Source of the DNA: Clostridiales bacterium
GTDB taxonomy: Bacteria; Bacillota; Clostridia; Christensenellales; CAG-138
Direction of reading: 5' to 3'
Assembly (NCBI GenBank): GCA_004558525.1
Contig: SFCQ01000014.1
Span: forward strand, 67,346 to 131,345
DNA: 64,000 nucleotides
A program made the position numbers and the translations under genes. Below the pieces are notes generated by a model. That model worked only from the letters and a program-made list of their open reading frames with translations, was not told where the DNA came from and searched no databases. Below, one piece after another: positions 1 through 64,000 of the stretch. Numbering within the stretch: position 1 is the first letter of the stretch; the number at the start of each line of letters is the position of its first letter.

Positions 1-2
1 GG

Positions 3-83
3 AAACCCGTTCTTGACCGCATGATTATACGTTTGAACACCGAGGGCGTAGAAAGCACTCCTTATAGTGACCGCAAATGGTAA
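3..83 (+). CDS. 3' end of an unidentified CDS entering from the left window edge
   Basis: Frame 3 is open from the window edge to TAA at 81-83 (KPVLDRMIIRLNTEGVESTPYSDRKW*). A hairpin plus T-tract follows at 127-149. It is too short to assign a family. Confidence 0.2.
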   Translation, partial: KPVLDRMIIRLNTEGVESTPYSDRKW

Positions 84-126
84 TCAAAAAGCAGCGGGGA
101 CACACACGTTCCACCCAACACAAAAA

Positions 127-149
127 GGAGAAGGTAGCCCTTCTCCTTT
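127..149 (+). terminator. intrinsic terminator-like hairpin
   Basis: ggagaagg-tagc-ccttctcc followed by ttt. It lies immediately upstream of repeat copy 1. Confidence 0.5.
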
Positions 150-150
150 C

Positions 151-300
151 AGCCTGTCAAAAAAGCCAGTCAACGACTGGTTTTTTGACAGACTACGAAA
201 CCCTAAACGTTTTCATCCGTTCTGACGTGCATGCCGTCAGAGTCGGAATTAGCTTAAGGGGCAGCCGCCCCTTAACAACCCCATAGTTTTTTGACAGGCT
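151..300 (+). repeat. structured intergenic repeat, copy 1 (short variant lacking the second hairpin module)
   Basis: Perfect 14-bp terminal inverted repeat: agcctgtcaaaaaa at 151-164 and ttttttgacaggct at 287-300. It shares the modules gttttcatccgttctgacgtgcatgccgtcagag and cttaaggggcagccgccccttaacaacccc with the six other copies. Confidence 0.9.
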
Positions 301-347
301 GTGGGCAGCTTAGGCTGCTCTTTTTTATGTCATCACTCATATCAAAT

Positions 348-375
348 AAAAAAGAGTGTTTTGCCACTCTTTTTT
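348..375. terminator. bidirectional terminator-like hairpin
   Basis: aaaaaagagtg-ttttgc-cactctttttt, an A-tract/stem/T-tract. It lies downstream of the minus-strand CDS 551..1015. Confidence 0.5.
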
Positions 376-550
376 GCCCGGGTTATCCCCAGTCACAATC
401 ATGCCCAGTTGTGTGTTGCTATTATATAGTACCGTCCTCGTTTTGTAAATACCGTATTTGATAAAGTCCCGCGTTTTTTGTTATCACTTTTTAATGGCGA
501 TATAACGTTCAGCCGTTTAGTTTTGTTGAGGCAGGCATTGTAGGATTATA

Positions 551-1015
551 TCATTCAAAGTTTTTCAGGCCGTCAAACAGCTCGTTAAAGCTTTTTTCCT
601 TTGCGCATCTGCCGAAGGAAAGCTCCCTGTTTTCACCTGCATCAAGCAGAAAGCACTTCGTAAGCTCCTCAACAGTCTGTTCAAGCGCGGTAAAAAACTG
701 ATTATAGGCAAAATCCTGCGCTTTTGACCCTTCCTCAAAGCTTGCAAGTATAAGGCTTTCGGTCACCTGGTCGAGAGGATACATTTTAAGGTGGAACAGC
801 TCATGCGCTATCACTTCCTCAATATTCTCCTGCTTCGGGTTCGCAGCGTTTATAAGCACTATGGCCTTTTTGTCGGTGCAGTCTATTTTTATGTCGCCCG
901 TCTTTCGCCAATCAGGATCTGCAACAAGCTCCAGCTTAACGTCCCACGCTGGCGTTATCCTGAGTTTACTGCTCCAGCGTTCAAGTATCGGCATAATCTC
1001 GGCATGTGTAAGCAT
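551..1015 (-). CDS. hypothetical protein with an HExxH motif (putative small zinc metallopeptidase, family not recognised)
   Basis: 154-aa ORF. The motif IAHELFHL (HExxH) lies mid-protein. Reading the minus strand upstream of the ATG gives tatttgaaaggagcATG (AAGGAG-type RBS). It is divergent from the Dabb gene. Confidence 0.55.
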   Translation of the reverse strand: MLTHAEIMPILERWSSKLRITPAWDVKLELVADPDWRKTGDIKIDCTDKKAIVLINAANPKQENIEEVIAHELFHLKMYPLDQVTESLILASFEEGSKAQDFAYNQFFTALEQTVEELTKCFLLDAGENRELSFGRCAKEKSFNELFDGLKNFE

Positions 1016-1143
1016 AGCATGCTCCTTTCAAATATAAATAAATGCCATCGCTTGGCATAGCCATTTTAGCATGCCATAGCCCTGTTAAGCAACATGCCGC
1101 CCCTCTCTGTAAGCCCGTGCGCCGCATAAATTTTAAGCCGCTA

Positions 1144-1172
1144 TGTTCAAGCAATGGCATTTCTGGTATAAT
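1144..1172 (+). promoter_or_regulatory. candidate sigma-A promoter with extended -10 for the Dabb/uvrBA unit
   Basis: tgg-TATAAT (TGn extended -10) at 1164-1172, with a weak -35 tgttca 17 nt upstream. The RBS aaggag lies at about 1189. Confidence 0.4.
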
Positions 1173-1200
1173 AGCCATAGGCACATAGAAGGAGAATAAG

Positions 1201-1482
1201 ATGATCAAACACGTTGTATGTCACAAGTATAAGGACAAGGCGGAGGCTGAAAAGATAGCGCCTATGCTCAATTCCCTTATGGGCGTTGTACCGTCGCTTA
1301 GGAGCATGGAAACAGGCATTGATTTCATGGATTCAAAAAGGGCGTATCATCTGGTGCTTATAGCCACATTTGACGATAGAGCCGGTCTTGACGCATATGC
1401 CGTAGATCCGGCCCACATGAAGGTGAAGGAATACATACACAGCGTGCTTGAATCCTCCGTTTCGGTGGATTTTGAGTATTGA
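1201..1482 (+). CDS. Dabb (stress-responsive alpha/beta-barrel) family protein
   Basis: 93 aa, starting [12 protein letters not shown] and containing [26 protein letters not shown], typical of Dabb domain proteins. Strong RBS. Confidence 0.8.
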
Positions 1483-1483
1483 T

Positions 1484-3520
1484 ATGGGCAGGTTCAAGGC
1501 CGTAACCCCTTTTGAGCCAAAGGGCGACCAACCGGAGGCTATAGAGAAGCTTTCCAACGGCGTGCTCAACGGCGACAGGCTTCAGGTATTAAAAGGGGTC
1601 ACAGGCAGCGGCAAAACATTCACAATGGCAAAGGTGATAGAGCGCGTGCAGAAGCCTACGCTCGTTATCGCCCACAACAAAACGCTTGCAGCCCAGCTGT
1701 GCGGAGAGTTTAAGGAGTTCTTTCCGGACAGCGCCGTTGAGTATTTTGTTTCTTATTATGATTATTACCAGCCGGAAGCTTATATAGCTTCCTCGGATAC
1801 CTATATTGAAAAGGTAGCTACCGTAAACGATGAAATAGACAAGCTCAGGCTCAGCGCCACATCTGCGCTCAATGAACGCAGCGATGTTATAATAGTGGCG
1901 TCCGTTTCCTGCATATACGCGCTGGGCGATCCGGAGGAGTACCTTAAGCTTTCCGTATCGCTCAGGGAGGGCATGCAGATGGAAAGGAACGAGCTGTTGA
2001 AAAGGCTCGTCGATATACAGTATCAGCGCAGCGAATTTGACTTCGGCAGGGGCGACTTCAGGGTAAAGGGAGACATTGTTGACATAATGCCCGCCAACTG
2101 GAGCGAAAAGGCATTAAGAATAAGCTTTTTTGGCGACGAGATAGAGAGGATAAGCGAGATAAACGCGCTTACCGGCCAGGTGATAACCGATAGAAGCCAC
2201 GTTGCCATATTTCCGGCCACGCACTATGTTGCGGGGCGGGACAAGCTTGAAGCCTGCATAGGCGAAATAGAGAGCGACATGCACAAGCGCGTTGCCGAGT
2301 TCAAAAGCGAGGATAAGCTGCTTGAAGCGCAGCGCATTGCCCAGCGCACGGAATACGACATCGAAATGATGCGCGAGATAGGCTATTGTCAGGGCATAGA
2401 GAACTATTCCCGCTATTTTGACGGCAGGAAGCCCGGGCAGCCGCCCTTTACGCTGCTTGATTATTTCCCGGACGACTTTCTTATGTTCATAGATGAAAGC
2501 CATGTAACGCTCCCGCAGATAAGGGGCATGTACGCGGGCGACTATTCGCGCAAAAAGGAGCTTGTGGAATACGGCTTCAGGCTGCCCGCAGCGTTTGACA
2601 ACAGGCCGCTGAGATATGAGGAGTTTGAAAGGCGCATAAACCAGCTTATATGCGTATCCGCAACGCCCGGGGAATACGAGCTTGAAAGAAGCGAGCAAAC
2701 GGTCGAGCAGATAATCAGGCCGACAGGGCTTCTCGATCCGGAAATAACCGTAAGGCCTGTCGAAGGGCAGATAGACGACCTGCTAAGCGAGGTGCGTTTG
2801 ACAGCGCAAAAGGGCTACAGGACGCTCGCTACCACGCTCACAAAGCGCATGGCGGAAACGCTTACGGAGTATCTTGACTCTATGGGCGTGCGCGTAAGAT
2901 ACATGCACAGCGATATTGAAACGATAGAGCGCATGCAGATAATCCGCGACCTAAGGCTGGGCGAGTTCGACGTGCTTGTAGGCATAAACCTTTTAAGGGA
3001 GGGCCTTGATATTCCGGAGGTCGGCCTTGTGGCTATACTGGACGCCGACAAGGAGGGCTTTTTAAGGAGCGCGACAAGCCTTATACAAACCGTTGGCCGC
3101 GCCGCAAGAAATGTGGACGGGCGGGTAATAATGTATGCTGACGAGATCACCGATTCCATGCGCGCCGCGATAGACGAAACCAATTACAGGCGCGAAAAGC
3201 AGATGGCCTTCAACAAGGCGCACGGCATAGTGCCGCAAAGCATAAGGAAGGACGTCCGCAATGTGCTTGAAATATCGCATAAGAACAGAGAGGCGCGTGA
3301 AGGGCTTTCAAAAGAGGCTTTGGTGGAGCGCAAGGCGATATTGCAGCAGCAGATGCGCCAGGCGGCGGCGGAGCTTGATTTTGAAACCGCGGCTAAGCTC
3401 AGGGACGAGCTGTTTGATTTGACCGGAGAAAACACGGCGGTCGCCAAGCCCGCCCCGGGAACCGTCGGCAGCGCCAAGCGCAGCCGCGGCAGGGGTCGCA
3501 AATCGCCAAAACGCAAATAA
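1484..3520 (+). CDS. uvrB: excinuclease ABC subunit B
   Basis: [20 protein letters not shown], Walker [10 protein letters not shown] and a C-terminal UVR motif ([16 protein letters not shown]). I place the start at the ATG at 1484, 1 nt after the Dabb stop. The ORF-track start at 1448 would overlap the Dabb gene. Confidence 0.97.
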
Positions 3521-3542
3521 TTTAAGTATTATAGGGTAACAT

Positions 3543-6377
3543 ATGAAAAATGAAATTGTGATACGCGGAGCAAGGGAGCATAACCTGAAAAACGTAAGCC
3601 TTACCCTTCCCCGCGATAAAATGATAGTATTTACCGGACTTTCAGGTTCCGGCAAGTCGTCCTTGGCATTTGATACGATATATGCCGAAGGGCAGCGCCG
3701 CTATGTTGAATCGCTTTCATCATATGCGAGGCAGTTTTTAGGGCAGATGGAAAAGCCCGACGTCGAGCTGATAGAGGGCCTCTCCCCCGCCATTTCTATA
3801 GACCAGAAAAGCACCAGCAATAACCCGCGTTCTACCGTAGGCACAGTCACGGAGATACACGATTATCTAAGGCTGCTCTATGCGCGCATAGGCATACCGC
3901 ACTGCCCAAAGTGCGGCAGGGTTATAGAGCGGCAAACGGTTGACCAGGTCGTAGAGCAGATAATGGCGCTTGGCGAAGGCGCAAGGGTTCAGATAATCGC
4001 GCCCGCGGTAAGGGGCAGAAAAGGCGAACATGCTAAGCTTCTCGCCCAGATACAGAAGGACGGCTATGTTAGGGTAAAGGTCGACGGCACGGTTTACGAC
4101 ATAGCGGACGTGCCTGTGTTGGATAAAAAGCTGAAGCACACCATTGACGTTATAGTTGATAGGATAATCGTGCGCAAAGGCTCGGAAGGCAGGCTTGCCG
4201 ATTCGCTTGAGACGGCTTTTTCCTTCGGCGCGGGCCTGGCCAAGGTGGAGCACAACGGCGAGGAACAGCTATTCAGCGAAAACTATGCCTGCCCCGAGTG
4301 CGGCATAAGCATTGAAGAGCTTACACCGAGAATGTTCAGCTTCAACAATCCATACGGCGCATGCCCCACCTGCTCCGGGCTGGGCTCTCTTATGAAAATA
4401 GATCCGGCCCTGATAGTGCCAAACGAGGAGCTTTCGCTTAAAAAAGGCGCCATAAACGCTACCGGCTGGCAAAGCTCCAACGCTTCTTCAATAGCCGGCA
4501 TGTATCTTGCCGCTTTGGGAGAAAAATACGGGTTCAGCCTTGACACCCCGTTTAAGAAGCTTTCCGCCGAGGCAAAAAAGGTCATTCTTTACGGCACAGG
4601 CTCAGAACGCATACACGTTGAATATCATAAGGAGTTTGGCGAAGGCAGCTACGATTCCCCCTTTGAAGGCGTTATACCCAATCTTGAAAGGCGATACAGG
4701 GAAACGCAGTCTGACTTCATGAAGCGCGAGATAGAGGAATACATGGCCAACATCCCCTGCCCCGACTGCAACGGCAAAAGGCTGAAAAAGGAAAGCCTTT
4801 CCGTCACCGTAGGCGGCATGAATATAGCGGAGATCAGCGATATGACCGTAAGGCATGCAAGGGAGAAGCTCGGCTCGCTCAAGCTCACGCAAACGGAGGA
4901 GCTTATTGCAAGGCAGATACTTAAGGAGATTGATTCAAGGCTGGGCTTCCTTATAAGCGTTGGGCTTGATTATCTTACGCTTTCAAGAATGGCCGGTACG
5001 CTTTCAGGCGGGGAAGCGCAGCGCATACGGCTTGCCACGCAGATAGGCTCGAGCCTGGTCGGCGTATTGTATATACTTGATGAGCCGAGCATTGGCCTGC
5101 ACCAAAGGGACAACGCAAGGCTTATAGACACATTAAAGGGCATGCGCGACCTTGGCAACACGCTTATAGTTGTCGAGCATGACGAGGAGACCATGCTTAA
5201 CGCCGATTACATAGTTGATATAGGCCCAGGCCCCGGCGAACACGGCGGCGAGGTGGTCTTTGCAGGAACGCCGGAGGAGATACTTAAGGACGAAAACTCG
5301 ATAACCGGCAAGTATCTTTCCGGAAGAGAATATATACCGATACCCAAGCACAGGCGGCCTGTCGGCGAAAGCTGGCTCAGCATACGCGGCGCAAGGGCGA
5401 ACAATCTTAAGAACGTAAACGCCGATATACCGATAGGCGTGTTCACATGCGTTACCGGCGTTTCCGGCAGCGGAAAATCAAGCCTAGTTAACGAGGTCAT
5501 GAAAAAGGCTCTGCTGCGCGACCTTAACAGGGCGCGCACAAAGCCGGGCGAACACGACGCCATTTTGGGAATTGAAAAGCTCGATAAAATAATAGACATA
5601 GACCAATCCCCAATAGGGCGCACGCCAAGGAGCAATCCGGCCACATATACAGGGCTTTTTGACCTTGTCAGGGACGTTTTTGCCCAGACTCCGGACGCTA
5701 AGATGCGCGGCTACACAAACGGCAGGTTCAGCTTTAACGTGAAAGGCGGCCGGTGTGAGGCCTGTCATGGCGACGGCATACTCAAAATAGAAATGCACTT
5801 TTTGCCAGATATATATGTCCCCTGCGAGGTGTGCGGCGGCAAGCGCTACAACAGGGAAACGCTCGAGGTAAGGTATAAGGGCAAAACGATAGCCGACGTG
5901 CTCGATATGACAGTTGAGGAAGCGCTGCATTTCTTCGCGCCGCTGCCGAAGCTTGCAAAAAAGCTTCAAACGCTATATGATGTGGGTTTAGGATATATAA
6001 GGCTCGGCCAGCCTTCAACAACGCTTTCAGGCGGCGAGGCGCAGCGCGTAAAGCTCGCCACCGAGCTTGCAAGGAAGGATACCGGCAGGACGATATATGT
6101 ACTTGACGAGCCTACCACCGGACTGCATACGGACGATGTTAAGCGGCTTTTGAGCATATTGCAGCGGCTTTGCAATGGCGGCAGCACGGTAGTAGTTATA
6201 GAGCATAACCTTGACGTTATAAAGGCTGCGGACTATATAATCGACCTTGGCCCCGAGGGCGGCGACATGGGCGGCACGATAGTATGCTGCGGCACGCCCG
6301 AACAGGTAGCCGAAAACGGGAAAAGCTATACCGGAAAATATCTTAAGCCCGTGCTCGACAAGGGCATACGGGAATAA
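3543..6377 (+). CDS. uvrA: excinuclease ABC subunit A
   Basis: 944 aa with two ABC modules (GLSGSGKSS and GVSGSGKSS), CxxC zinc modules and LSGGE signatures. Confidence 0.98.
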
Positions 6378-6405
6378 AAAATACTTATTCAGCGGAGGGC
6401 CTGCT

Positions 6406-7143
6406 ATGGACGGAGGCATGACAAAATGGTACAAGGCTGCTGAAAAGCGCTATTCCGTAAGAAGATACTCTCAGGAGCCATCTTTGGAGGATATGCTTTC
6501 TCTTGAAAGCACTGCGGCTGCGCTTAGCGTACGAGGTGTGCGCATAGCAGTAGGAGTTGAGCAGAAGGTTTTTTCCGGCTTAAAGGGTTCAAGGATAAAA
6601 GGCAGCAGCGCCTTTGCCGCGTTCATAACAAAAAATGGAGACGAGGTATCGCTCGGCTATCTTGGCGAGGCGTTTGTGCTTGAATGCACGGCGCTCGGTC
6701 TGGGCACATGCTGGCTCGGCGCAAACTTCAACAGGTCTGCCGTAAACGACGCCATAGGCCTGAAAAAGAATGAAAAGGTAATATGCGTAACGCCTATAGG
6801 CATAGCCGCCGAGCCTTTTATCAGAAGGAAGCGCAAGGGCGTTGAGGAGCTTACCTGGCTTGAGGACGACGAATTTGAAAAGCTTCCTGCATGGCAAAGG
6901 AGCGCCATACAGTGCGCTATAATCGCCCCGAGCGCCATAGGCCGCCAGCCGTATGAGTTCATAAGCGAAAACGGCGGCATCACCATGGTCAACGGCGGCC
7001 GCAATTTTGGCTTTGGCGATGTTGACCGTGGCATAGCCATGCTGCATATAGAGCTTGGCGCCGCCAACGAGGGCGTACACGGCACATGGCATAAGCACAA
7101 GGGTGATACCCGCTTTGTTCCCGAGGAAAATATTATGGACTGA
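6406..7143 (+). CDS. nitroreductase family protein
   Basis: 245 aa. KRYSVRRY near the N-terminus and LGLGTCWLG are typical of the nitroreductase fold. RBS ggaggg lies 6 nt upstream. Confidence 0.75.
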   Translation: MDGGMTKWYKAAEKRYSVRRYSQEPSLEDMLSLESTAAALSVRGVRIAVGVEQKVFSGLKGSRIKGSSAFAAFITKNGDEVSLGYLGEAFVLECTALGLGTCWLGANFNRSAVNDAIGLKKNEKVICVTPIGIAAEPFIRRKRKGVEELTWLEDDEFEKLPAWQRSAIQCAIIAPSAIGRQPYEFISENGGITMVNGGRNFGFGDVDRGIAMLHIELGAANEGVHGTWHKHKGDTRFVPEENIMD

Positions 7144-7224
7144 GGCATTGCGCGCAAGCAATAATCAAGCTATAATAAAAAACGGAGATCGTCAAATCTT
7201 CATAGGTTTAGGTTGGAGGAAGGT

Positions 7225-7854
7225 ATGAGCTTCAAAAGAGTATCGGAGGCTGTTATCAGGCGAATACCTCGCTATTACAGGCATCTTGTCATGCTTGAAT
7301 CGCAGGGGGTCGAGCGAATAAGCAGCGAAAGGCTTGCAAAGCAGATGAATCTTAACGCTTCTCAGGTGAGGCAGGATTTCAACTGTTTTGGCGGCTTTGG
7401 CCAGCAGGGATACGGCTACAATGTATCCACGCTTATTTCTGAGATCAAAAAGATAATGGCCATAGACCGCAAGCACAGCATCATAATAGTCGGCGCCGGC
7501 AATATAGGCCACGCGCTTACTAACTTCCCCGGCTTTAACGAATCCGGCTTTGAGGTCAAGGCGCTTTTTGATATCAATAAAGAGCTTATCGGCTCCAGCG
7601 TAAACGGCCGCCCCGTGCTGGACATTAAGGATATGGACGAATATATCAGGCAGAACTCCATTGACATTGGCGTTATCGCGGCAAGGCGCACCGCTGCTCA
7701 GGAGATTGCGGACAGGATGTGCGCCGCCGGGATAAGGGGCATATGGAACTTTGTACCAGTTGACCTTACAACGTCAGTACCTATAGAGAATGTACACTTG
7801 AGCGAAAGCTTGAGCACATTGTCTTATAAAATAGAGCATGGTATGCTCGACTGA
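7225..7854 (+). CDS. rex: redox-sensing transcriptional repressor Rex
   Basis: RIPRYYRHL, NASQVRQDFNCFGGFGQQGYGY and the Rossmann motif IIIVGAGNIGHAL. I chose the ATG at 7225 (GGAGG 5 nt upstream). The ORF track starts at a TTG at 7213. Confidence 0.9.
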   Translation: MSFKRVSEAVIRRIPRYYRHLVMLESQGVERISSERLAKQMNLNASQVRQDFNCFGGFGQQGYGYNVSTLISEIKKIMAIDRKHSIIIVGAGNIGHALTNFPGFNESGFEVKALFDINKELIGSSVNGRPVLDIKDMDEYIRQNSIDIGVIAARRTAAQEIADRMCAAGIRGIWNFVPVDLTTSVPIENVHLSESLSTLSYKIEHGMLD

Positions 7855-7905
7855 GCTTTATATAAAACCAGCAAATAATAGCTAATAGTTTAGGAGGTAA
7901 AAAGA

Positions 7906-8451
7906 ATGAAATACCGTTGCAGCGTTTGTGGTTATATCCATGAAGGAAACCAGCCGCCCGAGTTTTGCCCCCAGTGCAAAGCTCCTGCTTCAAAGTTTGT
8001 TCCCGTTGAGGAAAACAAGCTTGATTGGGCTGCCGAGCATGTTGTCGGCGTAGCCAAGGGCGTTGATCCTGAAATAATTGAAGGTCTGCGCGCCAACTTT
8101 AACGGCGAATGTACCGAAGTCGGCATGTATCTTGCCATGGCCAGGGTCGCCCATCGTGAAGGCTATCCCGAGATCGGTCTTTATTGGGAAAAGGCTGCAT
8201 ATGAAGAAGCCGAGCATGCTGCCAAGTTTGCCGAGCTTCTTGGCGAAGTAGTCACGGACAGCACCAGGAAAAACCTTGAAATGCGCGTAGCGGCTGAAAA
8301 CGGCGCTACTCTCGGCAAGACCGAGCTTGCTAAAAAGGCCAAGGCGCTCAATCTTGACGCCATACATGACACCGTGCACGAGATGGCCCGCGACGAGGCC
8401 CGGCACGGCAAGGCCTTCGAAGGCCTGCTGAAGCGGTACTTCGGCGAATAA
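7906..8451 (+). CDS. reverse rubrerythrin (N-terminal rubredoxin-like CxxC..CxxC domain plus C-terminal ferritin-like di-iron domain)
   Basis: CSVCGY...CPQCK at the N-terminus, then the ExxH motifs EEAEH and DEARH. RBS aggagg. Confidence 0.88.
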
Positions 8452-8470
8452 TAAAAAGGAGTAAAGCACA

Positions 8471-8626
8471 ATGACTAAGTACAAATGCCCCTGCGGCTAT
8501 GAATACGATCCTGCCGTCGGTGATCCCGATAACGGCATTGCTCCCGGAACTGCCTGGGAAGATCTGCCCGAAGATTGGGTATGCCCCATCTGCGGCCTGA
8601 GCAAAGACGCTTTTGTCGAGGCGTAA
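8471..8626 (+). CDS. rubredoxin
   Basis: 51-codon ORF absent from the track because it is under 60 aa: [51 protein letters not shown]. It has the classic CxC...CPxCG rubredoxin pattern. RBS aaggag lies 8 nt upstream. Confidence 0.85.
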
Positions 8627-8652
8627 AGCTTGGACTATATGTGCAAGGCCTC

Positions 8653-8787
8653 AAAAAAGCGCAAAAGGCGTTAACAAATCCTCTTCTATCATTAAATGAC
8701 GCTTGCAGCATTAAGCGCGATATGTGCCGATGCGAGGCTCGCCACGGCAAGGCCTTCAAAGGCCTGCTGAAGAGATACTTCAAGTGA
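8653..8787 (+). pseudogene. relic of a rubrerythrin 3' end (about 45 codons, no start codon)
   Basis: It translates to ...[44 protein letters not shown], compared with ...[39 protein letters not shown] for the real gene. The last 48 nt match the intact gene at 42 of 48 positions. Confidence 0.55.
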
Positions 8788-8802
8788 TTTAGCACATCTG
8801 AA

Positions 8803-8825
8803 GGGGGCAAGCTATTGCCCCCTTT
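8803..8825 (+). terminator. intrinsic terminator
   Basis: gggggcaa-gcta-ttgccccc followed by ttt. Repeat copy 2 begins 1 nt later. Confidence 0.6.
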
Positions 8826-8826
8826 C

Positions 8827-9025
8827 AGAGTGTCGAAAAAGTGGCTATTCGCCACTTTTTCGAGTTTTCACAGGTTTTGCCTCTCGTATTAGCTCCCGGG
8901 CGGCAAAACCCGCAAGGTACGAAAACCTGAAGGTTTTCATCCGTTCTGACGTGCATACCGTCAGAGCCGGAATAAAGCTTAAGGGGCAGCCGCCCCTTAA
9001 CAACCCCAAGGTTTATCGATAGGCT
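8827..9025 (+). repeat. structured intergenic repeat, copy 2 (full length)
   Basis: agagtgtcgaaaaagtggc...gccactttttcgag / ggttttgcc...ggcaaaaccc / gaaaacc-tgaa-ggttttc / tctgacg-tgcatac-cgtcaga / ttaaggggc-agcc-gccccttaa / ...gtttatcgataggct. Confidence 0.92.
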
Positions 9026-9079
9026 GATTTATTATAATATGCCGTTTTGGGTTATTTTTATAAAATAGGTATTCCATTT

Positions 9080-9108
9080 TTGCACATGTGGTTATATAAT
9101 GCTATATA
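9080..9108 (+). promoter_or_regulatory. candidate sigma-A promoter upstream of the Cys-rich small ORF
   Basis: TTGCAC, 17 nt spacer, TATATA, in an AT-rich region. Confidence 0.4.
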
Positions 9109-9142
9109 ATAATATATGATCTATTATCTGTTGGAGGACGGT

Positions 9143-9271
9143 ATGCTAAAGCTATATCGTATAAGCTCAAGCTCTACATGGCCCTGTTGCGGGGCGAAGT
9201 GTTGTCGGCTCATCTGTAGGCCGAACAGCGCCGCTGCGGGCTGCCATGATCCTCTATATAAAAGCAGATAA
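9143..9271 (+). CDS. candidate Cys-rich micropeptide (42 aa)
   Basis: MLKLYRISSSSTWPCCGAKCCRLICRPNSAAAGCHDPLYKSR. GGAGG lies 5 nt upstream of the ATG, with a promoter-like element about 35 nt further up. No homology is recognised. Confidence 0.3.
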   Translation: MLKLYRISSSSTWPCCGAKCCRLICRPNSAAAGCHDPLYKSR

Positions 9272-9324
9272 TCAAAGAGGGAACACAGCAGCGCAAGAAT
9301 AGCGGCGGTACTTAAGCAAAGATA

Positions 9325-9353
9325 TTGACTGCTGCCTATTGCTCGGATATAAT
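9325..9353 (+). promoter_or_regulatory. near-consensus sigma-A promoter for tRNA-Leu
   Basis: TTGACT, 17 nt spacer, TATAAT. The tRNA starts 12 nt downstream. Confidence 0.6.
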
Positions 9354-9364
9354 AGACGAGGTGC

Positions 9365-9447
9365 GCGGCTGTGGTGGAACGGCATACACAGCGGACTTAA
9401 AATCCGCCGGCGAAAGCTTGCGAGTTCAAATCTCGCCAGCCGCACCA
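9365..9447 (+). tRNA. tRNA-Leu (anticodon UAA), class II with a long variable arm and encoded CCA
   Basis: Manual fold: acceptor gcggctg/cagccgc, D stem gtg/cac, anticodon stem gcgga/tccgc with loop cTTAAaa, 12-nt variable arm, T arm gcgag-ttcaaat-ctcgc, discriminator a, then cca. Confidence 0.85.
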
Positions 9448-9457
9448 TAAGTCTACA

Positions 9458-9481
9458 AAGCAGCAGAAATGCTGCTTTTTT
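9458..9481 (+). terminator. intrinsic terminator after tRNA-Leu
   Basis: aagcagca-gaaa-tgctgctt followed by tttt. Confidence 0.65.
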
Positions 9482-9523
9482 GCGTATAATAAGCATTTTA
9501 TTTTTTGAAGGGAGATATATACA

Positions 9524-10462
9524 ATGTCAAAGATCTACACATCGGTTTCCCAGTTGATAGGCAACACACCGCTTGTTGAGCTTACCAACATCGAGCGCGA
9601 GCTTGAGCTTAAGGCAAAGCTTATAGCAAAAGTGGAGCTTTTCAACCCCGCAGGCTCGGCAAAGGATCGCGTTGCAATGGCGATGATACTTGACGCCGAA
9701 GAAAAGGGCAAGCTAAAAAACAGCTCCGTAATAATTGAGCCTACCTCCGGCAATACGGGAATAGGTATAGCAGCCGTTGCTGCAGCGCGCGGCTATCGCG
9801 CAATAATAGTTATGCCGGACAGCATGTCAATCGAGCGCAGGCAGCTTATGAAGGCATACGGCGCGGAGCTTGTGCTCAGCCCTGGCGCAGAGGGCATGCC
9901 TGGCGCCATAGAAGCGGCAAACAAGCTTGCCGCTGAGATACCTGACAGCTTTGTCGCGGGCCAGTTTGTTAACCCTGCCAATGTCAAAGCGCACTACACC
10001 ACCACCGGCCCCGAAATCTATGCCGATACAGACGGAGCTGTGGACATATTCGTAGCCGGTGTCGGCACAGGCGGCACAATAACGGGCGTTGGCAAATACC
10101 TTAAGGAAAAAAAGCCTTCCGTAAAAATAGTTGCCGTTGAGCCGAAAGGCTCGCCAGTGCTTTCAAAGGGCAAAAAGGGAAAGCATGGCATACAGGGCAT
10201 AGGCGCGGGCTTCGTGCCTGAAATACTGGATACCGGCATATATGACGAAGTAATCGCCGTGAGCGATGACGACTCATTCAGAATGGGCAGGCTTATCGGC
10301 GCAAAGGAAGGCCTTCTTGTGGGCATATCCTCCGGAGCGGCTCTTTATGCTGCAAGCGAGCTTGCAAAGCGTGATGAAAACGCCGGCAAGACGATAGTTG
10401 CGCTACTGCCCGACACCGGAGATAGGTATCTATCCACAAAGCTCTTTTCCAATGAGGAGTAA
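9524..10462 (+). CDS. cysK: cysteine synthase A (O-acetylserine sulfhydrylase)
   Basis: 312 aa with IGNTPLVEL, the PLP lysine context NPAGSAKDR, TSGNTG and GTGGTITG. Confidence 0.95.
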   Translation: MSKIYTSVSQLIGNTPLVELTNIERELELKAKLIAKVELFNPAGSAKDRVAMAMILDAEEKGKLKNSSVIIEPTSGNTGIGIAAVAAARGYRAIIVMPDSMSIERRQLMKAYGAELVLSPGAEGMPGAIEAANKLAAEIPDSFVAGQFVNPANVKAHYTTTGPEIYADTDGAVDIFVAGVGTGGTITGVGKYLKEKKPSVKIVAVEPKGSPVLSKGKKGKHGIQGIGAGFVPEILDTGIYDEVIAVSDDDSFRMGRLIGAKEGLLVGISSGAALYAASELAKRDENAGKTIVALLPDTGDRYLSTKLFSNEE

Positions 10463-10471
10463 TGAAGTCCA

Positions 10472-11248
10472 ATGCTAAATACCGGAAGAACATATGTTAA
10501 CCTGAAAAGCGACATGGCGGAGTTTATAGAGCTTGCCCGCTGTGTGCTTTACCCTAAGATATTTGCAAGAAGCACGGACGAATTCTGTACGCAGTCGACC
10601 ACGTGCCGCGCACGCGCACTGCTTACCGATATGCTCGGCTGCGTATATGATAGTATTGCAGAATGTCAAAGCACCGTAAACAGGCTGTTTCTCAAATTCA
10701 GCGACATACGCGCTCTGCTTGAAACCGATATACAGGCCGCCTACGAGGGCGATCCTGCGGCGCGCAGCAAGGAGGAGATAATGCTTGCCTATCCCGCTTT
10801 TGAGGCCATAAGCACATTCAGGATGGCGCACGAGCTGTATCTTATGGGCGTACCGCTTTTGCCTCGCATGATGACGGAATATGCGCACTCTCTCACAGGC
10901 ATAGACATTCACCCGGGCGCGACAATAGGCAGTCACTTTTTTATAGACCACGGCACCGGCGTTGTAATAGGCGAAACAACGGTAATAGGCGAACATGTTA
11001 AGCTATATCAGGGCGTAACGCTTGGCGCGCGCAGCTTTGAGGTAGGGCAAAACGGCGAGCTTGTAAAGGGCAACAAGCGCCACCCGAACATAGGCAACAA
11101 CGTAGTGATATACGCAGGCGCAACTATACTTGGCGGCAACGTGTACATAGGCGATAACTGCGTGATAGGCGGCAACGTATGGCTCACACAGTCCGTTGAA
11201 GCCGGAAAGACAGTAGTGGCCGCCCACGCGCAGATAAACGTTGGCTAA
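10472..11248 (+). CDS. cysE: serine O-acetyltransferase
   Basis: DPAARS, IHPGATIG, FIDHGTGVVIGETTVIG and hexapeptide repeats. It follows cysK directly. Confidence 0.85.
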   Translation: MLNTGRTYVNLKSDMAEFIELARCVLYPKIFARSTDEFCTQSTTCRARALLTDMLGCVYDSIAECQSTVNRLFLKFSDIRALLETDIQAAYEGDPAARSKEEIMLAYPAFEAISTFRMAHELYLMGVPLLPRMMTEYAHSLTGIDIHPGATIGSHFFIDHGTGVVIGETTVIGEHVKLYQGVTLGARSFEVGQNGELVKGNKRHPNIGNNVVIYAGATILGGNVYIGDNCVIGGNVWLTQSVEAGKTVVAAHAQINVG

Positions 11249-11289
11249 TTGAACATAGCGGAGCAAAACGAACCCGCTATGCTTAGGGC

Positions 11290-11488
11290 AGTATGTCGAA
11301 AAACCCAAATGACGTTAAGTGGCCGCAGCCTCCTTGAACTTTATTCCGGCTCTGACGGTATGCACGTCAGAACGGATGAAAACCATCAGGTTTTCATACT
11401 ATTTGGGGTTTGCCGCCCGGGAGCATAAGCGCGAGCCAAAACCCGTAGCTTTCGAAAAAGCGGCGCTCAGCCGCTTTTTCGACATTCC
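11290..11488 (-). repeat. structured intergenic repeat, copy 3 (full length, most divergent)
   Basis: Same module order as the other copies, read on the minus strand. The hairpin-1 stem is gcggc/gccgc instead of gtggc/gccac. It lies between the convergent cysE and permease genes. Confidence 0.85.
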
Positions 11489-11516
11489 AAAAGGGACCGC
11501 CTGGGCAGTCCCTTTG
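11489..11516 (-). terminator. intrinsic terminator of the permease gene
   Basis: On the minus strand: gggac-tgcccaggcg-gtccc followed by tttt. It abuts repeat copy 3. Confidence 0.55.
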
Positions 11517-11535
11517 CTTTGTGTTTTTGTTTTAA

Positions 11536-12873
11536 TCATACCTTGAAGTTAACGCTGGTGTCGCCCTGCTCGTCCTTTCCGAACTCGTAATCCTTGCCGG
11601 GAAGTATGGCGTTGAGTACTATGCCTACTATAGCGGCCACCGCAAGGCCCGAAAGGCTTATGGTGACTGAGCCTATGCTGAAGCTTATGGAGCCTATGCT
11701 ATAGTTTATACCTATTGCAAGCACAAGTATCAGTGCTGCTATTATAACATTCCTTGACTTGGTAAAGTCTACCCTGTTCTCGACCACGTTGCGCACGCCT
11801 ACCGCGGATATCATGCCGTACAGCACAAGGCTCACTCCGCCTATGGTTCCCGCGGGCATAGCGCTTATAAGCGCAGCAAACTTGGGCGAGAAGCTGAACA
11901 ATATAGCTATTATGGCGGCAAGCCTTATCACGAACGGGTCATATACCTTGGAAAGCGCAAGCACGCCGGTGTTTTCGCCATATGTGGTGTTTGCCGGTGC
12001 GCCGAATACCGCTGCAAGGCTGGTGGCAAGGCCATCGCCAAGCAAGGTGCGGTGCAGGCCGGGATCCTTGATGTAGTTTACGCCGGTGGTCGAGGATATT
12101 GCGCACACATCGCCTATATGCTCAACCATGGTTGCAAGCGATATGGGCAGTATTGTTATTATTGAGGTTATCATCAGCGAAACATTGCCGTCCTCAAACG
12201 CTGCAAATATGGTGTTTTCCTTGGCTATTGGCAGGCCTATCCAAGCGGCATCATGTATTTTCTGCACGGCAGCAGGGTCAAGCTGACCGGTTATGGCAGC
12301 TATTGCATAGCTTACAACAACACCCATCAATATAGGTATTATCTTGATCATGCCCTTGCCCCATATATTGCAAGCTATAACCACAGCTATGGCTATAAGC
12401 GCGAGCCACCATGATGTTACGCAGTTGTTTATTGCCGAAGAAGAAAGCGTAAGCCCTATAGCAATGATTATCGGGCCGGTGACTATAGGCGGGAAGTAGC
12501 GCATTACCTTCTTGGGGCCAAAGGCCTTGAACAGGAGGCTAAGCACAACGTACATAAGCCCTGCGGCAAGCACGCCTATGCAGGCATATGGCAGCAGCTC
12601 GGGCTCGCGGTTAGGCGCTATGGCCCAATATCCTGCCAGGAAAGCAAAAGAAGAGCCGAGGAAGGCCGGCACCTTACGCTTAGTCAGGAAATGGAACAGC
12701 AGCGTTCCGGCTCCGGCGAATAAAAGCGTTGCGGATACGCTCAGCCCCGTAAGTGCAGGCACAAGCACCGTTGCGCCAAACATGGCGAACATGTGCTGAA
12801 AGCCAAGAACTATCGTCTTTGGCCAGCCAAGCTGAGCACGGGCATCAAATATGCCTTCGTTTTTCTGATTCAT
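11536..12873 (-). CDS. NCS2-family nucleobase permease (uracil/xanthine permease type)
   Basis: 445 aa, polytopic. LGFQHMFAMFGATVLVPALTG and the TTYGENTG-type motif (NTTYGENTGVLA) are characteristic of UraA/PyrP-like permeases. Confidence 0.88.
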   Translation of the reverse strand: MNQKNEGIFDARAQLGWPKTIVLGFQHMFAMFGATVLVPALTGLSVSATLLFAGAGTLLFHFLTKRKVPAFLGSSFAFLAGYWAIAPNREPELLPYACIGVLAAGLMYVVLSLLFKAFGPKKVMRYFPPIVTGPIIIAIGLTLSSSAINNCVTSWWLALIAIAVVIACNIWGKGMIKIIPILMGVVVSYAIAAITGQLDPAAVQKIHDAAWIGLPIAKENTIFAAFEDGNVSLMITSIITILPISLATMVEHIGDVCAISSTTGVNYIKDPGLHRTLLGDGLATSLAAVFGAPANTTYGENTGVLALSKVYDPFVIRLAAIIAILFSFSPKFAALISAMPAGTIGGVSLVLYGMISAVGVRNVVENRVDFTKSRNVIIAALILVLAIGINYSIGSISFSIGSVTISLSGLAVAAIVGIVLNAILPGKDYEFGKDEQGDTSVNFKV

Positions 12874-12944
12874 TGCGTTCTTTACCTCCTGTGTTGCATA
12901 TTAATAAAAATGTATCGCATGGGCCCTTTGCCCACATCGAGCAT

Positions 12945-12970
12945 AAAAAAAGACGGATACGAAATCCGTC
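12945..12970 (-). terminator. terminator/attenuator hairpin inside the permease 5' leader
   Basis: On the minus strand: gacggat-ttcgt-atccgtc followed by ttttttt, about 70 nt upstream of the start codon and about 105 nt downstream of the candidate promoter. Confidence 0.55.
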
Positions 12971-13080
12971 AACAATAAAGGCTAAAGCAGATAAAATCGG
13001 TAGGTGTTTTGCTGCGCTTTTTCAATGAAGTATTGAGCATCGGCTTGTCCCCCCTTAATCTGCGTTTTTTTCTGCCGACT

Positions 13081-13110
13081 ACTATACCATGTTAGCCGCA
13101 CCTAATGCAA
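13081..13110 (-). promoter_or_regulatory. candidate promoter of the permease leader
   Basis: On the minus strand: TTGCAT, 18 nt spacer (the spacer ends tgg, giving a TGn extended -10), TATAGT. Confidence 0.45.
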
Positions 13111-13139
13111 GCAGAAAATCATTTTTTTCGCAAGAATTT

Positions 13140-13865
13140 TTATCTGCCATCCGCTTGGTTTTCTTCGCTTTTGCCGGCGTCAAATATCAGCTTGGGCATG
13201 AAGCCAAGATGATCCGCCGAGCAAAGATGGTATTCAATACCGTTCCTCACTCCCTCAAACGCGTTCTGGCAGGCTTTGTTGTGAAGATGGGCATATATAA
13301 GCTTGTTTATCTTAAAGCTCTCCGCAAGCTCCGTAAAGCCGGACGGCTGACGCTTTTCATTAAACGGCGGAAAATGCAGCATCATTATGCGCACAGTATC
13401 CTCCGGCAGCCTGTTAAGGCTCATCTTAAGCCTGATAAGCTCGCGCTCATATATAGCCCTGTCGTCCTTCTCGCTGAATCCGCTTGAGCCCGGGCATGTC
13501 CAGCCGCGGCTTCCGCATATGGATATGCCGTTTATTGTAAAGCAATCGTTTTGTATTGCAAAGCAGCCCTTTGGCAGCGCGGCTCTCACCTTGCCGAGGG
13601 CGTTCCACCAATAATCATGGTTTCCCCTTAAAAGCAGCTTTGTTCCTGGCAGATCGCCTATAAAATCAAGATCTGCCCTCGCATCTTCAAGCCGCATCGC
13701 CCAGCTTATATCGCCCGGGATAAGCACAATATCGTCTTGGTCAACTGTTTCCTTCCATGTAGAAGCTATACGGTTTGGGTGATCCGCCCACAAGGGACCA
13801 AACACGTCCATCGGCTTATCGGAGCTTCCGCTAAGATGCAGATCTCCTATGGCGTATACCTTCAT
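13140..13865 (-). CDS. metallophosphoesterase family protein
   Basis: IGDLHL, GDISW, RGNHDYWW and LHFPP motifs of the calcineurin-like phosphoesterase fold. Confidence 0.8.
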   Translation of the reverse strand: MKVYAIGDLHLSGSSDKPMDVFGPLWADHPNRIASTWKETVDQDDIVLIPGDISWAMRLEDARADLDFIGDLPGTKLLLRGNHDYWWNALGKVRAALPKGCFAIQNDCFTINGISICGSRGWTCPGSSGFSEKDDRAIYERELIRLKMSLNRLPEDTVRIMMLHFPPFNEKRQPSGFTELAESFKINKLIYAHLHNKACQNAFEGVRNGIEYHLCSADHLGFMPKLIFDAGKSEENQADGR

Positions 13866-13874
13866 AAAACGGCA

Positions 13875-14327
13875 TCACTTTCCGAGTGAACGCTCGGACC
13901 TTGGGTTTCTATCCTCCTCGTCCCCGTCTATCTCATCTTCTATATCGTCATCCATATCGTCGTCATCGTCTTCGCCGTTGGAAAGCTCCTTGTCTATCTC
14001 GTCAAGCTCGCTTTCCGGTATGTCGTTCTCGCTCGGCAGCGGCACCTCCATCTCGTCAAGCGCAACGCCGCCAAGCACAAGCTGGTCAGGATCCGTTATG
14101 GGTTCGCTTACGCTTGACTGCATCTCCTGCCTTCTTGCCTCTCTAAGGCATATGGCGCACAGGTCGCTCCCCTTAACGGCAGGGTTTTCACCACATTCGG
14201 AGCAGATTACTATTGTATCATCTGCATCTGTATCCCCGCCCTTCATTTCGCGGCGGCACACGTTGCAGTATTTTTCATCTTCTTTTATATAGTTCAGTTC
14301 GCAGCGAGGGCATTTTCTCAAAGCCAT
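13875..14327 (-). CDS. double zinc-ribbon protein with a poly-acidic C-terminal tail (function unknown)
   Basis: CPRC...CNVC and CSEC...CAIC pairs, followed by a tail of about 70 residues rich in D/E (DDDDDMDDDIEDEIDGDEED). Confidence 0.6.
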   Translation of the reverse strand: MALRKCPRCELNYIKEDEKYCNVCRREMKGGDTDADDTIVICSECGENPAVKGSDLCAICLREARRQEMQSSVSEPITDPDQLVLGGVALDEMEVPLPSENDIPESELDEIDKELSNGEDDDDDMDDDIEDEIDGDEEDRNPRSERSLGK

Positions 14328-14421
14328 TTAGCTACATCCTCCAAAGCTTTGTTTTTACTTCCACTATTATGCTTACCCTATATACTTATGTCAAGTACAA
14401 CATGAAAAAAGTATGCCATTT

Positions 14422-15030
14422 TTAGGCATTATTCTTTTTTTGCCGATTATCGGCCAAAATAGCCCCAATTCTTGAAAGCAGCTCCTCCCTGCCATCCCCA
14501 TTTTCGGCGCTATAGCACAACGCATATGGCGGCGCCCCGAGCAGCTTTGCGTTCGCATTAGCAGCCTGCTGTCTTTTTGAGCGCGCAAGTTTATCCGCTT
14601 TTGTAGCCACAAGCGTGTATGGCACACCGTAGTATATTATCCATTCAAGCATCTGCTTATCCGCAGCCGTAGGTTCATGCCTGATATCTATAAGCATGAA
14701 TATGTGGCTCACATTGCCGCTTGAAAGATAGCTTTCCATAAGCTTGCCCCAGCTTTCCTGCTCCGTTTTTGATACCTTTGCATAGCCATAGCCTGGCAGA
14801 TCCACAAGATAGAAGCTATCGTTTATCTTAAAGTAGTTTATAAGCCTTGTTTTGCCCGGGCTTGCGGATATACGCGCAAGCTTGGAGTTTCTGCAAAGCG
14901 AGTTTATAAGGCTGGATTTGCCCACGTTTGAGCGGCCTACCATAGCTATCTGCGGCCCGCCCTCGATAAATTTTCCGCCAAGGCCGACGCTTGTGTCGAA
15001 CGCGGCCTTTTTTATATCAAATCTGTCCAT
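14422..15030 (-). CDS. engB: ribosome biogenesis GTPase YsxC/EngB
   Basis: GRSNVGKSSLIN (G1), DLPGYG (G3) and TKADK (G4). It lies downstream of lon, as in Bacillus. Confidence 0.9.
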   Translation of the reverse strand: MDRFDIKKAAFDTSVGLGGKFIEGGPQIAMVGRSNVGKSSLINSLCRNSKLARISASPGKTRLINYFKINDSFYLVDLPGYGYAKVSKTEQESWGKLMESYLSSGNVSHIFMLIDIRHEPTAADKQMLEWIIYYGVPYTLVATKADKLARSKRQQAANANAKLLGAPPYALCYSAENGDGREELLSRIGAILADNRQKKNNA

Positions 15031-15038
15031 ATATCTCC

Positions 15039-17531
15039 TTAATGCATAGCTCCGGCTCTGTTCGGCTGGAGGGGCGGTATGTATGCGCTCTTCTGCTTTT
15101 TATCCGGCCCCTTTATATGTGCAAGCGCCAGCTTAAGCACCTCCATAGCGTCCGCCACGCATATTATTTCTATATGCTTCTTTACTTCCTCCGGCACCTC
15201 TTCAAGGTCCTTAAGATTGTCCTTGGGTATTATTGCCCGCTTTATTCCGGCCCTGTACGCAGCAAGCAGCTTTTCTCTCAGCCCGCCTATGGGCAGCACC
15301 CTGCCCCTCAGCGTTATCTCGCCCGTCATAGCCACGTCTCCCCTTACGGGTATATCGGTAAGCGCGCTGAACATAGCCGTCATTATCGTTATGCCCGCGC
15401 TTGGCCCGTCCTTTGGCACGGCTCCCTCCGGAACATGCAGGTGGATGTCCCTTTTGTCTATAGGCACGTCTATGCCGAATTCTTCCGCATGCGCCTTTAT
15501 AAATGTAAGGGCCGCCTTTGCGCTTTCCTGCATAACGTCGCCAAGCTTGCCGGTTAGTATCACTTGGCCTGAGCCTGGGACTATCTGCACCTCGATTTGC
15601 AGCGTTTCGCCGCCAAAGCTGGTCCACGCAAGCCCGTTTGCAAGCCCTATCTCGTCCATTGCGTCTATCTCGCCATGCGTAAACCTTGGCGCGCCAAGAT
15701 AGCCCCTAAGCCTCGGCACGCTCACGCGCACCCTCGTCTTCCCTTCGCCTATGTCCATAGCGGCTTTGCGGCACACGGCGGCTATCTCGCGTTCAAGCTC
15801 CCTCACGCCGGCTTCCCTTGTGTAGCTCCTTATAAGCTCTGTCAAAGCCTCGTCCGTTACGCTTAAAAGGCTTTTTTTAAGCCCGTGCCGCTCCATCTGC
15901 TTGGGAATGAGATGCCGCTTGGCTATTTCAAGCTTCTCCGTTTCAAGATAGCCCGGCAGCTCAATAAGCTCCATTCTGTCAAGCAAGGGCTTTGGTATGG
16001 CATCCTTATCGTTGGCTGTTGTTATGAACATAACCTTTGAAAGGTCATATTCCAGCTCAAGAAAATGATCCCTGAAGGCGAAATTCTGCGCGCTGTCCAG
16101 CACCTCAAGCATGGCTGCGGCAGGATCGCCGCGCATGTCAGAGGTGAGCTTATCTATCTCGTCAAACAGCAGCAGCGGGTTCACGCTTCCGGCTTTGCGC
16201 ATTGCCGCTATTACGCGGCCAGGCATTGCGCCTATATATGTGCGCCTGTGGCCGCGTATCTCAGCCTCGTCATGTATGCCGCCAAGACTCATGCGTACAA
16301 AATTCCTGCCAAGCGCCTTCGCTATGCTTGAAGCTATGCTCGTTTTGCCGACGCCCGGCGGCCCAACGAAGCAGATTATCTGCCCGTTGACCTTTCCCGT
16401 AAGCCTTGCCACGGCTATATGCTCAAGTATCCTCTGCTTTACCTTTTTCATGCCGTAATGGTCTTTGTCAAGTACCTCTGAGGCATGCTCTAAATCAAGA
16501 TCGTCCCTTGTCTCCTCAAGCCACGGCAGCTCAAGCATACATTCTATGTAATTTCTCATCTGCGGCTGTTCGTGCGATGCCGGCGGCAGTTCCCTGAAGC
16601 GCGCTATCTCCCGCTCAAGCTGCGCCTTTACCTTTTGTGGCATGGGCTTAAGCTTGAGCTTTTCCATATAAGCATCCGCCTCGTCCTGCTCAGTCTCGCC
16701 AAGCTCCTTGCGTATGGCCCTTATCTGCTCGCGAAGATAGTATTCCTTCTGGTTCTTGTCAACGCTGCGCTTTACCTCCGCCGCTATGCGCTTATCTATG
16801 CGGTTTATCTCAGTCTCGCTCATTATGCCGGCAAGCACCAGCTTCAGCCTGTCCTCTATCCTGGTGCATTCAAGCGCGGCCTGACGCATGCTGCCCTTCA
16901 CAAACACGGCGTTTGCTGCGGCATCCGCAAACGCGCCATAGCCATCTATTCTGCGTATGGTATCAAGCGTATCCGCATTTATTCTGTTGGATACGCCCAT
17001 GTATTCAACAAGCCCGTTCTCTATCCGGCGCTTCAAGGCCTCCGCAAGCACAGGCTCGCACGGCTCTTCATACTCAGGCGTTATCGTGCTTATAAGATAT
17101 TCGCCGCCAACGGCGTTCCTAAGCCTGGCCCTGCATATGCCCTGAACAAGCGCGCGCATTATATTACCCGGCAGATTCAGCGTCTGCCTGACACGGCACA
17201 CGACGCCCATGTCGCATATATCTTCTTTTGTTACGTTATTTTTAGCCGGATCCTTTTGCGTTGAAAGGAACACGAGGGAATCCTCCTTAACGGCCGTCTG
17301 CATGGCTTTACGGCTTTCCTCCCTGCCTATGTCAAAATGCAAAAGCTCACCAGGCAGCACAACGATGCCCCTTAAGGGCACGGTGGGCAGCTTCATTTCG
17401 TTATCATAGCTTTCGCCGTTTTTACCGATGCTGCTGTTTTCGTGTTTGTTGTTTTCCAATACAGTATTTCCTCTTTCCCGAAGGACACTATTATCCATCG
17501 TACAATACTGATTATACATATAAATGGACAA
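15039..17531 (-). CDS. lon: ATP-dependent protease Lon (LonA)
   Basis: Lon N-terminal domain (LPTVPLRGIVVLPGE), Walker A GPPGVGKTS and the protease motif PKDGPSAG. The start is uncertain: 17531 is a TTG, and the canonical-looking N-terminus MKLPTVPLRG starts at 17396. Confidence 0.93.
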   Translation of the reverse strand: MSIYMYNQYCTMDNSVLRERGNTVLENNKHENSSIGKNGESYDNEMKLPTVPLRGIVVLPGELLHFDIGREESRKAMQTAVKEDSLVFLSTQKDPAKNNVTKEDICDMGVVCRVRQTLNLPGNIMRALVQGICRARLRNAVGGEYLISTITPEYEEPCEPVLAEALKRRIENGLVEYMGVSNRINADTLDTIRRIDGYGAFADAAANAVFVKGSMRQAALECTRIEDRLKLVLAGIMSETEINRIDKRIAAEVKRSVDKNQKEYYLREQIRAIRKELGETEQDEADAYMEKLKLKPMPQKVKAQLEREIARFRELPPASHEQPQMRNYIECMLELPWLEETRDDLDLEHASEVLDKDHYGMKKVKQRILEHIAVARLTGKVNGQIICFVGPPGVGKTSIASSIAKALGRNFVRMSLGGIHDEAEIRGHRRTYIGAMPGRVIAAMRKAGSVNPLLLFDEIDKLTSDMRGDPAAAMLEVLDSAQNFAFRDHFLELEYDLSKVMFITTANDKDAIPKPLLDRMELIELPGYLETEKLEIAKRHLIPKQMERHGLKKSLLSVTDEALTELIRSYTREAGVRELEREIAAVCRKAAMDIGEGKTRVRVSVPRLRGYLGAPRFTHGEIDAMDEIGLANGLAWTSFGGETLQIEVQIVPGSGQVILTGKLGDVMQESAKAALTFIKAHAEEFGIDVPIDKRDIHLHVPEGAVPKDGPSAGITIMTAMFSALTDIPVRGDVAMTGEITLRGRVLPIGGLREKLLAAYRAGIKRAIIPKDNLKDLEEVPEEVKKHIEIICVADAMEVLKLALAHIKGPDKKQKSAYIPPLQPNRAGAMH

Positions 17532-17609
17532 AGTGCAACACTAATGCTAACTATAAGAAGCCCCCGCCATGCATATGCTTTGGCGGAGGCGCTACCGTTA
17601 TCTGCTTCC

Positions 17610-19274
17610 CTATGCCATTAGCGGAATAACGCCGTCTATCCACTCTTCCTCTGCCCCAAGGCCAAAGGATATGCGCATTACCTCCGTTATATCCTCGGCC
17701 GTGAGAATGGTAGCTTCAAGCGCGCTGAAGCTGCTTTCCCAGTTTGCCTTTGGTATTATTAGCGTCTCGGCTCCCGCCTCTATTCCGGCTAAAAGCTTCT
17801 CCCTTACGCCGCCAACCGGCCGCACCTCTCCCCTTGGCGTTATCTCTCCGGTCATAGCCAATGCCGATACCGGCGCTTTGCCGGTTATCGCGCTCATAAG
17901 CGCCACGCACAGCGCTATGCCCGCGCTTGGGCCGTCCATGGGAACGCCGCCAGGTACGCTGAAGCTGACGTCATAATCGCTCATATCCAGCCCAAACCTG
18001 TTTATGAATGAAAGTGCCGCATTTTGCGCCGAGGCAAGCGCAGTACCTTTTCTTCTCAGTTTCCTTCCGCGCAGCTCTATCTCTTCCTCTTCCACCATGC
18101 CAAGCAGCCTAAGCCTGCCTGTACCCTTGGCTACCCGCCTTGCTGTACACTCTATCTCTATGCTTACGCCTGATCCGCTGCCGGTCACCGCCAATCCGGC
18201 GCATACGCCAACGGCGCCTTCCTTTCTTATGGTGCTGTATGTGCGCCTTGCGTGATGGCATGTGCGCGCCACCCAAAGTATGTCCTCCTTTGTTATGACT
18301 CCCCTTGCTTCCTCCGCGGCCGCCCCCGCTGCAAGCTGTATCATATTAACCGCGTCCCTGCCGCCGGCGCTGTATTGAGCACATTCGCTTATAGCCTCCG
18401 CGCCTATATCAAAGCCTATCCTCTTTGCCGCGTCAAAAGCTATCCTCTCAAGCTCGGCCTGGCCAAGCGGGCTAAAAAACAGCTCCACACAGCGGGACCT
18501 AAGCGCGGCGGGCATATCCTCGGGGCTTCTTGTGGTCGCGCCTATAAGCCTGAAATCAGCCGGAAGGCCGTTTTCGAATATATCGTGTATATGCGGCGGT
18601 ATCGCCTTGTTGTCCGGAGAATAGTATGCGCTGTCAAAGAATACGCGCCTGTCCTCAAGCACCTTTAGCAGCTTGTTCATCTGAACGGGGTGAAGCTCGC
18701 CTATTTCGTCAAGGAAGAGTACGCCGCAGTGCGCGCGGGTTACGGCTCCAGGCTTGGGCTGGGGTATCCCCTGCGCGCCCATCGGCCCCGCGCCCTGATA
18801 TATTGGGTCATGCACGGAGCCTATCAGAGGGTCCGCTATGCTGCGCTCGTCAAAGCGCACGCATGTTGCATCCATCTCTATAAACCTGGATTCCGGCCCA
18901 AACGGGGAATCGGCCCTCTTTTTTGCCTCCTCAAGCACCAGCCTTGCCGCGCAGGTCTTGCCTATACCAGGAGGTCCATATATCAGCACATGCTGAGGAT
19001 TAGGCCCGCACATCGCCGCCCGCAGGGCCTTTATCCCCTCCTCCTGACCTATTATGTCCTCCATGCGCTTTGGCCTTGCCTTTTCGCTCAGCGGCATATT
19101 CAGCGCACGCGCACGCATGGCCCTGAGCTGCTTAAGCTCGGCGTTTTCTTCCTTCTCCCTTATGGCCGGACGCTTTTTGACCACACCCTCCGCCTTTGCC
19201 TTGCGCGACGATACGAACCACCACATCAACGCAAACAATCCCAACTGTACCGCTATGCCTATAACAATTTCCAT
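17610..19274 (-). CDS. lonB: membrane-anchored Lon-like protease LonB (sporulation-type)
   Basis: N-terminal TM helix, GPPGIGKT and MDGPSAGIA. Its position between clpX and lonA matches the Bacillus order. Confidence 0.88.
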   Translation of the reverse strand: MEIVIGIAVQLGLFALMWWFVSSRKAKAEGVVKKRPAIREKEENAELKQLRAMRARALNMPLSEKARPKRMEDIIGQEEGIKALRAAMCGPNPQHVLIYGPPGIGKTCAARLVLEEAKKRADSPFGPESRFIEMDATCVRFDERSIADPLIGSVHDPIYQGAGPMGAQGIPQPKPGAVTRAHCGVLFLDEIGELHPVQMNKLLKVLEDRRVFFDSAYYSPDNKAIPPHIHDIFENGLPADFRLIGATTRSPEDMPAALRSRCVELFFSPLGQAELERIAFDAAKRIGFDIGAEAISECAQYSAGGRDAVNMIQLAAGAAAEEARGVITKEDILWVARTCHHARRTYSTIRKEGAVGVCAGLAVTGSGSGVSIEIECTARRVAKGTGRLRLLGMVEEEEIELRGRKLRRKGTALASAQNAALSFINRFGLDMSDYDVSFSVPGGVPMDGPSAGIALCVALMSAITGKAPVSALAMTGEITPRGEVRPVGGVREKLLAGIEAGAETLIIPKANWESSFSALEATILTAEDITEVMRISFGLGAEEEWIDGVIPLMA

Positions 19275-19411
19275 ATGCTATCAACTTGCCTTTCGCCTTG
19301 AATGTCATTTGATAGTATGGCAAAAAAGCCTTATATTGATATGCGGCAAAGCATGGAAAAAGGCCAAGATTATCTCTCGGCCCTTTTAATCAAGTCATAT
19401 CAGGTATTCCG

Positions 19412-20665
19412 TTATACGGCGGCATTGCCCTCCGGCAATGCGGCATCTGTGCTGAGTATAGGCCCGGACGTACCGTCTATTACCTCTTTTGTTATAGTAC
19501 AGCGCTTTATTTCCGGCTTTGAGGGCACGTCATACATTATGTCGAGCATGGCGTTTTCAAGTATGGCCCTCAATCCCCTTGCGCCTGTCTTGCGCTCTAT
19601 GGCAAGCCTTGCAACTTCCTTAAGAGCAGCTTCATCAAACTCAAGATCTACGCCGTCCATCTCAAAAAGCTTTTTGTATTGCCTTGCAAGCGCATTTTTG
19701 GGTTTTGTCAATATGTCCATAAGCGCGGCTTCGTCAAGCTGCTCAAGCGTAACGATTATCGGTACGCGGCCTATGAATTCCGGTATCAAACCATATTTGA
19801 GCAAATCCTCAGGCAAAATCCTTTTAAGTATCTCGCCCACATCCTTCTCTTTCTGGCTCTCAACCTCTGCACCGAAGCCCATGAGCTTTTTGCCCGTGCG
19901 CCTGGATATTATATCCTCTATACCGGCAAACGCGCCGCCGCAGATAAACAATATCTTAGCCGTGTTTATCTGTATAAACTCCTGATGCGGATGCTTCCTG
20001 CCGCCCTGCGGGGGTACGCTCGCCACGGTGCCTTCGATTATCTTCAAAAGCGCCTGCTGCACGCCTTCGCCGCTGACGTCTCTGGTTATCGAGGGATTCT
20101 CGCTCTTTCTTGCGATCTTATCTATTTCGTCTATATAGACTATTCCCTTTTCCGCCCTTTCAACATCGTAGTCGGCAGCCTGTATAAGCTTCAAAAGTAT
20201 GTTTTCAACATCTTCGCCAACATAGCCGGCCTCAGTAAGGCTCGTAGCGTCCGCCACGGCAAAAGGCACCTGCAGCACACGCGCAAGCGTTTCCGCAAGC
20301 AGCGTCTTTCCGCAGCCGGTAGGCCCAAGCATGACTATGTTGCTCTTTTGCAGCTCTACATCATCCTTATCGTCGCCCGCATTTATGCGCTTGTAGTGAT
20401 TGTACACCGCAACCGCCAGCGCGCGCTTGGCGTCGGACTGACCAACAACGTATTGATCGAGGACGTCAACTATATCCTTGGGTTTCGGAAGATCCTTAAG
20501 CTCCTCCGGCTCGGCCTTATAATCGTCATCGATTATATCCTTGCACAGCTCAATGCAGTCCGAGCAGATGTAAACGCCGGGTCCGGCTATTATGCGATGC
20601 ACCTCGTCCTGCGATTTGCCGCAGAATGAGCATTTCACCGTTCCCTTGTCGTCAGTTTTTGCCAT
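19412..20665 (-). CDS. clpX: ATP-dependent Clp protease ATP-binding subunit ClpX
   Basis: Zinc ribbon CSFCGK...CSDC, Walker A GPTGCGKT and the IGF-type loop region. Confidence 0.97.
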
Positions 20666-20669
20666 TTGG

Positions 20670-21254
20670 TTACCTCCTGGGAGGAATGATCTCGTCTATC
20701 AGGCCATACTTAAGCGCTTCCTCGGCGGTCATGTAGTGGTCGCGCTCCGTATCCAGAGCTATCTGCTCCACGCTTTGACCTGTGCGCTCGGCAAGTATCC
20801 TGTTCATCTTCTCCCTTGTTTTGATAAGCTGTTCAGCATGTATTGCAACTTCTGTAGCCTGCCCCCTGGCGCCGCCCAGCGGCTGATGGATAAGTATTTC
20901 GCCATTCGGCAGCGCACGGCGCTTGCCCTTAGCGCCTGCGGCGAGCAGAAACGCGCCCATGCTGGCGGCCATGCCTATGCATATGGTGGATACGTCGCAG
21001 CGAATGTACTGCATAGTATCATATATCGCCATTCCGGCAGTTATGCTTCCGCCGGGGCTATTTATATACAGGCTTATATCCTTATCCGGGTCGTCGCCTT
21101 CAAGGAAAAGCATCTGCGCTACGATAAGGTTAGCCTCATCGTCCGTAACTTCTCCGCCAAGGAAAATTATCCTGTCCTTTAGCAGCCTGGAGTAAATGTC
21201 ATACGACCTTTCCCCCTTGTTTGTCTGCTCTATAACCATCGGTATAAGGCTCAT
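20670..21254 (-). CDS. clpP: ATP-dependent Clp protease proteolytic subunit ClpP
   Basis: [32 protein letters not shown] and [12 protein letters not shown] set the start at 21254 (AAAGGAGG 7 nt upstream). The ORF track starts at 21278. Confidence 0.95.
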
Positions 21255-21296
21255 AGTAGGCCTCCTTTTTCTCCGCAAAAAGCGGTTAATTGCGGT

Positions 21297-22577
21297 TTAT
21301 TTTTCTATTGCGCTGTCAACGAGCATGTTTATGGTCTTGTCAAGCAATACCTGGTCTTCAAAGTACGCCTTATCGTCCTCGTTCAACTTGGCCTTGAACT
21401 CCTCGGCCTTGTCGTCAAACTGCGCGCAATATTCGTCAATCTTCTTATCGACCTCGTCATTTTCGGCCTTTATGCCTTCTGCCTTCATTATGGCGTCAAG
21501 CACGAGCTGCGTCTTAACGCGGCGCTCAGCCTCGTTCTTCATCTCAGCCTTCATTACCTCGGTCTTGGTGCCGGTGTACTTGCAGTAGTCCTCAAGCGAT
21601 ATGCCCTGCATGCTCAGGCGGTAACGTATATCGTTGAGCATACGGTCTGCCTGACGGTCTATCATAACGTCGGGGATATCGACTGTGGCGTTGGCAACAG
21701 CCTTCTCTATAACGTCGTTCTCCTTCTTTGCCTTGGCTTCGTTCATGGCCTTCTTTTCAAGTTCTTCCTTCTTATGGTCGCGAAGCTCGGCTATGGTGTT
21801 GAACTCGGAAACGTCCTTTGCAAACTCATCGTCAGCCTCGGGCAGCTCCTTGACGCGTACAGCATGTACCTTAACATGGAAAACAGCGTCCTTGCCCTTA
21901 AGCTCATCGCTATGGTACTCATCGGGGAATTTTACGTTAAGGTCCTTCTCCTCGCCAACGTTCATGCCTATCATCTGCTCTTCGAATCCGGGTATGAACA
22001 TACCGGAGCCTATCACCAGCGTCTGATGCTCGGCAGTGCCGCCTTCAAACTTCACCCCGTTAACGGTGCCGGAATAGTCAAGCTCTACCTCGTCGCCATT
22101 TTCAACGGGGCGCTCAACGTCTATCATGCGAGCAACGTTCTCACGCTCACGCTCGATCTCGGCATTGACCATTTCGTCTGTAACATTATACTCTTGCTTT
22201 TCAACTTCTATACCCTTGTACTGGCCCAAAGAGACCTCAGGCATAACGGTAACGACAGCTTCAAACGCAACATCTTCTCCTTTCTCGGCGCTGAGTATGG
22301 TTATATCAGGCCTGTCCACAGGCTTTACGTCATGCTCCTTGACAGCCGCCTCGTACACCGCCGGATATGCTTCGTCAAAAGCATCATCGACAAAAACGTA
22401 CCATCCGTAAGCCTTCTCAATAACTCCCTTGGGAGCATGTCCCTTGCGGAAGCCGGGAACCGTGATGGTCTTGCGCAGCTTAAGATACGCCTTGTCAACA
22501 GCCTTGTCAAAATCCTCGGCACTGATGGTCATGCCCAGCTTTACCTTGTTGCTCTCAAGCTTTTCAAAACTTGCCAT
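21297..22577 (-). CDS. tig: trigger factor
   Basis: 426 aa. PGFRKGHAPK, a central FKBP-type PPIase region and an acidic C-terminal domain. It lies upstream of clpP-clpX. Confidence 0.95.
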   Translation of the reverse strand: MASFEKLESNKVKLGMTISAEDFDKAVDKAYLKLRKTITVPGFRKGHAPKGVIEKAYGWYVFVDDAFDEAYPAVYEAAVKEHDVKPVDRPDITILSAEKGEDVAFEAVVTVMPEVSLGQYKGIEVEKQEYNVTDEMVNAEIERERENVARMIDVERPVENGDEVELDYSGTVNGVKFEGGTAEHQTLVIGSGMFIPGFEEQMIGMNVGEEKDLNVKFPDEYHSDELKGKDAVFHVKVHAVRVKELPEADDEFAKDVSEFNTIAELRDHKKEELEKKAMNEAKAKKENDVIEKAVANATVDIPDVMIDRQADRMLNDIRYRLSMQGISLEDYCKYTGTKTEVMKAEMKNEAERRVKTQLVLDAIMKAEGIKAENDEVDKKIDEYCAQFDDKAEEFKAKLNEDDKAYFEDQVLLDKTINMLVDSAIEK

Positions 22578-22717
22578 AATATCCTCCGAACAATAAATTA
22601 TCGTATCACACCGGCGGACATACCGCCGTCAGTATAGCTTATCATAAGGCGATTTCTTTTGCAAACATAGTTTGCCTTAAATTGCGCCTTTTTTCATTCT
22701 TTTAACAGTTTTCGCGA

Positions 22718-22746
22718 TTGACTTTTATAACATACGGTATTATAAT
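22718..22746 (+). promoter_or_regulatory. consensus-like sigma-A promoter upstream of the SGNH hydrolase gene
   Basis: TTGACT, 17 nt spacer, TATAAT. Confidence 0.5.
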
Positions 22747-22827
22747 CTAATTAACCTAATGTTTTGTATTAGATATTGACGTTTTTATTAACAGAATATG
22801 TATAAATTGTGAAAGGAGCGAACAGTT

Positions 22828-23523
22828 ATGATGCAGGTACTTAGGGCAAAGATATATGGCGACTCTATAATGAAAGGCACCATACTTGACGATGGCTATC
22901 GCTACCACGCGATAATGAACGAATATCTGCTCAAGCTATATAAGCGTTTTGGCATAGAGGCTGAGAACCGTTCCCGCTTTGGCATAACCGTTGAGCGCGG
23001 GCATAGCATATTGAGGCGTGATATAGACGAGGGGCTCGACTGCGAGCTTGCGCTCATAGAGTTTGGCGGAAACGACAGCAATTTCCATTGGGACAAGATA
23101 AGCCTTGAGCCGGACAGGGAGCATTTGCCCTTTACATCAATGCAGGATTTTAAGCACACCATGGCCGCCATGACCGAGGAGTTGAGAGCTGAGGGCGTAC
23201 AGCCGGTAATGATGACGCTGCCGCCGATAGAGCCGAACCGCTACCTTGACTTCATTTCAAGAAACGGCAACAACAAGGCAAACATACTGCATTGGCTTGG
23301 CTATGCGAACAGGATATTTGAAGTACACAAATCCTATTCTGATGCCATAGAAGAAATCGCCAAGGAGCGCATGGTACCCTTGGTCGATGTGCGCAGCGCA
23401 TTCCCTGCCGGCGAAGCCTTGGGCAAATATGTGTGCATAGACGGCATACACCCGACCGAAAAGGGCTATGCGCTTATAGGCGATGCGTTTTCTGGTTTTC
23501 TTAAAGCCGCTTTGCCGGCGTAA
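22828..23523 (+). CDS. SGNH/GDSL-family hydrolase
   Basis: Block I YGDSIM, block III GGND and block V DGIHPTEKG. Confidence 0.8.
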   Translation: MMQVLRAKIYGDSIMKGTILDDGYRYHAIMNEYLLKLYKRFGIEAENRSRFGITVERGHSILRRDIDEGLDCELALIEFGGNDSNFHWDKISLEPDREHLPFTSMQDFKHTMAAMTEELRAEGVQPVMMTLPPIEPNRYLDFISRNGNNKANILHWLGYANRIFEVHKSYSDAIEEIAKERMVPLVDVRSAFPAGEALGKYVCIDGIHPTEKGYALIGDAFSGFLKAALPA

Positions 23524-23542
23524 GGTTTCCATATTCTTATAT

Positions 23543-23569
23543 AAGGAGCGGGGCTGCGCCCGCTCCTTT
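23543..23569 (+). terminator. intrinsic terminator of the SGNH hydrolase gene
   Basis: aaggagcggg-gctgcg-cccgctcctt followed by t. The same 24 nt recur at 23770-23793, on the other side of repeat copy 4. Confidence 0.6.
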
Positions 23570-23769
23570 GCCTGTCGATAAGCTTTGGGGTTGTTAAGGG
23601 GCGCCTGCCCCTTAAGCTAATTCCAGCTCTGACGGCATGTGCGTCAGAACGGATGAAAACCTTTTGGTTTTCGTACTTTGCGGGTTTTGCCGCCCGGGAG
23701 CGTGAGCGAGAGGCAAAACCCGTAAAAGCTCGAAAAAGTGGCGACCAGCCACTTTTTCGACACTCTCAT
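23570..23769 (-). repeat. structured intergenic repeat, copy 4 (full length)
   Basis: On the plus strand it runs from gcctgtcgataagc... to ...ctttttcgacactctcat. All five hairpin modules are present. Confidence 0.92.
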
Positions 23770-24016
23770 GAGCGGGGCTGCGCCCGCTCCTTTCACACTA
23801 TAACATGCGCAGAAATGCAGTTTAAGAAGCTCATCTTCGCAGGCGCCGTAGGAAGCCTTGTCCACAGGTTCAGCGTTGGCAATACACCTGCGCAAGAAGC
23901 ACCGTTATTCCAGACATGATACTGAAAATAGCCAAAAGCAACTGACAGCTGATGTACTAAAAGGCCCTGCGCCATGCTTTTTTGCATAGCACAGGGCTTT
24001 AAGCTTTTGCGCTTGC

Positions 24017-24586
24017 TTATTCAGAATAATCCGGCATAACGCCTATGCTTTCATCGTACTCTATCGTGAAGTCAAGGCCCGTTACCCTCATATCCGTCGG
24101 CACCTGAGAATACAATACGTTTTCGCCAGGCTTAAGTATAAGCATATACTGCCCGTCCTGCGTTTGGAAGCGGCACTTGGCCACCGTCTCACCCGTTTCG
24201 TCAACAAAGCTCATGTTTAGGGCGCATGCAAGCGCCTTGGGATAGCTGTTCACGGCACGCATGTCAACAAAGGTATCGTCGGCCTGCTCATACACCTGTA
24301 TGTTTTCAAAGCTAATATATCTTTGGTAATGCTCGCTGCCGGTTATGTACGCGCCAAGCTCGTCATAAACGTCTATCACCACCGGTTCCTCAGTAGGCAC
24401 AGGCTCCGGCATCGGCTCAGGCGTAAGCTCCGCTGTAGGTTCCGGCGTCAGCGTGGGCGTAGGCTCCGGCGGTATGGTTTTATCCGGCAGCACTTCGGCA
24501 CGGAATGTGACGCATGCGCACATAAACGCCCCCAGCAGCAGCGCCAGCACGGGCAATATCAGCTTTTTACTCAGCCTTTTCAACAT
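24017..24586 (-). CDS. secreted or membrane-anchored hypothetical protein with a Pro/Thr/Glu-rich linker
   Basis: N-terminal signal/anchor MLKRLSKKLILPVLALLLGAFMCAC, then the linker PEPTPTLTPEPTAELTPEPMPEPVPTEEP. It overlaps the pncB 3' end by 20 nt, consistent with one operon. Confidence 0.6.
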   Translation of the reverse strand: MLKRLSKKLILPVLALLLGAFMCACVTFRAEVLPDKTIPPEPTPTLTPEPTAELTPEPMPEPVPTEEPVVIDVYDELGAYITGSEHYQRYISFENIQVYEQADDTFVDMRAVNSYPKALACALNMSFVDETGETVAKCRFQTQDGQYMLILKPGENVLYSQVPTDMRVTGLDFTIEYDESIGVMPDYSE

Positions 24587-26027
24587 TGCGAAGTCCCTCT
24601 ATCAGCTCATGCTTAAGGGCATAAAGCTCATCACTGAGGTCCACCTTGTATACATGCGGGTTCATCAGGCGCTTGCTCTCCTCCCAAAATGTTGCAAGCT
24701 CGGCCTTGGCGTATTTCTGTATGTCCCCCATGTTCGGGCATTCATATACCTGCTTGCCGTCTATAAACAAAGGCGTCAGCAGCTCCCTTACGTTGTAATC
24801 GTAAAGCGTTTTTGATTTGTACCTCTGTTCCGGGTGATAAACGGTCAGCGGCTTTGAAAAATCGAACTTCTCGCCTTCAAGCGCTATAAGGTCAGCAAGC
24901 GCCATGCCCGTCGTATTGCTGTAAAAGCGATATACCTTTTTATAGCCGGGGTTCGTCATCTTTGCAACGTTTTCGCTCAGCTTTATCTTTGGCACTATCC
25001 TGCCGTCAACTATTTCCGCCGCAAGCTTGTACACGCCGCCAAGCGCCGGAAAGTCCATTGACGTAATAAGCTTTGTGCCTACTCCCCAAAGGTCTATCTT
25101 TGCGCCCTGCGCCTTAAGGTCGCGTATAACGCTTTCATCAAGGTCGCCGGAGGCGCATATCTTAGCCTCCGGATAGCCGGCATCGTCAAGCATTATCCTT
25201 GCCCTTTTTGAAAGATACGCAAGGTCGCCCGAATCGAGCCTTATGCCAATGGGCTTATGTCCCTTTGCCCTAAGCTCGTTGAACACCTTTATGGCGTTGG
25301 GCACGCCGCTTCTTAATGTATCATAGGTATCTACAAGCAGCATGCAGCTATCCGGAAAGATGTCAGCATACGCCCTGAAAGCTTCTATCTCGCTGGGGAA
25401 GCTCATCACCCAGCTGTGCGCATGCGTTCCGGATACGGGAACACCGCACATCTGGCCGGTAAGCACATTGCTCGTGCCCGTGCAGCCGCCTATCATGGCA
25501 GCCCTTGCGCCGTATATGCCCGCGTCCGGCCCCTGCGCACGCCTCAGGCCGAACTCCATAACGCCGTCCCCCTGAGCGGCATACACAACGCGCGCCGCCT
25601 TTGTGGCAATAAGCGTCTGATGATTGACAAGGTTCAATATGGCCGTTTCAACAAGCTGAGCCTGCATTATAGGCGCCTTTACGCGTATAAGCGGCTCATA
25701 CGGGAACACCACCGTGCCTTCCGTCATGGCGTATATCTCGCCCGTAAAGCGCATATCCGCAAGCAGCTTCAAAAAGCCTTCGTCAAACAGATTGAGCGAG
25801 CGAAGATAGTCTATATCCTCCTTGGCAAAATGCAGGCCGTTTATGTAGTCCACGACCGATTCTGTACCGGCCATTATGGCATAGGCGCTGTTGTCCCGCT
25901 GCCTAAAGAACATATCGAATACGGCCTCGTTTTTGTCCATGCCGCACCTGTAGTAGCCATACATCATGGTAAGCTGGTACAGATCCGTCATCATGGTCAG
26001 ATTACGCTGGGAATTGATCTCGTTCAT
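24567..26027 (-). CDS. pncB: nicotinate phosphoribosyltransferase
   Basis: 486 aa. MMTDLYQLTMMYGYY and the GTSNV / HSWVM context typical of NAPRTase. Confidence 0.92.
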   Translation of the reverse strand: MNEINSQRNLTMMTDLYQLTMMYGYYRCGMDKNEAVFDMFFRQRDNSAYAIMAGTESVVDYINGLHFAKEDIDYLRSLNLFDEGFLKLLADMRFTGEIYAMTEGTVVFPYEPLIRVKAPIMQAQLVETAILNLVNHQTLIATKAARVVYAAQGDGVMEFGLRRAQGPDAGIYGARAAMIGGCTGTSNVLTGQMCGVPVSGTHAHSWVMSFPSEIEAFRAYADIFPDSCMLLVDTYDTLRSGVPNAIKVFNELRAKGHKPIGIRLDSGDLAYLSKRARIMLDDAGYPEAKICASGDLDESVIRDLKAQGAKIDLWGVGTKLITSMDFPALGGVYKLAAEIVDGRIVPKIKLSENVAKMTNPGYKKVYRFYSNTTGMALADLIALEGEKFDFSKPLTVYHPEQRYKSKTLYDYNVRELLTPLFIDGKQVYECPNMGDIQKYAKAELATFWEESKRLMNPHVYKVDLSDELYALKHELIEGLRNVEKAE

Positions 26028-27131
26028 TTATTCGTTATCCTTGTCTTTTTCGTCCGCACTCCCTTTGTCTTCGCCATCGGCTTCGGCTTCATTTTCATTC
26101 TTCACCTCTGCCCCGGCCCCGCCTTCAGCTTCGTCCGCCTCCTTGTTATCATTATCTTCGTTATTCTCGCATTCGCTGCAACCACTCTCTTCGCAGCTTG
26201 AGCAGGCGTTTTCCGCTCCGCTTATGCCGGCTTCAACAGCCAGTTCGGGCGCCGGCCACATCAGCCTGCCCTCCTTTTTCTCCTTTACCGCGCGAATTAT
26301 GAAAAACGCCATAACGGCTATAAACAGTATCCCGCTCAGCGCCTGCGATACCCTTACCCCGTCCGTAAGCCCGTCGGCCGAGGGCTTGATTATCCAAAGG
26401 CTGTCTCCCCTCAAGCCTTCAACGAACATTCTTTCAAACGAGTAAAGCACAGCATAAAGGAAGAACGTATCGCCATCATGCTTCATGCGTTTTCTTGTGA
26501 GCCAAAGCACTATGAATATGAGCAGGCACCATGCCGATTCGTAGAAAAACGTTGCAAGGTGCAGATGCGCGCCGTTAGCGGCCGTTGCGCAGGCTGTGCA
26601 AAGCACCTTATCAAAATAATGAGCGCCCTCTATCGGTACGCTTATCGGGAAATACCCAAGTATCGGATGCGCGGCGAGCATTTCCGGCGTTACAGGCAGG
26701 CCATACGCTTCCTGATTAAAGAAGTTTCCCCAGCGGCCTATCGACTGCGCCAGCACAAGCCCGGGGGCAACTATATCCGCCAGAGTAAGAAACCTTATCT
26801 TCCTTACCTTTGCAAAAATGAACGCCGCAATAAGCCCGGCTATCACCGCGCCGTATATCGCAAGCCCGCCTTGCCATATGTAAAGCACGGATATAGGATC
26901 GTCCTTATATGCATCAAGCGCGAACAAAACGTAATAGAGCCTTGCGCCAACAACTCCCGCAGGAATTACGGCAAGGCACATGTCTATCACCGTGTCCTTT
27001 TTAAGCTTTTTTCTTCTTTCCTCGCTGTATGCGAGAAATACGGCAATTATCATGGCGACAGCCATAAGTACGCCGTACCAGTATATGTCTTTACCGAAAA
27101 GGGTAAATGCCACCCTGCTTGGCATGGTCAT
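26028..27131 (-). CDS. lgt: prolipoprotein diacylglyceryl transferase with an unusual acidic Cys-containing C-terminal tail
   Basis: FGKDIYWYGVLMA, the GRWGNFFNQEAYG signature and multiple TM helices. I set the start at 27131 (AGGAGG 9 nt upstream). The ORF track starts at 27206. Confidence 0.9.
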   Translation of the reverse strand: MTMPSRVAFTLFGKDIYWYGVLMAVAMIIAVFLAYSEERRKKLKKDTVIDMCLAVIPAGVVGARLYYVLFALDAYKDDPISVLYIWQGGLAIYGAVIAGLIAAFIFAKVRKIRFLTLADIVAPGLVLAQSIGRWGNFFNQEAYGLPVTPEMLAAHPILGYFPISVPIEGAHYFDKVLCTACATAANGAHLHLATFFYESAWCLLIFIVLWLTRKRMKHDGDTFFLYAVLYSFERMFVEGLRGDSLWIIKPSADGLTDGVRVSQALSGILFIAVMAFFIIRAVKEKKEGRLMWPAPELAVEAGISGAENACSSCEESGCSECENNEDNDNKEADEAEGGAGAEVKNENEAEADGEDKGSADEKDKDNE

Positions 27132-27212
27132 GCTGCAAATCCTCCTGATCACATTTAGAATAATCAAATATGTTAATCCGGCCCCGCGTCTGCCATTATA
27201 CACCAATATTAC

Positions 27213-29954
27213 TTATGGGGCAATGCCGCCTATATCCACAAGCGTTTCAGGAGCCGCCGAATCCTGCTGGTTAAAGTAATATGTATATATCTCCTCCGCC
27301 GCGGAAACGCTCCATGCGCCCGCATAGCCTGAAGGTATGCATATTACTATAACAAGCTCAGCCTCGCCCTCTCGCGGGGTATAGGATACGAACCAGCTCG
27401 TGTTCTCTATATCTATTGAGTTTATACCTATCTGGGCCGAACCTGTTTTACCGGCTATCCTGTCAAGGTATTTTTCTCGAAATTCTTCCGAAAAACCTCC
27501 TGCGGCCGTACCGTGATCCTCCAACGACACAACGCCCTTCAATCCCTGCTTTACGGCGTCCCAAAGCGCATGCCATTCCGCGCTGCCGTCGCCTATCGTG
27601 GCATATACGTCCGCGTTTTTATCCTCAACAAGGTTGCCGTTCGTGTCAACTATTCTTTCTACTATGTTAGCATCATATACGGTGCCTTCGTTTGCAAGCG
27701 CGCACACATAGCGCGCAACGGCTATAGGCGTGACCAGCGTAACGCCCTGGCCAAAGCCCGCGCGTATGGTCTGCGTAGGCTTCCACTGTATCTCGTTGAG
27801 CAGGGTAACTATTTCGCTCGTCCAGTTCTGCGTTATGCTATAGCCTTCCGGTATACCAAGCTCGTCGCTTAGTATCTTTCGTATTTCAGGTCCCTTACCG
27901 TCAAGGCCCTTGCCGTCTTGCAGCATCATCAGCCTTAATGCGCATGCTCTAATCGCGGCATCGTCAATTTCCATGCTGCGCCTTGTAACGTATTCCTTTA
28001 GCCTTTCCCTGATGCTGTTATATATAAGCACGGGAAGGCTGGTCTTCTGGCGGCTTATGCTAAGTTCGCCGTTATCGTCAAGCAGCTCGTTATCAAAAAG
28101 CACCTTCTGGCCGCCGCCTATGCCGGTCATTTCGCCTGTAAGCTCAATGTTGGTCTTTTTGTCAAGCCCGAACTTGCCTATCCATTCGTTGAGCTTATCT
28201 ATACCCATTCTGTTCGCTATCTCACAGAAATAATAGTTGCAGGAAAACGTTAACGCCTGAGTAAGATTTATGTTGGCATGGGCGCTGTGGTCACGGTAGC
28301 TCCAGCATCTTGGCGCGCCCTGCTTCTGCACTTTGATCTTACCGTCTTCATCTCTTGTATAGAAATAGTAGTAGCCGCCGTCATTATGGTCGTTTATCAG
28401 CTCTTCTATGCCTACTACGCCCTCGCTGACGCCGGCTATACCCGTAGCCGGCTTGAATATAGAGCCGGGCGCGTTGCGCTCTGATATGGCCTTGTTTCTA
28501 AGAGGCGTCGTCTTGTCAGCCCCGTCTCCAAACAGGTAGTCGGCCTGCTCCGTCGTCAAGCCCTTCATGAACCAGTTCGGGTCAAACGAAGGATAGCTTG
28601 CCATTGCAAGCACCTCGCCGCTTCTCGGATCCATAACGACTATTGCTCCCGTGGCAGCAAGGTCTATGTCTTTGCCCTTATATTTCTGTTCCTTTTCCGA
28701 CTTTTCGGCGTCATCAGCTATAAGCTCCTCTTCCTGCCTCCTCATTTTTGCTATAAGGTTTGCAAGCGCAGACTCACACTTTGCCTGAAGGTTAATTTCC
28801 ACCGTCAGCATAACGTTGTCCCCGTCCTTCGCCGGTGTGGAGGAAAGCTCCCTTGTTATGCTCAGGTTCTTGTTTATTTCAACCTCTCTTGAGCCCTGAC
28901 GCTGCTTCGTGGCGCCGGTCAGATAGGCCTCCATTGTGTACTCTACTCCGGAAACGCCTATATAATCGTCATTTGAATAAGCGAGCCCGCTCTTATCGGT
29001 CATTTTGACCTGATAATCGCCGTCGTCGCCCAGTATGTAGCCGCCGTTGTCATCCTTGAGATAATACTGCTTAAGCTCATCGCGCTTATAGCCCATCGAT
29101 ACGAGCTTTGAGGCGCTCACCGTATCGGCGCTTTTTGACAGGTACCCCAATATATGCGCCGCCGTTTCGCCCCTCGGGTAAACGCGCGTTGTGCTTTGCG
29201 CTATCTGCACGCCCACAAGCTCGTCCGAGCGTTCAACTATCTCGCTCACTACTTCCTGGCTCACGTTGTAGGCTATAGTCACCGGCTCATACGCCCTGTA
29301 GTTATTCAGCGCGACCTCCTGCCTTATCGATATTATCTTATTGGCCTGCTCAAATGAGAACTCCTCCGGTATGTACCAGTTTTTTCTGAGATAGTTATAT
29401 GAATATTCGGCAGTCGGCCACTTTTCCATATTCCATGTGGAAGGGTCCTTTGGCGTTTTGCCGTAGCCGTCCGGATCATTTATAGTGATGCCCATAGCCT
29501 CGCAGAAATTCTTGTAGCGTATACGCCTTACCCTTTCCTTGGCCTCGCTGCTTTCTACGCCGCTTATCCTCCAGTCAAAGGCTATACTGCCGTTTTCGTC
29601 AAGCACTATGTAGGAGGCGTCTATCGTGCTGCCTCCGCTTTTTTCTATTATGTCTATGGCCTTTATAAGCGATTCCGTATATATTGCGGAATCGTACTTT
29701 GTGCGGTTGTCGGCATTTCTTAAAAACTCAACATTGTAGCAGGTTTCGCTGTAAGCAAGCACAACGCCGTTCCTATCCATTATCTTGCCGCGCTCGCCCT
29801 TTATGGCTATGGTCTGGGTGGAACGGTTGTCCGCGCTTTTTGCCCAGGCCTCGCCCTCTTTTATGGTAAGCGTGCCAAGCCGGTATATGAGCGCGCCCAT
29901 CATTATTATCATTAAGACGCATATGATTATTAAACGCGATACCGGTTTTTTCAT
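27213..29954 (-). CDS. penicillin-binding protein 2-type transpeptidase (elongasome PBP), unusually long at 913 aa
   Basis: N-terminal TM anchor, a PBP dimerisation-type region (GERGKIMDRNGVVLA) and the transpeptidase motifs SIFK (SxxK) and KTG (GKTGSAQ). It follows mreBCD. Confidence 0.88.
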   Translation of the reverse strand: MKKPVSRLIIICVLMIIMMGALIYRLGTLTIKEGEAWAKSADNRSTQTIAIKGERGKIMDRNGVVLAYSETCYNVEFLRNADNRTKYDSAIYTESLIKAIDIIEKSGGSTIDASYIVLDENGSIAFDWRISGVESSEAKERVRRIRYKNFCEAMGITINDPDGYGKTPKDPSTWNMEKWPTAEYSYNYLRKNWYIPEEFSFEQANKIISIRQEVALNNYRAYEPVTIAYNVSQEVVSEIVERSDELVGVQIAQSTTRVYPRGETAAHILGYLSKSADTVSASKLVSMGYKRDELKQYYLKDDNGGYILGDDGDYQVKMTDKSGLAYSNDDYIGVSGVEYTMEAYLTGATKQRQGSREVEINKNLSITRELSSTPAKDGDNVMLTVEINLQAKCESALANLIAKMRRQEEELIADDAEKSEKEQKYKGKDIDLAATGAIVVMDPRSGEVLAMASYPSFDPNWFMKGLTTEQADYLFGDGADKTTPLRNKAISERNAPGSIFKPATGIAGVSEGVVGIEELINDHNDGGYYYFYTRDEDGKIKVQKQGAPRCWSYRDHSAHANINLTQALTFSCNYYFCEIANRMGIDKLNEWIGKFGLDKKTNIELTGEMTGIGGGQKVLFDNELLDDNGELSISRQKTSLPVLIYNSIRERLKEYVTRRSMEIDDAAIRACALRLMMLQDGKGLDGKGPEIRKILSDELGIPEGYSITQNWTSEIVTLLNEIQWKPTQTIRAGFGQGVTLVTPIAVARYVCALANEGTVYDANIVERIVDTNGNLVEDKNADVYATIGDGSAEWHALWDAVKQGLKGVVSLEDHGTAAGGFSEEFREKYLDRIAGKTGSAQIGINSIDIENTSWFVSYTPREGEAELVIVICIPSGYAGAWSVSAAEEIYTYYFNQQDSAAPETLVDIGGIAP

Positions 29955-30484
29955 TTAACGCCTCCCTGAGCATGGCTGTCATGCTCATATGTGCGTTCCA
30001 CCTTAAGCTGGCTTGCAAGCGCCCGCCGCATTATGGCGTGAAACAGCATGCACACCGCCGCCGAAAGCAGTGCGCAGGGTATTATGTATGTTCCAAGCAC
30101 GGCAAAAAAGCTGAACCTTGCGCCGGATAATGCCGAGACCACAGCCATAACACATTCCTTGAATATCGCCCCCGCCAAAGCCACGAGCGCAGGGATTATT
30201 ATATTGTCAGCATAGTATTTTTGATAGAATATCCCGCCTATCCAGCCTGCGAACATGTAGCCCATTGCGCTAAGGCCTATGCGCGGCGAAAAGAGTATAT
30301 CCGCAATAAGCCCTGTGCACAGGCCGATTATGGCTCCGCTCTTCATGCCGAGCAGCACCCCTAAAGAGGCCGCCATCGCCATAAGCACATCCGGCCTGAT
30401 GCCGCTTATATTCACCTTTGCAAAAAACACCGAATCAAGATACAGCCCCACAGCCATTGCAACAACTATATACAACCTGCGCAT
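29951..30484 (-). CDS. mreD: rod shape-determining protein MreD
   Basis: 177-aa polytopic membrane protein directly after mreC. Its stop overlaps the PBP2 start by 4 nt. Confidence 0.8.
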   Translation of the reverse strand: MRRLYIVVAMAVGLYLDSVFFAKVNISGIRPDVLMAMAASLGVLLGMKSGAIIGLCTGLIADILFSPRIGLSAMGYMFAGWIGGIFYQKYYADNIIIPALVALAGAIFKECVMAVVSALSGARFSFFAVLGTYIIPCALLSAAVCMLFHAIMRRALASQLKVERTYEHDSHAQGGVK

Positions 30485-30487
30485 AGG

Positions 30488-31327
30488 CTATTCCTCCGCC
30501 GCTTTAGGCACAAGCACAAGCACCTCTTCAAGATGCCCAAAGTCCACCGCAGGCTCTATTATAGCATTTGACTGCGAGCCTTCGGCCGACCTTCTTGTTA
30601 CCTCGGAAACGGTGCCTACCGTTATGGTCTTGGGGAATATGCTGCTCATGCCGCTTGTAACTATCTTATCCCCCGGCACAAGGTCAAAGCCTGAGGGCAG
30701 GAAATAAAGCTCAAGCTGGTTATCGCTCGTCGCGCTGAAGGAGCCCCTTACAACGCCTATATCCCTTGTGCGCTCCACCATAACGCTGACCTCGCTTGAA
30801 GGGTCGATTATAGCCGTGGCCTTGCTCCAGTTCGCGCCTACCTCTATCACCCTTCCGATAAGCCCTTCCGCACAAACAACAGGCATGTCCTTTTCTATGC
30901 CCTTGTTGCGCCCCGCGTTTATGGTAAAGGTTTCAAACCAAACCCCCTGGCTGTTGCCTGTTACAACGGCTGTAACGTATTCATAGTTTTCAAGCGTTTC
31001 AACATAGTTCAAAAGCTTTTTGAGCCGTTCATTCTCAGCCTTTAGCTTGGCGTTTTCATCGGCAGCCTGCTCAAGCTGGGCCATGCGCACCTGAAGCTGC
31101 TCAAGCTCCTTGTCGGCGTCGCTCGTTTTGAACACCTTCTGCACGAAGCTGATTATGCCGTTTGACGCTTTTGCCGCAAAGCTCTGCACAGGCTGTATTA
31201 CTGAGCCCAAGGTACTTTCTATCCAGGATACCGACCTGTCCGCGGAGGTTACAAAAGCCAATATGCCCAAAAGCAGTATAGCTATGAGCATAATGATAAG
31301 CGGCTTGTTTTTAAGTATTCCGCGCAT
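30488..31327 (-). CDS. mreC: rod shape-determining protein MreC
   Basis: N-terminal TM helix, a coiled coil (LEQLQVRMAQLEQAADENAKLKAENERLK) and a beta-barrel region with GLIGRV. Confidence 0.9.
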   Translation of the reverse strand: MRGILKNKPLIIMLIAILLLGILAFVTSADRSVSWIESTLGSVIQPVQSFAAKASNGIISFVQKVFKTSDADKELEQLQVRMAQLEQAADENAKLKAENERLKKLLNYVETLENYEYVTAVVTGNSQGVWFETFTINAGRNKGIEKDMPVVCAEGLIGRVIEVGANWSKATAIIDPSSEVSVMVERTRDIGVVRGSFSATSDNQLELYFLPSGFDLVPGDKIVTSGMSSIFPKTITVGTVSEVTRRSAEGSQSNAIIEPAVDFGHLEEVLVLVPKAAEE

Positions 31328-31441
31328 GCCGGCGTCCTTTCTATAATAATATCCTTTAACGTGTTTATTATAATAGTTTGCAGCCGCACGCGCAAGGCAT
31401 TAGCACAAAACGTCACACTAAGTTAAATTAAATAAACAGTA

Positions 31442-32473
31442 TCAGGCGTATACAGGCGATTCAAAGCTATCTGCGTCTTCGCTCAGCTTAAGCGCGCCAA
31501 GCGCCACGCAGTACATGGGATCCTCGGCAACGGTTACCCTAAGCCCCGTTTCATGCGCTATAAGCTTGTCAAGCCCCCTCAGCATGCTTCCGCCGCCGGT
31601 AAGCACTATGCCTGATTCTATTAGGTCCGCAGAAAGCTCCGGCGGTGTCTCCGAAAGCGTTTTTATAACGGCCTCTGTTATTTTTCTTACAGTAGGCGCT
31701 ATCGCGTGGCTTATCTCGCCCGAATTGAGCGTTACCGTTTCCGGAAGGCCGGTCTTTATGCTCCTGCCCCTGCACTGCATGCGCTCTGTTCCGCCTATGA
31801 GCGCCGCGCCGAGCTTGAGCTTAACGTTTTCGGCCGTCTTTTCGCCTATTCTTACAGAATACTGCGCCGCAACATACTCAACTATGGCTTCATCTATGTT
31901 TCTGCCGCCCGTGCGCACGCTCGTTTGCGCCGCAATGCCGCCAAAGCTTATCACAGCCGCGTCGGATGTGCCGCCGCCTATGTCCACTACCATGCTGCCT
32001 ACAGGCGCAAACACGTCTATTCCGGCTCCGGCCGCCGCGGCTATAGGCTCCTCAAGCACAAGCGCTTCCCTTGCGCCGCATGCCCTTACGGCCTCGCTCA
32101 AAGCCCTTCTTTCAAGCATAGTGGCGCACATGGGCAGGCATATCGTCAGGCTCGCTCCGGCGGCGCCCCTCCTTCTGCCAAAGGCCTTTATAAAAAAGTC
32201 CGTCATCATATCGCTCACGGCGTTTATGTCGGCAATAACGCCCTCCTTCATCGGGTAAATTATGTTTACGCCGCCAGGAGTGCGCCCATGCAGCATTACC
32301 GCGTCCTCTCCGCTGGCTATTATTCCTTCGGCTTTTTCCTTTTCGCTGTATACGGCGGCAGCCGTTGGCTCATTAAGCGCTATCCCCTTGCCCTGTATTG
32401 CCACAACAGTGTTTACTGTGCCAAGATCCATGGCGGCTGCTCTTGAAAAAAGCCCGCTTTTTGCAAACAGCAT
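31442..32473 (-). CDS. mreB: rod shape-determining actin homologue MreB
   Basis: DLGTVNT, VDIGGGTSD and LTGGGSMLRGL, the actin-fold phosphate and adenosine motifs. Confidence 0.93.
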   Translation of the reverse strand: MLFAKSGLFSRAAAMDLGTVNTVVAIQGKGIALNEPTAAAVYSEKEKAEGIIASGEDAVMLHGRTPGGVNIIYPMKEGVIADINAVSDMMTDFFIKAFGRRRGAAGASLTICLPMCATMLERRALSEAVRACGAREALVLEEPIAAAAGAGIDVFAPVGSMVVDIGGGTSDAAVISFGGIAAQTSVRTGGRNIDEAIVEYVAAQYSVRIGEKTAENVKLKLGAALIGGTERMQCRGRSIKTGLPETVTLNSGEISHAIAPTVRKITEAVIKTLSETPPELSADLIESGIVLTGGGSMLRGLDKLIAHETGLRVTVAEDPMYCVALGALKLSEDADSFESPVYA

Positions 32474-32563
32474 ATTATCCCCTCCTGTTTTCCCTTTTAT
32501 GGATTTATGGGAAGGATTATTGCCTTAAGCGGACAGGTTTATACAATACTTATTTTGCGGTAT

Positions 32564-33349
32564 TTATTTATTCATATCATCCGCAAAGGCTATGCTTTTT
32601 GCGCTAAGCTCCGCCCATGCCGGCCTGAAGCCCGCGCGTATGGCATTCCTTGCGCTTTTTATGTTAGACCACGCGCAGCAGTAGAAAGGCACCCTGCCCC
32701 TTTCTATTATCTCAAGCGCGAGCCTTGAGGTAAGCGCGCTGGCTATGCCCATTCTTCTATACTGCGGCAAAACGTCCACGCCTATCTGCCACATATCAAG
32801 GCAATCCGCGCTGCTTCCGGCAAGGCCCACAAGTTCCCCATTATCGTATGCGCCCACGCCAAGCACGTCAAGGTGCTTTCTCTTTTCGCACAGCGCGTTG
32901 CTCCATTGCGGAAGATAAAGCGCTTTGAAATCCTCCGGCCCAAGTATGCGCATCTCGTACGGACATTCTATACGCTCCGCTCTGTTTATATCAAAAAGCC
33001 AGTATTCCGCCATAAAGCATGCCGTCATGCCGCGCATGTTCAGCGCACGCTGGAGCACGAGCATATTCGGCGTCTCAAAGCAATGCTCCGGGGCGTACTT
33101 TGTAATATATGCCTCCACATCATGCTTTATCTCCTCATCAACGGAGGCTACAACGTTGCTGCCGTAGCTGACAAGCTGGCAGTAGAACGGCAGCTCAAGA
33201 TACTTTCTGGCATTTTCGTTGGCTTTTGATATCACCGCCTTTGGCTTTGACGAGGTAAAATCGCCGGCGTCGCAGCCAAGGTCTATCGCGGATTGCCGCA
33301 TGGCTGTTTCAAGCATATACTCGTTTGTCATATGCGCCTCCAAGCTCAA
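32564..33349 (-). CDS. GNAT-family N-acetyltransferase
   Basis: The C-terminal half has the acetyl-CoA motif QYRRMGIASALTSRL and beta-bulge residues. Confidence 0.75.
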   Translation of the reverse strand: MSLEAHMTNEYMLETAMRQSAIDLGCDAGDFTSSKPKAVISKANENARKYLELPFYCQLVSYGSNVVASVDEEIKHDVEAYITKYAPEHCFETPNMLVLQRALNMRGMTACFMAEYWLFDINRAERIECPYEMRILGPEDFKALYLPQWSNALCEKRKHLDVLGVGAYDNGELVGLAGSSADCLDMWQIGVDVLPQYRRMGIASALTSRLALEIIERGRVPFYCCAWSNIKSARNAIRAGFRPAWAELSAKSIAFADDMNK

Positions 33350-33391
33350 TGTAAGGCTTATGATAGCACATATTTTCAGCTCTTAGCAACA

Positions 33392-34222
33392 TCAGCCTAT
33401 GTGCGAGCGCCACCTCACGAGCCGTTTTTCCGTATATGCCACAGCGTAATACATAAGCGCCGCAAGCACGCACAGCACAGCTATGCTGGCCATAACAAGG
33501 TCAAGCTTGAACACCTGGCCACCGTACACTATAAGATAGCCAAGTCCGGCCTTTGATACCAGGTATTCGCCAACTATCACGCCTACCCAGCTCATGCCTA
33601 CGCTTATTTTGAGCGCATTCATAATAGTCGGTAAAGAGGCCGGAAACACCACGATGGTGAATATTTGCAGCTTGCTTGCGCCGAGCGTCTTCATCAAAAG
33701 CTGCTTTTCACCGGTTATTTCATTGAATCCGGCAAGCACGGTCATTATGGTGACAACAAGCGATATCAAAAGCGCCATGACCACTATGCTCGTTATGCCG
33801 GCGCCGAACCACACTATTAGTATTGGCCCAAGGGCTATCTTTGGCAGCGCGTTAAGCACAACAAGGTAAGGGTCAAGAATATCGCACAGCGTTGGGCTCC
33901 ACCACAGCCCTATTGCTATCAGCGTTCCTGCGGCCGTGCCTAAAAAAAAGCCCAGTACGGTCTCATAAAGCGTTATGCCGATATGCGTAAACAGTTCTCC
34001 GCCGGAGTAAAGCCTGAACACGGTCTGTGCCACGCGCACAGGAGAACTGCCTATAAACGGGTCTATCATGCCGACCCTTGCAAATATCTCCCAAAGCGAT
34101 ATAAGCGCAACGAGCAGCGCCCAGCGCGACAGCGTCACGAGGCGCTTTTTGCGTATAAGGCGCGCAACATACGCCCTATGCTCCTGCGAAAAGCCGTATT
34201 GTGCGGCACTATGTTTCGTCAT
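33392..34222 (-). CDS. ABC transporter permease (SsuC/TauC-type, binding-protein-dependent family)
   Basis: Six predicted TM helices and an EAA-like loop (MKTLGASKLQIFTIVVFPASLP). I set the start at 34222 (GGAGGG 9 nt upstream), which overlaps the ATPase stop by 14 nt. The ORF track starts at 34300. Confidence 0.85.
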   Translation of the reverse strand: MTKHSAAQYGFSQEHRAYVARLIRKKRLVTLSRWALLVALISLWEIFARVGMIDPFIGSSPVRVAQTVFRLYSGGELFTHIGITLYETVLGFFLGTAAGTLIAIGLWWSPTLCDILDPYLVVLNALPKIALGPILIVWFGAGITSIVVMALLISLVVTIMTVLAGFNEITGEKQLLMKTLGASKLQIFTIVVFPASLPTIMNALKISVGMSWVGVIVGEYLVSKAGLGYLIVYGGQVFKLDLVMASIAVLCVLAALMYYAVAYTEKRLVRWRSHIG

Positions 34223-34964
34223 GGTCAAGCTCCCTCCATATAGCGTTGAAATAATACTTGAACGATTCCGCGTTGCGCCGCTGTATGGGCTTTTGCTCAT
34301 CTATATCTATTATATGCTCCGCCTTTATGCGCGTTGGGCGCGAGGAAAACACAAGCACCCTGTCGCCCATGGATACGGCCTCAGATATATCGTGGGTAAC
34401 GAGTATTACCGTTTTCCCCTCTTCCTTTAATATAGAATGGATCTCGTCTCCAAGCCTTAAGCGCGTTTGGAAATCAAGCGCGGAAAACGGCTCGTCTAAA
34501 AGCAGCAATTCGGGCTTTGTGGCAAGCGTCCTTATAAGCGCCACCTTTTGGCGCATGCCGCCGGAAAGCTGACCCGGATAGCGCGCGCTGAACTCCCCTA
34601 ATCCATATCTTACAAGCAGGCCAAGCGCATATGCGCGCGTTTCGTTGTTAATGCTCCTCTGCACCTCCAGCCCGAGAAGCACGTTGCCTTCCACCGTGCG
34701 CCAATCCAGCAGATGATCCTGCTGCAGCATGTATCCCGGCCTGCCGCAGTTGAGGCTCAGCCTGCCTCCGCTCGGTTTGGTTATGCCCGCAACAAGGCTG
34801 AGCACGCTCGTCTTTCCGCAGCCGGACGGGCCGACTATGGATACGAACTCACCCTTTTTAACACTGAAGCTGAGGTTGGATATAGCTGCGGTTTCGCCCT
34901 GCGCATCGTGATAATTAAGGCTTACGCCGTCAAATTCAACTATAAGATCATTATTGCCGTTCAT
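34209..34964 (-). CDS. ABC transporter ATP-binding protein (SsuB/TauB-type)
   Basis: Walker A GPSGCGKTS, signature LSGGMRQ and Walker B LLLLDEP. I set the start at 34964 (GGAGG 5 nt upstream). The ORF track starts at 35030. Confidence 0.9.
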   Translation of the reverse strand: MNGNNDLIVEFDGVSLNYHDAQGETAAISNLSFSVKKGEFVSIVGPSGCGKTSVLSLVAGITKPSGGRLSLNCGRPGYMLQQDHLLDWRTVEGNVLLGLEVQRSINNETRAYALGLLVRYGLGEFSARYPGQLSGGMRQKVALIRTLATKPELLLLDEPFSALDFQTRLRLGDEIHSILKEEGKTVILVTHDISEAVSMGDRVLVFSSRPTRIKAEHIIDIDEQKPIQRRNAESFKYYFNAIWRELDHDET

Positions 34965-35076
34965 ACTGGCCTCCATATCGTTATACCACACAATATTCTG
35001 TAACTTCATCTGTGGTGACGGCGGCAACAAAGGTATGCATGGCGCGTATTATGGTATATAAGAAGGGGGGATTTCC

Positions 35077-35262
35077 ATGCTGCAAAGAAGGCCTGCCACG
35101 GTATTTGTGCGCAAGCGCTGCGTAAAGCGCAAGACCATACGCTCGGCATTATTATTTATAATAATACTGATAGTGCTTTTATGCTGCGAGGTAAGCTTTT
35201 TGCTTGCGCTGCTGCTCAGCGGCGCGGCGGTGATAACCATACGCATACTTGTGCTGCCATAG
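35077..35262 (+). CDS. candidate small basic/hydrophobic membrane peptide (61 aa)
   Basis: MLQRRPATVFVRKRCVKRKTIRS followed by about 36 hydrophobic residues. The RBS aagggggg lies 6 nt upstream, and a TGn-TATATA extended -10-like element lies about 20 nt upstream. No homology is recognised. Confidence 0.25.
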   Translation: MLQRRPATVFVRKRCVKRKTIRSALLFIIILIVLLCCEVSFLLALLLSGAAVITIRILVLP

Positions 35263-35295
35263 CTATTTAATTAGCTTTGACGTCCATTCTTTCGC

Positions 35296-35424
35296 TTATT
35301 TGGCACAGTACGTCCCCTCCGTCATTGCGTCGTATACAATGCTATCAAGCCGTCTCAGCTCTGCTCTGTACGCGCTTTTTCCCTTTTCGGTTATCCTGTA
35401 TGTTCTTTTGCGGCCCTCTATATG
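35296..35424 (-). pseudogene. 5'-truncated PadR-family regulator remnant (C-terminal 42 codons only)
   Basis: On the minus strand it reads HIEGRKRTYRITEKGKSAYRAELRRLDSIVYDAMTEGTYCAK*, which matches the PadR wing and following helix (GRxRKYYxITEKG...). An in-frame TGA lies immediately upstream and there is no start codon. Confidence 0.45.
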
Positions 35425-35461
35425 TCAACTTGCAATAAAAAGCCGCATTAAGGTGCGGCAC

Positions 35462-35656
35462 AGCCTGTCGATAAACCCTGGGGTTGTTAAGGGGCGGCTG
35501 CCCCTTAAGCTTTATTCCGGCTCTGACGGCATGCACGTCAGAACGGATAAAAACCTTCAGGTTTTCGTACCTTGCGGGTTTTGCCGCCCGGGAGCTAATG
35601 CGAGAGGCAAAACCCGTGAAAACTCGAAAAAGTGGCGTTCAGCCACTTATCGAGCC
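35462..35656 (-). repeat. structured intergenic repeat, copy 5 (its hairpin-1 end overlaps the ysnB-like CDS 3' end)
   Basis: On the plus strand it runs from agcctgtcgataaaccc... to ...gccacttatcgagcc. All modules are present. The terminal motif is altered (cgataag instead of cgaaaaag). Confidence 0.9.
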
Positions 35657-36077
35657 TTGCAAAGCTTTTTGCGCGGCCGTTCCTCGGCGCCGACGGGCTG
35701 CCCGGGCATATCAGCTGCACGCCGGCCATGTATTCTATTTCAGACACATGGGTATGCCCGTATAAAGCGGCGCAGCAGCCAAGCTCCTGAGCCCTCAGCG
35801 CGAGCCTGAGTCTATCATAGCTTACGGCAAACGTATGCCCGTGCGCGATAAGCAGCTTTGCTCCGGCCAGGTTAATCGCCATTTCCGCCGGTATGTCGCC
35901 CGCATCGCAATTTCCCTTCACTCTGTACGCCGGCTTGTTTGATTCCATTTCAAGCCAGTCCGCTTCCCTTTGCCCGTCGCCAAGGAAAATCCACGCTTCC
36001 GCTTCCTCAAGCTTCCTGTATGCCTGCTCAGCCGCGAACACATCGCCGTGGGTATCGCTCAATACTCCAACTATCAT
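35595..36077 (-). CDS. YfcE/YsnB-type metallophosphoesterase (MJ0936 family) whose last ~20 codons are repeat-derived
   Basis: SDTHGD, GDG, GNCD, HGH and GHTH motifs. After ...PGSPSAPRNGRAKSFA the reading frame runs into repeat copy 5 (RLDKWLNATFSSFHGFCLSH*). Confidence 0.8.
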   Translation of the reverse strand: MIVGVLSDTHGDVFAAEQAYRKLEEAEAWIFLGDGQREADWLEMESNKPAYRVKGNCDAGDIPAEMAINLAGAKLLIAHGHTFAVSYDRLRLALRAQELGCCAALYGHTHVSEIEYMAGVQLICPGSPSAPRNGRAKSFARLDKWLNATFSSFHGFCLSH

Positions 36078-36679
36078 TGCTTCTTTTCAGCCTCAGCCTC
36101 AAGCTCGTTTCTCAGCGCCTCAAGCGCGCGCCTGCGGTGGCTTACCGCATTTTTGCTTTCCGCGCTCATCTGCGCGAAGGAAAGCCCTGCCGGCTCATAG
36201 AAGAACAGCGGGTCGTAGCCAAAGCCGTTTTCGCCGCGCTTTTCCCTCAAAAGCCTGCCCTCCACCGTGCCGCGGCAGATTAGAGGCGCCTTGTCCCTTC
36301 TTGCCAAGGCTACTGCGCTTACAAAGCGGCAGGTGCGCTCGCTGTCCGCAACGTTCTGCATCAGGGCGATGAGCTTTTTGTTATTCGCCTCATCGTCATG
36401 GCCCTCGGCAGCGAAGCGCGCGCTGTATACGCCCGGCGCACCGTTCAGCGCGTCAACCATAAGCCCGCTGTCGTCGCTCAGCGCGGCGTCGGCAGAGCAT
36501 ACCTTAAGCACCTCTTCGGCTTTTTTCAGCGCGTTTTCTTCAAATGTTTTTCCGTCCTCAACAACGTCGATAACTATTCCGGCTTCCTTGAGGGAGAGTA
36601 TCTCCTCAAAACAGCCGGAAAGTATCTCCTTTATCTCGCGCACCTTATGGGCATTGTTAGAGGCTATTACAAGCTTCAT
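36074..36679 (-). CDS. rdgB: non-canonical purine NTP pyrophosphatase (RdgB/HAM1 family)
   Basis: MKLVIASNNAHKVREIKEIL, GFGYDPLF and SHR motifs. I set the start at 36679 (AAGGAG upstream). The ORF track starts at 36793. Confidence 0.92.
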   Translation of the reverse strand: MKLVIASNNAHKVREIKEILSGCFEEILSLKEAGIVIDVVEDGKTFEENALKKAEEVLKVCSADAALSDDSGLMVDALNGAPGVYSARFAAEGHDDEANNKKLIALMQNVADSERTCRFVSAVALARRDKAPLICRGTVEGRLLREKRGENGFGYDPLFFYEPAGLSFAQMSAESKNAVSHRRRALEALRNELEAEAEKKQ

Positions 36680-36738
36680 TTCGCCTTTTCTCCTTTGTGT
36701 AAGTTGTTTTATATAAGCTGATAAGCTTTTATTTGCTA

Positions 36739-37692
36739 TTACTGGAACGTGTTGGCATACATTGGCGCCATGCAGTTTACGGTAAGCGCGCACGGCTCGC
36801 CCTCTACGAACAGGTCCAGCTCGTATACGTCGTCAATAGCGCTTGCGGTAAGGAACAGCGTGTCAAATGCGGTCTCCGCCATGCCGTCAACATACTGGGC
36901 GGCCAAAAACTCGCCGCTCAGATCCACCCTGGCTACGCCGTCGTATAGCTCCGCGCTCAAAAGCTCTGTCCCCTCGGGGAAGCTGTTCATAAGCGCCGCG
37001 CTGTCCGGCCCCTTTATAAGCTCCTCAACAGCCGTTTTGAAGCCCGTTCCGCCTTCACAGTATCTTGTAACAGGCACGTTGAGGCTTCCGGATGAGTTTG
37101 CAAAATAGAGCGTAAGGGGCTTTGCGCCGTCAGCAGAGGCGCTTAAGTCGCCCTCTTCCGCGTTGAGCATAAACGGCTTCATCGCCTCCTTAAGCTCCGT
37201 ACCGTTGGGAAGCTTTGTGACCTTTTCGCCGTTTAATGTGATGGTCACCGCGTCTATAGCCGGAAACTCGGCAAGGCTGTTCACTATGCTTGTTACCATA
37301 GCCTGCTCGCTGCTTTTATCCGGCAATGCCGTAAGCCCCTTAAGGTCTATCGTCGCCACGCCGTCATCGCGTATTCTCAGCGTATACTCCACACCCTCCG
37401 GTATAGTGGTTTTAAGCCCAAGGGCGGTAGCCGCGGCGCGGTTCTCCTTTGTGTCAACAAGGTTGCTCAACGCCGCCTTGCCTATCCCCTCCTCCCAGGG
37501 TATAAGCTTCATCACAGGCACTATAAAGCCATCATCGTCCTGATAATACAAAACGGTACGCCTTAATCCGGCTTCGCTGTTTTCGCCTTCCTCATATTGG
37601 CCGGCGGCGACCGGCGCCTCCTTCGCGCAGCCGCACACCGCCATGCATATGCACAGCGCAGCAGCTAAAGCGCAATATATGCGTTTATTCAT
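36739..37692 (-). CDS. gerM: GerM-like sporulation/germination lipoprotein (two GerMN-type repeats)
   Basis: Lipoprotein signal ...AVCGC, then two similar halves (VTIDLKG... and ARVDLSGEF...). The gerM-rdgB-ysnB order matches Bacillus. Confidence 0.7.
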   Translation of the reverse strand: MNKRIYCALAAALCICMAVCGCAKEAPVAAGQYEEGENSEAGLRRTVLYYQDDDGFIVPVMKLIPWEEGIGKAALSNLVDTKENRAAATALGLKTTIPEGVEYTLRIRDDGVATIDLKGLTALPDKSSEQAMVTSIVNSLAEFPAIDAVTITLNGEKVTKLPNGTELKEAMKPFMLNAEEGDLSASADGAKPLTLYFANSSGSLNVPVTRYCEGGTGFKTAVEELIKGPDSAALMNSFPEGTELLSAELYDGVARVDLSGEFLAAQYVDGMAETAFDTLFLTASAIDDVYELDLFVEGEPCALTVNCMAPMYANTFQ

Positions 37693-37764
37693 ATCCGCCC
37701 TCCGTTCGCGTTTTTACATAATATTATTCACGCATTTGGCGGACTATGCTTAAGCGCATATCGC

Positions 37765-39504
37765 TTACAGCTGCTTTATGGCTTTAATGCAGGCCTCGCT
37801 CGGGGTGACATAGGCTGTCTTGTTGGTTGTATATATAACCATTCCCGGCTTTGCTCCGTTTGGCTTTTTTACGTATTTTTTCATGGTGTAGTCAACAGGC
37901 ACGTTTTCGCCTCCCCTTGCGCGGCTATAATATGCCGCAAGCTGGGCGGCCTGGTTGAGCGCAGCGTCGCTCGGCCCATTTTGGCACTTTATTATAACGT
38001 GTGAGCCGGGGATATTCTTTGTGTGCAGCCATATATCGTTGGCTGAGGCAAACCTCAGCGTAAGCTCGTCGTTCTGCTTATTGTTTTTGCCTACATATAT
38101 ATCTGCCCCGTCTGATGAAACAAAATGCATAGGCTTTGACGCGGCCCTTTTCATCCGCTTCCTGTCGTTTTTGTATTTTTTTATGTAGCCCTGCTCCCTA
38201 AGCTCGTCTATAAGCTCCATAAGCTCGTTTTCGGCCGTGCATTTGGTCAAGTTGTCAAGCTGACCTTCAAGGTAGCCAAGCTCCTCCATTGTCTGCTCGC
38301 GCTGCAGCTTTGCCATGTCGCGCGCAGATTTCAGCTTTTGATACTTTTTATAGTATCTTTGCGCATTATCGCCGGCGCTGAGCTGCTTATCAAGCGGTAT
38401 CGCAATCTTTTCCGGAGGGTCGGCATAGTAGTTTTCAACAACAGCCTTATCGTCTCCGCTGCGTATAGAGTGAAGATTTGCCGTGAGCAGCTCGCCATAA
38501 AGCCTGCTTTTTTCAAGCTGATCCTCGCAATTCAGGGCATCGGCATACAGCGCAAGCTTTTTTTCGCAGCGCTCTATATTGTTTTGAAGTATCTTCCTTG
38601 CGCTTGCCCCGTGCCGCTTTGCCCATTCCCTTTTGTCGCTGTTAACATACAGGCTGTCCAATGCAGCGGAGATGCTTTGATACTGCTTTATGCCCTCGCC
38701 ATTCAGTGTAAACGGGTATACGCTCACAGTCTCGCCAAGTTCATTCAATACGCAGCATGGCTTTATTTCGCCCTTGCCAAGCTTTTTATAGAAATCAAAA
38801 ATGCTTCCGCCAAGCTCCATACGCGCTTGCGCATCAAGCTCGCTGCAATCCCGCTTATCCGTGTAAACAGAGGCGAGCTGCTCCGCCACCGCCGGAGAAA
38901 GCCCGAAAAAAGCGTTTGAGAGCGCCTTGCCTATGCTTATGCCAACAGCGCAAAGCGACCTTGCAAAATCCTCCCTTGATGCCGATGAAGGGTCAAGCTT
39001 GTCCTGAGCGGGTGGCGCGGCATATTCAAGCCCGGGCAGCACAAGCCTTACCGCGCTCATGCCAAGACCAACATGCTTTATCGCGTCAACTATGCCGCCT
39101 TCATCATTTACAAGTATTATGTTTGAGTGTTTGCCCATAAGCTCGCAATAAAGCGAAAGCTGAGCAAGGTCGCCAAGCTCGTTATACGCTTCTATCGTTA
39201 TCTTCAACACCCTGTCCAGCCTGCTCTGCTCAAAGCCGAGTATCTTTCCGCCTGATATGCGCTTTCTTAAAAGCATGCAGAACATGGGCGCCTCCGCCGG
39301 AGCCTGCTTTTTCAGCTCAGTAAGCTGCACCCTGTTGTCCGCGGCAGATGCGTTTATGAGCAGCCTGTAATTAGCGTCAGCGCCGCGTACGGACAGGAGC
39401 AGCTCCTCCTTATCCGTCTGCTGTATCTTGTCTATCCTTCCGCCTGTAAGCGTTTTCCTAAGCTCCAGCATAGAAGCATACAGGCTCAGCCCGTCCATTG
39501 ACAT
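37765..39504 (-). CDS. rqcH: NFACT-family ribosome quality-control protein RqcH (FbpA/YloA-like)
   Basis: MSMDGLSLYASMLELRKTLTGGRIDKIQQ at the N-terminus, a central coiled coil and a C-terminal NFACT-R region (IWLHTKNIPGSHVII). Confidence 0.88.
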   Translation of the reverse strand: MSMDGLSLYASMLELRKTLTGGRIDKIQQTDKEELLLSVRGADANYRLLINASAADNRVQLTELKKQAPAEAPMFCMLLRKRISGGKILGFEQSRLDRVLKITIEAYNELGDLAQLSLYCELMGKHSNIILVNDEGGIVDAIKHVGLGMSAVRLVLPGLEYAAPPAQDKLDPSSASREDFARSLCAVGISIGKALSNAFFGLSPAVAEQLASVYTDKRDCSELDAQARMELGGSIFDFYKKLGKGEIKPCCVLNELGETVSVYPFTLNGEGIKQYQSISAALDSLYVNSDKREWAKRHGASARKILQNNIERCEKKLALYADALNCEDQLEKSRLYGELLTANLHSIRSGDDKAVVENYYADPPEKIAIPLDKQLSAGDNAQRYYKKYQKLKSARDMAKLQREQTMEELGYLEGQLDNLTKCTAENELMELIDELREQGYIKKYKNDRKRMKRAASKPMHFVSSDGADIYVGKNNKQNDELTLRFASANDIWLHTKNIPGSHVIIKCQNGPSDAALNQAAQLAAYYSRARGGENVPVDYTMKKYVKKPNGAKPGMVIYTTNKTAYVTPSEACIKAIKQL

Positions 39505-39593
39505 AGTATCTCTCCGTTTGTCATTTTATCTTTAGGGAAGCCATGATTCGTTTGGCATTTCCCTTGTGTATTAACGCTTTGGCTTCTGCCGCG

Positions 39594-40205
39594 CTACAAT
39601 TGCACAAGATGCGTACAGGAAAGCTCATATGCCGTGCGCACCTCGCTCACGCCATTTTCCGTTTTTGTGTAGCTGCGGCTTTGCAGGCGGCCTTCTATCC
39701 TTATCCTTGCGCCCACGCTGAGGCCTGCCGCTATGTGCGCGGCGCTCCCCCAGGCTATGCAGGGTATGTAGTCAGCTTTTTTATAGTCGCGGTTAACGGC
39801 AAGCAGGATATCCGTTATCTCGCGGCAAAACGGCGTTACCCTGAACACCGTAGGCCTGCATATGCTGCCCGTCAGCAGCACGCTGTTGGCGCAGCATACA
39901 GGCTCCGTCTTTATCGCCATATCTCGGGCAAAGGCGCGTATCAAAAGCCTGCTGCCGTTTTCATAATGCCTGTTGTAGGAGCGCAGCTGGCCGCGAAGCT
40001 CAATGTAGTCTCCGGGGCTTACATCCTGCATTATCCTGCCAGGAACGGTTATAGGCAGAGTGTCTACAGTGCCGCTGAGCCTCATAACGTCCATAGCGCC
40101 AACGTAAAGCGTTTCGCCGTATGCCTCATGCTCGGCAACGAGCCCTTCGGCAAGCCTTCCGCACAGGAAAAGGCTGTTTTCATCACGCGTATACCCCATA
40201 CCCAC
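39594..40205 (-). CDS. tandem OB-fold, SSB-like protein without an acidic tail
   Basis: Two SSB-like segments (YIELRGQLRSYNRHYENGSRLLI and RIRIEGRLQSRSYTKTENGVSEVRTAYEL). The family call comes from motif resemblance only. Confidence 0.45.
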   Translation of the reverse strand: MGMGYTRDENSLFLCGRLAEGLVAEHEAYGETLYVGAMDVMRLSGTVDTLPITVPGRIMQDVSPGDYIELRGQLRSYNRHYENGSRLLIRAFARDMAIKTEPVCCANSVLLTGSICRPTVFRVTPFCREITDILLAVNRDYKKADYIPCIAWGSAAHIAAGLSVGARIRIEGRLQSRSYTKTENGVSEVRTAYELSCTHLVQL

Positions 40206-40253
40206 TCTCCATCAAAAACATGATGTTAAATGGATATGTACTTAAACCGTATA

Positions 40254-42677
40254 TTATGAATCAAGCCTGTATGCGCCGGTCACAACATCGTCAAGCAACG
40301 CCATAACAAGTATGCTGCCCTTGCCCGCGCGCTGCTCTATGCGCACAAGCTCGGTCGTATCTATCCTTGTTTCAGTACCGTGGAACTGCTTTACCATAAA
40401 CGCAAACGGCATGGTGACATGAAACGCCGCGGCTATTGCCGTGCCGTTGCTGCCGTTCTTCTTAAAGTCGAACGTCTTCAGCCCTTTGCCGTTGCGGCCC
40501 TGTATATCGTATTCAAACACAAAGCTCCTCTTGGCATAGCCCCTGTCCGTTATGGTCAGTATCTCGCCTTCGTCAGTTATCTGGCCAAAGTATACCACCT
40601 CGTCGCCGGCGTCGAGCTTTATACACTTTACGCCGGACGATACCCTGCCCATCGCCGGCACGGTATCGGTTTCAAAGCGTATGCTCATGCCAAGCTTTGT
40701 TATGAGCAGCGTCGTATAGCCGGCCCCCTTAACAGGCTCTATGCCGATTATCTCGTCGCCGGCTTTAAGCGCGGCTGCCTGTATCTTTTTCGTTCTTGTT
40801 ATGTATTCGCTGGCCGCCGTGCGCTTTACGTTGCCCTGCCTGGTGAAGAACAAAAGCTCCCCTTCATCAAGCCTGTCAAAGCAGGCTGTCAGCCTTTCAC
40901 CCTTTTCAAGCTGGGCTATCGTGTTAAGGTTCACGGCCTTGCCGCCCGTCTTGGTTTCCGCTATCTCGTCCGCACCGATGGTAATGAGGTTTCCAAGATT
41001 GGTGAACAGCTTAAGCTTTTTATCCGTTGACGTATCGAAGCGCCATGCGGGCCGTTCAGCCTCGTTTGCAAGCGAATCGCGCTGCCTCCTCGGCACCCTT
41101 CTAAGCTTGCCGTCAGGCGTTATGGATACGCTTACGTCCTCGGCGGCTATCTCAGCCTCGTTCACCTCTATCGTTGGCTCCGCCTCCAATATCTCGGTTG
41201 CCCTTGGGGCCGAGTACTTCTCCTTTATCTCCTTAAGCTCTCCCTTTATAACATCATGCAGCCTTTGAGGCGACGCCAAAATTGCCTTCAGCTCCTTTAT
41301 TGTCCTAAGTATCTCCTTATGCTCTTTTTCTATTGCGATCAGCTCAAGGTTAGTCAGCCTTTGCAGCCTTAGGTCGAGTATCGCCTGAGCCTGTATCTCC
41401 GTAAGCTCAAAGCGCTTTATGAGCGCCTCCCTTGCGGCCTTGGGGTTCTTTGAGGCTCTGATTATCGCGATCACCTCGTCTATATTAAGCACGGCTATAG
41501 AAAGCCCGTTCAGAATATGCTCGCGCTTCTCGGCCGCGTCAAGGTCGAAACGGGTCCTTCTTGTAACAACGTCCTCCTGATGTGCGATGTAGTAGCGCAG
41601 CATGTCCTTCAAGCCAAGCTGCTGCGGCTTGCCGTCCGCAATGGCTACCATGTTCACGCCGAACGTCACCTGAAGGTCGGAATATTTATACAGATACTGA
41701 AGTATCTTCTCCGCGTCCGCATCCTTTTTTACCTCTATAACGGCGCGCATGCCCATTCTGTCGGACTCGTCGCGTATGTCGCTGACCCCGGCGAACATGG
41801 CCTTCTTTTCCTGCGTTATCCTGAGTATGCCCTCAAGAGCCCTCGCCTTGTTCACCTGATACGGCATCTCGGTAGCTACGATGAGCTTTTTGCCGTTCTT
41901 CTGCTCCTCTATATGGCATTTTGCCCTTACCGTGAGCTTGCCGCGGCCGGTCTCATACGCTGCGCGTATCTCATCGGAGGCGAGTATATAACCGCCTGTC
42001 GGGAAATCCGGACACGGTATTATCCTCATAAGCTCGTCAAGGCTTATTTCAGGGTTTTCCATCTGGGCTATAACAGCATCCACAGTCTCGCCGAAGTTAT
42101 GCGGGGGTATGGCCGTTGCAAGGCCTACGGCTATTCCGCTGGCCCCGTTTACAAGAAGATTTGGAAATCTCCCGGGCAGAACGTCCGGCTCCTTTTCGGT
42201 ATCGTCAAAGTTAAGGCTGAATTTTACCGTATCCTTGTCAATATCCCGCAAAAGCTCAAGCGCGAGCGGGGTCATGCGCGCCTCCGTATAGCGCATGGCC
42301 GCGGCGCTGTCTCCATCTATGCTGCCAAAGTTGCCGTGGCCGTCAACAAGCGGCGCACGCATATTGAAGCCCTGCGCCATGCGCACCATTGCATCGTACA
42401 CGCTGGAGTCGCCATGCGGGTGATATTTACCCAGGCAATCGCCAACTATGCGCGCGCTTTTCCTGTGCGGCTTGTCCGGCGTGTTGCCAAGGCCGAGCAT
42501 GGTGTAAAGTATCCTCCTTTGCACCGGCTTCAGCCCGTCCTCTACCCTTGGCAGGGCGCGTTCAAGTATAACATGCTCGGCATATGGCAGCATGGATTCG
42601 TGCATAACGTCGTCCATGCTTTTTATAAGTATGTTTTTATCGGCCGCAATGGGCGTCCTGTCGTCTTTTTTAGCCAT
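40254..42677 (-). CDS. parC: type IIA DNA topoisomerase subunit A (ParC/GyrA family, probably topoisomerase IV ParC)
   Basis: [17 protein letters not shown], the catalytic-Tyr context AAMRYTE and a C-terminal beta-pinwheel. The locus does not have the dnaA-gyrB-gyrA context, so I infer the topo IV assignment. Confidence 0.85.
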
Positions 42678-44656
42678 TACTGCGCGCTCCCTTCATCCTT
42701 TTGGCGCCTTGCCTTTTCTTCAAACGAATCCACCTTGTTAAAGTTGGCGTATTCGCTTATGTATTCCTTCCTCGGGCCGACCTTATCGCCCATAAGCAGC
42801 GTAACAAGATGCTCAACATCGGCAGCGTCCTCTATGTTCACCCTTATAAGCGTCCTGTTTTCCGGATTCATCGTCGTTTCCCAAAGCTGCTCCGGATTCA
42901 TCTCGCCAAGGCCCTTATATCTTTGCAGGCTGTAGCCCTTGCCGATGGTCTTGATGGCCTTGTTCAAAGCCGCGTCATCGTATAGATACTGCATCTTTTC
43001 CCCCTTTTGCAGCTTGTAGAGCGGAGGCTGGCCCATGTACACATGGCCCTCCGTTATAAGCTCCTTCATGTATCTATAAAAGAACGTCAAAAGTATGGCC
43101 CTTATGTGCGCGCCGTCCTGATCGGCATCGGAAAGAATTATTATCTTATCGTACTTAAGTCCGGATATGTCAAAATCCTCGCCAATGCCCGTGCCTATGG
43201 CAGTTATTATGGAGCGGAACTCCTCATTCTGCAAAACCTGATCTATGCGCTTCTTTTCAACGTTCAGCGGCTTGCCCCGCAACGGAAGTATGGCCTGGAA
43301 ACGCCTGTCCCTGCCCTGTTTGGCGCTGCCGCCGGCGCTGTCGCCCTCAACTATAAACAGCTCGTTTATCTTGTAGTCCCTTCCCGTGCAGCTTGAAAGC
43401 TTGCCCACGAGCGGAGCATTGTCAAGCTTGTTCTTCTCCCTTGCCATGGTCTTTGCCTTGCGCGCGGACTCCCTTACCTTTGCCGCCTTAAGCGCCTTAT
43501 CTGCCATAAGCGCAGCGGTTTCGGAGTTCTTAAGATCCTCAAGATAAGGCACGAGCTGCTCGTTCATAACATACTCGACGGCCGGCTTAGCCTCGGTATT
43601 GCCAAGCCTCGTCTTTGTCTGCCCCTCAAACTGTATGGAATGCATCTTAAGCGAAAGCACGGCGGTAAGCCCTTCCCTGAAGTCCTCGCCGCTAAGCGAC
43701 GGGTCCTTATCCTTCAATGCGCCCGTTTTCCGGCAATAATCGTTCATTATTTTTGTAAGCGCGGATTTAAGGCCGGTCTCATGCGTGCCGCCCTCAGTGG
43801 TAGGTATGTTGTTGACATATGAGAATATGCTCTCTGAATAGCCATCGTTGTGCTGCATTGCAAGCTCAACAACTATGCCGTCCTTTTGGCCGCATATATG
43901 TATAGGCTCCGGATAAAGCGGGGTCTTGTCCGCGTTGAGGTATTTCACAAAATCTGAAATGCCGCCCTCGAAGCGGTACTCGCGCTCCTTCTTATCCCCC
44001 CTCGCCCTTTCATCGCAAAGCGTGAAGCGGACGCCCCTGTTAAGATAGGCAAGCTCCCGCAGTCTTTTCGATATTATCTCAAAATTCATCTCTATGGTTT
44101 CAAATACCGTTTTATCAGGAAGAAAGGTTACCCTTGTTCCCCTTCTTCTTGTGCGGCCGGTCTCCTTGAGCGGCGCTTCAGGCACGCCGGAATGGGTATT
44201 GCCCTCTGCGTCAGTATAGCTATGGAAGCGCTGCACATAGCTTTTGCCCTCTGTAGCAACCTCAACTATAACATATTCGCTAAGCGCGTTGACCACGCTT
44301 GCGCCAACGCCATGCAGTCCGCCGGAAAAGCCATATGCGTCGTTATCAAATTTTCCGCCGGCATGGAGCTGAGTATACACGACCTCGACCCCGCTCACGC
44401 CGAGCTTTTCATGTATGCCGACAGGTATGCCGCGGCCGTTATCTTCAACAGTAACCGAATTATCCTTGTTTAATGTAACGCTTACCGTGTCCGCATAGCC
44501 GTTTGCGGCCTCGTCAACTGCGTTATCCACTATTTCCCAAAGCATATGGTGAAGGCCTCTTGAGCCGGTGGAGCCTATATACATACCCGGCCTCATGCGC
44601 ACGGCCTCAAGCCCTTCCATCACCTTTATATCGCTTACGGTATAGTCTTTAGACAT
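42677..44656 (-). CDS. parE: type IIA DNA topoisomerase subunit B (ParE/GyrB family, probably ParE)
   Basis: GHKL ATPase motifs (EIVDNAVDE and [15 protein letters not shown]) and Toprim motifs (EGDSAGG and DADQDGAHI). I set the start at 44656 (GGAGG 5-6 nt upstream). Its stop overlaps the parC start by 1 nt. Confidence 0.9.
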
Positions 44657-44805
44657 ATTCCCTCCAAACACACAATGCACTATATGCTGTACATAGCTTC
44701 ATCAATATCCACATTAGATTATAATACAACGTTTAATTATGGACAAGTAAAAGACGAATATTCGAAAGCCATACTGCAAAAGCTAAATGCCGAGGTGAGT
44801 AAAAT

Positions 44806-45234
44806 ATGAATGATACGATAGAACTTTGCCGCGAGATAAGCGACAGCGCCGACATAGGCAAGCTTGTGCTTGCACGGCTCATAAGATCATCACGGGACGC
44901 TTCCTTCAGGAGCGTTATGGCGGACATGTTTGCCGGTTACCATGCCATACTTACGGAAGCAAAGCAGATAATATCCGCCTTTGACGCTGCCGACGGCGGC
45001 GCCAGCATGGCGCAGAAGCAGCCCATACTTTTAGGCTTAAGGCTGAACGCGGCAATAGACAGCAGCCCCTCGCACCTTGCGGACATGCTTATACAGGGCT
45101 GTACAATGAGCCTTATAAACGTTGCCCGCGCCCAGAACGAGTATACACGGGCCGACGAGCGGGCGGTATCGCTTGCAAAGCGCATAAGAAAAGCCGACGA
45201 AGAAAACATCCGCCAGCTTCTTAAGTTTGTATAG
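44806..45234 (+). CDS. hypothetical helical protein
   Basis: 142-aa ORF with RBS gaggtg 8 nt upstream. No motif is recognised. Confidence 0.5.
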   Translation: MNDTIELCREISDSADIGKLVLARLIRSSRDASFRSVMADMFAGYHAILTEAKQIISAFDAADGGASMAQKQPILLGLRLNAAIDSSPSHLADMLIQGCTMSLINVARAQNEYTRADERAVSLAKRIRKADEENIRQLLKFV

Positions 45235-45239
45235 GCCTG

Positions 45240-45773
45240 TTACTCCCTTGTAAGCTCGTTATATACCGCGCTGAACACAGCCTCGCTTCGTTCCTCCCAT
45301 ACCGAACACGCATGGCGCGCCGAAGCTTCGTCCGGAAGCAGCAGCTCTATCCTGAGCAGCTCGCCATGCGGCTCCATAGCCCTTAATATGACCCTTCGCG
45401 CATGCTCGCCTGCCCTTTCCGTCCTGGCCGAAAACCTTGTTTGGCTTATAAGCTTTGGCGCATGCTCTTTTGCCCTTGCGGCTATCTTGTCCCTCAAGGA
45501 GCTGGGAAGCTCAACAGCAAACATATCAAGCGTTTGCTCGCCCTGCGGCGTTACGAAGTATGCCTGCCCATACGGCCTTGGGACCGCGCTTATAAGGCCC
45601 TCCTCCTCCAGCTCGTATGATGCGTTCTGCACCTCAAAATACCCAAGCAGATCATATATACAGAAAAAATCCGCCAGCTGCGCCTTTGTAGGCTGCATGC
45701 CGAGCGATTTAAGTCCGTATAGGACCATCAGTTTATCCCGCGTTACTCCGGTTGAAAAGTACCCCATATACAA
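45240..45773 (-). CDS. hypothetical protein, possibly a winged-helix (DUF4364-like) regulator
   Basis: 177-aa ORF. The N-terminal pattern KLMVLYGL...QLADFF...LEEEGLI suggests a wHTH fold. The family name is from memory only. Confidence 0.5.
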   Translation of the reverse strand: MYMGYFSTGVTRDKLMVLYGLKSLGMQPTKAQLADFFCIYDLLGYFEVQNASYELEEEGLISAVPRPYGQAYFVTPQGEQTLDMFAVELPSSLRDKIAARAKEHAPKLISQTRFSARTERAGEHARRVILRAMEPHGELLRIELLLPDEASARHACSVWEERSEAVFSAVYNELTRE

Positions 45774-45906
45774 GCTCCTTGTTTGACCTATATATGATTA
45801 TAACACAAATCGGCGGGCTTTGCTGCGGCATAGTAAAACGCTGCCTTTCCCGCCAAACGGCTCAAATGCGCCGATAAGCATGGTTTTCATCTATATCCTG
45901 CGGTGC

Positions 45907-46779
45907 CTACTTGGCCTTTCTGTATGATTTGCCCATCGTAAGCTCTATCCCCTTGGCCTCGAACATCTCGCTTACGGTAACAAGCTTGTAGCCCTGTTCC
46001 AGCAGCTGAGGCACTATCTTTTCAACCGCTGCGGCAGTCTCATGCCTCAAGTCATGCATGAGCACTATGTCGCCATCGCCCGCGCCGAGCGCCGCGGCGA
46101 CAGTGCTATCGGTATCCTTTGTTTTCCAATCGAGCGTATCTATGTTCCAAAGTATCAGCGGATACTTTACCGTTGCATAAACATCGTCGTTCTTCGCTCC
46201 GTATGGTGGCCTTACGAGCTTCGGCCTTTCGCCCGTTATCTGCTCGACAAGGTCTGCCGCGTCCTCAACCTGGCTTATCATTTCCTGCGTTGGAATTTTT
46301 GTAAGGTTCTTGTGGTCGTATGTATGGTTCGCTATCTCGCACCCAAGCTCCTTTGCGCGCAATACGGTCTTGGGAAACTTGTCCACCTGAGAGCCGAGCG
46401 CAAAAAACGTTACATGCACGTTTTGATCCCTGTATGCCTCAACAACATCAAGTATCCTGTTTGTGACCTCGCCATAAGGGCCGTCGTCAAACGTGAGCGC
46501 AATAAGCTTTTCGCCGCTGATATCAGGCGTGCCGGAAGGCTGTATGCCGGTAATAGGCTCTTCTGAAGGCACGGGGTTTTGCAATGGCAGCACGGCGTCG
46601 TTCCCCGTTTCCGCAGGCTCCGGCACGAATGTGGGCGTAGGCCCCGGGGTTAGCATGGGTATTTCGATAACAGGCTCGCTTTGTTCTTCCGCACAGGCTG
46701 CGAGGCAAAGTATGGCGGCAAATACCATGGCCGCAACGGCAAGCATTTTGGCATATATATAAACGACTTTTTTCATCAA
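45907..46779 (-). CDS. polysaccharide deacetylase (NodB-homology) lipoprotein
   Basis: Lipobox LAAC. NodB motifs LTFDDGP, HVTFF, NHTYDH and LMHD. Confidence 0.88.
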   Translation of the reverse strand: MMKKVVYIYAKMLAVAAMVFAAILCLAACAEEQSEPVIEIPMLTPGPTPTFVPEPAETGNDAVLPLQNPVPSEEPITGIQPSGTPDISGEKLIALTFDDGPYGEVTNRILDVVEAYRDQNVHVTFFALGSQVDKFPKTVLRAKELGCEIANHTYDHKNLTKIPTQEMISQVEDAADLVEQITGERPKLVRPPYGAKNDDVYATVKYPLILWNIDTLDWKTKDTDSTVAAALGAGDGDIVLMHDLRHETAAAVEKIVPQLLEQGYKLVTVSEMFEAKGIELTMGKSYRKAK

Positions 46780-46918
46780 TATCTCCTTAATATAAGCCGC
46801 AAAGCGATATTCTTCGCAGCCCGTATGTATATGCTATCCTTTATCATTTAACAAGTCAAGCGGCAAAATAGATATTTAACATTCTGTTATTATATCTTTG
46901 CTATATCATTTAACCGCC

Positions 46919-46947
46919 TTGCAATAGACGGGAGTTTTCAATATAAT
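46919..46947 (+). promoter_or_regulatory. near-consensus sigma-A promoter for queA-tgt
   Basis: TTGCAA, 17 nt spacer, TATAAT. Confidence 0.5.
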
Positions 46948-46979
46948 AAAGCCACGCGCAAACGGAGGAAACTGATAGA

Positions 46980-49609
<2,630 letters not shown>

Positions 49610-49613
<4 letters not shown>

Positions 49614-50278
49614 GCAGCATATTGCTGATATCTACATCCGGCAGGGCCGCAAGTGCTGCCATAGCTAAGGACGGCATAACAATAAAGCAGGCGCTCAGCG
49701 ACAGCGGCCTTACCCATTCCGAGACCATAATGCCGCTTATCGATTCGCTCTTTTATGATGGCGATATCGCTTTAGCCGGTATTGACGCCGTGTGTGCAGA
49801 CGTTGGTCCAGGCTCCTTTACAGGGGTAAGGATAGGCGTATGCATAGCTAACGCCATTGCCTACGCCCTTAATAAGCCTGTAATAGAAGTAAGCTCCCTT
49901 GAGGCGCTTGCACGGGCAATAGAGACGTCAAGGCCCGTATGCGCCCTTATAGACGCGCGAAACGGCAACGGTTATGCGGCGCTTTATCATAACGGCAATG
50001 AGCTTATCCCTCCCTCCCCCGTGATTGTAGACGAGCTTTTGGGCAAGCTTCCCGAAAACACCGTTTTTACAGGCGACGGGGCAAAAATACACAGGGAAAG
50101 CATACTCAGCCGCATGCCGGGCGCAGGCTTTGCGGACGAAGCCGTGTATATGCTTACGGCCGGTATGCTCGCCGCTCCTGCAAACGAAAAGCTCGATTCG
50201 AACCTTACCGTAAAAGAGGCGCGGCCGCTGTATCTAAGGCCCACGCAGGCGGAGCGCATGTACAAGGAGCATAAATAA
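49610..50278 (+). CDS. tsaB: tRNA t6A37 biosynthesis protein TsaB
   Basis: YeaZ-like: GPGSFTGVRIG. ATGA overlap with tsaE. Confidence 0.85.
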
Positions 50279-50758
50279 ATGGCTGACATCATAAGGCCTA
50301 TGCAGGCAATGGATATAGACAGGGTGTACGAGCTGGAGCGCACATGCTTCCGCACGCCATGGTCAAGGCAGTCGCTTAAGGACGAGCTTACAAACAGCAT
50401 AGCGCATTACCTTGTTTTTGAAAGGGACAAAAGGGTAATTGCATATGCCGGAATGTGGATAATATACGATGAGGCGCATATAACCAACGTAGCCGTCGAT
50501 CCCGATTTCAGGCGGCAGGGCATAGCAAAAAGGGTCATGCTTTGCATGATGCGCACGGCGAGGCTTTTTGACGCGACGCAGATGACGCTTGAGGTCAGGG
50601 AAAACAATTTCGGCGCGCAGGCGCTTTACGCTCAGCTTGATTTTGAAAAGGCGGGCGTGCGCAAGGGGTATTATACGGACACAGGCGAAGCCGCATATAT
50701 AATGTGGAACAGCGATATCGGCTTGACACTGAGCAAAAGCAATGTTAGCATAGGTTGA
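50279..50758 (+). CDS. rimI: ribosomal-protein-alanine N-acetyltransferase
   Basis: GNAT motif RRQGIAKRVM. The tsaE-tsaB-rimI order is conserved. Confidence 0.85.
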   Translation: MADIIRPMQAMDIDRVYELERTCFRTPWSRQSLKDELTNSIAHYLVFERDKRVIAYAGMWIIYDEAHITNVAVDPDFRRQGIAKRVMLCMMRTARLFDATQMTLEVRENNFGAQALYAQLDFEKAGVRKGYYTDTGEAAYIMWNSDIGLTLSKSNVSIG

Positions 50759-50845
50759 ACACCGAAGGCAGATAAGATCAGGTGATGCACCGCCGGATCG
50801 ATCAGCGCTTCCAAAAAAAATATATTCTAAGGAGACACCGCACAA

Positions 50846-51244
50846 ATGAAGCAGATAATAAACGCATCAAACGCACCGGCAGCCATAGGCCCCTATAGCC
50901 ACGCTATAGAGATAGAAGGATATATATTCACCTCCGGCCAGCTCGGCATAGACCCCGCGACAGGTAAGCTTTGCGATGGCGTTGAGGCCCAGGCAAGGCA
51001 GGCCTTTACAAACATAAAGAACGTGCTTGAAGCTGCCGGCGCTTCTATGGACGATGTGCTTAAGACCACGGTCTTTGTTACCGACCTTAAGGATTTTGTA
51101 AAGGTCAACGCCATATATGCCGAGTTCTTCGCCCCCAACTTCCCCGCGCGCAGCTGCGTGCAGGTGGCGGCCCTTCCTGCCGGAGGTCTTGTTGAAATAG
51201 AGGTCATAGCCAACAAGGCTGCCGACGAGATAGCATCGTTCTGA
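50846..51244 (+). CDS. RidA/YjgF-family reactive-intermediate deaminase
   Basis: APAAIGPYSHAI, SGQLG and ARSCVQVAALP...VEIE, typical RidA motifs. Confidence 0.9.
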   Translation: MKQIINASNAPAAIGPYSHAIEIEGYIFTSGQLGIDPATGKLCDGVEAQARQAFTNIKNVLEAAGASMDDVLKTTVFVTDLKDFVKVNAIYAEFFAPNFPARSCVQVAALPAGGLVEIEVIANKAADEIASF

Positions 51245-51251
51245 TAAAGCT

Positions 51252-52481
51252 GTGGAAGGCGAGCTTATAAAAGGGTCTGCCTTCAATTATCGCCCGCTCG
51301 TGCCTTTAGCCATTGGGCTTGGCGGCGGCGTTATTATAGCCATGCACATTGAGGGAGCTGCCGCTGCTGTTGCGGCACTCCCTTTGCTTATGCTTGCATA
51401 TGCAGCATATAAGCTGAACAAGCGCATGTTCGCGCTTTTTCTTTTTGGCGCGGCCTTGGGGTTCGTCCGCATGCTGCCGCTGACTCTCGGCTCAAAACAG
51501 GCGCTTGATATCCTGCTGCAAAATGCAAAATACTCAAATACCGGCAGGTCTGAGCTTGCAGGGCTGATAGTCGATAAGCTCGCTGCACGCTGCGACGAGC
51601 TTTTTATTGAAGCATCCCCCATCGCAAGGGCCATACTTTTTAACGACAGGAGCAAGCTTGAGTATTTTCAAGGGGAGCTTTTCAGAACGGTCGGCGTATC
51701 GCACACGCTCGCGCTTTCCGGCCTGCATGTTTCCGCGCTGTCCGCCGCGATAATGTACGTTATACCGGCTTCAAGGGCCAAGCTTAGAGCCGTATCGGTA
51801 AGCCTGTTTTTGTGCTTGTACTGCGCGTTGGCAGGCTTTCCGGCATCGCTTGTCCGCGCTGCTATAATGTTTGCCTGCATATTGTTTGCGCCGTTGTTTT
51901 TAAGGAAGGCGGACACGCTTTCCTCTTTGTCGCTCGCATTTTTGCTAATTGTGCTTATTGCCCCGTTGAGCGTATATTCTGCCGGCTTCTGCCTGTCATT
52001 CTCCGCCGTTTTGGGCATCGCCATGCTGTATGCGCCGATAATGAAAAGACTCCCTTCCGTTATGGCTCCGGCGGCGGTCACCGTTGCCGCAACGCTTGGC
52101 ACGCTGCCGTTCACGCTGTCCTTTTTCGGTACGCTGCCGCTTTATTCCGTATTTGCGAACATATTCATAGTTCCGCTTATCACATTAGGACTCGTGCTCA
52201 GCTTTTGCTCAGTCGTGCTGTCATATATCGTATTCCCTCTTGGCAAGCTCATAGCCATACCTGCAAGGCTGCTTTTAGATGCAAGCGAGGCCGTGAGCGC
52301 ACTTTTTGCCAAGCTTCCCTGCTCCCTTATCGAGCTTAACGGCTTTGGCGGCGCGGGCTGCGCGCTGTACTTTGCGTCTATTGTCTTTCTGTCGCGCTAT
52401 TGCCTTATGCCAAGGCGTAAAAAGCTTATAATGGCTTCCGTATTCCTACTGCTCGCCGGCCTTACGCTTATTGTTCCGTGA
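51252..52481 (+). CDS. ComEC/Rec2-family membrane protein (competence channel domain only)
   Basis: Polytopic 409-aa protein with the VSHTLALSGLHV motif. Its position upstream of holA matches comEC in Bacillus. GTG start with no clear RBS, so the start is uncertain. Confidence 0.7.
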   Translation: MEGELIKGSAFNYRPLVPLAIGLGGGVIIAMHIEGAAAAVAALPLLMLAYAAYKLNKRMFALFLFGAALGFVRMLPLTLGSKQALDILLQNAKYSNTGRSELAGLIVDKLAARCDELFIEASPIARAILFNDRSKLEYFQGELFRTVGVSHTLALSGLHVSALSAAIMYVIPASRAKLRAVSVSLFLCLYCALAGFPASLVRAAIMFACILFAPLFLRKADTLSSLSLAFLLIVLIAPLSVYSAGFCLSFSAVLGIAMLYAPIMKRLPSVMAPAAVTVAATLGTLPFTLSFFGTLPLYSVFANIFIVPLITLGLVLSFCSVVLSYIVFPLGKLIAIPARLLLDASEAVSALFAKLPCSLIELNGFGGAGCALYFASIVFLSRYCLMPRRKKLIMASVFLLLAGLTLIVP

Positions 52482-52520
52482 AGTCTTGAAGGATGGCTGG
52501 ATATTGGATATAATATTTTT

Positions 52521-53507
52521 ATGGAACGCAATGAGTTTATTTTAGCGGCCAACAAGGGCGCCCTTTCGGGAGCATATCTTCTGCACGGCGAGGAGGACTT
52601 CATAAAGGAGAACACCCTCGCTTCCATTATTGCGCTTATAGATCCGGCGCTCAGGGACCTTAATATGGATGTTTTGGAGCAAGCCTCAGCAAACGATGTT
52701 ATAGCCGCCTGCGAAACGCTGCCGTTTATGGCGGAAAGGCGCATAGTGCTGTGCCGCTCATTGCCAAAGGACGATGACGCCGCAAAAATAGCCGAATATG
52801 TTCAGCATATTCCCGATACAACGCTGCTCATATTCTTTATAAGGGGAAAGGCAGACGGAAGGGCGGCTTTTGTAAAGGCGATGGCAAAGCTGAACAGGGC
52901 TGTCGAGTTTTGCCCGCTTACCGAGCTTGAAGCAAAGCGCTATATACAAAAGCAGGCTAAAGCTATAGGCGCGCCCATTACGGACGACGCCGCAGGCTTT
53001 TTTGTGGCCCTTGCCGGAACCGGCAGCGCCGCGCTCTATAATGAGCTTAACAAAGCGAGCGATTATGCAGGAGCAGGCAACGAAATAACGAAAGAAGCAA
53101 TAGCAAAAACCGTTACAAGGGAGATAGATTATGTTGTGTTTGAGGTGCTGGATCACTTTATAGCCGGACGGGTCGCGGACGGAATGAAAACGCTTAACGG
53201 GCTCATGGAAAACGGCGAAAAGGCAATAATGATAGCCGAACGCCTAAGGGACAAAGCCAAGCTTACAATACAGGCGCGCGAGCTTTTGGATAAGCGCACG
53301 GCTAAGGACGAGATAACCAGGCGGCTTGGCGTAAGCCCGGGCTATGCATGGAGGGTAAGCGACAGCGCCAAGCGCCTCACCAATGCGCAATTAAAGGGGC
53401 TTGCGGACGCGGCTTTGGCGTTGGCCGAGGTCACGACCATGCAGCTTACGGGAAAAGCCAGGGCCGAAGACGCGCTGATACATGCGCTTATGCTCGTTGT
53501 AGTATGA
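52521..53507 (+). CDS. holA: DNA polymerase III delta subunit
   Basis: The N-terminus (YLLHGEEDFIKE) and size fit HolA. It sits between comEC and rpsT, as in Bacillus. Confidence 0.82.
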   Translation: MERNEFILAANKGALSGAYLLHGEEDFIKENTLASIIALIDPALRDLNMDVLEQASANDVIAACETLPFMAERRIVLCRSLPKDDDAAKIAEYVQHIPDTTLLIFFIRGKADGRAAFVKAMAKLNRAVEFCPLTELEAKRYIQKQAKAIGAPITDDAAGFFVALAGTGSAALYNELNKASDYAGAGNEITKEAIAKTVTREIDYVVFEVLDHFIAGRVADGMKTLNGLMENGEKAIMIAERLRDKAKLTIQARELLDKRTAKDEITRRLGVSPGYAWRVSDSAKRLTNAQLKGLADAALALAEVTTMQLTGKARAEDALIHALMLVVV

Positions 53508-53587
53508 TGTTATCAAAACTCAGTTTAACGCAAATAAGCCGACCTTATATGGATCGGCTTTTATTCGCATTTGAGCTGAGCTAAAGC

Positions 53588-53854
53588 TCAGTTCGCCTTT
53601 GCGGCCAGCTTAAGGGCAAGCTGAGCCTTTTTGCGGTTGGCATTATTTTTATGTATAACGCCCTTGGCGGCAGCCTTATCAACGATGCTGACAGCGTTGA
53701 CATAAGCAGCGTCTACCGCAGCCTTGTCGCCGTTTTCAAGAGCCTTATCAAAGCCCTTTATAGCGGTCTTGACTCGGGACGTAATTACGCGATTGTTGAG
53801 GTTTTTCTTAGCGGTCACGCTGACGCGCTTCAAAGCGGACTTATGGTTTGCCAA
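53588..53854 (-). CDS. rpsT: 30S ribosomal protein S20
   Basis: MANHKSALKRVSVTAKKNLNNR..., a basic 88-aa protein. Confidence 0.95.
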   Translation of the reverse strand: MANHKSALKRVSVTAKKNLNNRVITSRVKTAIKGFDKALENGDKAAVDAAYVNAVSIVDKAAAKGVIHKNNANRKKAQLALKLAAKAN

Positions 53855-53893
53855 AACGGTTTCCCCCTTGTTATTTTTACTCGAACATCGGAC

Positions 53894-53922
53894 ATTATAT
53901 CACGCTCTTTTGCAGTTTGCAA
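53894..53922 (-). promoter_or_regulatory. near-consensus sigma-A promoter for rpsT
   Basis: On the minus strand: TTGCAA, 17 nt spacer, TATAAT. Confidence 0.5.
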
Positions 53923-53955
53923 GCATATTTCGTGCTTAGCGCACGATTTTTTCGC

Positions 53956-53985
53956 AAATATTGTGCGCCGCTTTCCCGCATACTA
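53956..53985 (+). promoter_or_regulatory. candidate forespore (sigma-G/F-type) promoter for gpr
   Basis: The -10-like CATACTA at 53979-53985 fits CATnnTA. AAATA lies 18 nt upstream and matches 4 of 5 positions of GHATR. In Bacillus, gpr is transcribed by sigma-F/G. Confidence 0.3.
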
Positions 53986-54023
53986 CATAAAGAGTCTATT
54001 TTAACCCAATAAGGAGGAGCAAA

Positions 54024-54947
54024 ATGTACGGCAATATACATACAGACCTTGCTATGGAGGCCCGCGAATCAAATTCCGCGCTCAACGGGGTCAGTGAAGA
54101 AAGGACGGACAACGAGCATTATTCCGTATCGCGCATAAAGATTGATACCGACGAAGCGGCAAGCGCGCTGCAAAAAAGCAAGGGCCTTTATATAACCATA
54201 GAGGCTCCCGACCTCGTGCTGAGGGAGTCTGAGCTTATCAAAGCGGTTACCGAGGCGCTTTCAGCGGAGCTTACAGGGCTTATAGATAAAGGCGGCACAT
54301 CGGGCACAGTTCTTGTTGTCGGGCTTGGCAACAGGGCCGTGACTCCTGATGCGCTCGGCCCAAAGACGGCCGAAAAAATACTCGTTACCCGCCACATAAA
54401 GCAATACATGCCGGACGCCATACCAAACGGAGTAAGAAGCGTGTGCGCCATCTCCCCCGGGGTTCTTGGGGTAACGGGCATAGAGACTATGGAGGTAATA
54501 CAGGGCATAGTGGAGCGTTCCAAGCCTTCGCTCATAATAGCCATAGATTCGCTTTCCTCAAGAAGGACAGAGCGCATAGCCTCCACAATACAGCTTTGCG
54601 ACGCCGGAATACAGCCGGGTGCGGGCGTAGGCAACATAAGGAGCGGGCTTGACGAGGCGAGCCTTGGCATACCCGTTATAGCAGTAGGAGTGCCGCTTGT
54701 TGTGTACGCAAGCACGATATCACGGGATACGATAGGGCTTATAGCGTCCGAGCTTGGGCTTTTAGGCAACGAGGAGAAGATAAAAGAGCTTGCCGCAAAG
54801 GCTATATCAGAAAAAACAGGCGAGCTTATAGTTACGCCAAAGGAGATAGATTCGCTTATAGAATGTACAAGCACCATATTGGCGGACGGCATAAACATGT
54901 GCCTGTTCGGTAAGGATTACGCGGAGGTGCGTTCTCTTATCGCATAA
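54024..54947 (+). CDS. gpr: germination protease GPR
   Basis: HTDLAMEA, VVGLGNRAVTPDALGP, SPGVLGVTGIET, AIDSL and GIPVIAVGVP, all matching GPR endopeptidase blocks. Confidence 0.92.
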   Translation: MYGNIHTDLAMEARESNSALNGVSEERTDNEHYSVSRIKIDTDEAASALQKSKGLYITIEAPDLVLRESELIKAVTEALSAELTGLIDKGGTSGTVLVVGLGNRAVTPDALGPKTAEKILVTRHIKQYMPDAIPNGVRSVCAISPGVLGVTGIETMEVIQGIVERSKPSLIIAIDSLSSRRTERIASTIQLCDAGIQPGAGVGNIRSGLDEASLGIPVIAVGVPLVVYASTISRDTIGLIASELGLLGNEEKIKELAAKAISEKTGELIVTPKEIDSLIECTSTILADGINMCLFGKDYAEVRSLIA

Positions 54948-54991
54948 GTGGGCATGCTCCCTCATACGATTAACGAGGGGAGGATAAGCCC

Positions 54992-55990
54992 ATGAGAAAA
55001 CGAAAGCGCGGCATACACGCCGCAGGAAAGCACAGCAGCGCAAAGCGCTTCGGCGTCATGCTTTTTGCCCTGGCGCTGATAGGCCTTGGCGCGGCTGCGC
55101 TGATACACGCAAGAAGCGCCTCAAAGCCGATAGAAACGCCTGAACCGAGCGATATGCCTCAGATTGAGATAGTGCTTGACAGGGTTGACGCAGATGAAGG
55201 CGTCAGCCATAAGGTGCTGCTTGAGCTTATGAAGATAGATTCAGGGAAAAAACCGGCTTCGCTTGGCTTATCCTCTGATAAGCCAACGGTACTGATATAC
55301 CATACACACGCAACGGAAGCCTATTTCCCAACAAAGGAGCATACTTATACGCCATCTTCAAAGTGGCGCACGCACGACAACAGCATGAACGTTGTCGCCG
55401 TCGGCGAAAGGCTATGCGCACTGCTTAAAGAAGAATATGGCATAACGGCAATACACGATACCACCGACCATGAGCCGCCAAAGCTTTCCACGGCATATTC
55501 GCGCTCGCTCATCACCATGCAAAAATACAAAAAAGAGTATCCTTCATTGGAGCTGTTTATTGACCTGCACAGGGATTCATACGGGCGCGATCCCGAAAAA
55601 GCGGCGGATTATATCACTGTAAACGGTAAAGAAAGCGCAAGGATAATGTTTGTTGTAGGCACGGGAGAGGGCGCGACCGGCGCCGGCTTTGACGAGATGC
55701 CCGATTTCCAATCCAACTTTGCGCTTGCAAAGGCGATAAGCGAATACCTTTCCTCGATACATCCTGAGCTTGCACGCAACATACGCGTAAAGGTCGGCCG
55801 CTACAACCAGCATGTTTCAAGCCATTGCCTGCTTGCGGAAATAGGCCACAACGCAAACACGCTTGAACAGGCTATGAACGCGGCGGAGTTCCTTGCGGAA
55901 GCCATAGCAAACGTTGCGGACGTGTCCCCCGCCTCCGCAGCGCCTGTCCCCGCCGAGACGGAGCGGCCGCCGCTTCAGCTATCGCCATAG
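54992..55990 (+). CDS. spoIIP: stage II sporulation protein P
   Basis: N-terminal TM helix, and the IYHTHATEAY and IDLHRD motifs. It follows gpr, as in Bacillus. Confidence 0.88.
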   Translation: MRKRKRGIHAAGKHSSAKRFGVMLFALALIGLGAAALIHARSASKPIETPEPSDMPQIEIVLDRVDADEGVSHKVLLELMKIDSGKKPASLGLSSDKPTVLIYHTHATEAYFPTKEHTYTPSSKWRTHDNSMNVVAVGERLCALLKEEYGITAIHDTTDHEPPKLSTAYSRSLITMQKYKKEYPSLELFIDLHRDSYGRDPEKAADYITVNGKESARIMFVVGTGEGATGAGFDEMPDFQSNFALAKAISEYLSSIHPELARNIRVKVGRYNQHVSSHCLLAEIGHNANTLEQAMNAAEFLAEAIANVADVSPASAAPVPAETERPPLQLSP

Positions 55991-56009
55991 CATACTTGTT
56001 TTAATGCGC

Positions 56010-57038
56010 TCAACGCCTTTGCGAGGGCAATGCAACTATAAACAGCGCGCCCCTGTTTATTTCGCTTTCAACATTTATTTCGCCGCCGGCAAGCTCAACT
56101 ATCCTTTTTGCAATAGTCAGCCCAAGGCCGTTGCCGGCGGTCGCGCGCGAGCCCGCGCCCTGATAGAACTGCTCAAATATATGCTTTTTTGTTTCTGCAT
56201 CCATGCCCACGCCGTGATCCTCTATCTCAACGCGCACGTTCTTGCCCATCCTTCCGCAGTATACCCTTATATCCCCGCCCTCGCGGCTGAATTTTATAGC
56301 GTTTGAAAACAGATTCAGCCAAACCTGGGCCAGCATCTCTTCATTTGATGTGAACTGCACCTCTTCAAGCTCTATATCAAGGTTTATATTCTTTTTGTTC
56401 CATTCCTTTTCAAGCAGAAGTATGCATGCGCGTATCTGCTCGTCAAGCCTGAAGGTGCTTATGTCGGTTATTATCTGCTGATTCTCCAGCCTTGTCAGCG
56501 TAAGTATGTTGGAGGCCATGTTGGTAAGCCGGTCCGATTCGTTTATGATTATGTCCGTATATTCGCTTCTTTGTTCGTCCGTAAGGTCGCTTTTTTTAAG
56601 CTGCCTTGCAAAGCCTCTTATCGACACCATAGGCGTTCTGAACTCATGCGAAAATGAGTTTATAAAGTCCCTTCTGAAAAGCTCCGTGCTGCCAAGCTCT
56701 TCCGCCATAACGTTGAAGCTCTTCATAAGCTCGCCAAGCTCGTTGTTAACGCTCGATTCCTCTACCCTTACGGAAAAATCGCCCTTGGCTATGCTTCTTG
56801 TGGCGTTTATAAGCTGCTTCATCGGCTTGAAGTACCATCTTGTCAAAAGCGCGCTTATGCCCGTGCCGACAACAACGCACACGCCAAGCGCCACCATCGG
56901 CCATATTATAGCCGGATATTTCACCTCCGGCAGCGCGTCAAGGAACACAAGCAGCAGCAGCACTATTACCGTAAGCACCGCTGTTGCGAGCATCACGGTA
57001 AACGTTGCTATCATCATCTGCGCGCCAAGCTTCTTCAT
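56010..57038 (-). CDS. sensor histidine kinase
   Basis: Two TM helices, a HAMP-like linker, H-box SHEFRTP, N-box NLFSNAIKF, G1 DHGVGM and G2 GNGLGL. Confidence 0.9.
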   Translation of the reverse strand: MKKLGAQMMIATFTVMLATAVLTVIVLLLLVFLDALPEVKYPAIIWPMVALGVCVVVGTGISALLTRWYFKPMKQLINATRSIAKGDFSVRVEESSVNNELGELMKSFNVMAEELGSTELFRRDFINSFSHEFRTPMVSIRGFARQLKKSDLTDEQRSEYTDIIINESDRLTNMASNILTLTRLENQQIITDISTFRLDEQIRACILLLEKEWNKKNINLDIELEEVQFTSNEEMLAQVWLNLFSNAIKFSREGGDIRVYCGRMGKNVRVEIEDHGVGMDAETKKHIFEQFYQGAGSRATAGNGLGLTIAKRIVELAGGEINVESEINRGALFIVALPSQRR

Positions 57039-57709
57039 TGCCTTTTCACCGCCTTGTAGCCGAGTCCGCGCACGGTGACAAGCTCGATATCCTCATTCGC
57101 CTTAAGCTTTTCGCGCAGCCTGTTTATATGCACGTCAACCGTTCTTTCATCCGTGTTGCTTTCCATATCCCATATCTCATCCATAAGCTGGCGCCTTGTG
57201 AATATATGGTTGGGATATGACAAAAGCTTGTACAGCAGCATGAACTCCTTTGGCGGCAGCTCGCGCTCGCCACCGTTATCGCTTAATGTCTGCCCGTCAT
57301 AATCAAGCGTAGTCGAGCCTATGGTGAGCTTTCTTTCGTTGACTATCCTGCTCCTTCTCAAAAGCGCGCTTATGCGCAGCATCATTTCTTCCTCGTCTAC
57401 CGGCTTCACCATATAGTCGTCCGTACCCGAAAGGAAGCCCTCCCTTTTATCGTTAGCGCTCTGCCTTGCGGTCACCATAAGTATAGGCACGTTGTTTGCG
57501 GCGCTTCTAAGCTCCTTTGCAAGCGCATATCCGTCCATGCGCGGCATCATAACGTCAAGCACGATAAGATCGACGTGCTTTTTATCCATAAGCTCAAGCG
57601 CCTCCACCCCATCCGCCGCCGGAATAGCCTCGTAGCCATTTTGCTCTATAACGGCCTGCATCAGCCGTCTTGAGTTAACATCATCCTCTACCACCATTAT
57701 CCGAAACAT
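57035..57709 (-). CDS. OmpR-family response regulator
   Basis: MFRIMVVEDD, DLIVLDVMMPRMDG and a C-terminal winged helix (RTVDVHINRLREKL). I set the start at 57709 (GGAGG 7 nt upstream). The ORF track starts at 57766. Confidence 0.9.
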   Translation of the reverse strand: MFRIMVVEDDVNSRRLMQAVIEQNGYEAIPAADGVEALELMDKKHVDLIVLDVMMPRMDGYALAKELRSAANNVPILMVTARQSANDKREGFLSGTDDYMVKPVDEEEMMLRISALLRRSRIVNERKLTIGSTTLDYDGQTLSDNGGERELPPKEFMLLYKLLSYPNHIFTRRQLMDEIWDMESNTDERTVDVHINRLREKLKANEDIELVTVRGLGYKAVKRQ

Positions 57710-57732
57710 CTGCATACCTCCGATATGGTTAT

Positions 57733-57805
57733 CATCACTTGACAAGGGGACACAGAAACGCCCCAAAGCAGACCTTCATGGCTTGTATGCCCTTGTCAAG
57801 TGATG
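57733..57805 (-). promoter_or_regulatory. 16-bp perfect inverted repeat (long hairpin or operator) in the response-regulator leader
   Basis: catcacttgacaaggg at 57733-57748 is the exact reverse complement of cccttgtcaagtgatg at 57790-57805. The loop is 41 nt. It ends 11 nt upstream of the RBS. Confidence 0.5.
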
Positions 57806-57815
57806 GTATGCTTGG

Positions 57816-57845
57816 ATTATAGCATACCGCGGCAAGCAAGACCAA
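57816..57845 (-). promoter_or_regulatory. candidate promoter of the RR-HK operon
   Basis: On the minus strand: TTGGTC, 18 nt spacer (the spacer ends tgc, giving a TGn extended -10), TATAAT. Confidence 0.4.
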
Positions 57846-57872
57846 CACAAAAAGCGGGCGTCAGCCCGCTTT

Positions 57873-58027
57873 AGAGTGTCAAAAAAGTGGCTGAACGCCA
57901 CTTTTTTGAGTTTTACGGGTTTTGCCTCTCGCATTCGCTCCCGGGCGGCAAAACCCGCAAAGTACGAAAACGGAATAAAGCTTAAGGGGCAGCCGCCCCT
58001 TAACAACCCCATGGTTTATCGACAAGC
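57873..58027 (+). repeat. structured intergenic repeat, copy 6 (42-nt internal deletion variant)
   Basis: It runs from agagtgtcaaaaaagtggc... to ...ggtttatcgacaagc. It lacks the block ctgaaggtttt.atccgttctgacgtgcatgccgtcagagcc that is present in the full copies. Confidence 0.9.
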
Positions 58028-58051
58028 AAAAGCGGGCTAACGCCCGCTTTT
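58028..58051 (-). terminator. intrinsic terminator of the PrsA-like gene
   Basis: aaaagcgggc-taac-gcccgctttt, a symmetric A-tract/stem/T-tract. A near-identical hairpin lies at 57850-57872, on the other side of repeat copy 6. Confidence 0.6.
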
Positions 58052-58064
58052 GATGCTTTTGCTG

Positions 58065-59237
58065 TTATTTTATGCCGCTTACGCGATCATAGTATTTTTC
58101 TATCTTTACCTCGGTCTTCCACTGTTCAAGAGCGTCCTTGTATATCTGGCTCTTTTCATCCTCGGTAAGCTTGTTGATTATAGCCTCCTTCACATCCTCA
58201 AAGGGAGTATCCTTGACTTCAGCATCGGAGGTATACTGTATGAAGTGATAGCCGGCCTCGGTCTCGACAGGCTCGCTGACGTCGCCTATGCTCTCAAGCG
58301 CAAGGGCTGCTTCCGCAAAGCCTTCATAGTATTTATCCACAATAGCCTCTGATATAGGATATCCGGTGGACTTATAAGGATCGCTCTGCATGCCCGGGTC
58401 CTCGCCGTAGTCGGCGACAAGGGTGTCAAAATCAACGCCGTCCGCAAGCTTGGCCTTGATTTCTTCGATTATCTTGTTGACGTCCTTAGTCTCGCCTTCA
58501 GCAGGCTTCTTGATGAGGATGTGCTTATAGAAGTGATATCCTTCCGCCACGGTAAGGGGAGCCATCTCATCGCTGCCGCTGATATAGGCGGTATAGTCGT
58601 CATAGTACTTGGCAGGGTTCTCGGAATACTCTGCCTTCTTCAGTATAAGCTGCTCGTCATAGTATTCCTGAGCCTGGACCTCGGTTATGTTCACGTCCTT
58701 ATAAAGGGTCTGCAAATACTTGTTGCCTATGGCGGTGTTGCGCACATCGTCCTCTATAAGCTGAAGATACTCGCTGTATATCCAACCGGCCTTCTTAAGG
58801 TCTGCCTTGAACAGCTTCTCCTCTTCCTTGCGCTTTTCAGCTTCGTCGGTTATAGAGGCATCCACCTTGTCGGCATAGCCCGCTATCATGCTTTCAAGCT
58901 GAGCCTTGTAGTCTTCCTGTACCTTGGCTTCCTCCTCCGCCGTAAGGGTCACGCCCTCTCTTTTAGCTATAACTACCGGCAGTGCGTTGTTGATAAGGTT
59001 ATTGAACACCTGATCCTGCATGCTGCGGAAAGCCTCTTGGGTAGAAACGTTGTAAAGCCCATACATCTGATAAACATAGGCAAGATAGTTGTAATTATTA
59101 TAGTAGGCGTTTACGCCTATGTCCATGTCGCCCACCTTCAGCACGGTATAGTTGGGATTGTTTACCGAGCAGGCGCAGAGCGCCGCCGCAACGGTCAGAG
59201 CCGCAAGGACAAGGGCAATGGTCTTAATGGTTCGCAT
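58065..59237 (-). CDS. PrsA/SurA-like peptidyl-prolyl isomerase lipoprotein
   Basis: Lipoprotein signal ...AALCAC, long helical chaperone-like regions and a parvulin-type segment (HILIKKP...GYHFIQY). Confidence 0.78.
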   Translation of the reverse strand: MRTIKTIALVLAALTVAAALCACSVNNPNYTVLKVGDMDIGVNAYYNNYNYLAYVYQMYGLYNVSTQEAFRSMQDQVFNNLINNALPVVIAKREGVTLTAEEEAKVQEDYKAQLESMIAGYADKVDASITDEAEKRKEEEKLFKADLKKAGWIYSEYLQLIEDDVRNTAIGNKYLQTLYKDVNITEVQAQEYYDEQLILKKAEYSENPAKYYDDYTAYISGSDEMAPLTVAEGYHFYKHILIKKPAEGETKDVNKIIEEIKAKLADGVDFDTLVADYGEDPGMQSDPYKSTGYPISEAIVDKYYEGFAEAALALESIGDVSEPVETEAGYHFIQYTSDAEVKDTPFEDVKEAIINKLTEDEKSQIYKDALEQWKTEVKIEKYYDRVSGIK

Positions 59238-59434
59238 TCTTCAAAAATCTCCTTTGTAATTCGCGCATTGGCCATAGCCACGCACGGATAAACTGTTTTT
59301 CTATTTTATCGCCCAAAGCCGCCTATGTCAACGCAAAAGCGGCCTTATGCTTACATTTGCCTTACAAATATATAAAAATGATGGAAAATCATTTTACTAT
59401 AGGTTATAATAGCATCAATAGGAGAGTGCAAAAT

Positions 59435-59968
59435 ATGCGGTATATACCAAACATACTTTCAACCATAAGGCTGCTGCTCGTAGGCGTGTTCATATTGCTG
59501 TTCAGCAAGACAAAATACCTTGCCTGCCTTATAGTGTTCATAACGGCTTTTTTGACCGATCTGCTGGACGGTTATCTTGCGCGCAGGAACAACTGGATAA
59601 GCGACCTTGGCAAGGTGCTTGATCCGCTTGCCGATAAATTGATGGTCATAGCGGCGTTTTCGTGCTTTTATTCCGTAGGCTGGCTGCCGCTTTACATGCT
59701 GCTCGCCGTGCTTATAAAAGAAGGCATAATGATAATAGGCGGCCTGCTTTTGTTCAGAAAAGAAGTGGTAGTGTATGCCGATTGGTACGGTAAGTTCGCC
59801 GCAGGCTTCTTCAACGCCGGCGTTGCGCTTACTCTTGCTAAAAACTTCTGGCCTTGGATAGGCGCATTGAACCTTATAGTAATAGGCATAGCGATAGTGC
59901 TTGCCATTATAGCGCTTTTCCACTACGCAAAGGTGCAGGTGTTCAATAGAGATAAAAAGGAATCGTGA
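59435..59968 (+). CDS. pgsA: CDP-diacylglycerol--glycerol-3-phosphate 3-phosphatidyltransferase
   Basis: CDP-alcohol phosphatidyltransferase motif DGYLARRNNWISDLGKVLDPLAD. I set the start at 59435 (AGGAG upstream). The ORF track starts at 59357. Confidence 0.88.
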   Translation: MRYIPNILSTIRLLLVGVFILLFSKTKYLACLIVFITAFLTDLLDGYLARRNNWISDLGKVLDPLADKLMVIAAFSCFYSVGWLPLYMLLAVLIKEGIMIIGGLLLFRKEVVVYADWYGKFAAGFFNAGVALTLAKNFWPWIGALNLIVIGIAIVLAIIALFHYAKVQVFNRDKKES

Positions 59969-60009
59969 TGCATCGCATATTTATCGGGCTGCCATACGCA
60001 GCCTGTTTG

Positions 60010-60207
60010 AGAGTGTCGAAAAAGTGGCTATTCGCCACTTTTTCGAGTTTTCACAGGTTTTGTCTCTCGCTCACGCTCCCGGGCGGCAAAAGTCGCAAGG
60101 TACAAAAACCTCTGGGTTTTCATCCGTTCTGACGTGCATGCCGTCAGAGCCGGAATCTGCTTAAGGGGCAGCCGTCCCTTAACAACCCCAGGGTTTTTCG
60201 ACAGGCT
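60010..60207 (+). repeat. structured intergenic repeat, copy 7 (full length)
   Basis: It runs from agagtgtcgaaaaagtggctattcgccactttttcgag... to ...gggtttttcgacaggct. It lies between pgsA and pth. Confidence 0.92.
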
Positions 60208-60336
60208 GCTGTTTTTTATGTCTTTTCTGCCTTGTGCGCAGGAAGGAATGGGTTTATAATTAGCTTTGCTACCCCCATGCTGAACGGCATGAGGGCATAG
60301 TTGCGTACAAAGAGAATAGTGCGGAGGCTTCTTAAT

Positions 60337-60984
60337 ATGTATATAATAGTCGGTTTAGGTAATCCGGGGCGCGAATATGCCGAAACAAGGCATAACATGG
60401 GCTATATGGCGCTTGACATACTTGCCGATAGGCATGGCATAGACATAAAGCGTGAAAACTTCAGGTGCGTGTTTGGCGAGGGCCGCATAGCCGGAGAGCG
60501 CGTGGTGCTTGCAAAGCCTATAACTTATATGAACAACTCAGGCTGGGCCGTGCGCGACCTTGTAAACTGGTACAAGACGGAAAACGACCAGCTTATCGTG
60601 ATATATGACGACATAGACCTTGCAGCCGGAGATATACGCATACGCGCCGCAGGCTCCTCCGGCTCTCACAACGGGATGAAGAGCGTTATATACCAGCTTG
60701 GCTTTGACGATTTTCCAAGAATACGCGTAGGCGTTGGCGCTCCGGAAGGCGGAATGGATCTTATAGCGCACGTTATGTCTATGCCTAAAGGCGATGATCT
60801 TGAAAAGATAAGAACCGCGCTGAATGAAGCTGCCAACGCTGCCGAGCTTATAGTTGCAGGCAGCATGGCCGAGGCGCAGATGCGCTTCAACAAAAAGCCC
60901 AGGCGCAAGAAGAAGGAAGAAGCCAAGGAGGCTGAGGAAGCAGCGCAGAGGAAGCCGCAGGAAAGCGAAGCCAAAGATGAGTGA
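60337..60984 (+). CDS. pth: peptidyl-tRNA hydrolase with a Lys/Glu-rich C-terminal extension
   Basis: MYIIVGLGNPGREYAETRHNMG, MNNSG and GHNG motifs. I set the start at 60337 (GGAGG 9 nt upstream). The ORF track starts at a TTG at 60301. Confidence 0.93.
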   Translation: MYIIVGLGNPGREYAETRHNMGYMALDILADRHGIDIKRENFRCVFGEGRIAGERVVLAKPITYMNNSGWAVRDLVNWYKTENDQLIVIYDDIDLAAGDIRIRAAGSSGSHNGMKSVIYQLGFDDFPRIRVGVGAPEGGMDLIAHVMSMPKGDDLEKIRTALNEAANAAELIVAGSMAEAQMRFNKKPRRKKKEEAKEAEEAAQRKPQESEAKDE

Positions 60985-63900
60985 ACATCAGCTTATAAAT
61001 ATACTCAATAATCACCCCGAGTATTGCCGTCTCAGGGAGGCGCTTGCAAAAGGTGAAGGCAGCGCGGCTGTTTTCGGGCTTGGGGAGGTGCATAGGCCAC
61101 ACATAGCGGCGGGGCTTTTTTGCCATACCGGCAGGACAGTGCTTACAGTCACGGCAAACGAGGCCTCCGCAGCAAGGATGCAGCAGGATATGGCCGCGTT
61201 TACGGATAGAGCATACCACCTTCCGGCGCGGGAGATGCCGCTTGGCGGCAAGGGCATAGCCTCATCCGCCGGAATAACCGCAAGAAGGCTGGAGCCTATA
61301 TGCGCGCTGCTAAACGGCGAAAGCATAGCAATAACCATATCCGCCGAGGCGCTTTTGCAGCGCATGACGCCGCCTGGCGCCATAAGCAAGGCAATGCGCA
61401 CATTATGCGTTGGCGACAAAGCGGAGCCGAGGGCGCTAATATCCGCGCTTGTCAGCGCAGGGTACGAAAGGGTGGATATGTGCGAAGGCAAGGGGCAGGC
61501 ATGCCTGCGCGGCGGCTACCTTGACGTGTTCCCGATAAGCATGGATAATCCTGTGCGCATAGAGTTTTTTGACGATGAGATCGACACCATGCGCACATAC
61601 GACCCGATAACGCAAAGATCCATTGAAAACATAAGCCGCTGCGTTATACCCCCGGCGACCGAGATGCCGCTGAGCGACGAAGCAAGGCAGCGCGGCATGA
61701 AGGCCCTTAGGAAAAAGGAGGGCATGAAGGAGGAATACGATCTCCTTTCAGAGGGCTGTGTTCCGCCCGGCGCGCAGATGCTTATGCCGCTTTTTTATCC
61801 TGAGGCCTATATAACGGACTACCTTCCGGAAAACGCGATAATACTTATAGACGAGCCGCAAAGGGTCGAGGAAAGCGCAAAGATAGCCTTTACCAGCCAC
61901 CTTGACAGGTTGGGCGCATACATACACGAGGGCACGGCGCTTGCCGAGCAGGCTGAGCTTATATGCCAGCCGTCGCACATGCTGCAAAGCCTGGATACGC
62001 CATACACAGCCATGCTTTTTGCATTGACAAGGACATACGGGCTTATCAAGCCAAAGTGCCTTTTCAGGTTTGAAACAAGGCCTATGGCAAAATACATAGG
62101 CAATACCCAGGCGCTCGCCACGGACCTTACGGCATGGCGAAAAGCAGGCACTACGGTGCTTATATACGCCGGCAGCCACGCAGCGCGGCTCGGCGACATG
62201 CTGAACGACGAAGGCGTTACCCTGGGCATAAGCAACTCTCTTGAAAGGGACATAGTTACAGGCGAGCAGCTCATATTGTCAGAAAGCATAACCCGCGGCT
62301 TTGAGTATCCGGAGCTTAGGCTAGCCGTTATAACGGAAAGCGAGCTTTACGGCTCGGAGGGCAGGAAGCAGCCCCCCTCCCACCGTAAAAAGCCCCAGCT
62401 TGTATTCAGCGAGCTTAGCGTGGGCGATCTTGTAGTGCATGAGCTGCACGGCATAGGCAGGTTCGTGGGCGTTGTAACGCTTAATGTCGCGGGGGTTTCA
62501 AGGGATTATCTGCACCTTGTCTACGCCGGCGGCGACAAGCTGTATATCCCGACGGATCAGCTTGACAGGGTGCAGAAATACATAGGCGGTGACGAGTCCG
62601 CCGCGCATCTATCGCACCTTGGCACGGGCGAATGGCAGCGCACGGTGAATAAAACGCGCGAAAGCGTAAAGAAGCTGGCATTCGACCTTGTAAGGCTATA
62701 TGGCGACAGGCTGCACAGAAAGGGCCACAGGTTCCCGCCCGATACGCTGTGGCAGAAAAGGCTTGAGGAGAGCTTCCCTTATCAGGAGACAACGGATCAG
62801 CTTTCAAGCATTGCCGAAATAAAGAAGGATATGGAAAGCGACCGCGTCATGGACCGCCTACTTTGCGGGGACGTTGGCTACGGCAAAACCGAGGTCGCCC
62901 TTAGAGCCGCATTCAAGGCGGTTATGGACAGCAAGCAGGTGGCCTTTCTCGTGCCTACGACCATACTTGCGCAGCAGCATTATAATACGCTCGCCGCAAG
63001 ATTTTCGGGCTTCCCGGTAAGCGTGGCGCTGCTTTCGCGCTTCAACACGCCGTCTGAAGAAGCAAGGGTTTTAGACGGGCTCCAAAAGGGAAGCATAGAT
63101 GTTGTGGTCGGTACGCATAAGCTGCTTTCAAAATCCGTAAGATTCAAGGATCTCGGACTTTTGATAGTTGACGAGGAGCAGCGCTTTGGCGTGGGCCACA
63201 AGGAGCAGATAAAGGAGATGCGCAAGGATGTTGACGCGCTTACCCTTTCCGCTACGCCCATACCGAGGACGCTGCATATGTCCATGACCGGCATAAGGGA
63301 TATGTCCGTTATAGAAACGCCGCCGGAGCAGCGCTATCCCGTGCAGACATATGTTATGGAGTACAGCGAGGCCGTGGCGCGAGAAGCCATTATGAAGGAG
63401 CTTGGCAGGGGCGGGCAGGTATTCTTTGTATACAACAACGTAAGGGGTATGGAAAGATTCTGCGAAGGCCTGCGCCAGCTCGTGCCTGAGGCGCGCATAG
63501 CCTATGCGCACGGCCAGATGAGCGAGCGCCAGCTTGAGCGCACCATGCTTGATTTTATGGAGCAGCAGTACGACGTGCTTTTATGCTCCACAATAATTGA
63601 AAGCGGCCTGGATATACCAAACGTAAACACGATAATAATATACGATGCCGACAAGATGGGCCTTGCCCAGCTATATCAGCTCAGAGGCCGCGTAGGCAGG
63701 GGTTCCCGCCTCGGCTACGCTTATCTAACATTTATGCGCGACAAGGTGCTTACGGAGATAGCGGAAAAGCGTCTTAGCGCGATAAGGGAATTCACTCAGT
63801 TTGGCGCAGGCTTCAAAATAGCCATGCGCGACCTTGAGATAAGGGGCGCAGGAAACCTTTTGGGTCCCGAGCAGCACGGTCACATGGCTGCCGTTGGCTA

Positions 63901-64000
63901 CGACCTGTACTGCAAGATAGTTGAAGGCGCAGTTAAGGAGGCAAAGGGCGAAAAGGAGCCGGTAAGGATAGACACGGTCGTCGATATACCAATACCTGCA
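60977..64000 (+). CDS. mfd: transcription-repair coupling factor Mfd (partial, continues past the window end)
   Basis: This frame is open from the ATG at 60977 to the window edge, so it is not in the ORF track. It has a UvrB-homology N-terminus, Walker A GDVGYGKTEVA, VDEEQRFGV and helicase motifs (GQVFFVYN and GRVGRG). It follows pth, as in Bacillus. Confidence 0.93.
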   Translation, partial: MSEHQLINILNNHPEYCRLREALAKGEGSAAVFGLGEVHRPHIAAGLFCHTGRTVLTVTANEASAARMQQDMAAFTDRAYHLPAREMPLGGKGIASSAGITARRLEPICALLNGESIAITISAEALLQRMTPPGAISKAMRTLCVGDKAEPRALISALVSAGYERVDMCEGKGQACLRGGYLDVFPISMDNPVRIEFFDDEIDTMRTYDPITQRSIENISRCVIPPATEMPLSDEARQRGMKALRKKEGMKEEYDLLSEGCVPPGAQMLMPLFYPEAYITDYLPENAIILIDEPQRVEESAKIAFTSHLDRLGAYIHEGTALAEQAELICQPSHMLQSLDTPYTAMLFALTRTYGLIKPKCLFRFETRPMAKYIGNTQALATDLTAWRKAGTTVLIYAGSHAARLGDMLNDEGVTLGISNSLERDIVTGEQLILSESITRGFEYPELRLAVITESELYGSEGRKQPPSHRKKPQLVFSELSVGDLVVHELHGIGRFVGVVTLNVAGVSRDYLHLVYAGGDKLYIPTDQLDRVQKYIGGDESAAHLSHLGTGEWQRTVNKTRESVKKLAFDLVRLYGDRLHRKGHRFPPDTLWQKRLEESFPYQETTDQLSSIAEIKKDMESDRVMDRLLCGDVGYGKTEVALRAAFKAVMDSKQVAFLVPTTILAQQHYNTLAARFSGFPVSVALLSRFNTPSEEARVLDGLQKGSIDVVVGTHKLLSKSVRFKDLGLLIVDEEQRFGVGHKEQIKEMRKDVDALTLSATPIPRTLHMSMTGIRDMSVIETPPEQRYPVQTYVMEYSEAVAREAIMKELGRGGQVFFVYNNVRGMERFCEGLRQLVPEARIAYAHGQMSERQLERTMLDFMEQQYDVLLCSTIIESGLDIPNVNTIIIYDADKMGLAQLYQLRGRVGRGSRLGYAYLTFMRDKVLTEIAEKRLSAIREFTQFGAGFKIAMRDLEIRGAGNLLGPEQHGHMAAVGYDLYCKIVEGAVKEAKGEKEPVRIDTVVDIPIPA

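Follow-up and report, generated by a model that had tools for sequence, protein, structure and literature searches.

A mobile non-coding element of gut Clostridia flanked by hairpin-length target duplications

The seven copies of a ~200-bp non-coding element in a 64-kb stretch of Clostridiales DNA (the window, which is the whole stretch analysed) are a non-autonomous transposon (MITE). The element is mobile, its target is a terminator-like hairpin, and the DNA duplicated at its insertion sites equals that hairpin. It belongs to an active MITE superfamily of gut Clostridia with a structure-defined target duplication of terminator-hairpin length. We consider it highly probable that it is a terminator-hairpin-targeting MITE with 15–16-nt inverted termini, which is moved by a transposase encoded elsewhere and duplicates the whole hairpin. 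The initial annotation had already interpreted the repeat as a terminator-targeting mobile element of the non-autonomous kind, and this reading is supported by the copies, the empty sites, and the pairing alignment described below. A REP/BIME-like action on the 3' ends of mRNAs, which had been offered beside it, is not needed.

The window is a housekeeping region of ~51% G+C from the genome of a spore-forming member of the Clostridia, and its genes include UvrAB, Lon, ClpXP, trigger factor, gyrase, Pth, Mfd, SpoIIP, and Gpr. The nearest public contigs are MAGs of uncultured Oscillospiraceae/Clostridia and assemblies from pig and human gut.

Copies and boundaries of the element

Repeat search, alignment, nhmmer, and a covariance-model search all located the same seven copies, with the coordinates and strands given in the initial annotation (Table 1). 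A 23-nt core motif of the element has 10 matches in the window versus 0 expected. The copies had been described as near-identical, which is too strong, because the gapless identity to the reference copy in the repeat search ranges from 63% to 95%; copy 3 (c3) is the most divergent. The element is 150–201 bp long, contains hairpins throughout, and lacks coding capacity for a transposase.

The terminal inverted repeats are 15–16 nt long, 5'-CAGAGTGTCRAAAAA … TTTTTCGACAGNCTG-3', with limits set by the empty sites and the flanking repeats. An inverted repeat at the termini had been recognized before, but the true ends lie one base further out on each side, with C preceding AGAG at the 5' end and G following CT at the 3' end (5'-CAGAG…CTG-3'). 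Among the matches listed, this C is present in 80/101 elements and this G in 72/101, and the element ends are CAG…CTG with one additional conserved base per end. Elements were bounded by the inverted termini 5'-CAGAGTGTCRAAAAAG…TTTTTCGACAGNCTG-3'. The first 44 nt of copy 1 form on their own a complete terminus-loop-terminus mini-element.

Table 1. Copies of the element and adjoining hairpins in the window
Feature	Position	Strand	Description
Hairpin 5' of copy 1	127..146	+	Terminator-like, GGAGAAGG-tagc-CCTTCTCC; directly 5' of copy 1; no duplicate on the other side
Copy 1	150..301	+	Deletion variant without module 2; perfect terminal repeats (AGCCTGTCAAAAAA)
Hairpin 5' of copy 2	8803..8822	+	Terminator of the upstream rubrerythrin-like gene, GGGGGCAAGCTATTGCCCCC; abuts copy 2; no second copy 3'
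Copy 2	8826..9026	+	Full-length, family A; five hairpin modules; termini CAGAGTGTCG…CGATAGGCTG
Copy 3	11289..11489	-	Full-length, most divergent; hairpin 1 stem GCGGC/GCCGC
Copy-4 target duplication, right	23546..23569	-	Same 24 nt as left; hairpin single in empty-site strains
Copy 4	23570..23769	-	Boundaries exact from empty sites of other strains
Copy-4 target duplication, left	23770..23793	-	5' of element; 24 nt, AAAGGAGCGGGCGCAGCCCCGCTC; terminator hairpin
Copy-5 target duplication	35441..35459	-	Surviving right copy; GCCGCACCTTAATGCGGCT hairpin followed by T-run
Copy 5	35462..35656	-	5'-truncated in the window by 89-nt deletion
Hairpin 5' of copy 6	57850..57872	+	AAAAGCGGGC-GTCA-GCCCGCTTT
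Copy 6	57873..58027	+	Strain-specific 42-nt internal deletion of part of module 3 and all of module 4
Hairpin 3' of copy 6	58028..58051	+	AAAAGCGGGC-TAAC-GCCCGCTTTT
Copy 7	60009..60208	+	Full-length; upstream terminator hairpin 59986-60003; possible short flanking repeat CTGTTT

All copies had been placed between genes, and this does not apply to copy 5. In the window, an 89-nt deletion at this site starts inside a phosphoesterase gene, takes the left hairpin with it, and extends into the 5' terminal repeat. The phosphoesterase ORF (35595-36077, minus strand) therefore runs into the element and now terminates within copy 5. The deletion in copy 6, which had been noted from the window, is present as described, but only in this strain; others have a full-length element at the site. 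The two hairpins that flank copy 6 have the same stem, and the 3' loop is nearly the reverse complement of the 5' loop (one mismatch), which indicates a diverged or loop-inverted duplication.

Occupied and empty sites in related strains

Many further copies were found outside the window, in related genomes and metagenomes. The initial annotation had called for a comparison of occupied and empty sites in relatives, and such polymorphism was found within the species, with exact target duplications. For this comparison, we used contigs encoding exactly the same flanking proteins. Empty alleles were found in same-species strains at 2/7 of the insertion sites in the window. The inserted DNA at those two sites consists of the ~200-bp element and a target duplication of 24 nt or 20 nt; the duplicated DNA is the terminator hairpin already resident there.

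At the copy-4 site, the intergenic gap is 269 nt in three assemblies and 493 nt in seven. Alignment of the two alleles shows a single hairpin in the empty one, and the hairpin, the 200-nt element, and the hairpin again in the occupied one. The flanks of the strains, whether occupied or empty, diverge by 0.3–0.5%, whereas the element itself differs by up to 6% between strains. This excess in element divergence points to gene conversion between copies. The copy-5 site is shorter by 221 nt in three assemblies, which contain TGCCGCACCTTGATGCGGCT, a 20-nt hairpin, once; it is present twice in the occupied strains.

Hairpin-sized target duplications

The initial annotation had observed a GC-rich hairpin next to several copies, and comparison of the flanks agrees; the insertion mechanism accounts for this adjacency. 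Duplication of the whole hairpin on both sides is a feature absent from that annotation. Many copies are bracketed by two copies of one GC-rich hairpin. In other genomes, the loci L002, L008, L009, L011, and L012 have 21–33-nt hairpins on both flanks, and a flanking direct repeat of 13–33 nt is present at 25/43 sites of family A, to which the element described here belongs.

We collected, among the matches listed, 101 distinct terminus-bounded elements with both flanks. Abutting direct repeats of 13–44 nt (median ~24) occur in 67 of these 101, and 65 of the 67 repeats fold as hairpins (<= -4 kcal/mol). In a control among the same matches, in which left flanks were paired with the right flanks of other elements, repeats were found in 0/101. 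The ends of the repeats coincide closely with the feet of the stems: among the matches listed, 0–1 unpaired nt remains at the 5' side in 52/66 and at the 3' side in 55/66 (~80%). The duplicated hairpins in this sample have a median stem of 9 bp and a median loop of 4 nt, and they are A-rich upstream and T-rich downstream, a context typical of intrinsic terminators. The length of the duplication, among the matches listed, is a continuum of 13–44 nt that follows the size of each hairpin. Its sequence differs from site to site, and a conserved tetra- or pentanucleotide target is absent.

A gene 3' end lies within 200 nt at 39/42 family-A sites. The upstream gene is co-oriented and ends within 200 nt at 33/42 sites, and a convergent gene is present at 27; with respect to terminator polarity, the orientation of the element shows no more than a weak bias.

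A clear long duplication is absent in about one-third of the elements among the matches listed, including window copies 1, 2, 3, and 7. These could have arisen by recombination between copies, by decay, or through a replacement pathway like that of IS1272. Rearranged flanks at L018 and L006, as well as the loop-inverted hairpin at copy 6, indicate that such events occur.

The element thus has as its target a DNA shape and not a sequence, namely the GC-rich stem-loop of an intrinsic terminator, which can extrude as a hairpin or cruciform. Choosing a target by DNA shape instead of sequence is unusual. In the proposed insertion mechanism, the stagger would equal the hairpin length, and gap repair would duplicate the entire stem-loop and leave the element flanked by one copy on each side.

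Internal hairpins and pairing

The five hairpin modules of the initial annotation are confirmed, as are the compensatory changes in hairpin 1. Copy 2, folded as single-stranded DNA, reaches -50.3 kcal/mol (z = -8.5 versus shuffles). We aligned 49 distinct family-A sequences with MAFFT, fitting the alignment to no structure. The larger alignment that had been proposed earlier as a check on conserved pairing gives support: in these sequences, 92% of the cells in the five hairpins are paired, compared with 37–59% when the partners are slid; both sides have changed in 36/50 pairs, and the observed values were reached by 0/500 shuffles. The divergent subfamilies L136, L155, and L174 retain the architecture and the module 4 loop, with the stems replaced. 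This loop, CG-YRCAYRY-CG, persists in divergent subfamilies, including a copy in Flavonifractor sp. An82.

The internal hairpins may serve transposition, or they may act as replacement terminators or RNA stabilizers. Hairpin 1 (A5-stem-T5) might restore termination where the left hairpin copy has been separated from its T-tract, and it may be a bidirectional terminator; a simple terminator scan made no call on it. The top strand is more stable in 7/20 elements, which gives no consistent preference, and because the folding energy favours neither strand, the pairing may act in DNA, RNA, or both.

A reading that we regard as possible but unlikely is a structure-guided DDE transposition, in which the extruded hairpin or cruciform is captured and joined at its 5' feet, and whole terminators are copied around the genome. 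The covarying cargo of family A might then be functional, and the enzyme might represent a new subgroup or family. If this were true, the cargo would not be junk; it could be, for example, a mobile terminator, an RNA-stability cassette, or a transposition-control RNA.

It is less probable still that selection by the host for a structured RNA chiefly explains the element. This RNA would be either a multi-copy small RNA or a 3'-UTR stabilizer or terminator cassette, with the hairpins as its functional product and mobility only as the route of spread. The compensatory pairing, the very stable fold, the persistence of the architecture and module 4 loop despite different stems, and the frequent co-oriented gene just upstream would all be expected of such an RNA. 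However, the lack of a strand preference means that the pairing could act in DNA, and the weak bias relative to terminator polarity is a further point against it. All Rfam families score below threshold on the element: at the gathering threshold, the window contains tRNA-Leu only, and permissive searches with copy 2 and eight loci of divergent families returned a sub-threshold match to TD-2 (see below) and noise. In addition, MITE families with the same termini multiply with unrelated cargo, and the empty sites in otherwise near-identical strains show that single copies are dispensable.

Termini common to several MITE families

Scans with the 18-nt left terminus against species-representative genomes and metagenomes recovered at least 96 genome loci and at least 120 metagenome loci. 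One set of termini heads at least five internally unrelated MITE families as well as 41-nt mini-elements, which consist of terminus-loop-terminus. Apart from family A, these are families B and C, which are abundant in MAG SFGO01, the AT-rich family D, and family E; the longer ones, C and D, are MITEs of 275–390 bp. The termini are carried by many uncultured Clostridia MAGs and by Flavonifractor sp. An82, a cultured isolate whose family-A copy is diverged. The combination of the same termini with unrelated cargoes fits one transposase acting in trans.

Candidate transposases

Among the matches listed, both terminus scans gave almost only MITEs. An autonomous parent was not found in the window, in the 96 genome and 120 metagenome loci among the matches listed, or in viral contigs, plasmids, and phages. 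Pfam scans of 10 candidate ORFs in the window detected no transposase, and the corresponding regions of related contigs contain housekeeping genes only. Inverted pairs of termini 0.9–3.5 kb apart that enclose a long ORF, among the matches listed, gave spurious candidates only; one of the parent candidates was rejected because its ORF is an archaeal family-B DNA polymerase. In searches of mobile DNA, the element had no blastn match among plasmids and phages, and scanning viral contigs for the terminus yielded 47 matches, all due to chance, and no elements. Apparent 1.4-kb repeat pairs in the viral contigs were rejected, as they lie inside a phage structural gene. The ISAs1 family, the ends of which also start with CAG, was considered as a parent and set aside, because the ends of the E. 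coli H-repeat are not convincingly similar; this family makes 8–10-bp duplications. With tblastn, the transposases of IS1272 and of E. coli YhhI (ISAs1 family) matched nothing in ~2.3 Mb of element-bearing loci, and hence no cognate DUF772 + DDE_Tnp_1_6 transposase was detected there with the IS1272 query.

The chemistry would be that of a DDE transposase, and the mobilizing enzyme is most likely a relative of the IS1182 family, since the terminal repeats resemble those of this family and the family is known for terminator-hairpin targets. IS1272 and TnSha1, both members, insert into terminator hairpins independently of sequence (PMC4923244; PMC5678879), and their insertion usually deletes the target hairpin (PMC4923244, PMC5678879). 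We recovered IS1272 from plasmid pSAP110A, retrieved 80 IS1182-family loci starting from its transposase, and examined 35 elements. Two types of terminal repeat occur among them. The GTCCC-type repeats, GGGGCTGTCCCAAAAGTC (GAGGGTGTCCCAAAAGTC in L374), are identical to the MITE at 13/18 positions of the left terminus and 11/18 of the right. By source, identity to the element termini is 13/18 for the L374 repeat, 11/18 for the GTCCC-type consensus, and 8/16 for IS1272, which is a resemblance and not an identity. This likeness at 11–13 of 18 positions is suggestive of a link with the IS1182 family but is not proof.

A flanking repeat of at least 8 nt was found in 0/35 of the IS1182-family elements, and many of the 35 have an A-run on one side and a T-run on the other, as would be left if the hairpin had been replaced. 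What happens at the target is thus the reverse in the closest family. The best candidate is accordingly a transposase of the IS1182 type, although its strand-transfer geometry would have to be a different one.

Movement by another DDE family with long or variable duplications, either the IS1202 family or IS1634/IS1549, appears improbable to us. The IS1202 family is distinguished by long duplications, which fall into classes of 5–6, 16–17, and 27–28 bp, and its repeats start with TGT (bioRxiv 10.1101/2022.12.17.520857); the element has TGTC four bases in from its end. IS1634/IS1549 makes duplications of variable length, 8–514 bp, by a mechanism that is not known (PMC2266710). The duplications of the present element, among the matches listed, are instead continuous over 13–44 nt and track the hairpin, without discrete classes. 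At the empty sites, the inserted DNA starts with CAGAG…, not with TGT, and the termini resemble IS1182-family repeats. The published descriptions of these families that we consulted mention no preference for target structure or dependence on hairpins.

A parent of the IS200/IS605 type (Y1/TnpB), which the initial annotation had suggested, is unsuitable because the element has 15–16-nt terminal inverted repeats and clear target duplications. The corresponding reading, a PATE or REP/BIME-like element moved by a Y1 HUH transposase (TnpA or RAYT), has very little probability. The richness in hairpins and the hairpin targets do recall single-strand transposition; however, a fixed tetra- or pentanucleotide target is absent and every duplication is a different sequence. 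IS200/IS605 elements and REPINs are not known to have terminal inverted repeats or target duplications, and elements of these kinds insert 3' of a fixed short motif.

Segmental duplication or assembly artefact can practically be dismissed: many copies do lie at MAG contig ends, and locus L006, a possible chimera, has the left flank of window copy 7 but the right flank of a different copy. On the other hand, the seven window copies have mutually unrelated flanks, numerous independent assemblies contain the same insertions and precise empty alleles exist, and the matches listed contain 101 distinct flank pairs.

Significance

With 67 insertions bearing repeats (among the matches listed) and two with exact empty alleles, the terminator-hairpin-targeting MITE provides natural evidence for a bacterial transposon that chooses its targets by DNA secondary structure and duplicates the whole stem-loop. 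For IS1272, this outcome has so far only been proposed as a possible pathway. The density of the element is high (seven in 64 kb) in uncultured Clostridia that are abundant in the gut. Elements of this kind break assemblies, drive gene-adjacent rearrangements and deletions, and remodel 3' ends by doubling terminators. Their termini offer a simple handle with which to annotate the MITE superfamily and to find its transposase. ISfinder lists the direct repeats of the IS1182 family as 0–60 bp, and hairpin-length duplications may help explain these very variable lengths.

Comparison with known systems

Bacterial MITEs such as Correia, RUP, BOX, ERIC, and Chunjie resemble the element in being small, non-coding, multi-copy, and intergenic, with inverted termini, a duplication, and a strong fold; BOX also has modular deletion and insertion variants. 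The described MITEs make short duplications of fixed length, whereas those of the present element are 13–44 nt and set by the target stem-loop. A search of the text of a 2024 review of prokaryotic MITEs found mention of neither a hairpin-sized duplication nor a link with IS1182.

SPRITE is likewise a Firmicute repeat that contains a terminator-like hairpin, and it is enriched between convergent genes and at the 3' ends of genes (PMC3049150). It differs in having only AAAA/TTTT ends, and target duplications and empty sites are not known for it (PMC3049150).

The best resemblance in Rfam is to TD-2 (RF03162), a multi-copy hairpin repeat of Treponema denticola, with 24.6 bits against a gathering threshold of 48.7 (E = 0.12 on a 301-nt search). 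On the minus strand, the element shares with TD-2 three successive hairpins in order and, in part, in sequence (GAGUUUUGCCG…/CUGAAAAGUG…). Both TD-1 and TD-2 are multi-copy hairpin repeats, and the two overlap, each as the reverse complement of the other. Divergent family members had no match to TD-2, and membership was rejected because the score lies below the gathering threshold.

Among DDE elements, IS1202 and IS1634/IS1549 are comparable in their long (IS1202) or variable (IS1634) duplications; the IS1202 family differs in its discrete duplication lengths and TGT ends, from which the termini here depart.

The IS1182 family is the closest. Its repeats GGGGCTGTCCCAAAAGTC and GAGGGTGTCCCAAAAGTC match the element's CAGAGTGTCGAAAAAGTG at 13/18 positions, and the IS1272 repeat GAGTCTGGGACATAAA has the first six positions, GAGTNT, in common with it. 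The element also has the IS1182-type trait of inserting at hairpin or terminator structures without sequence specificity. IS1272 and TnSha1 belong to a family of autonomous elements of 1.7–2 kb with DUF772 + DDE_Tnp_1_6, in contrast to the 200-bp non-coding element, which has no linked transposase; in IS1272, TnSha1, and the 35 family members sampled, the hairpin is deleted or replaced and duplication is absent, whereas here the hairpin is duplicated. Wan et al. proposed a pathway in which an extruded stem-loop is joined at its 5' feet and would instead be duplicated whole (PMC5678879, Fig. 13 pathway b). Stem-loop duplication, predicted as one possible outcome of IS1272-type insertion (PMC5678879), is the pattern that we observed for the present element.

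Variation and rearrangement at element copies

At the site of copy 4 in other strains (L026-L033, 3818-4017), the element varies in patches between strains, with as many as 12 differences in 200 nt, whereas divergence in the 1.5-kb flanks is only 0.3-0.5%. This discrepancy points to gene conversion among copies or to repeated use of one hairpin as the insertion site. Changes of flanking sequence were observed at two further loci. The copy-7 element of L018 (2600-2900) has another left flank, which carries M20 peptidase and OTCase genes, and in L006 (829-1026) the sequence to the left of window copy 7 is joined to the right flank of the copy in L011 (7206-7403). These two cases are either rearrangements across element copies or chimeric assemblies.

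The left hairpin copy at copy 5 has been lost in the window strain through an 89-nt deletion, which extends from the inside of the 3' end of a Metallophos_2 phosphoesterase gene into the 5' terminal repeat of the element. The left breakpoint, GCTCGATA, is similar to the terminal repeat TGTCGA(A/T)A. After the deletion, the tail of the phosphoesterase is encoded by the element, and the whole protein has 160 aa rather than 156 aa. Copy 6 lies between two hairpins whose stems are identical and whose loops differ, GTCA in the first and TAAC in the second. TAAC is the reverse complement of GTCA with one mismatch; the loop could have been inverted within a duplicated palindrome.

Modular variants and other families with the same termini

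Some family-A variants contain a hairpin-forming insertion of about 45 nt in the module 2 loop, and others have modules 2-4 replaced (L139, L161, and L156, 3021-3172). At least four further MITE families (B, C, D, and E; 110-390 bp) have the 18-nt left terminus AGAGTGTCRAAAAAGTGG in common, and their hairpin-rich interiors are unrelated. Duplicated hairpins also flank many of these elements, and a tandem pair of family-B copies in L180 has one hairpin common to both. Mini-elements of 41-44 nt consist solely of the left terminus, a short loop, and the right terminus. Window copy 1 starts with a 44-nt stretch (151-194) that is organised in this way too.

Locations of the features described in this section
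Feature	Location	Strand	Remark
Deletion at copy 5	window 35595-35745	minus	89 nt; compared with L036 5540-5640
Hairpins flanking copy 6	window 57850-57872 and 58028-58051		
Family-A variants, module 2 loop insertion	L103 5832-5995; L151 7745-7990; L162 6408-6649		
Families B-E	L110, L112, L120, L135, L149, L160, L172, L180 (MAG SFGO01 and others); L104, L111, L121, L126; L165, L175		
Mini-elements	L013 2412-2452; L101 7910-7951; L107 2556-2596; L190 1693-1735		
Rubrerythrin-like genes	window 7906-8451 and ~8480-8787		
Repeat in rubrerythrin-like genes	window 8376-8442 / 8715-8781		
Strong promoter-like site	window 9325-9353		
tRNA-Leu(TAA)	window 9365-9447		long variable arm; 340 nt downstream of copy 2

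Other features of the window

Two adjacent rubrerythrin-like genes, the second of which is followed by copy 2, have a C-terminal segment in common (82% identical) that appears as a repeat. Elsewhere, the long minus-strand ORFs at 46938-49327 (423 and 433 aa) showed no Pfam match. Judged by the local skew, the real genes are more likely the plus-strand ORFs that overlap them, 46980-48002 and 47909-49138.

Comparison with known elements

Among 35 IS1182-family insertion sequences with defined ends in Bacilli (L314-L393), no target duplication reaches 8 nt. The flanks are mutually complementary over 4-8 nt in 11 of the 35, mostly as a left A-run and a right T-run, as expected if a terminator stem-loop had been replaced. 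The left flank of an IS1182-family element in Halalkalibacter hemicellulosilyticus (L338, ~1040-1075) contains the palindrome AGCCTGTCGAC-TTT-GTCGACAGGCT, whose arms are the first 10 nt of the family-A right terminus. This may be a coincidence or a similar mini-element in a Bacillus relative.

The modular turnover of the family-A variants is similar to that of pneumococcal BOX elements. The minus strand of copy 2 (window 8828-8946) resembles the Rfam motif TD-2 (RF03162) at 24.6 bits, below the gathering score of 48.7 bits, and the succession of three hairpins agrees with that of the motif. The TD-1 and TD-2 "RNA motifs" of Treponema denticola could possibly be MITEs of a related kind.
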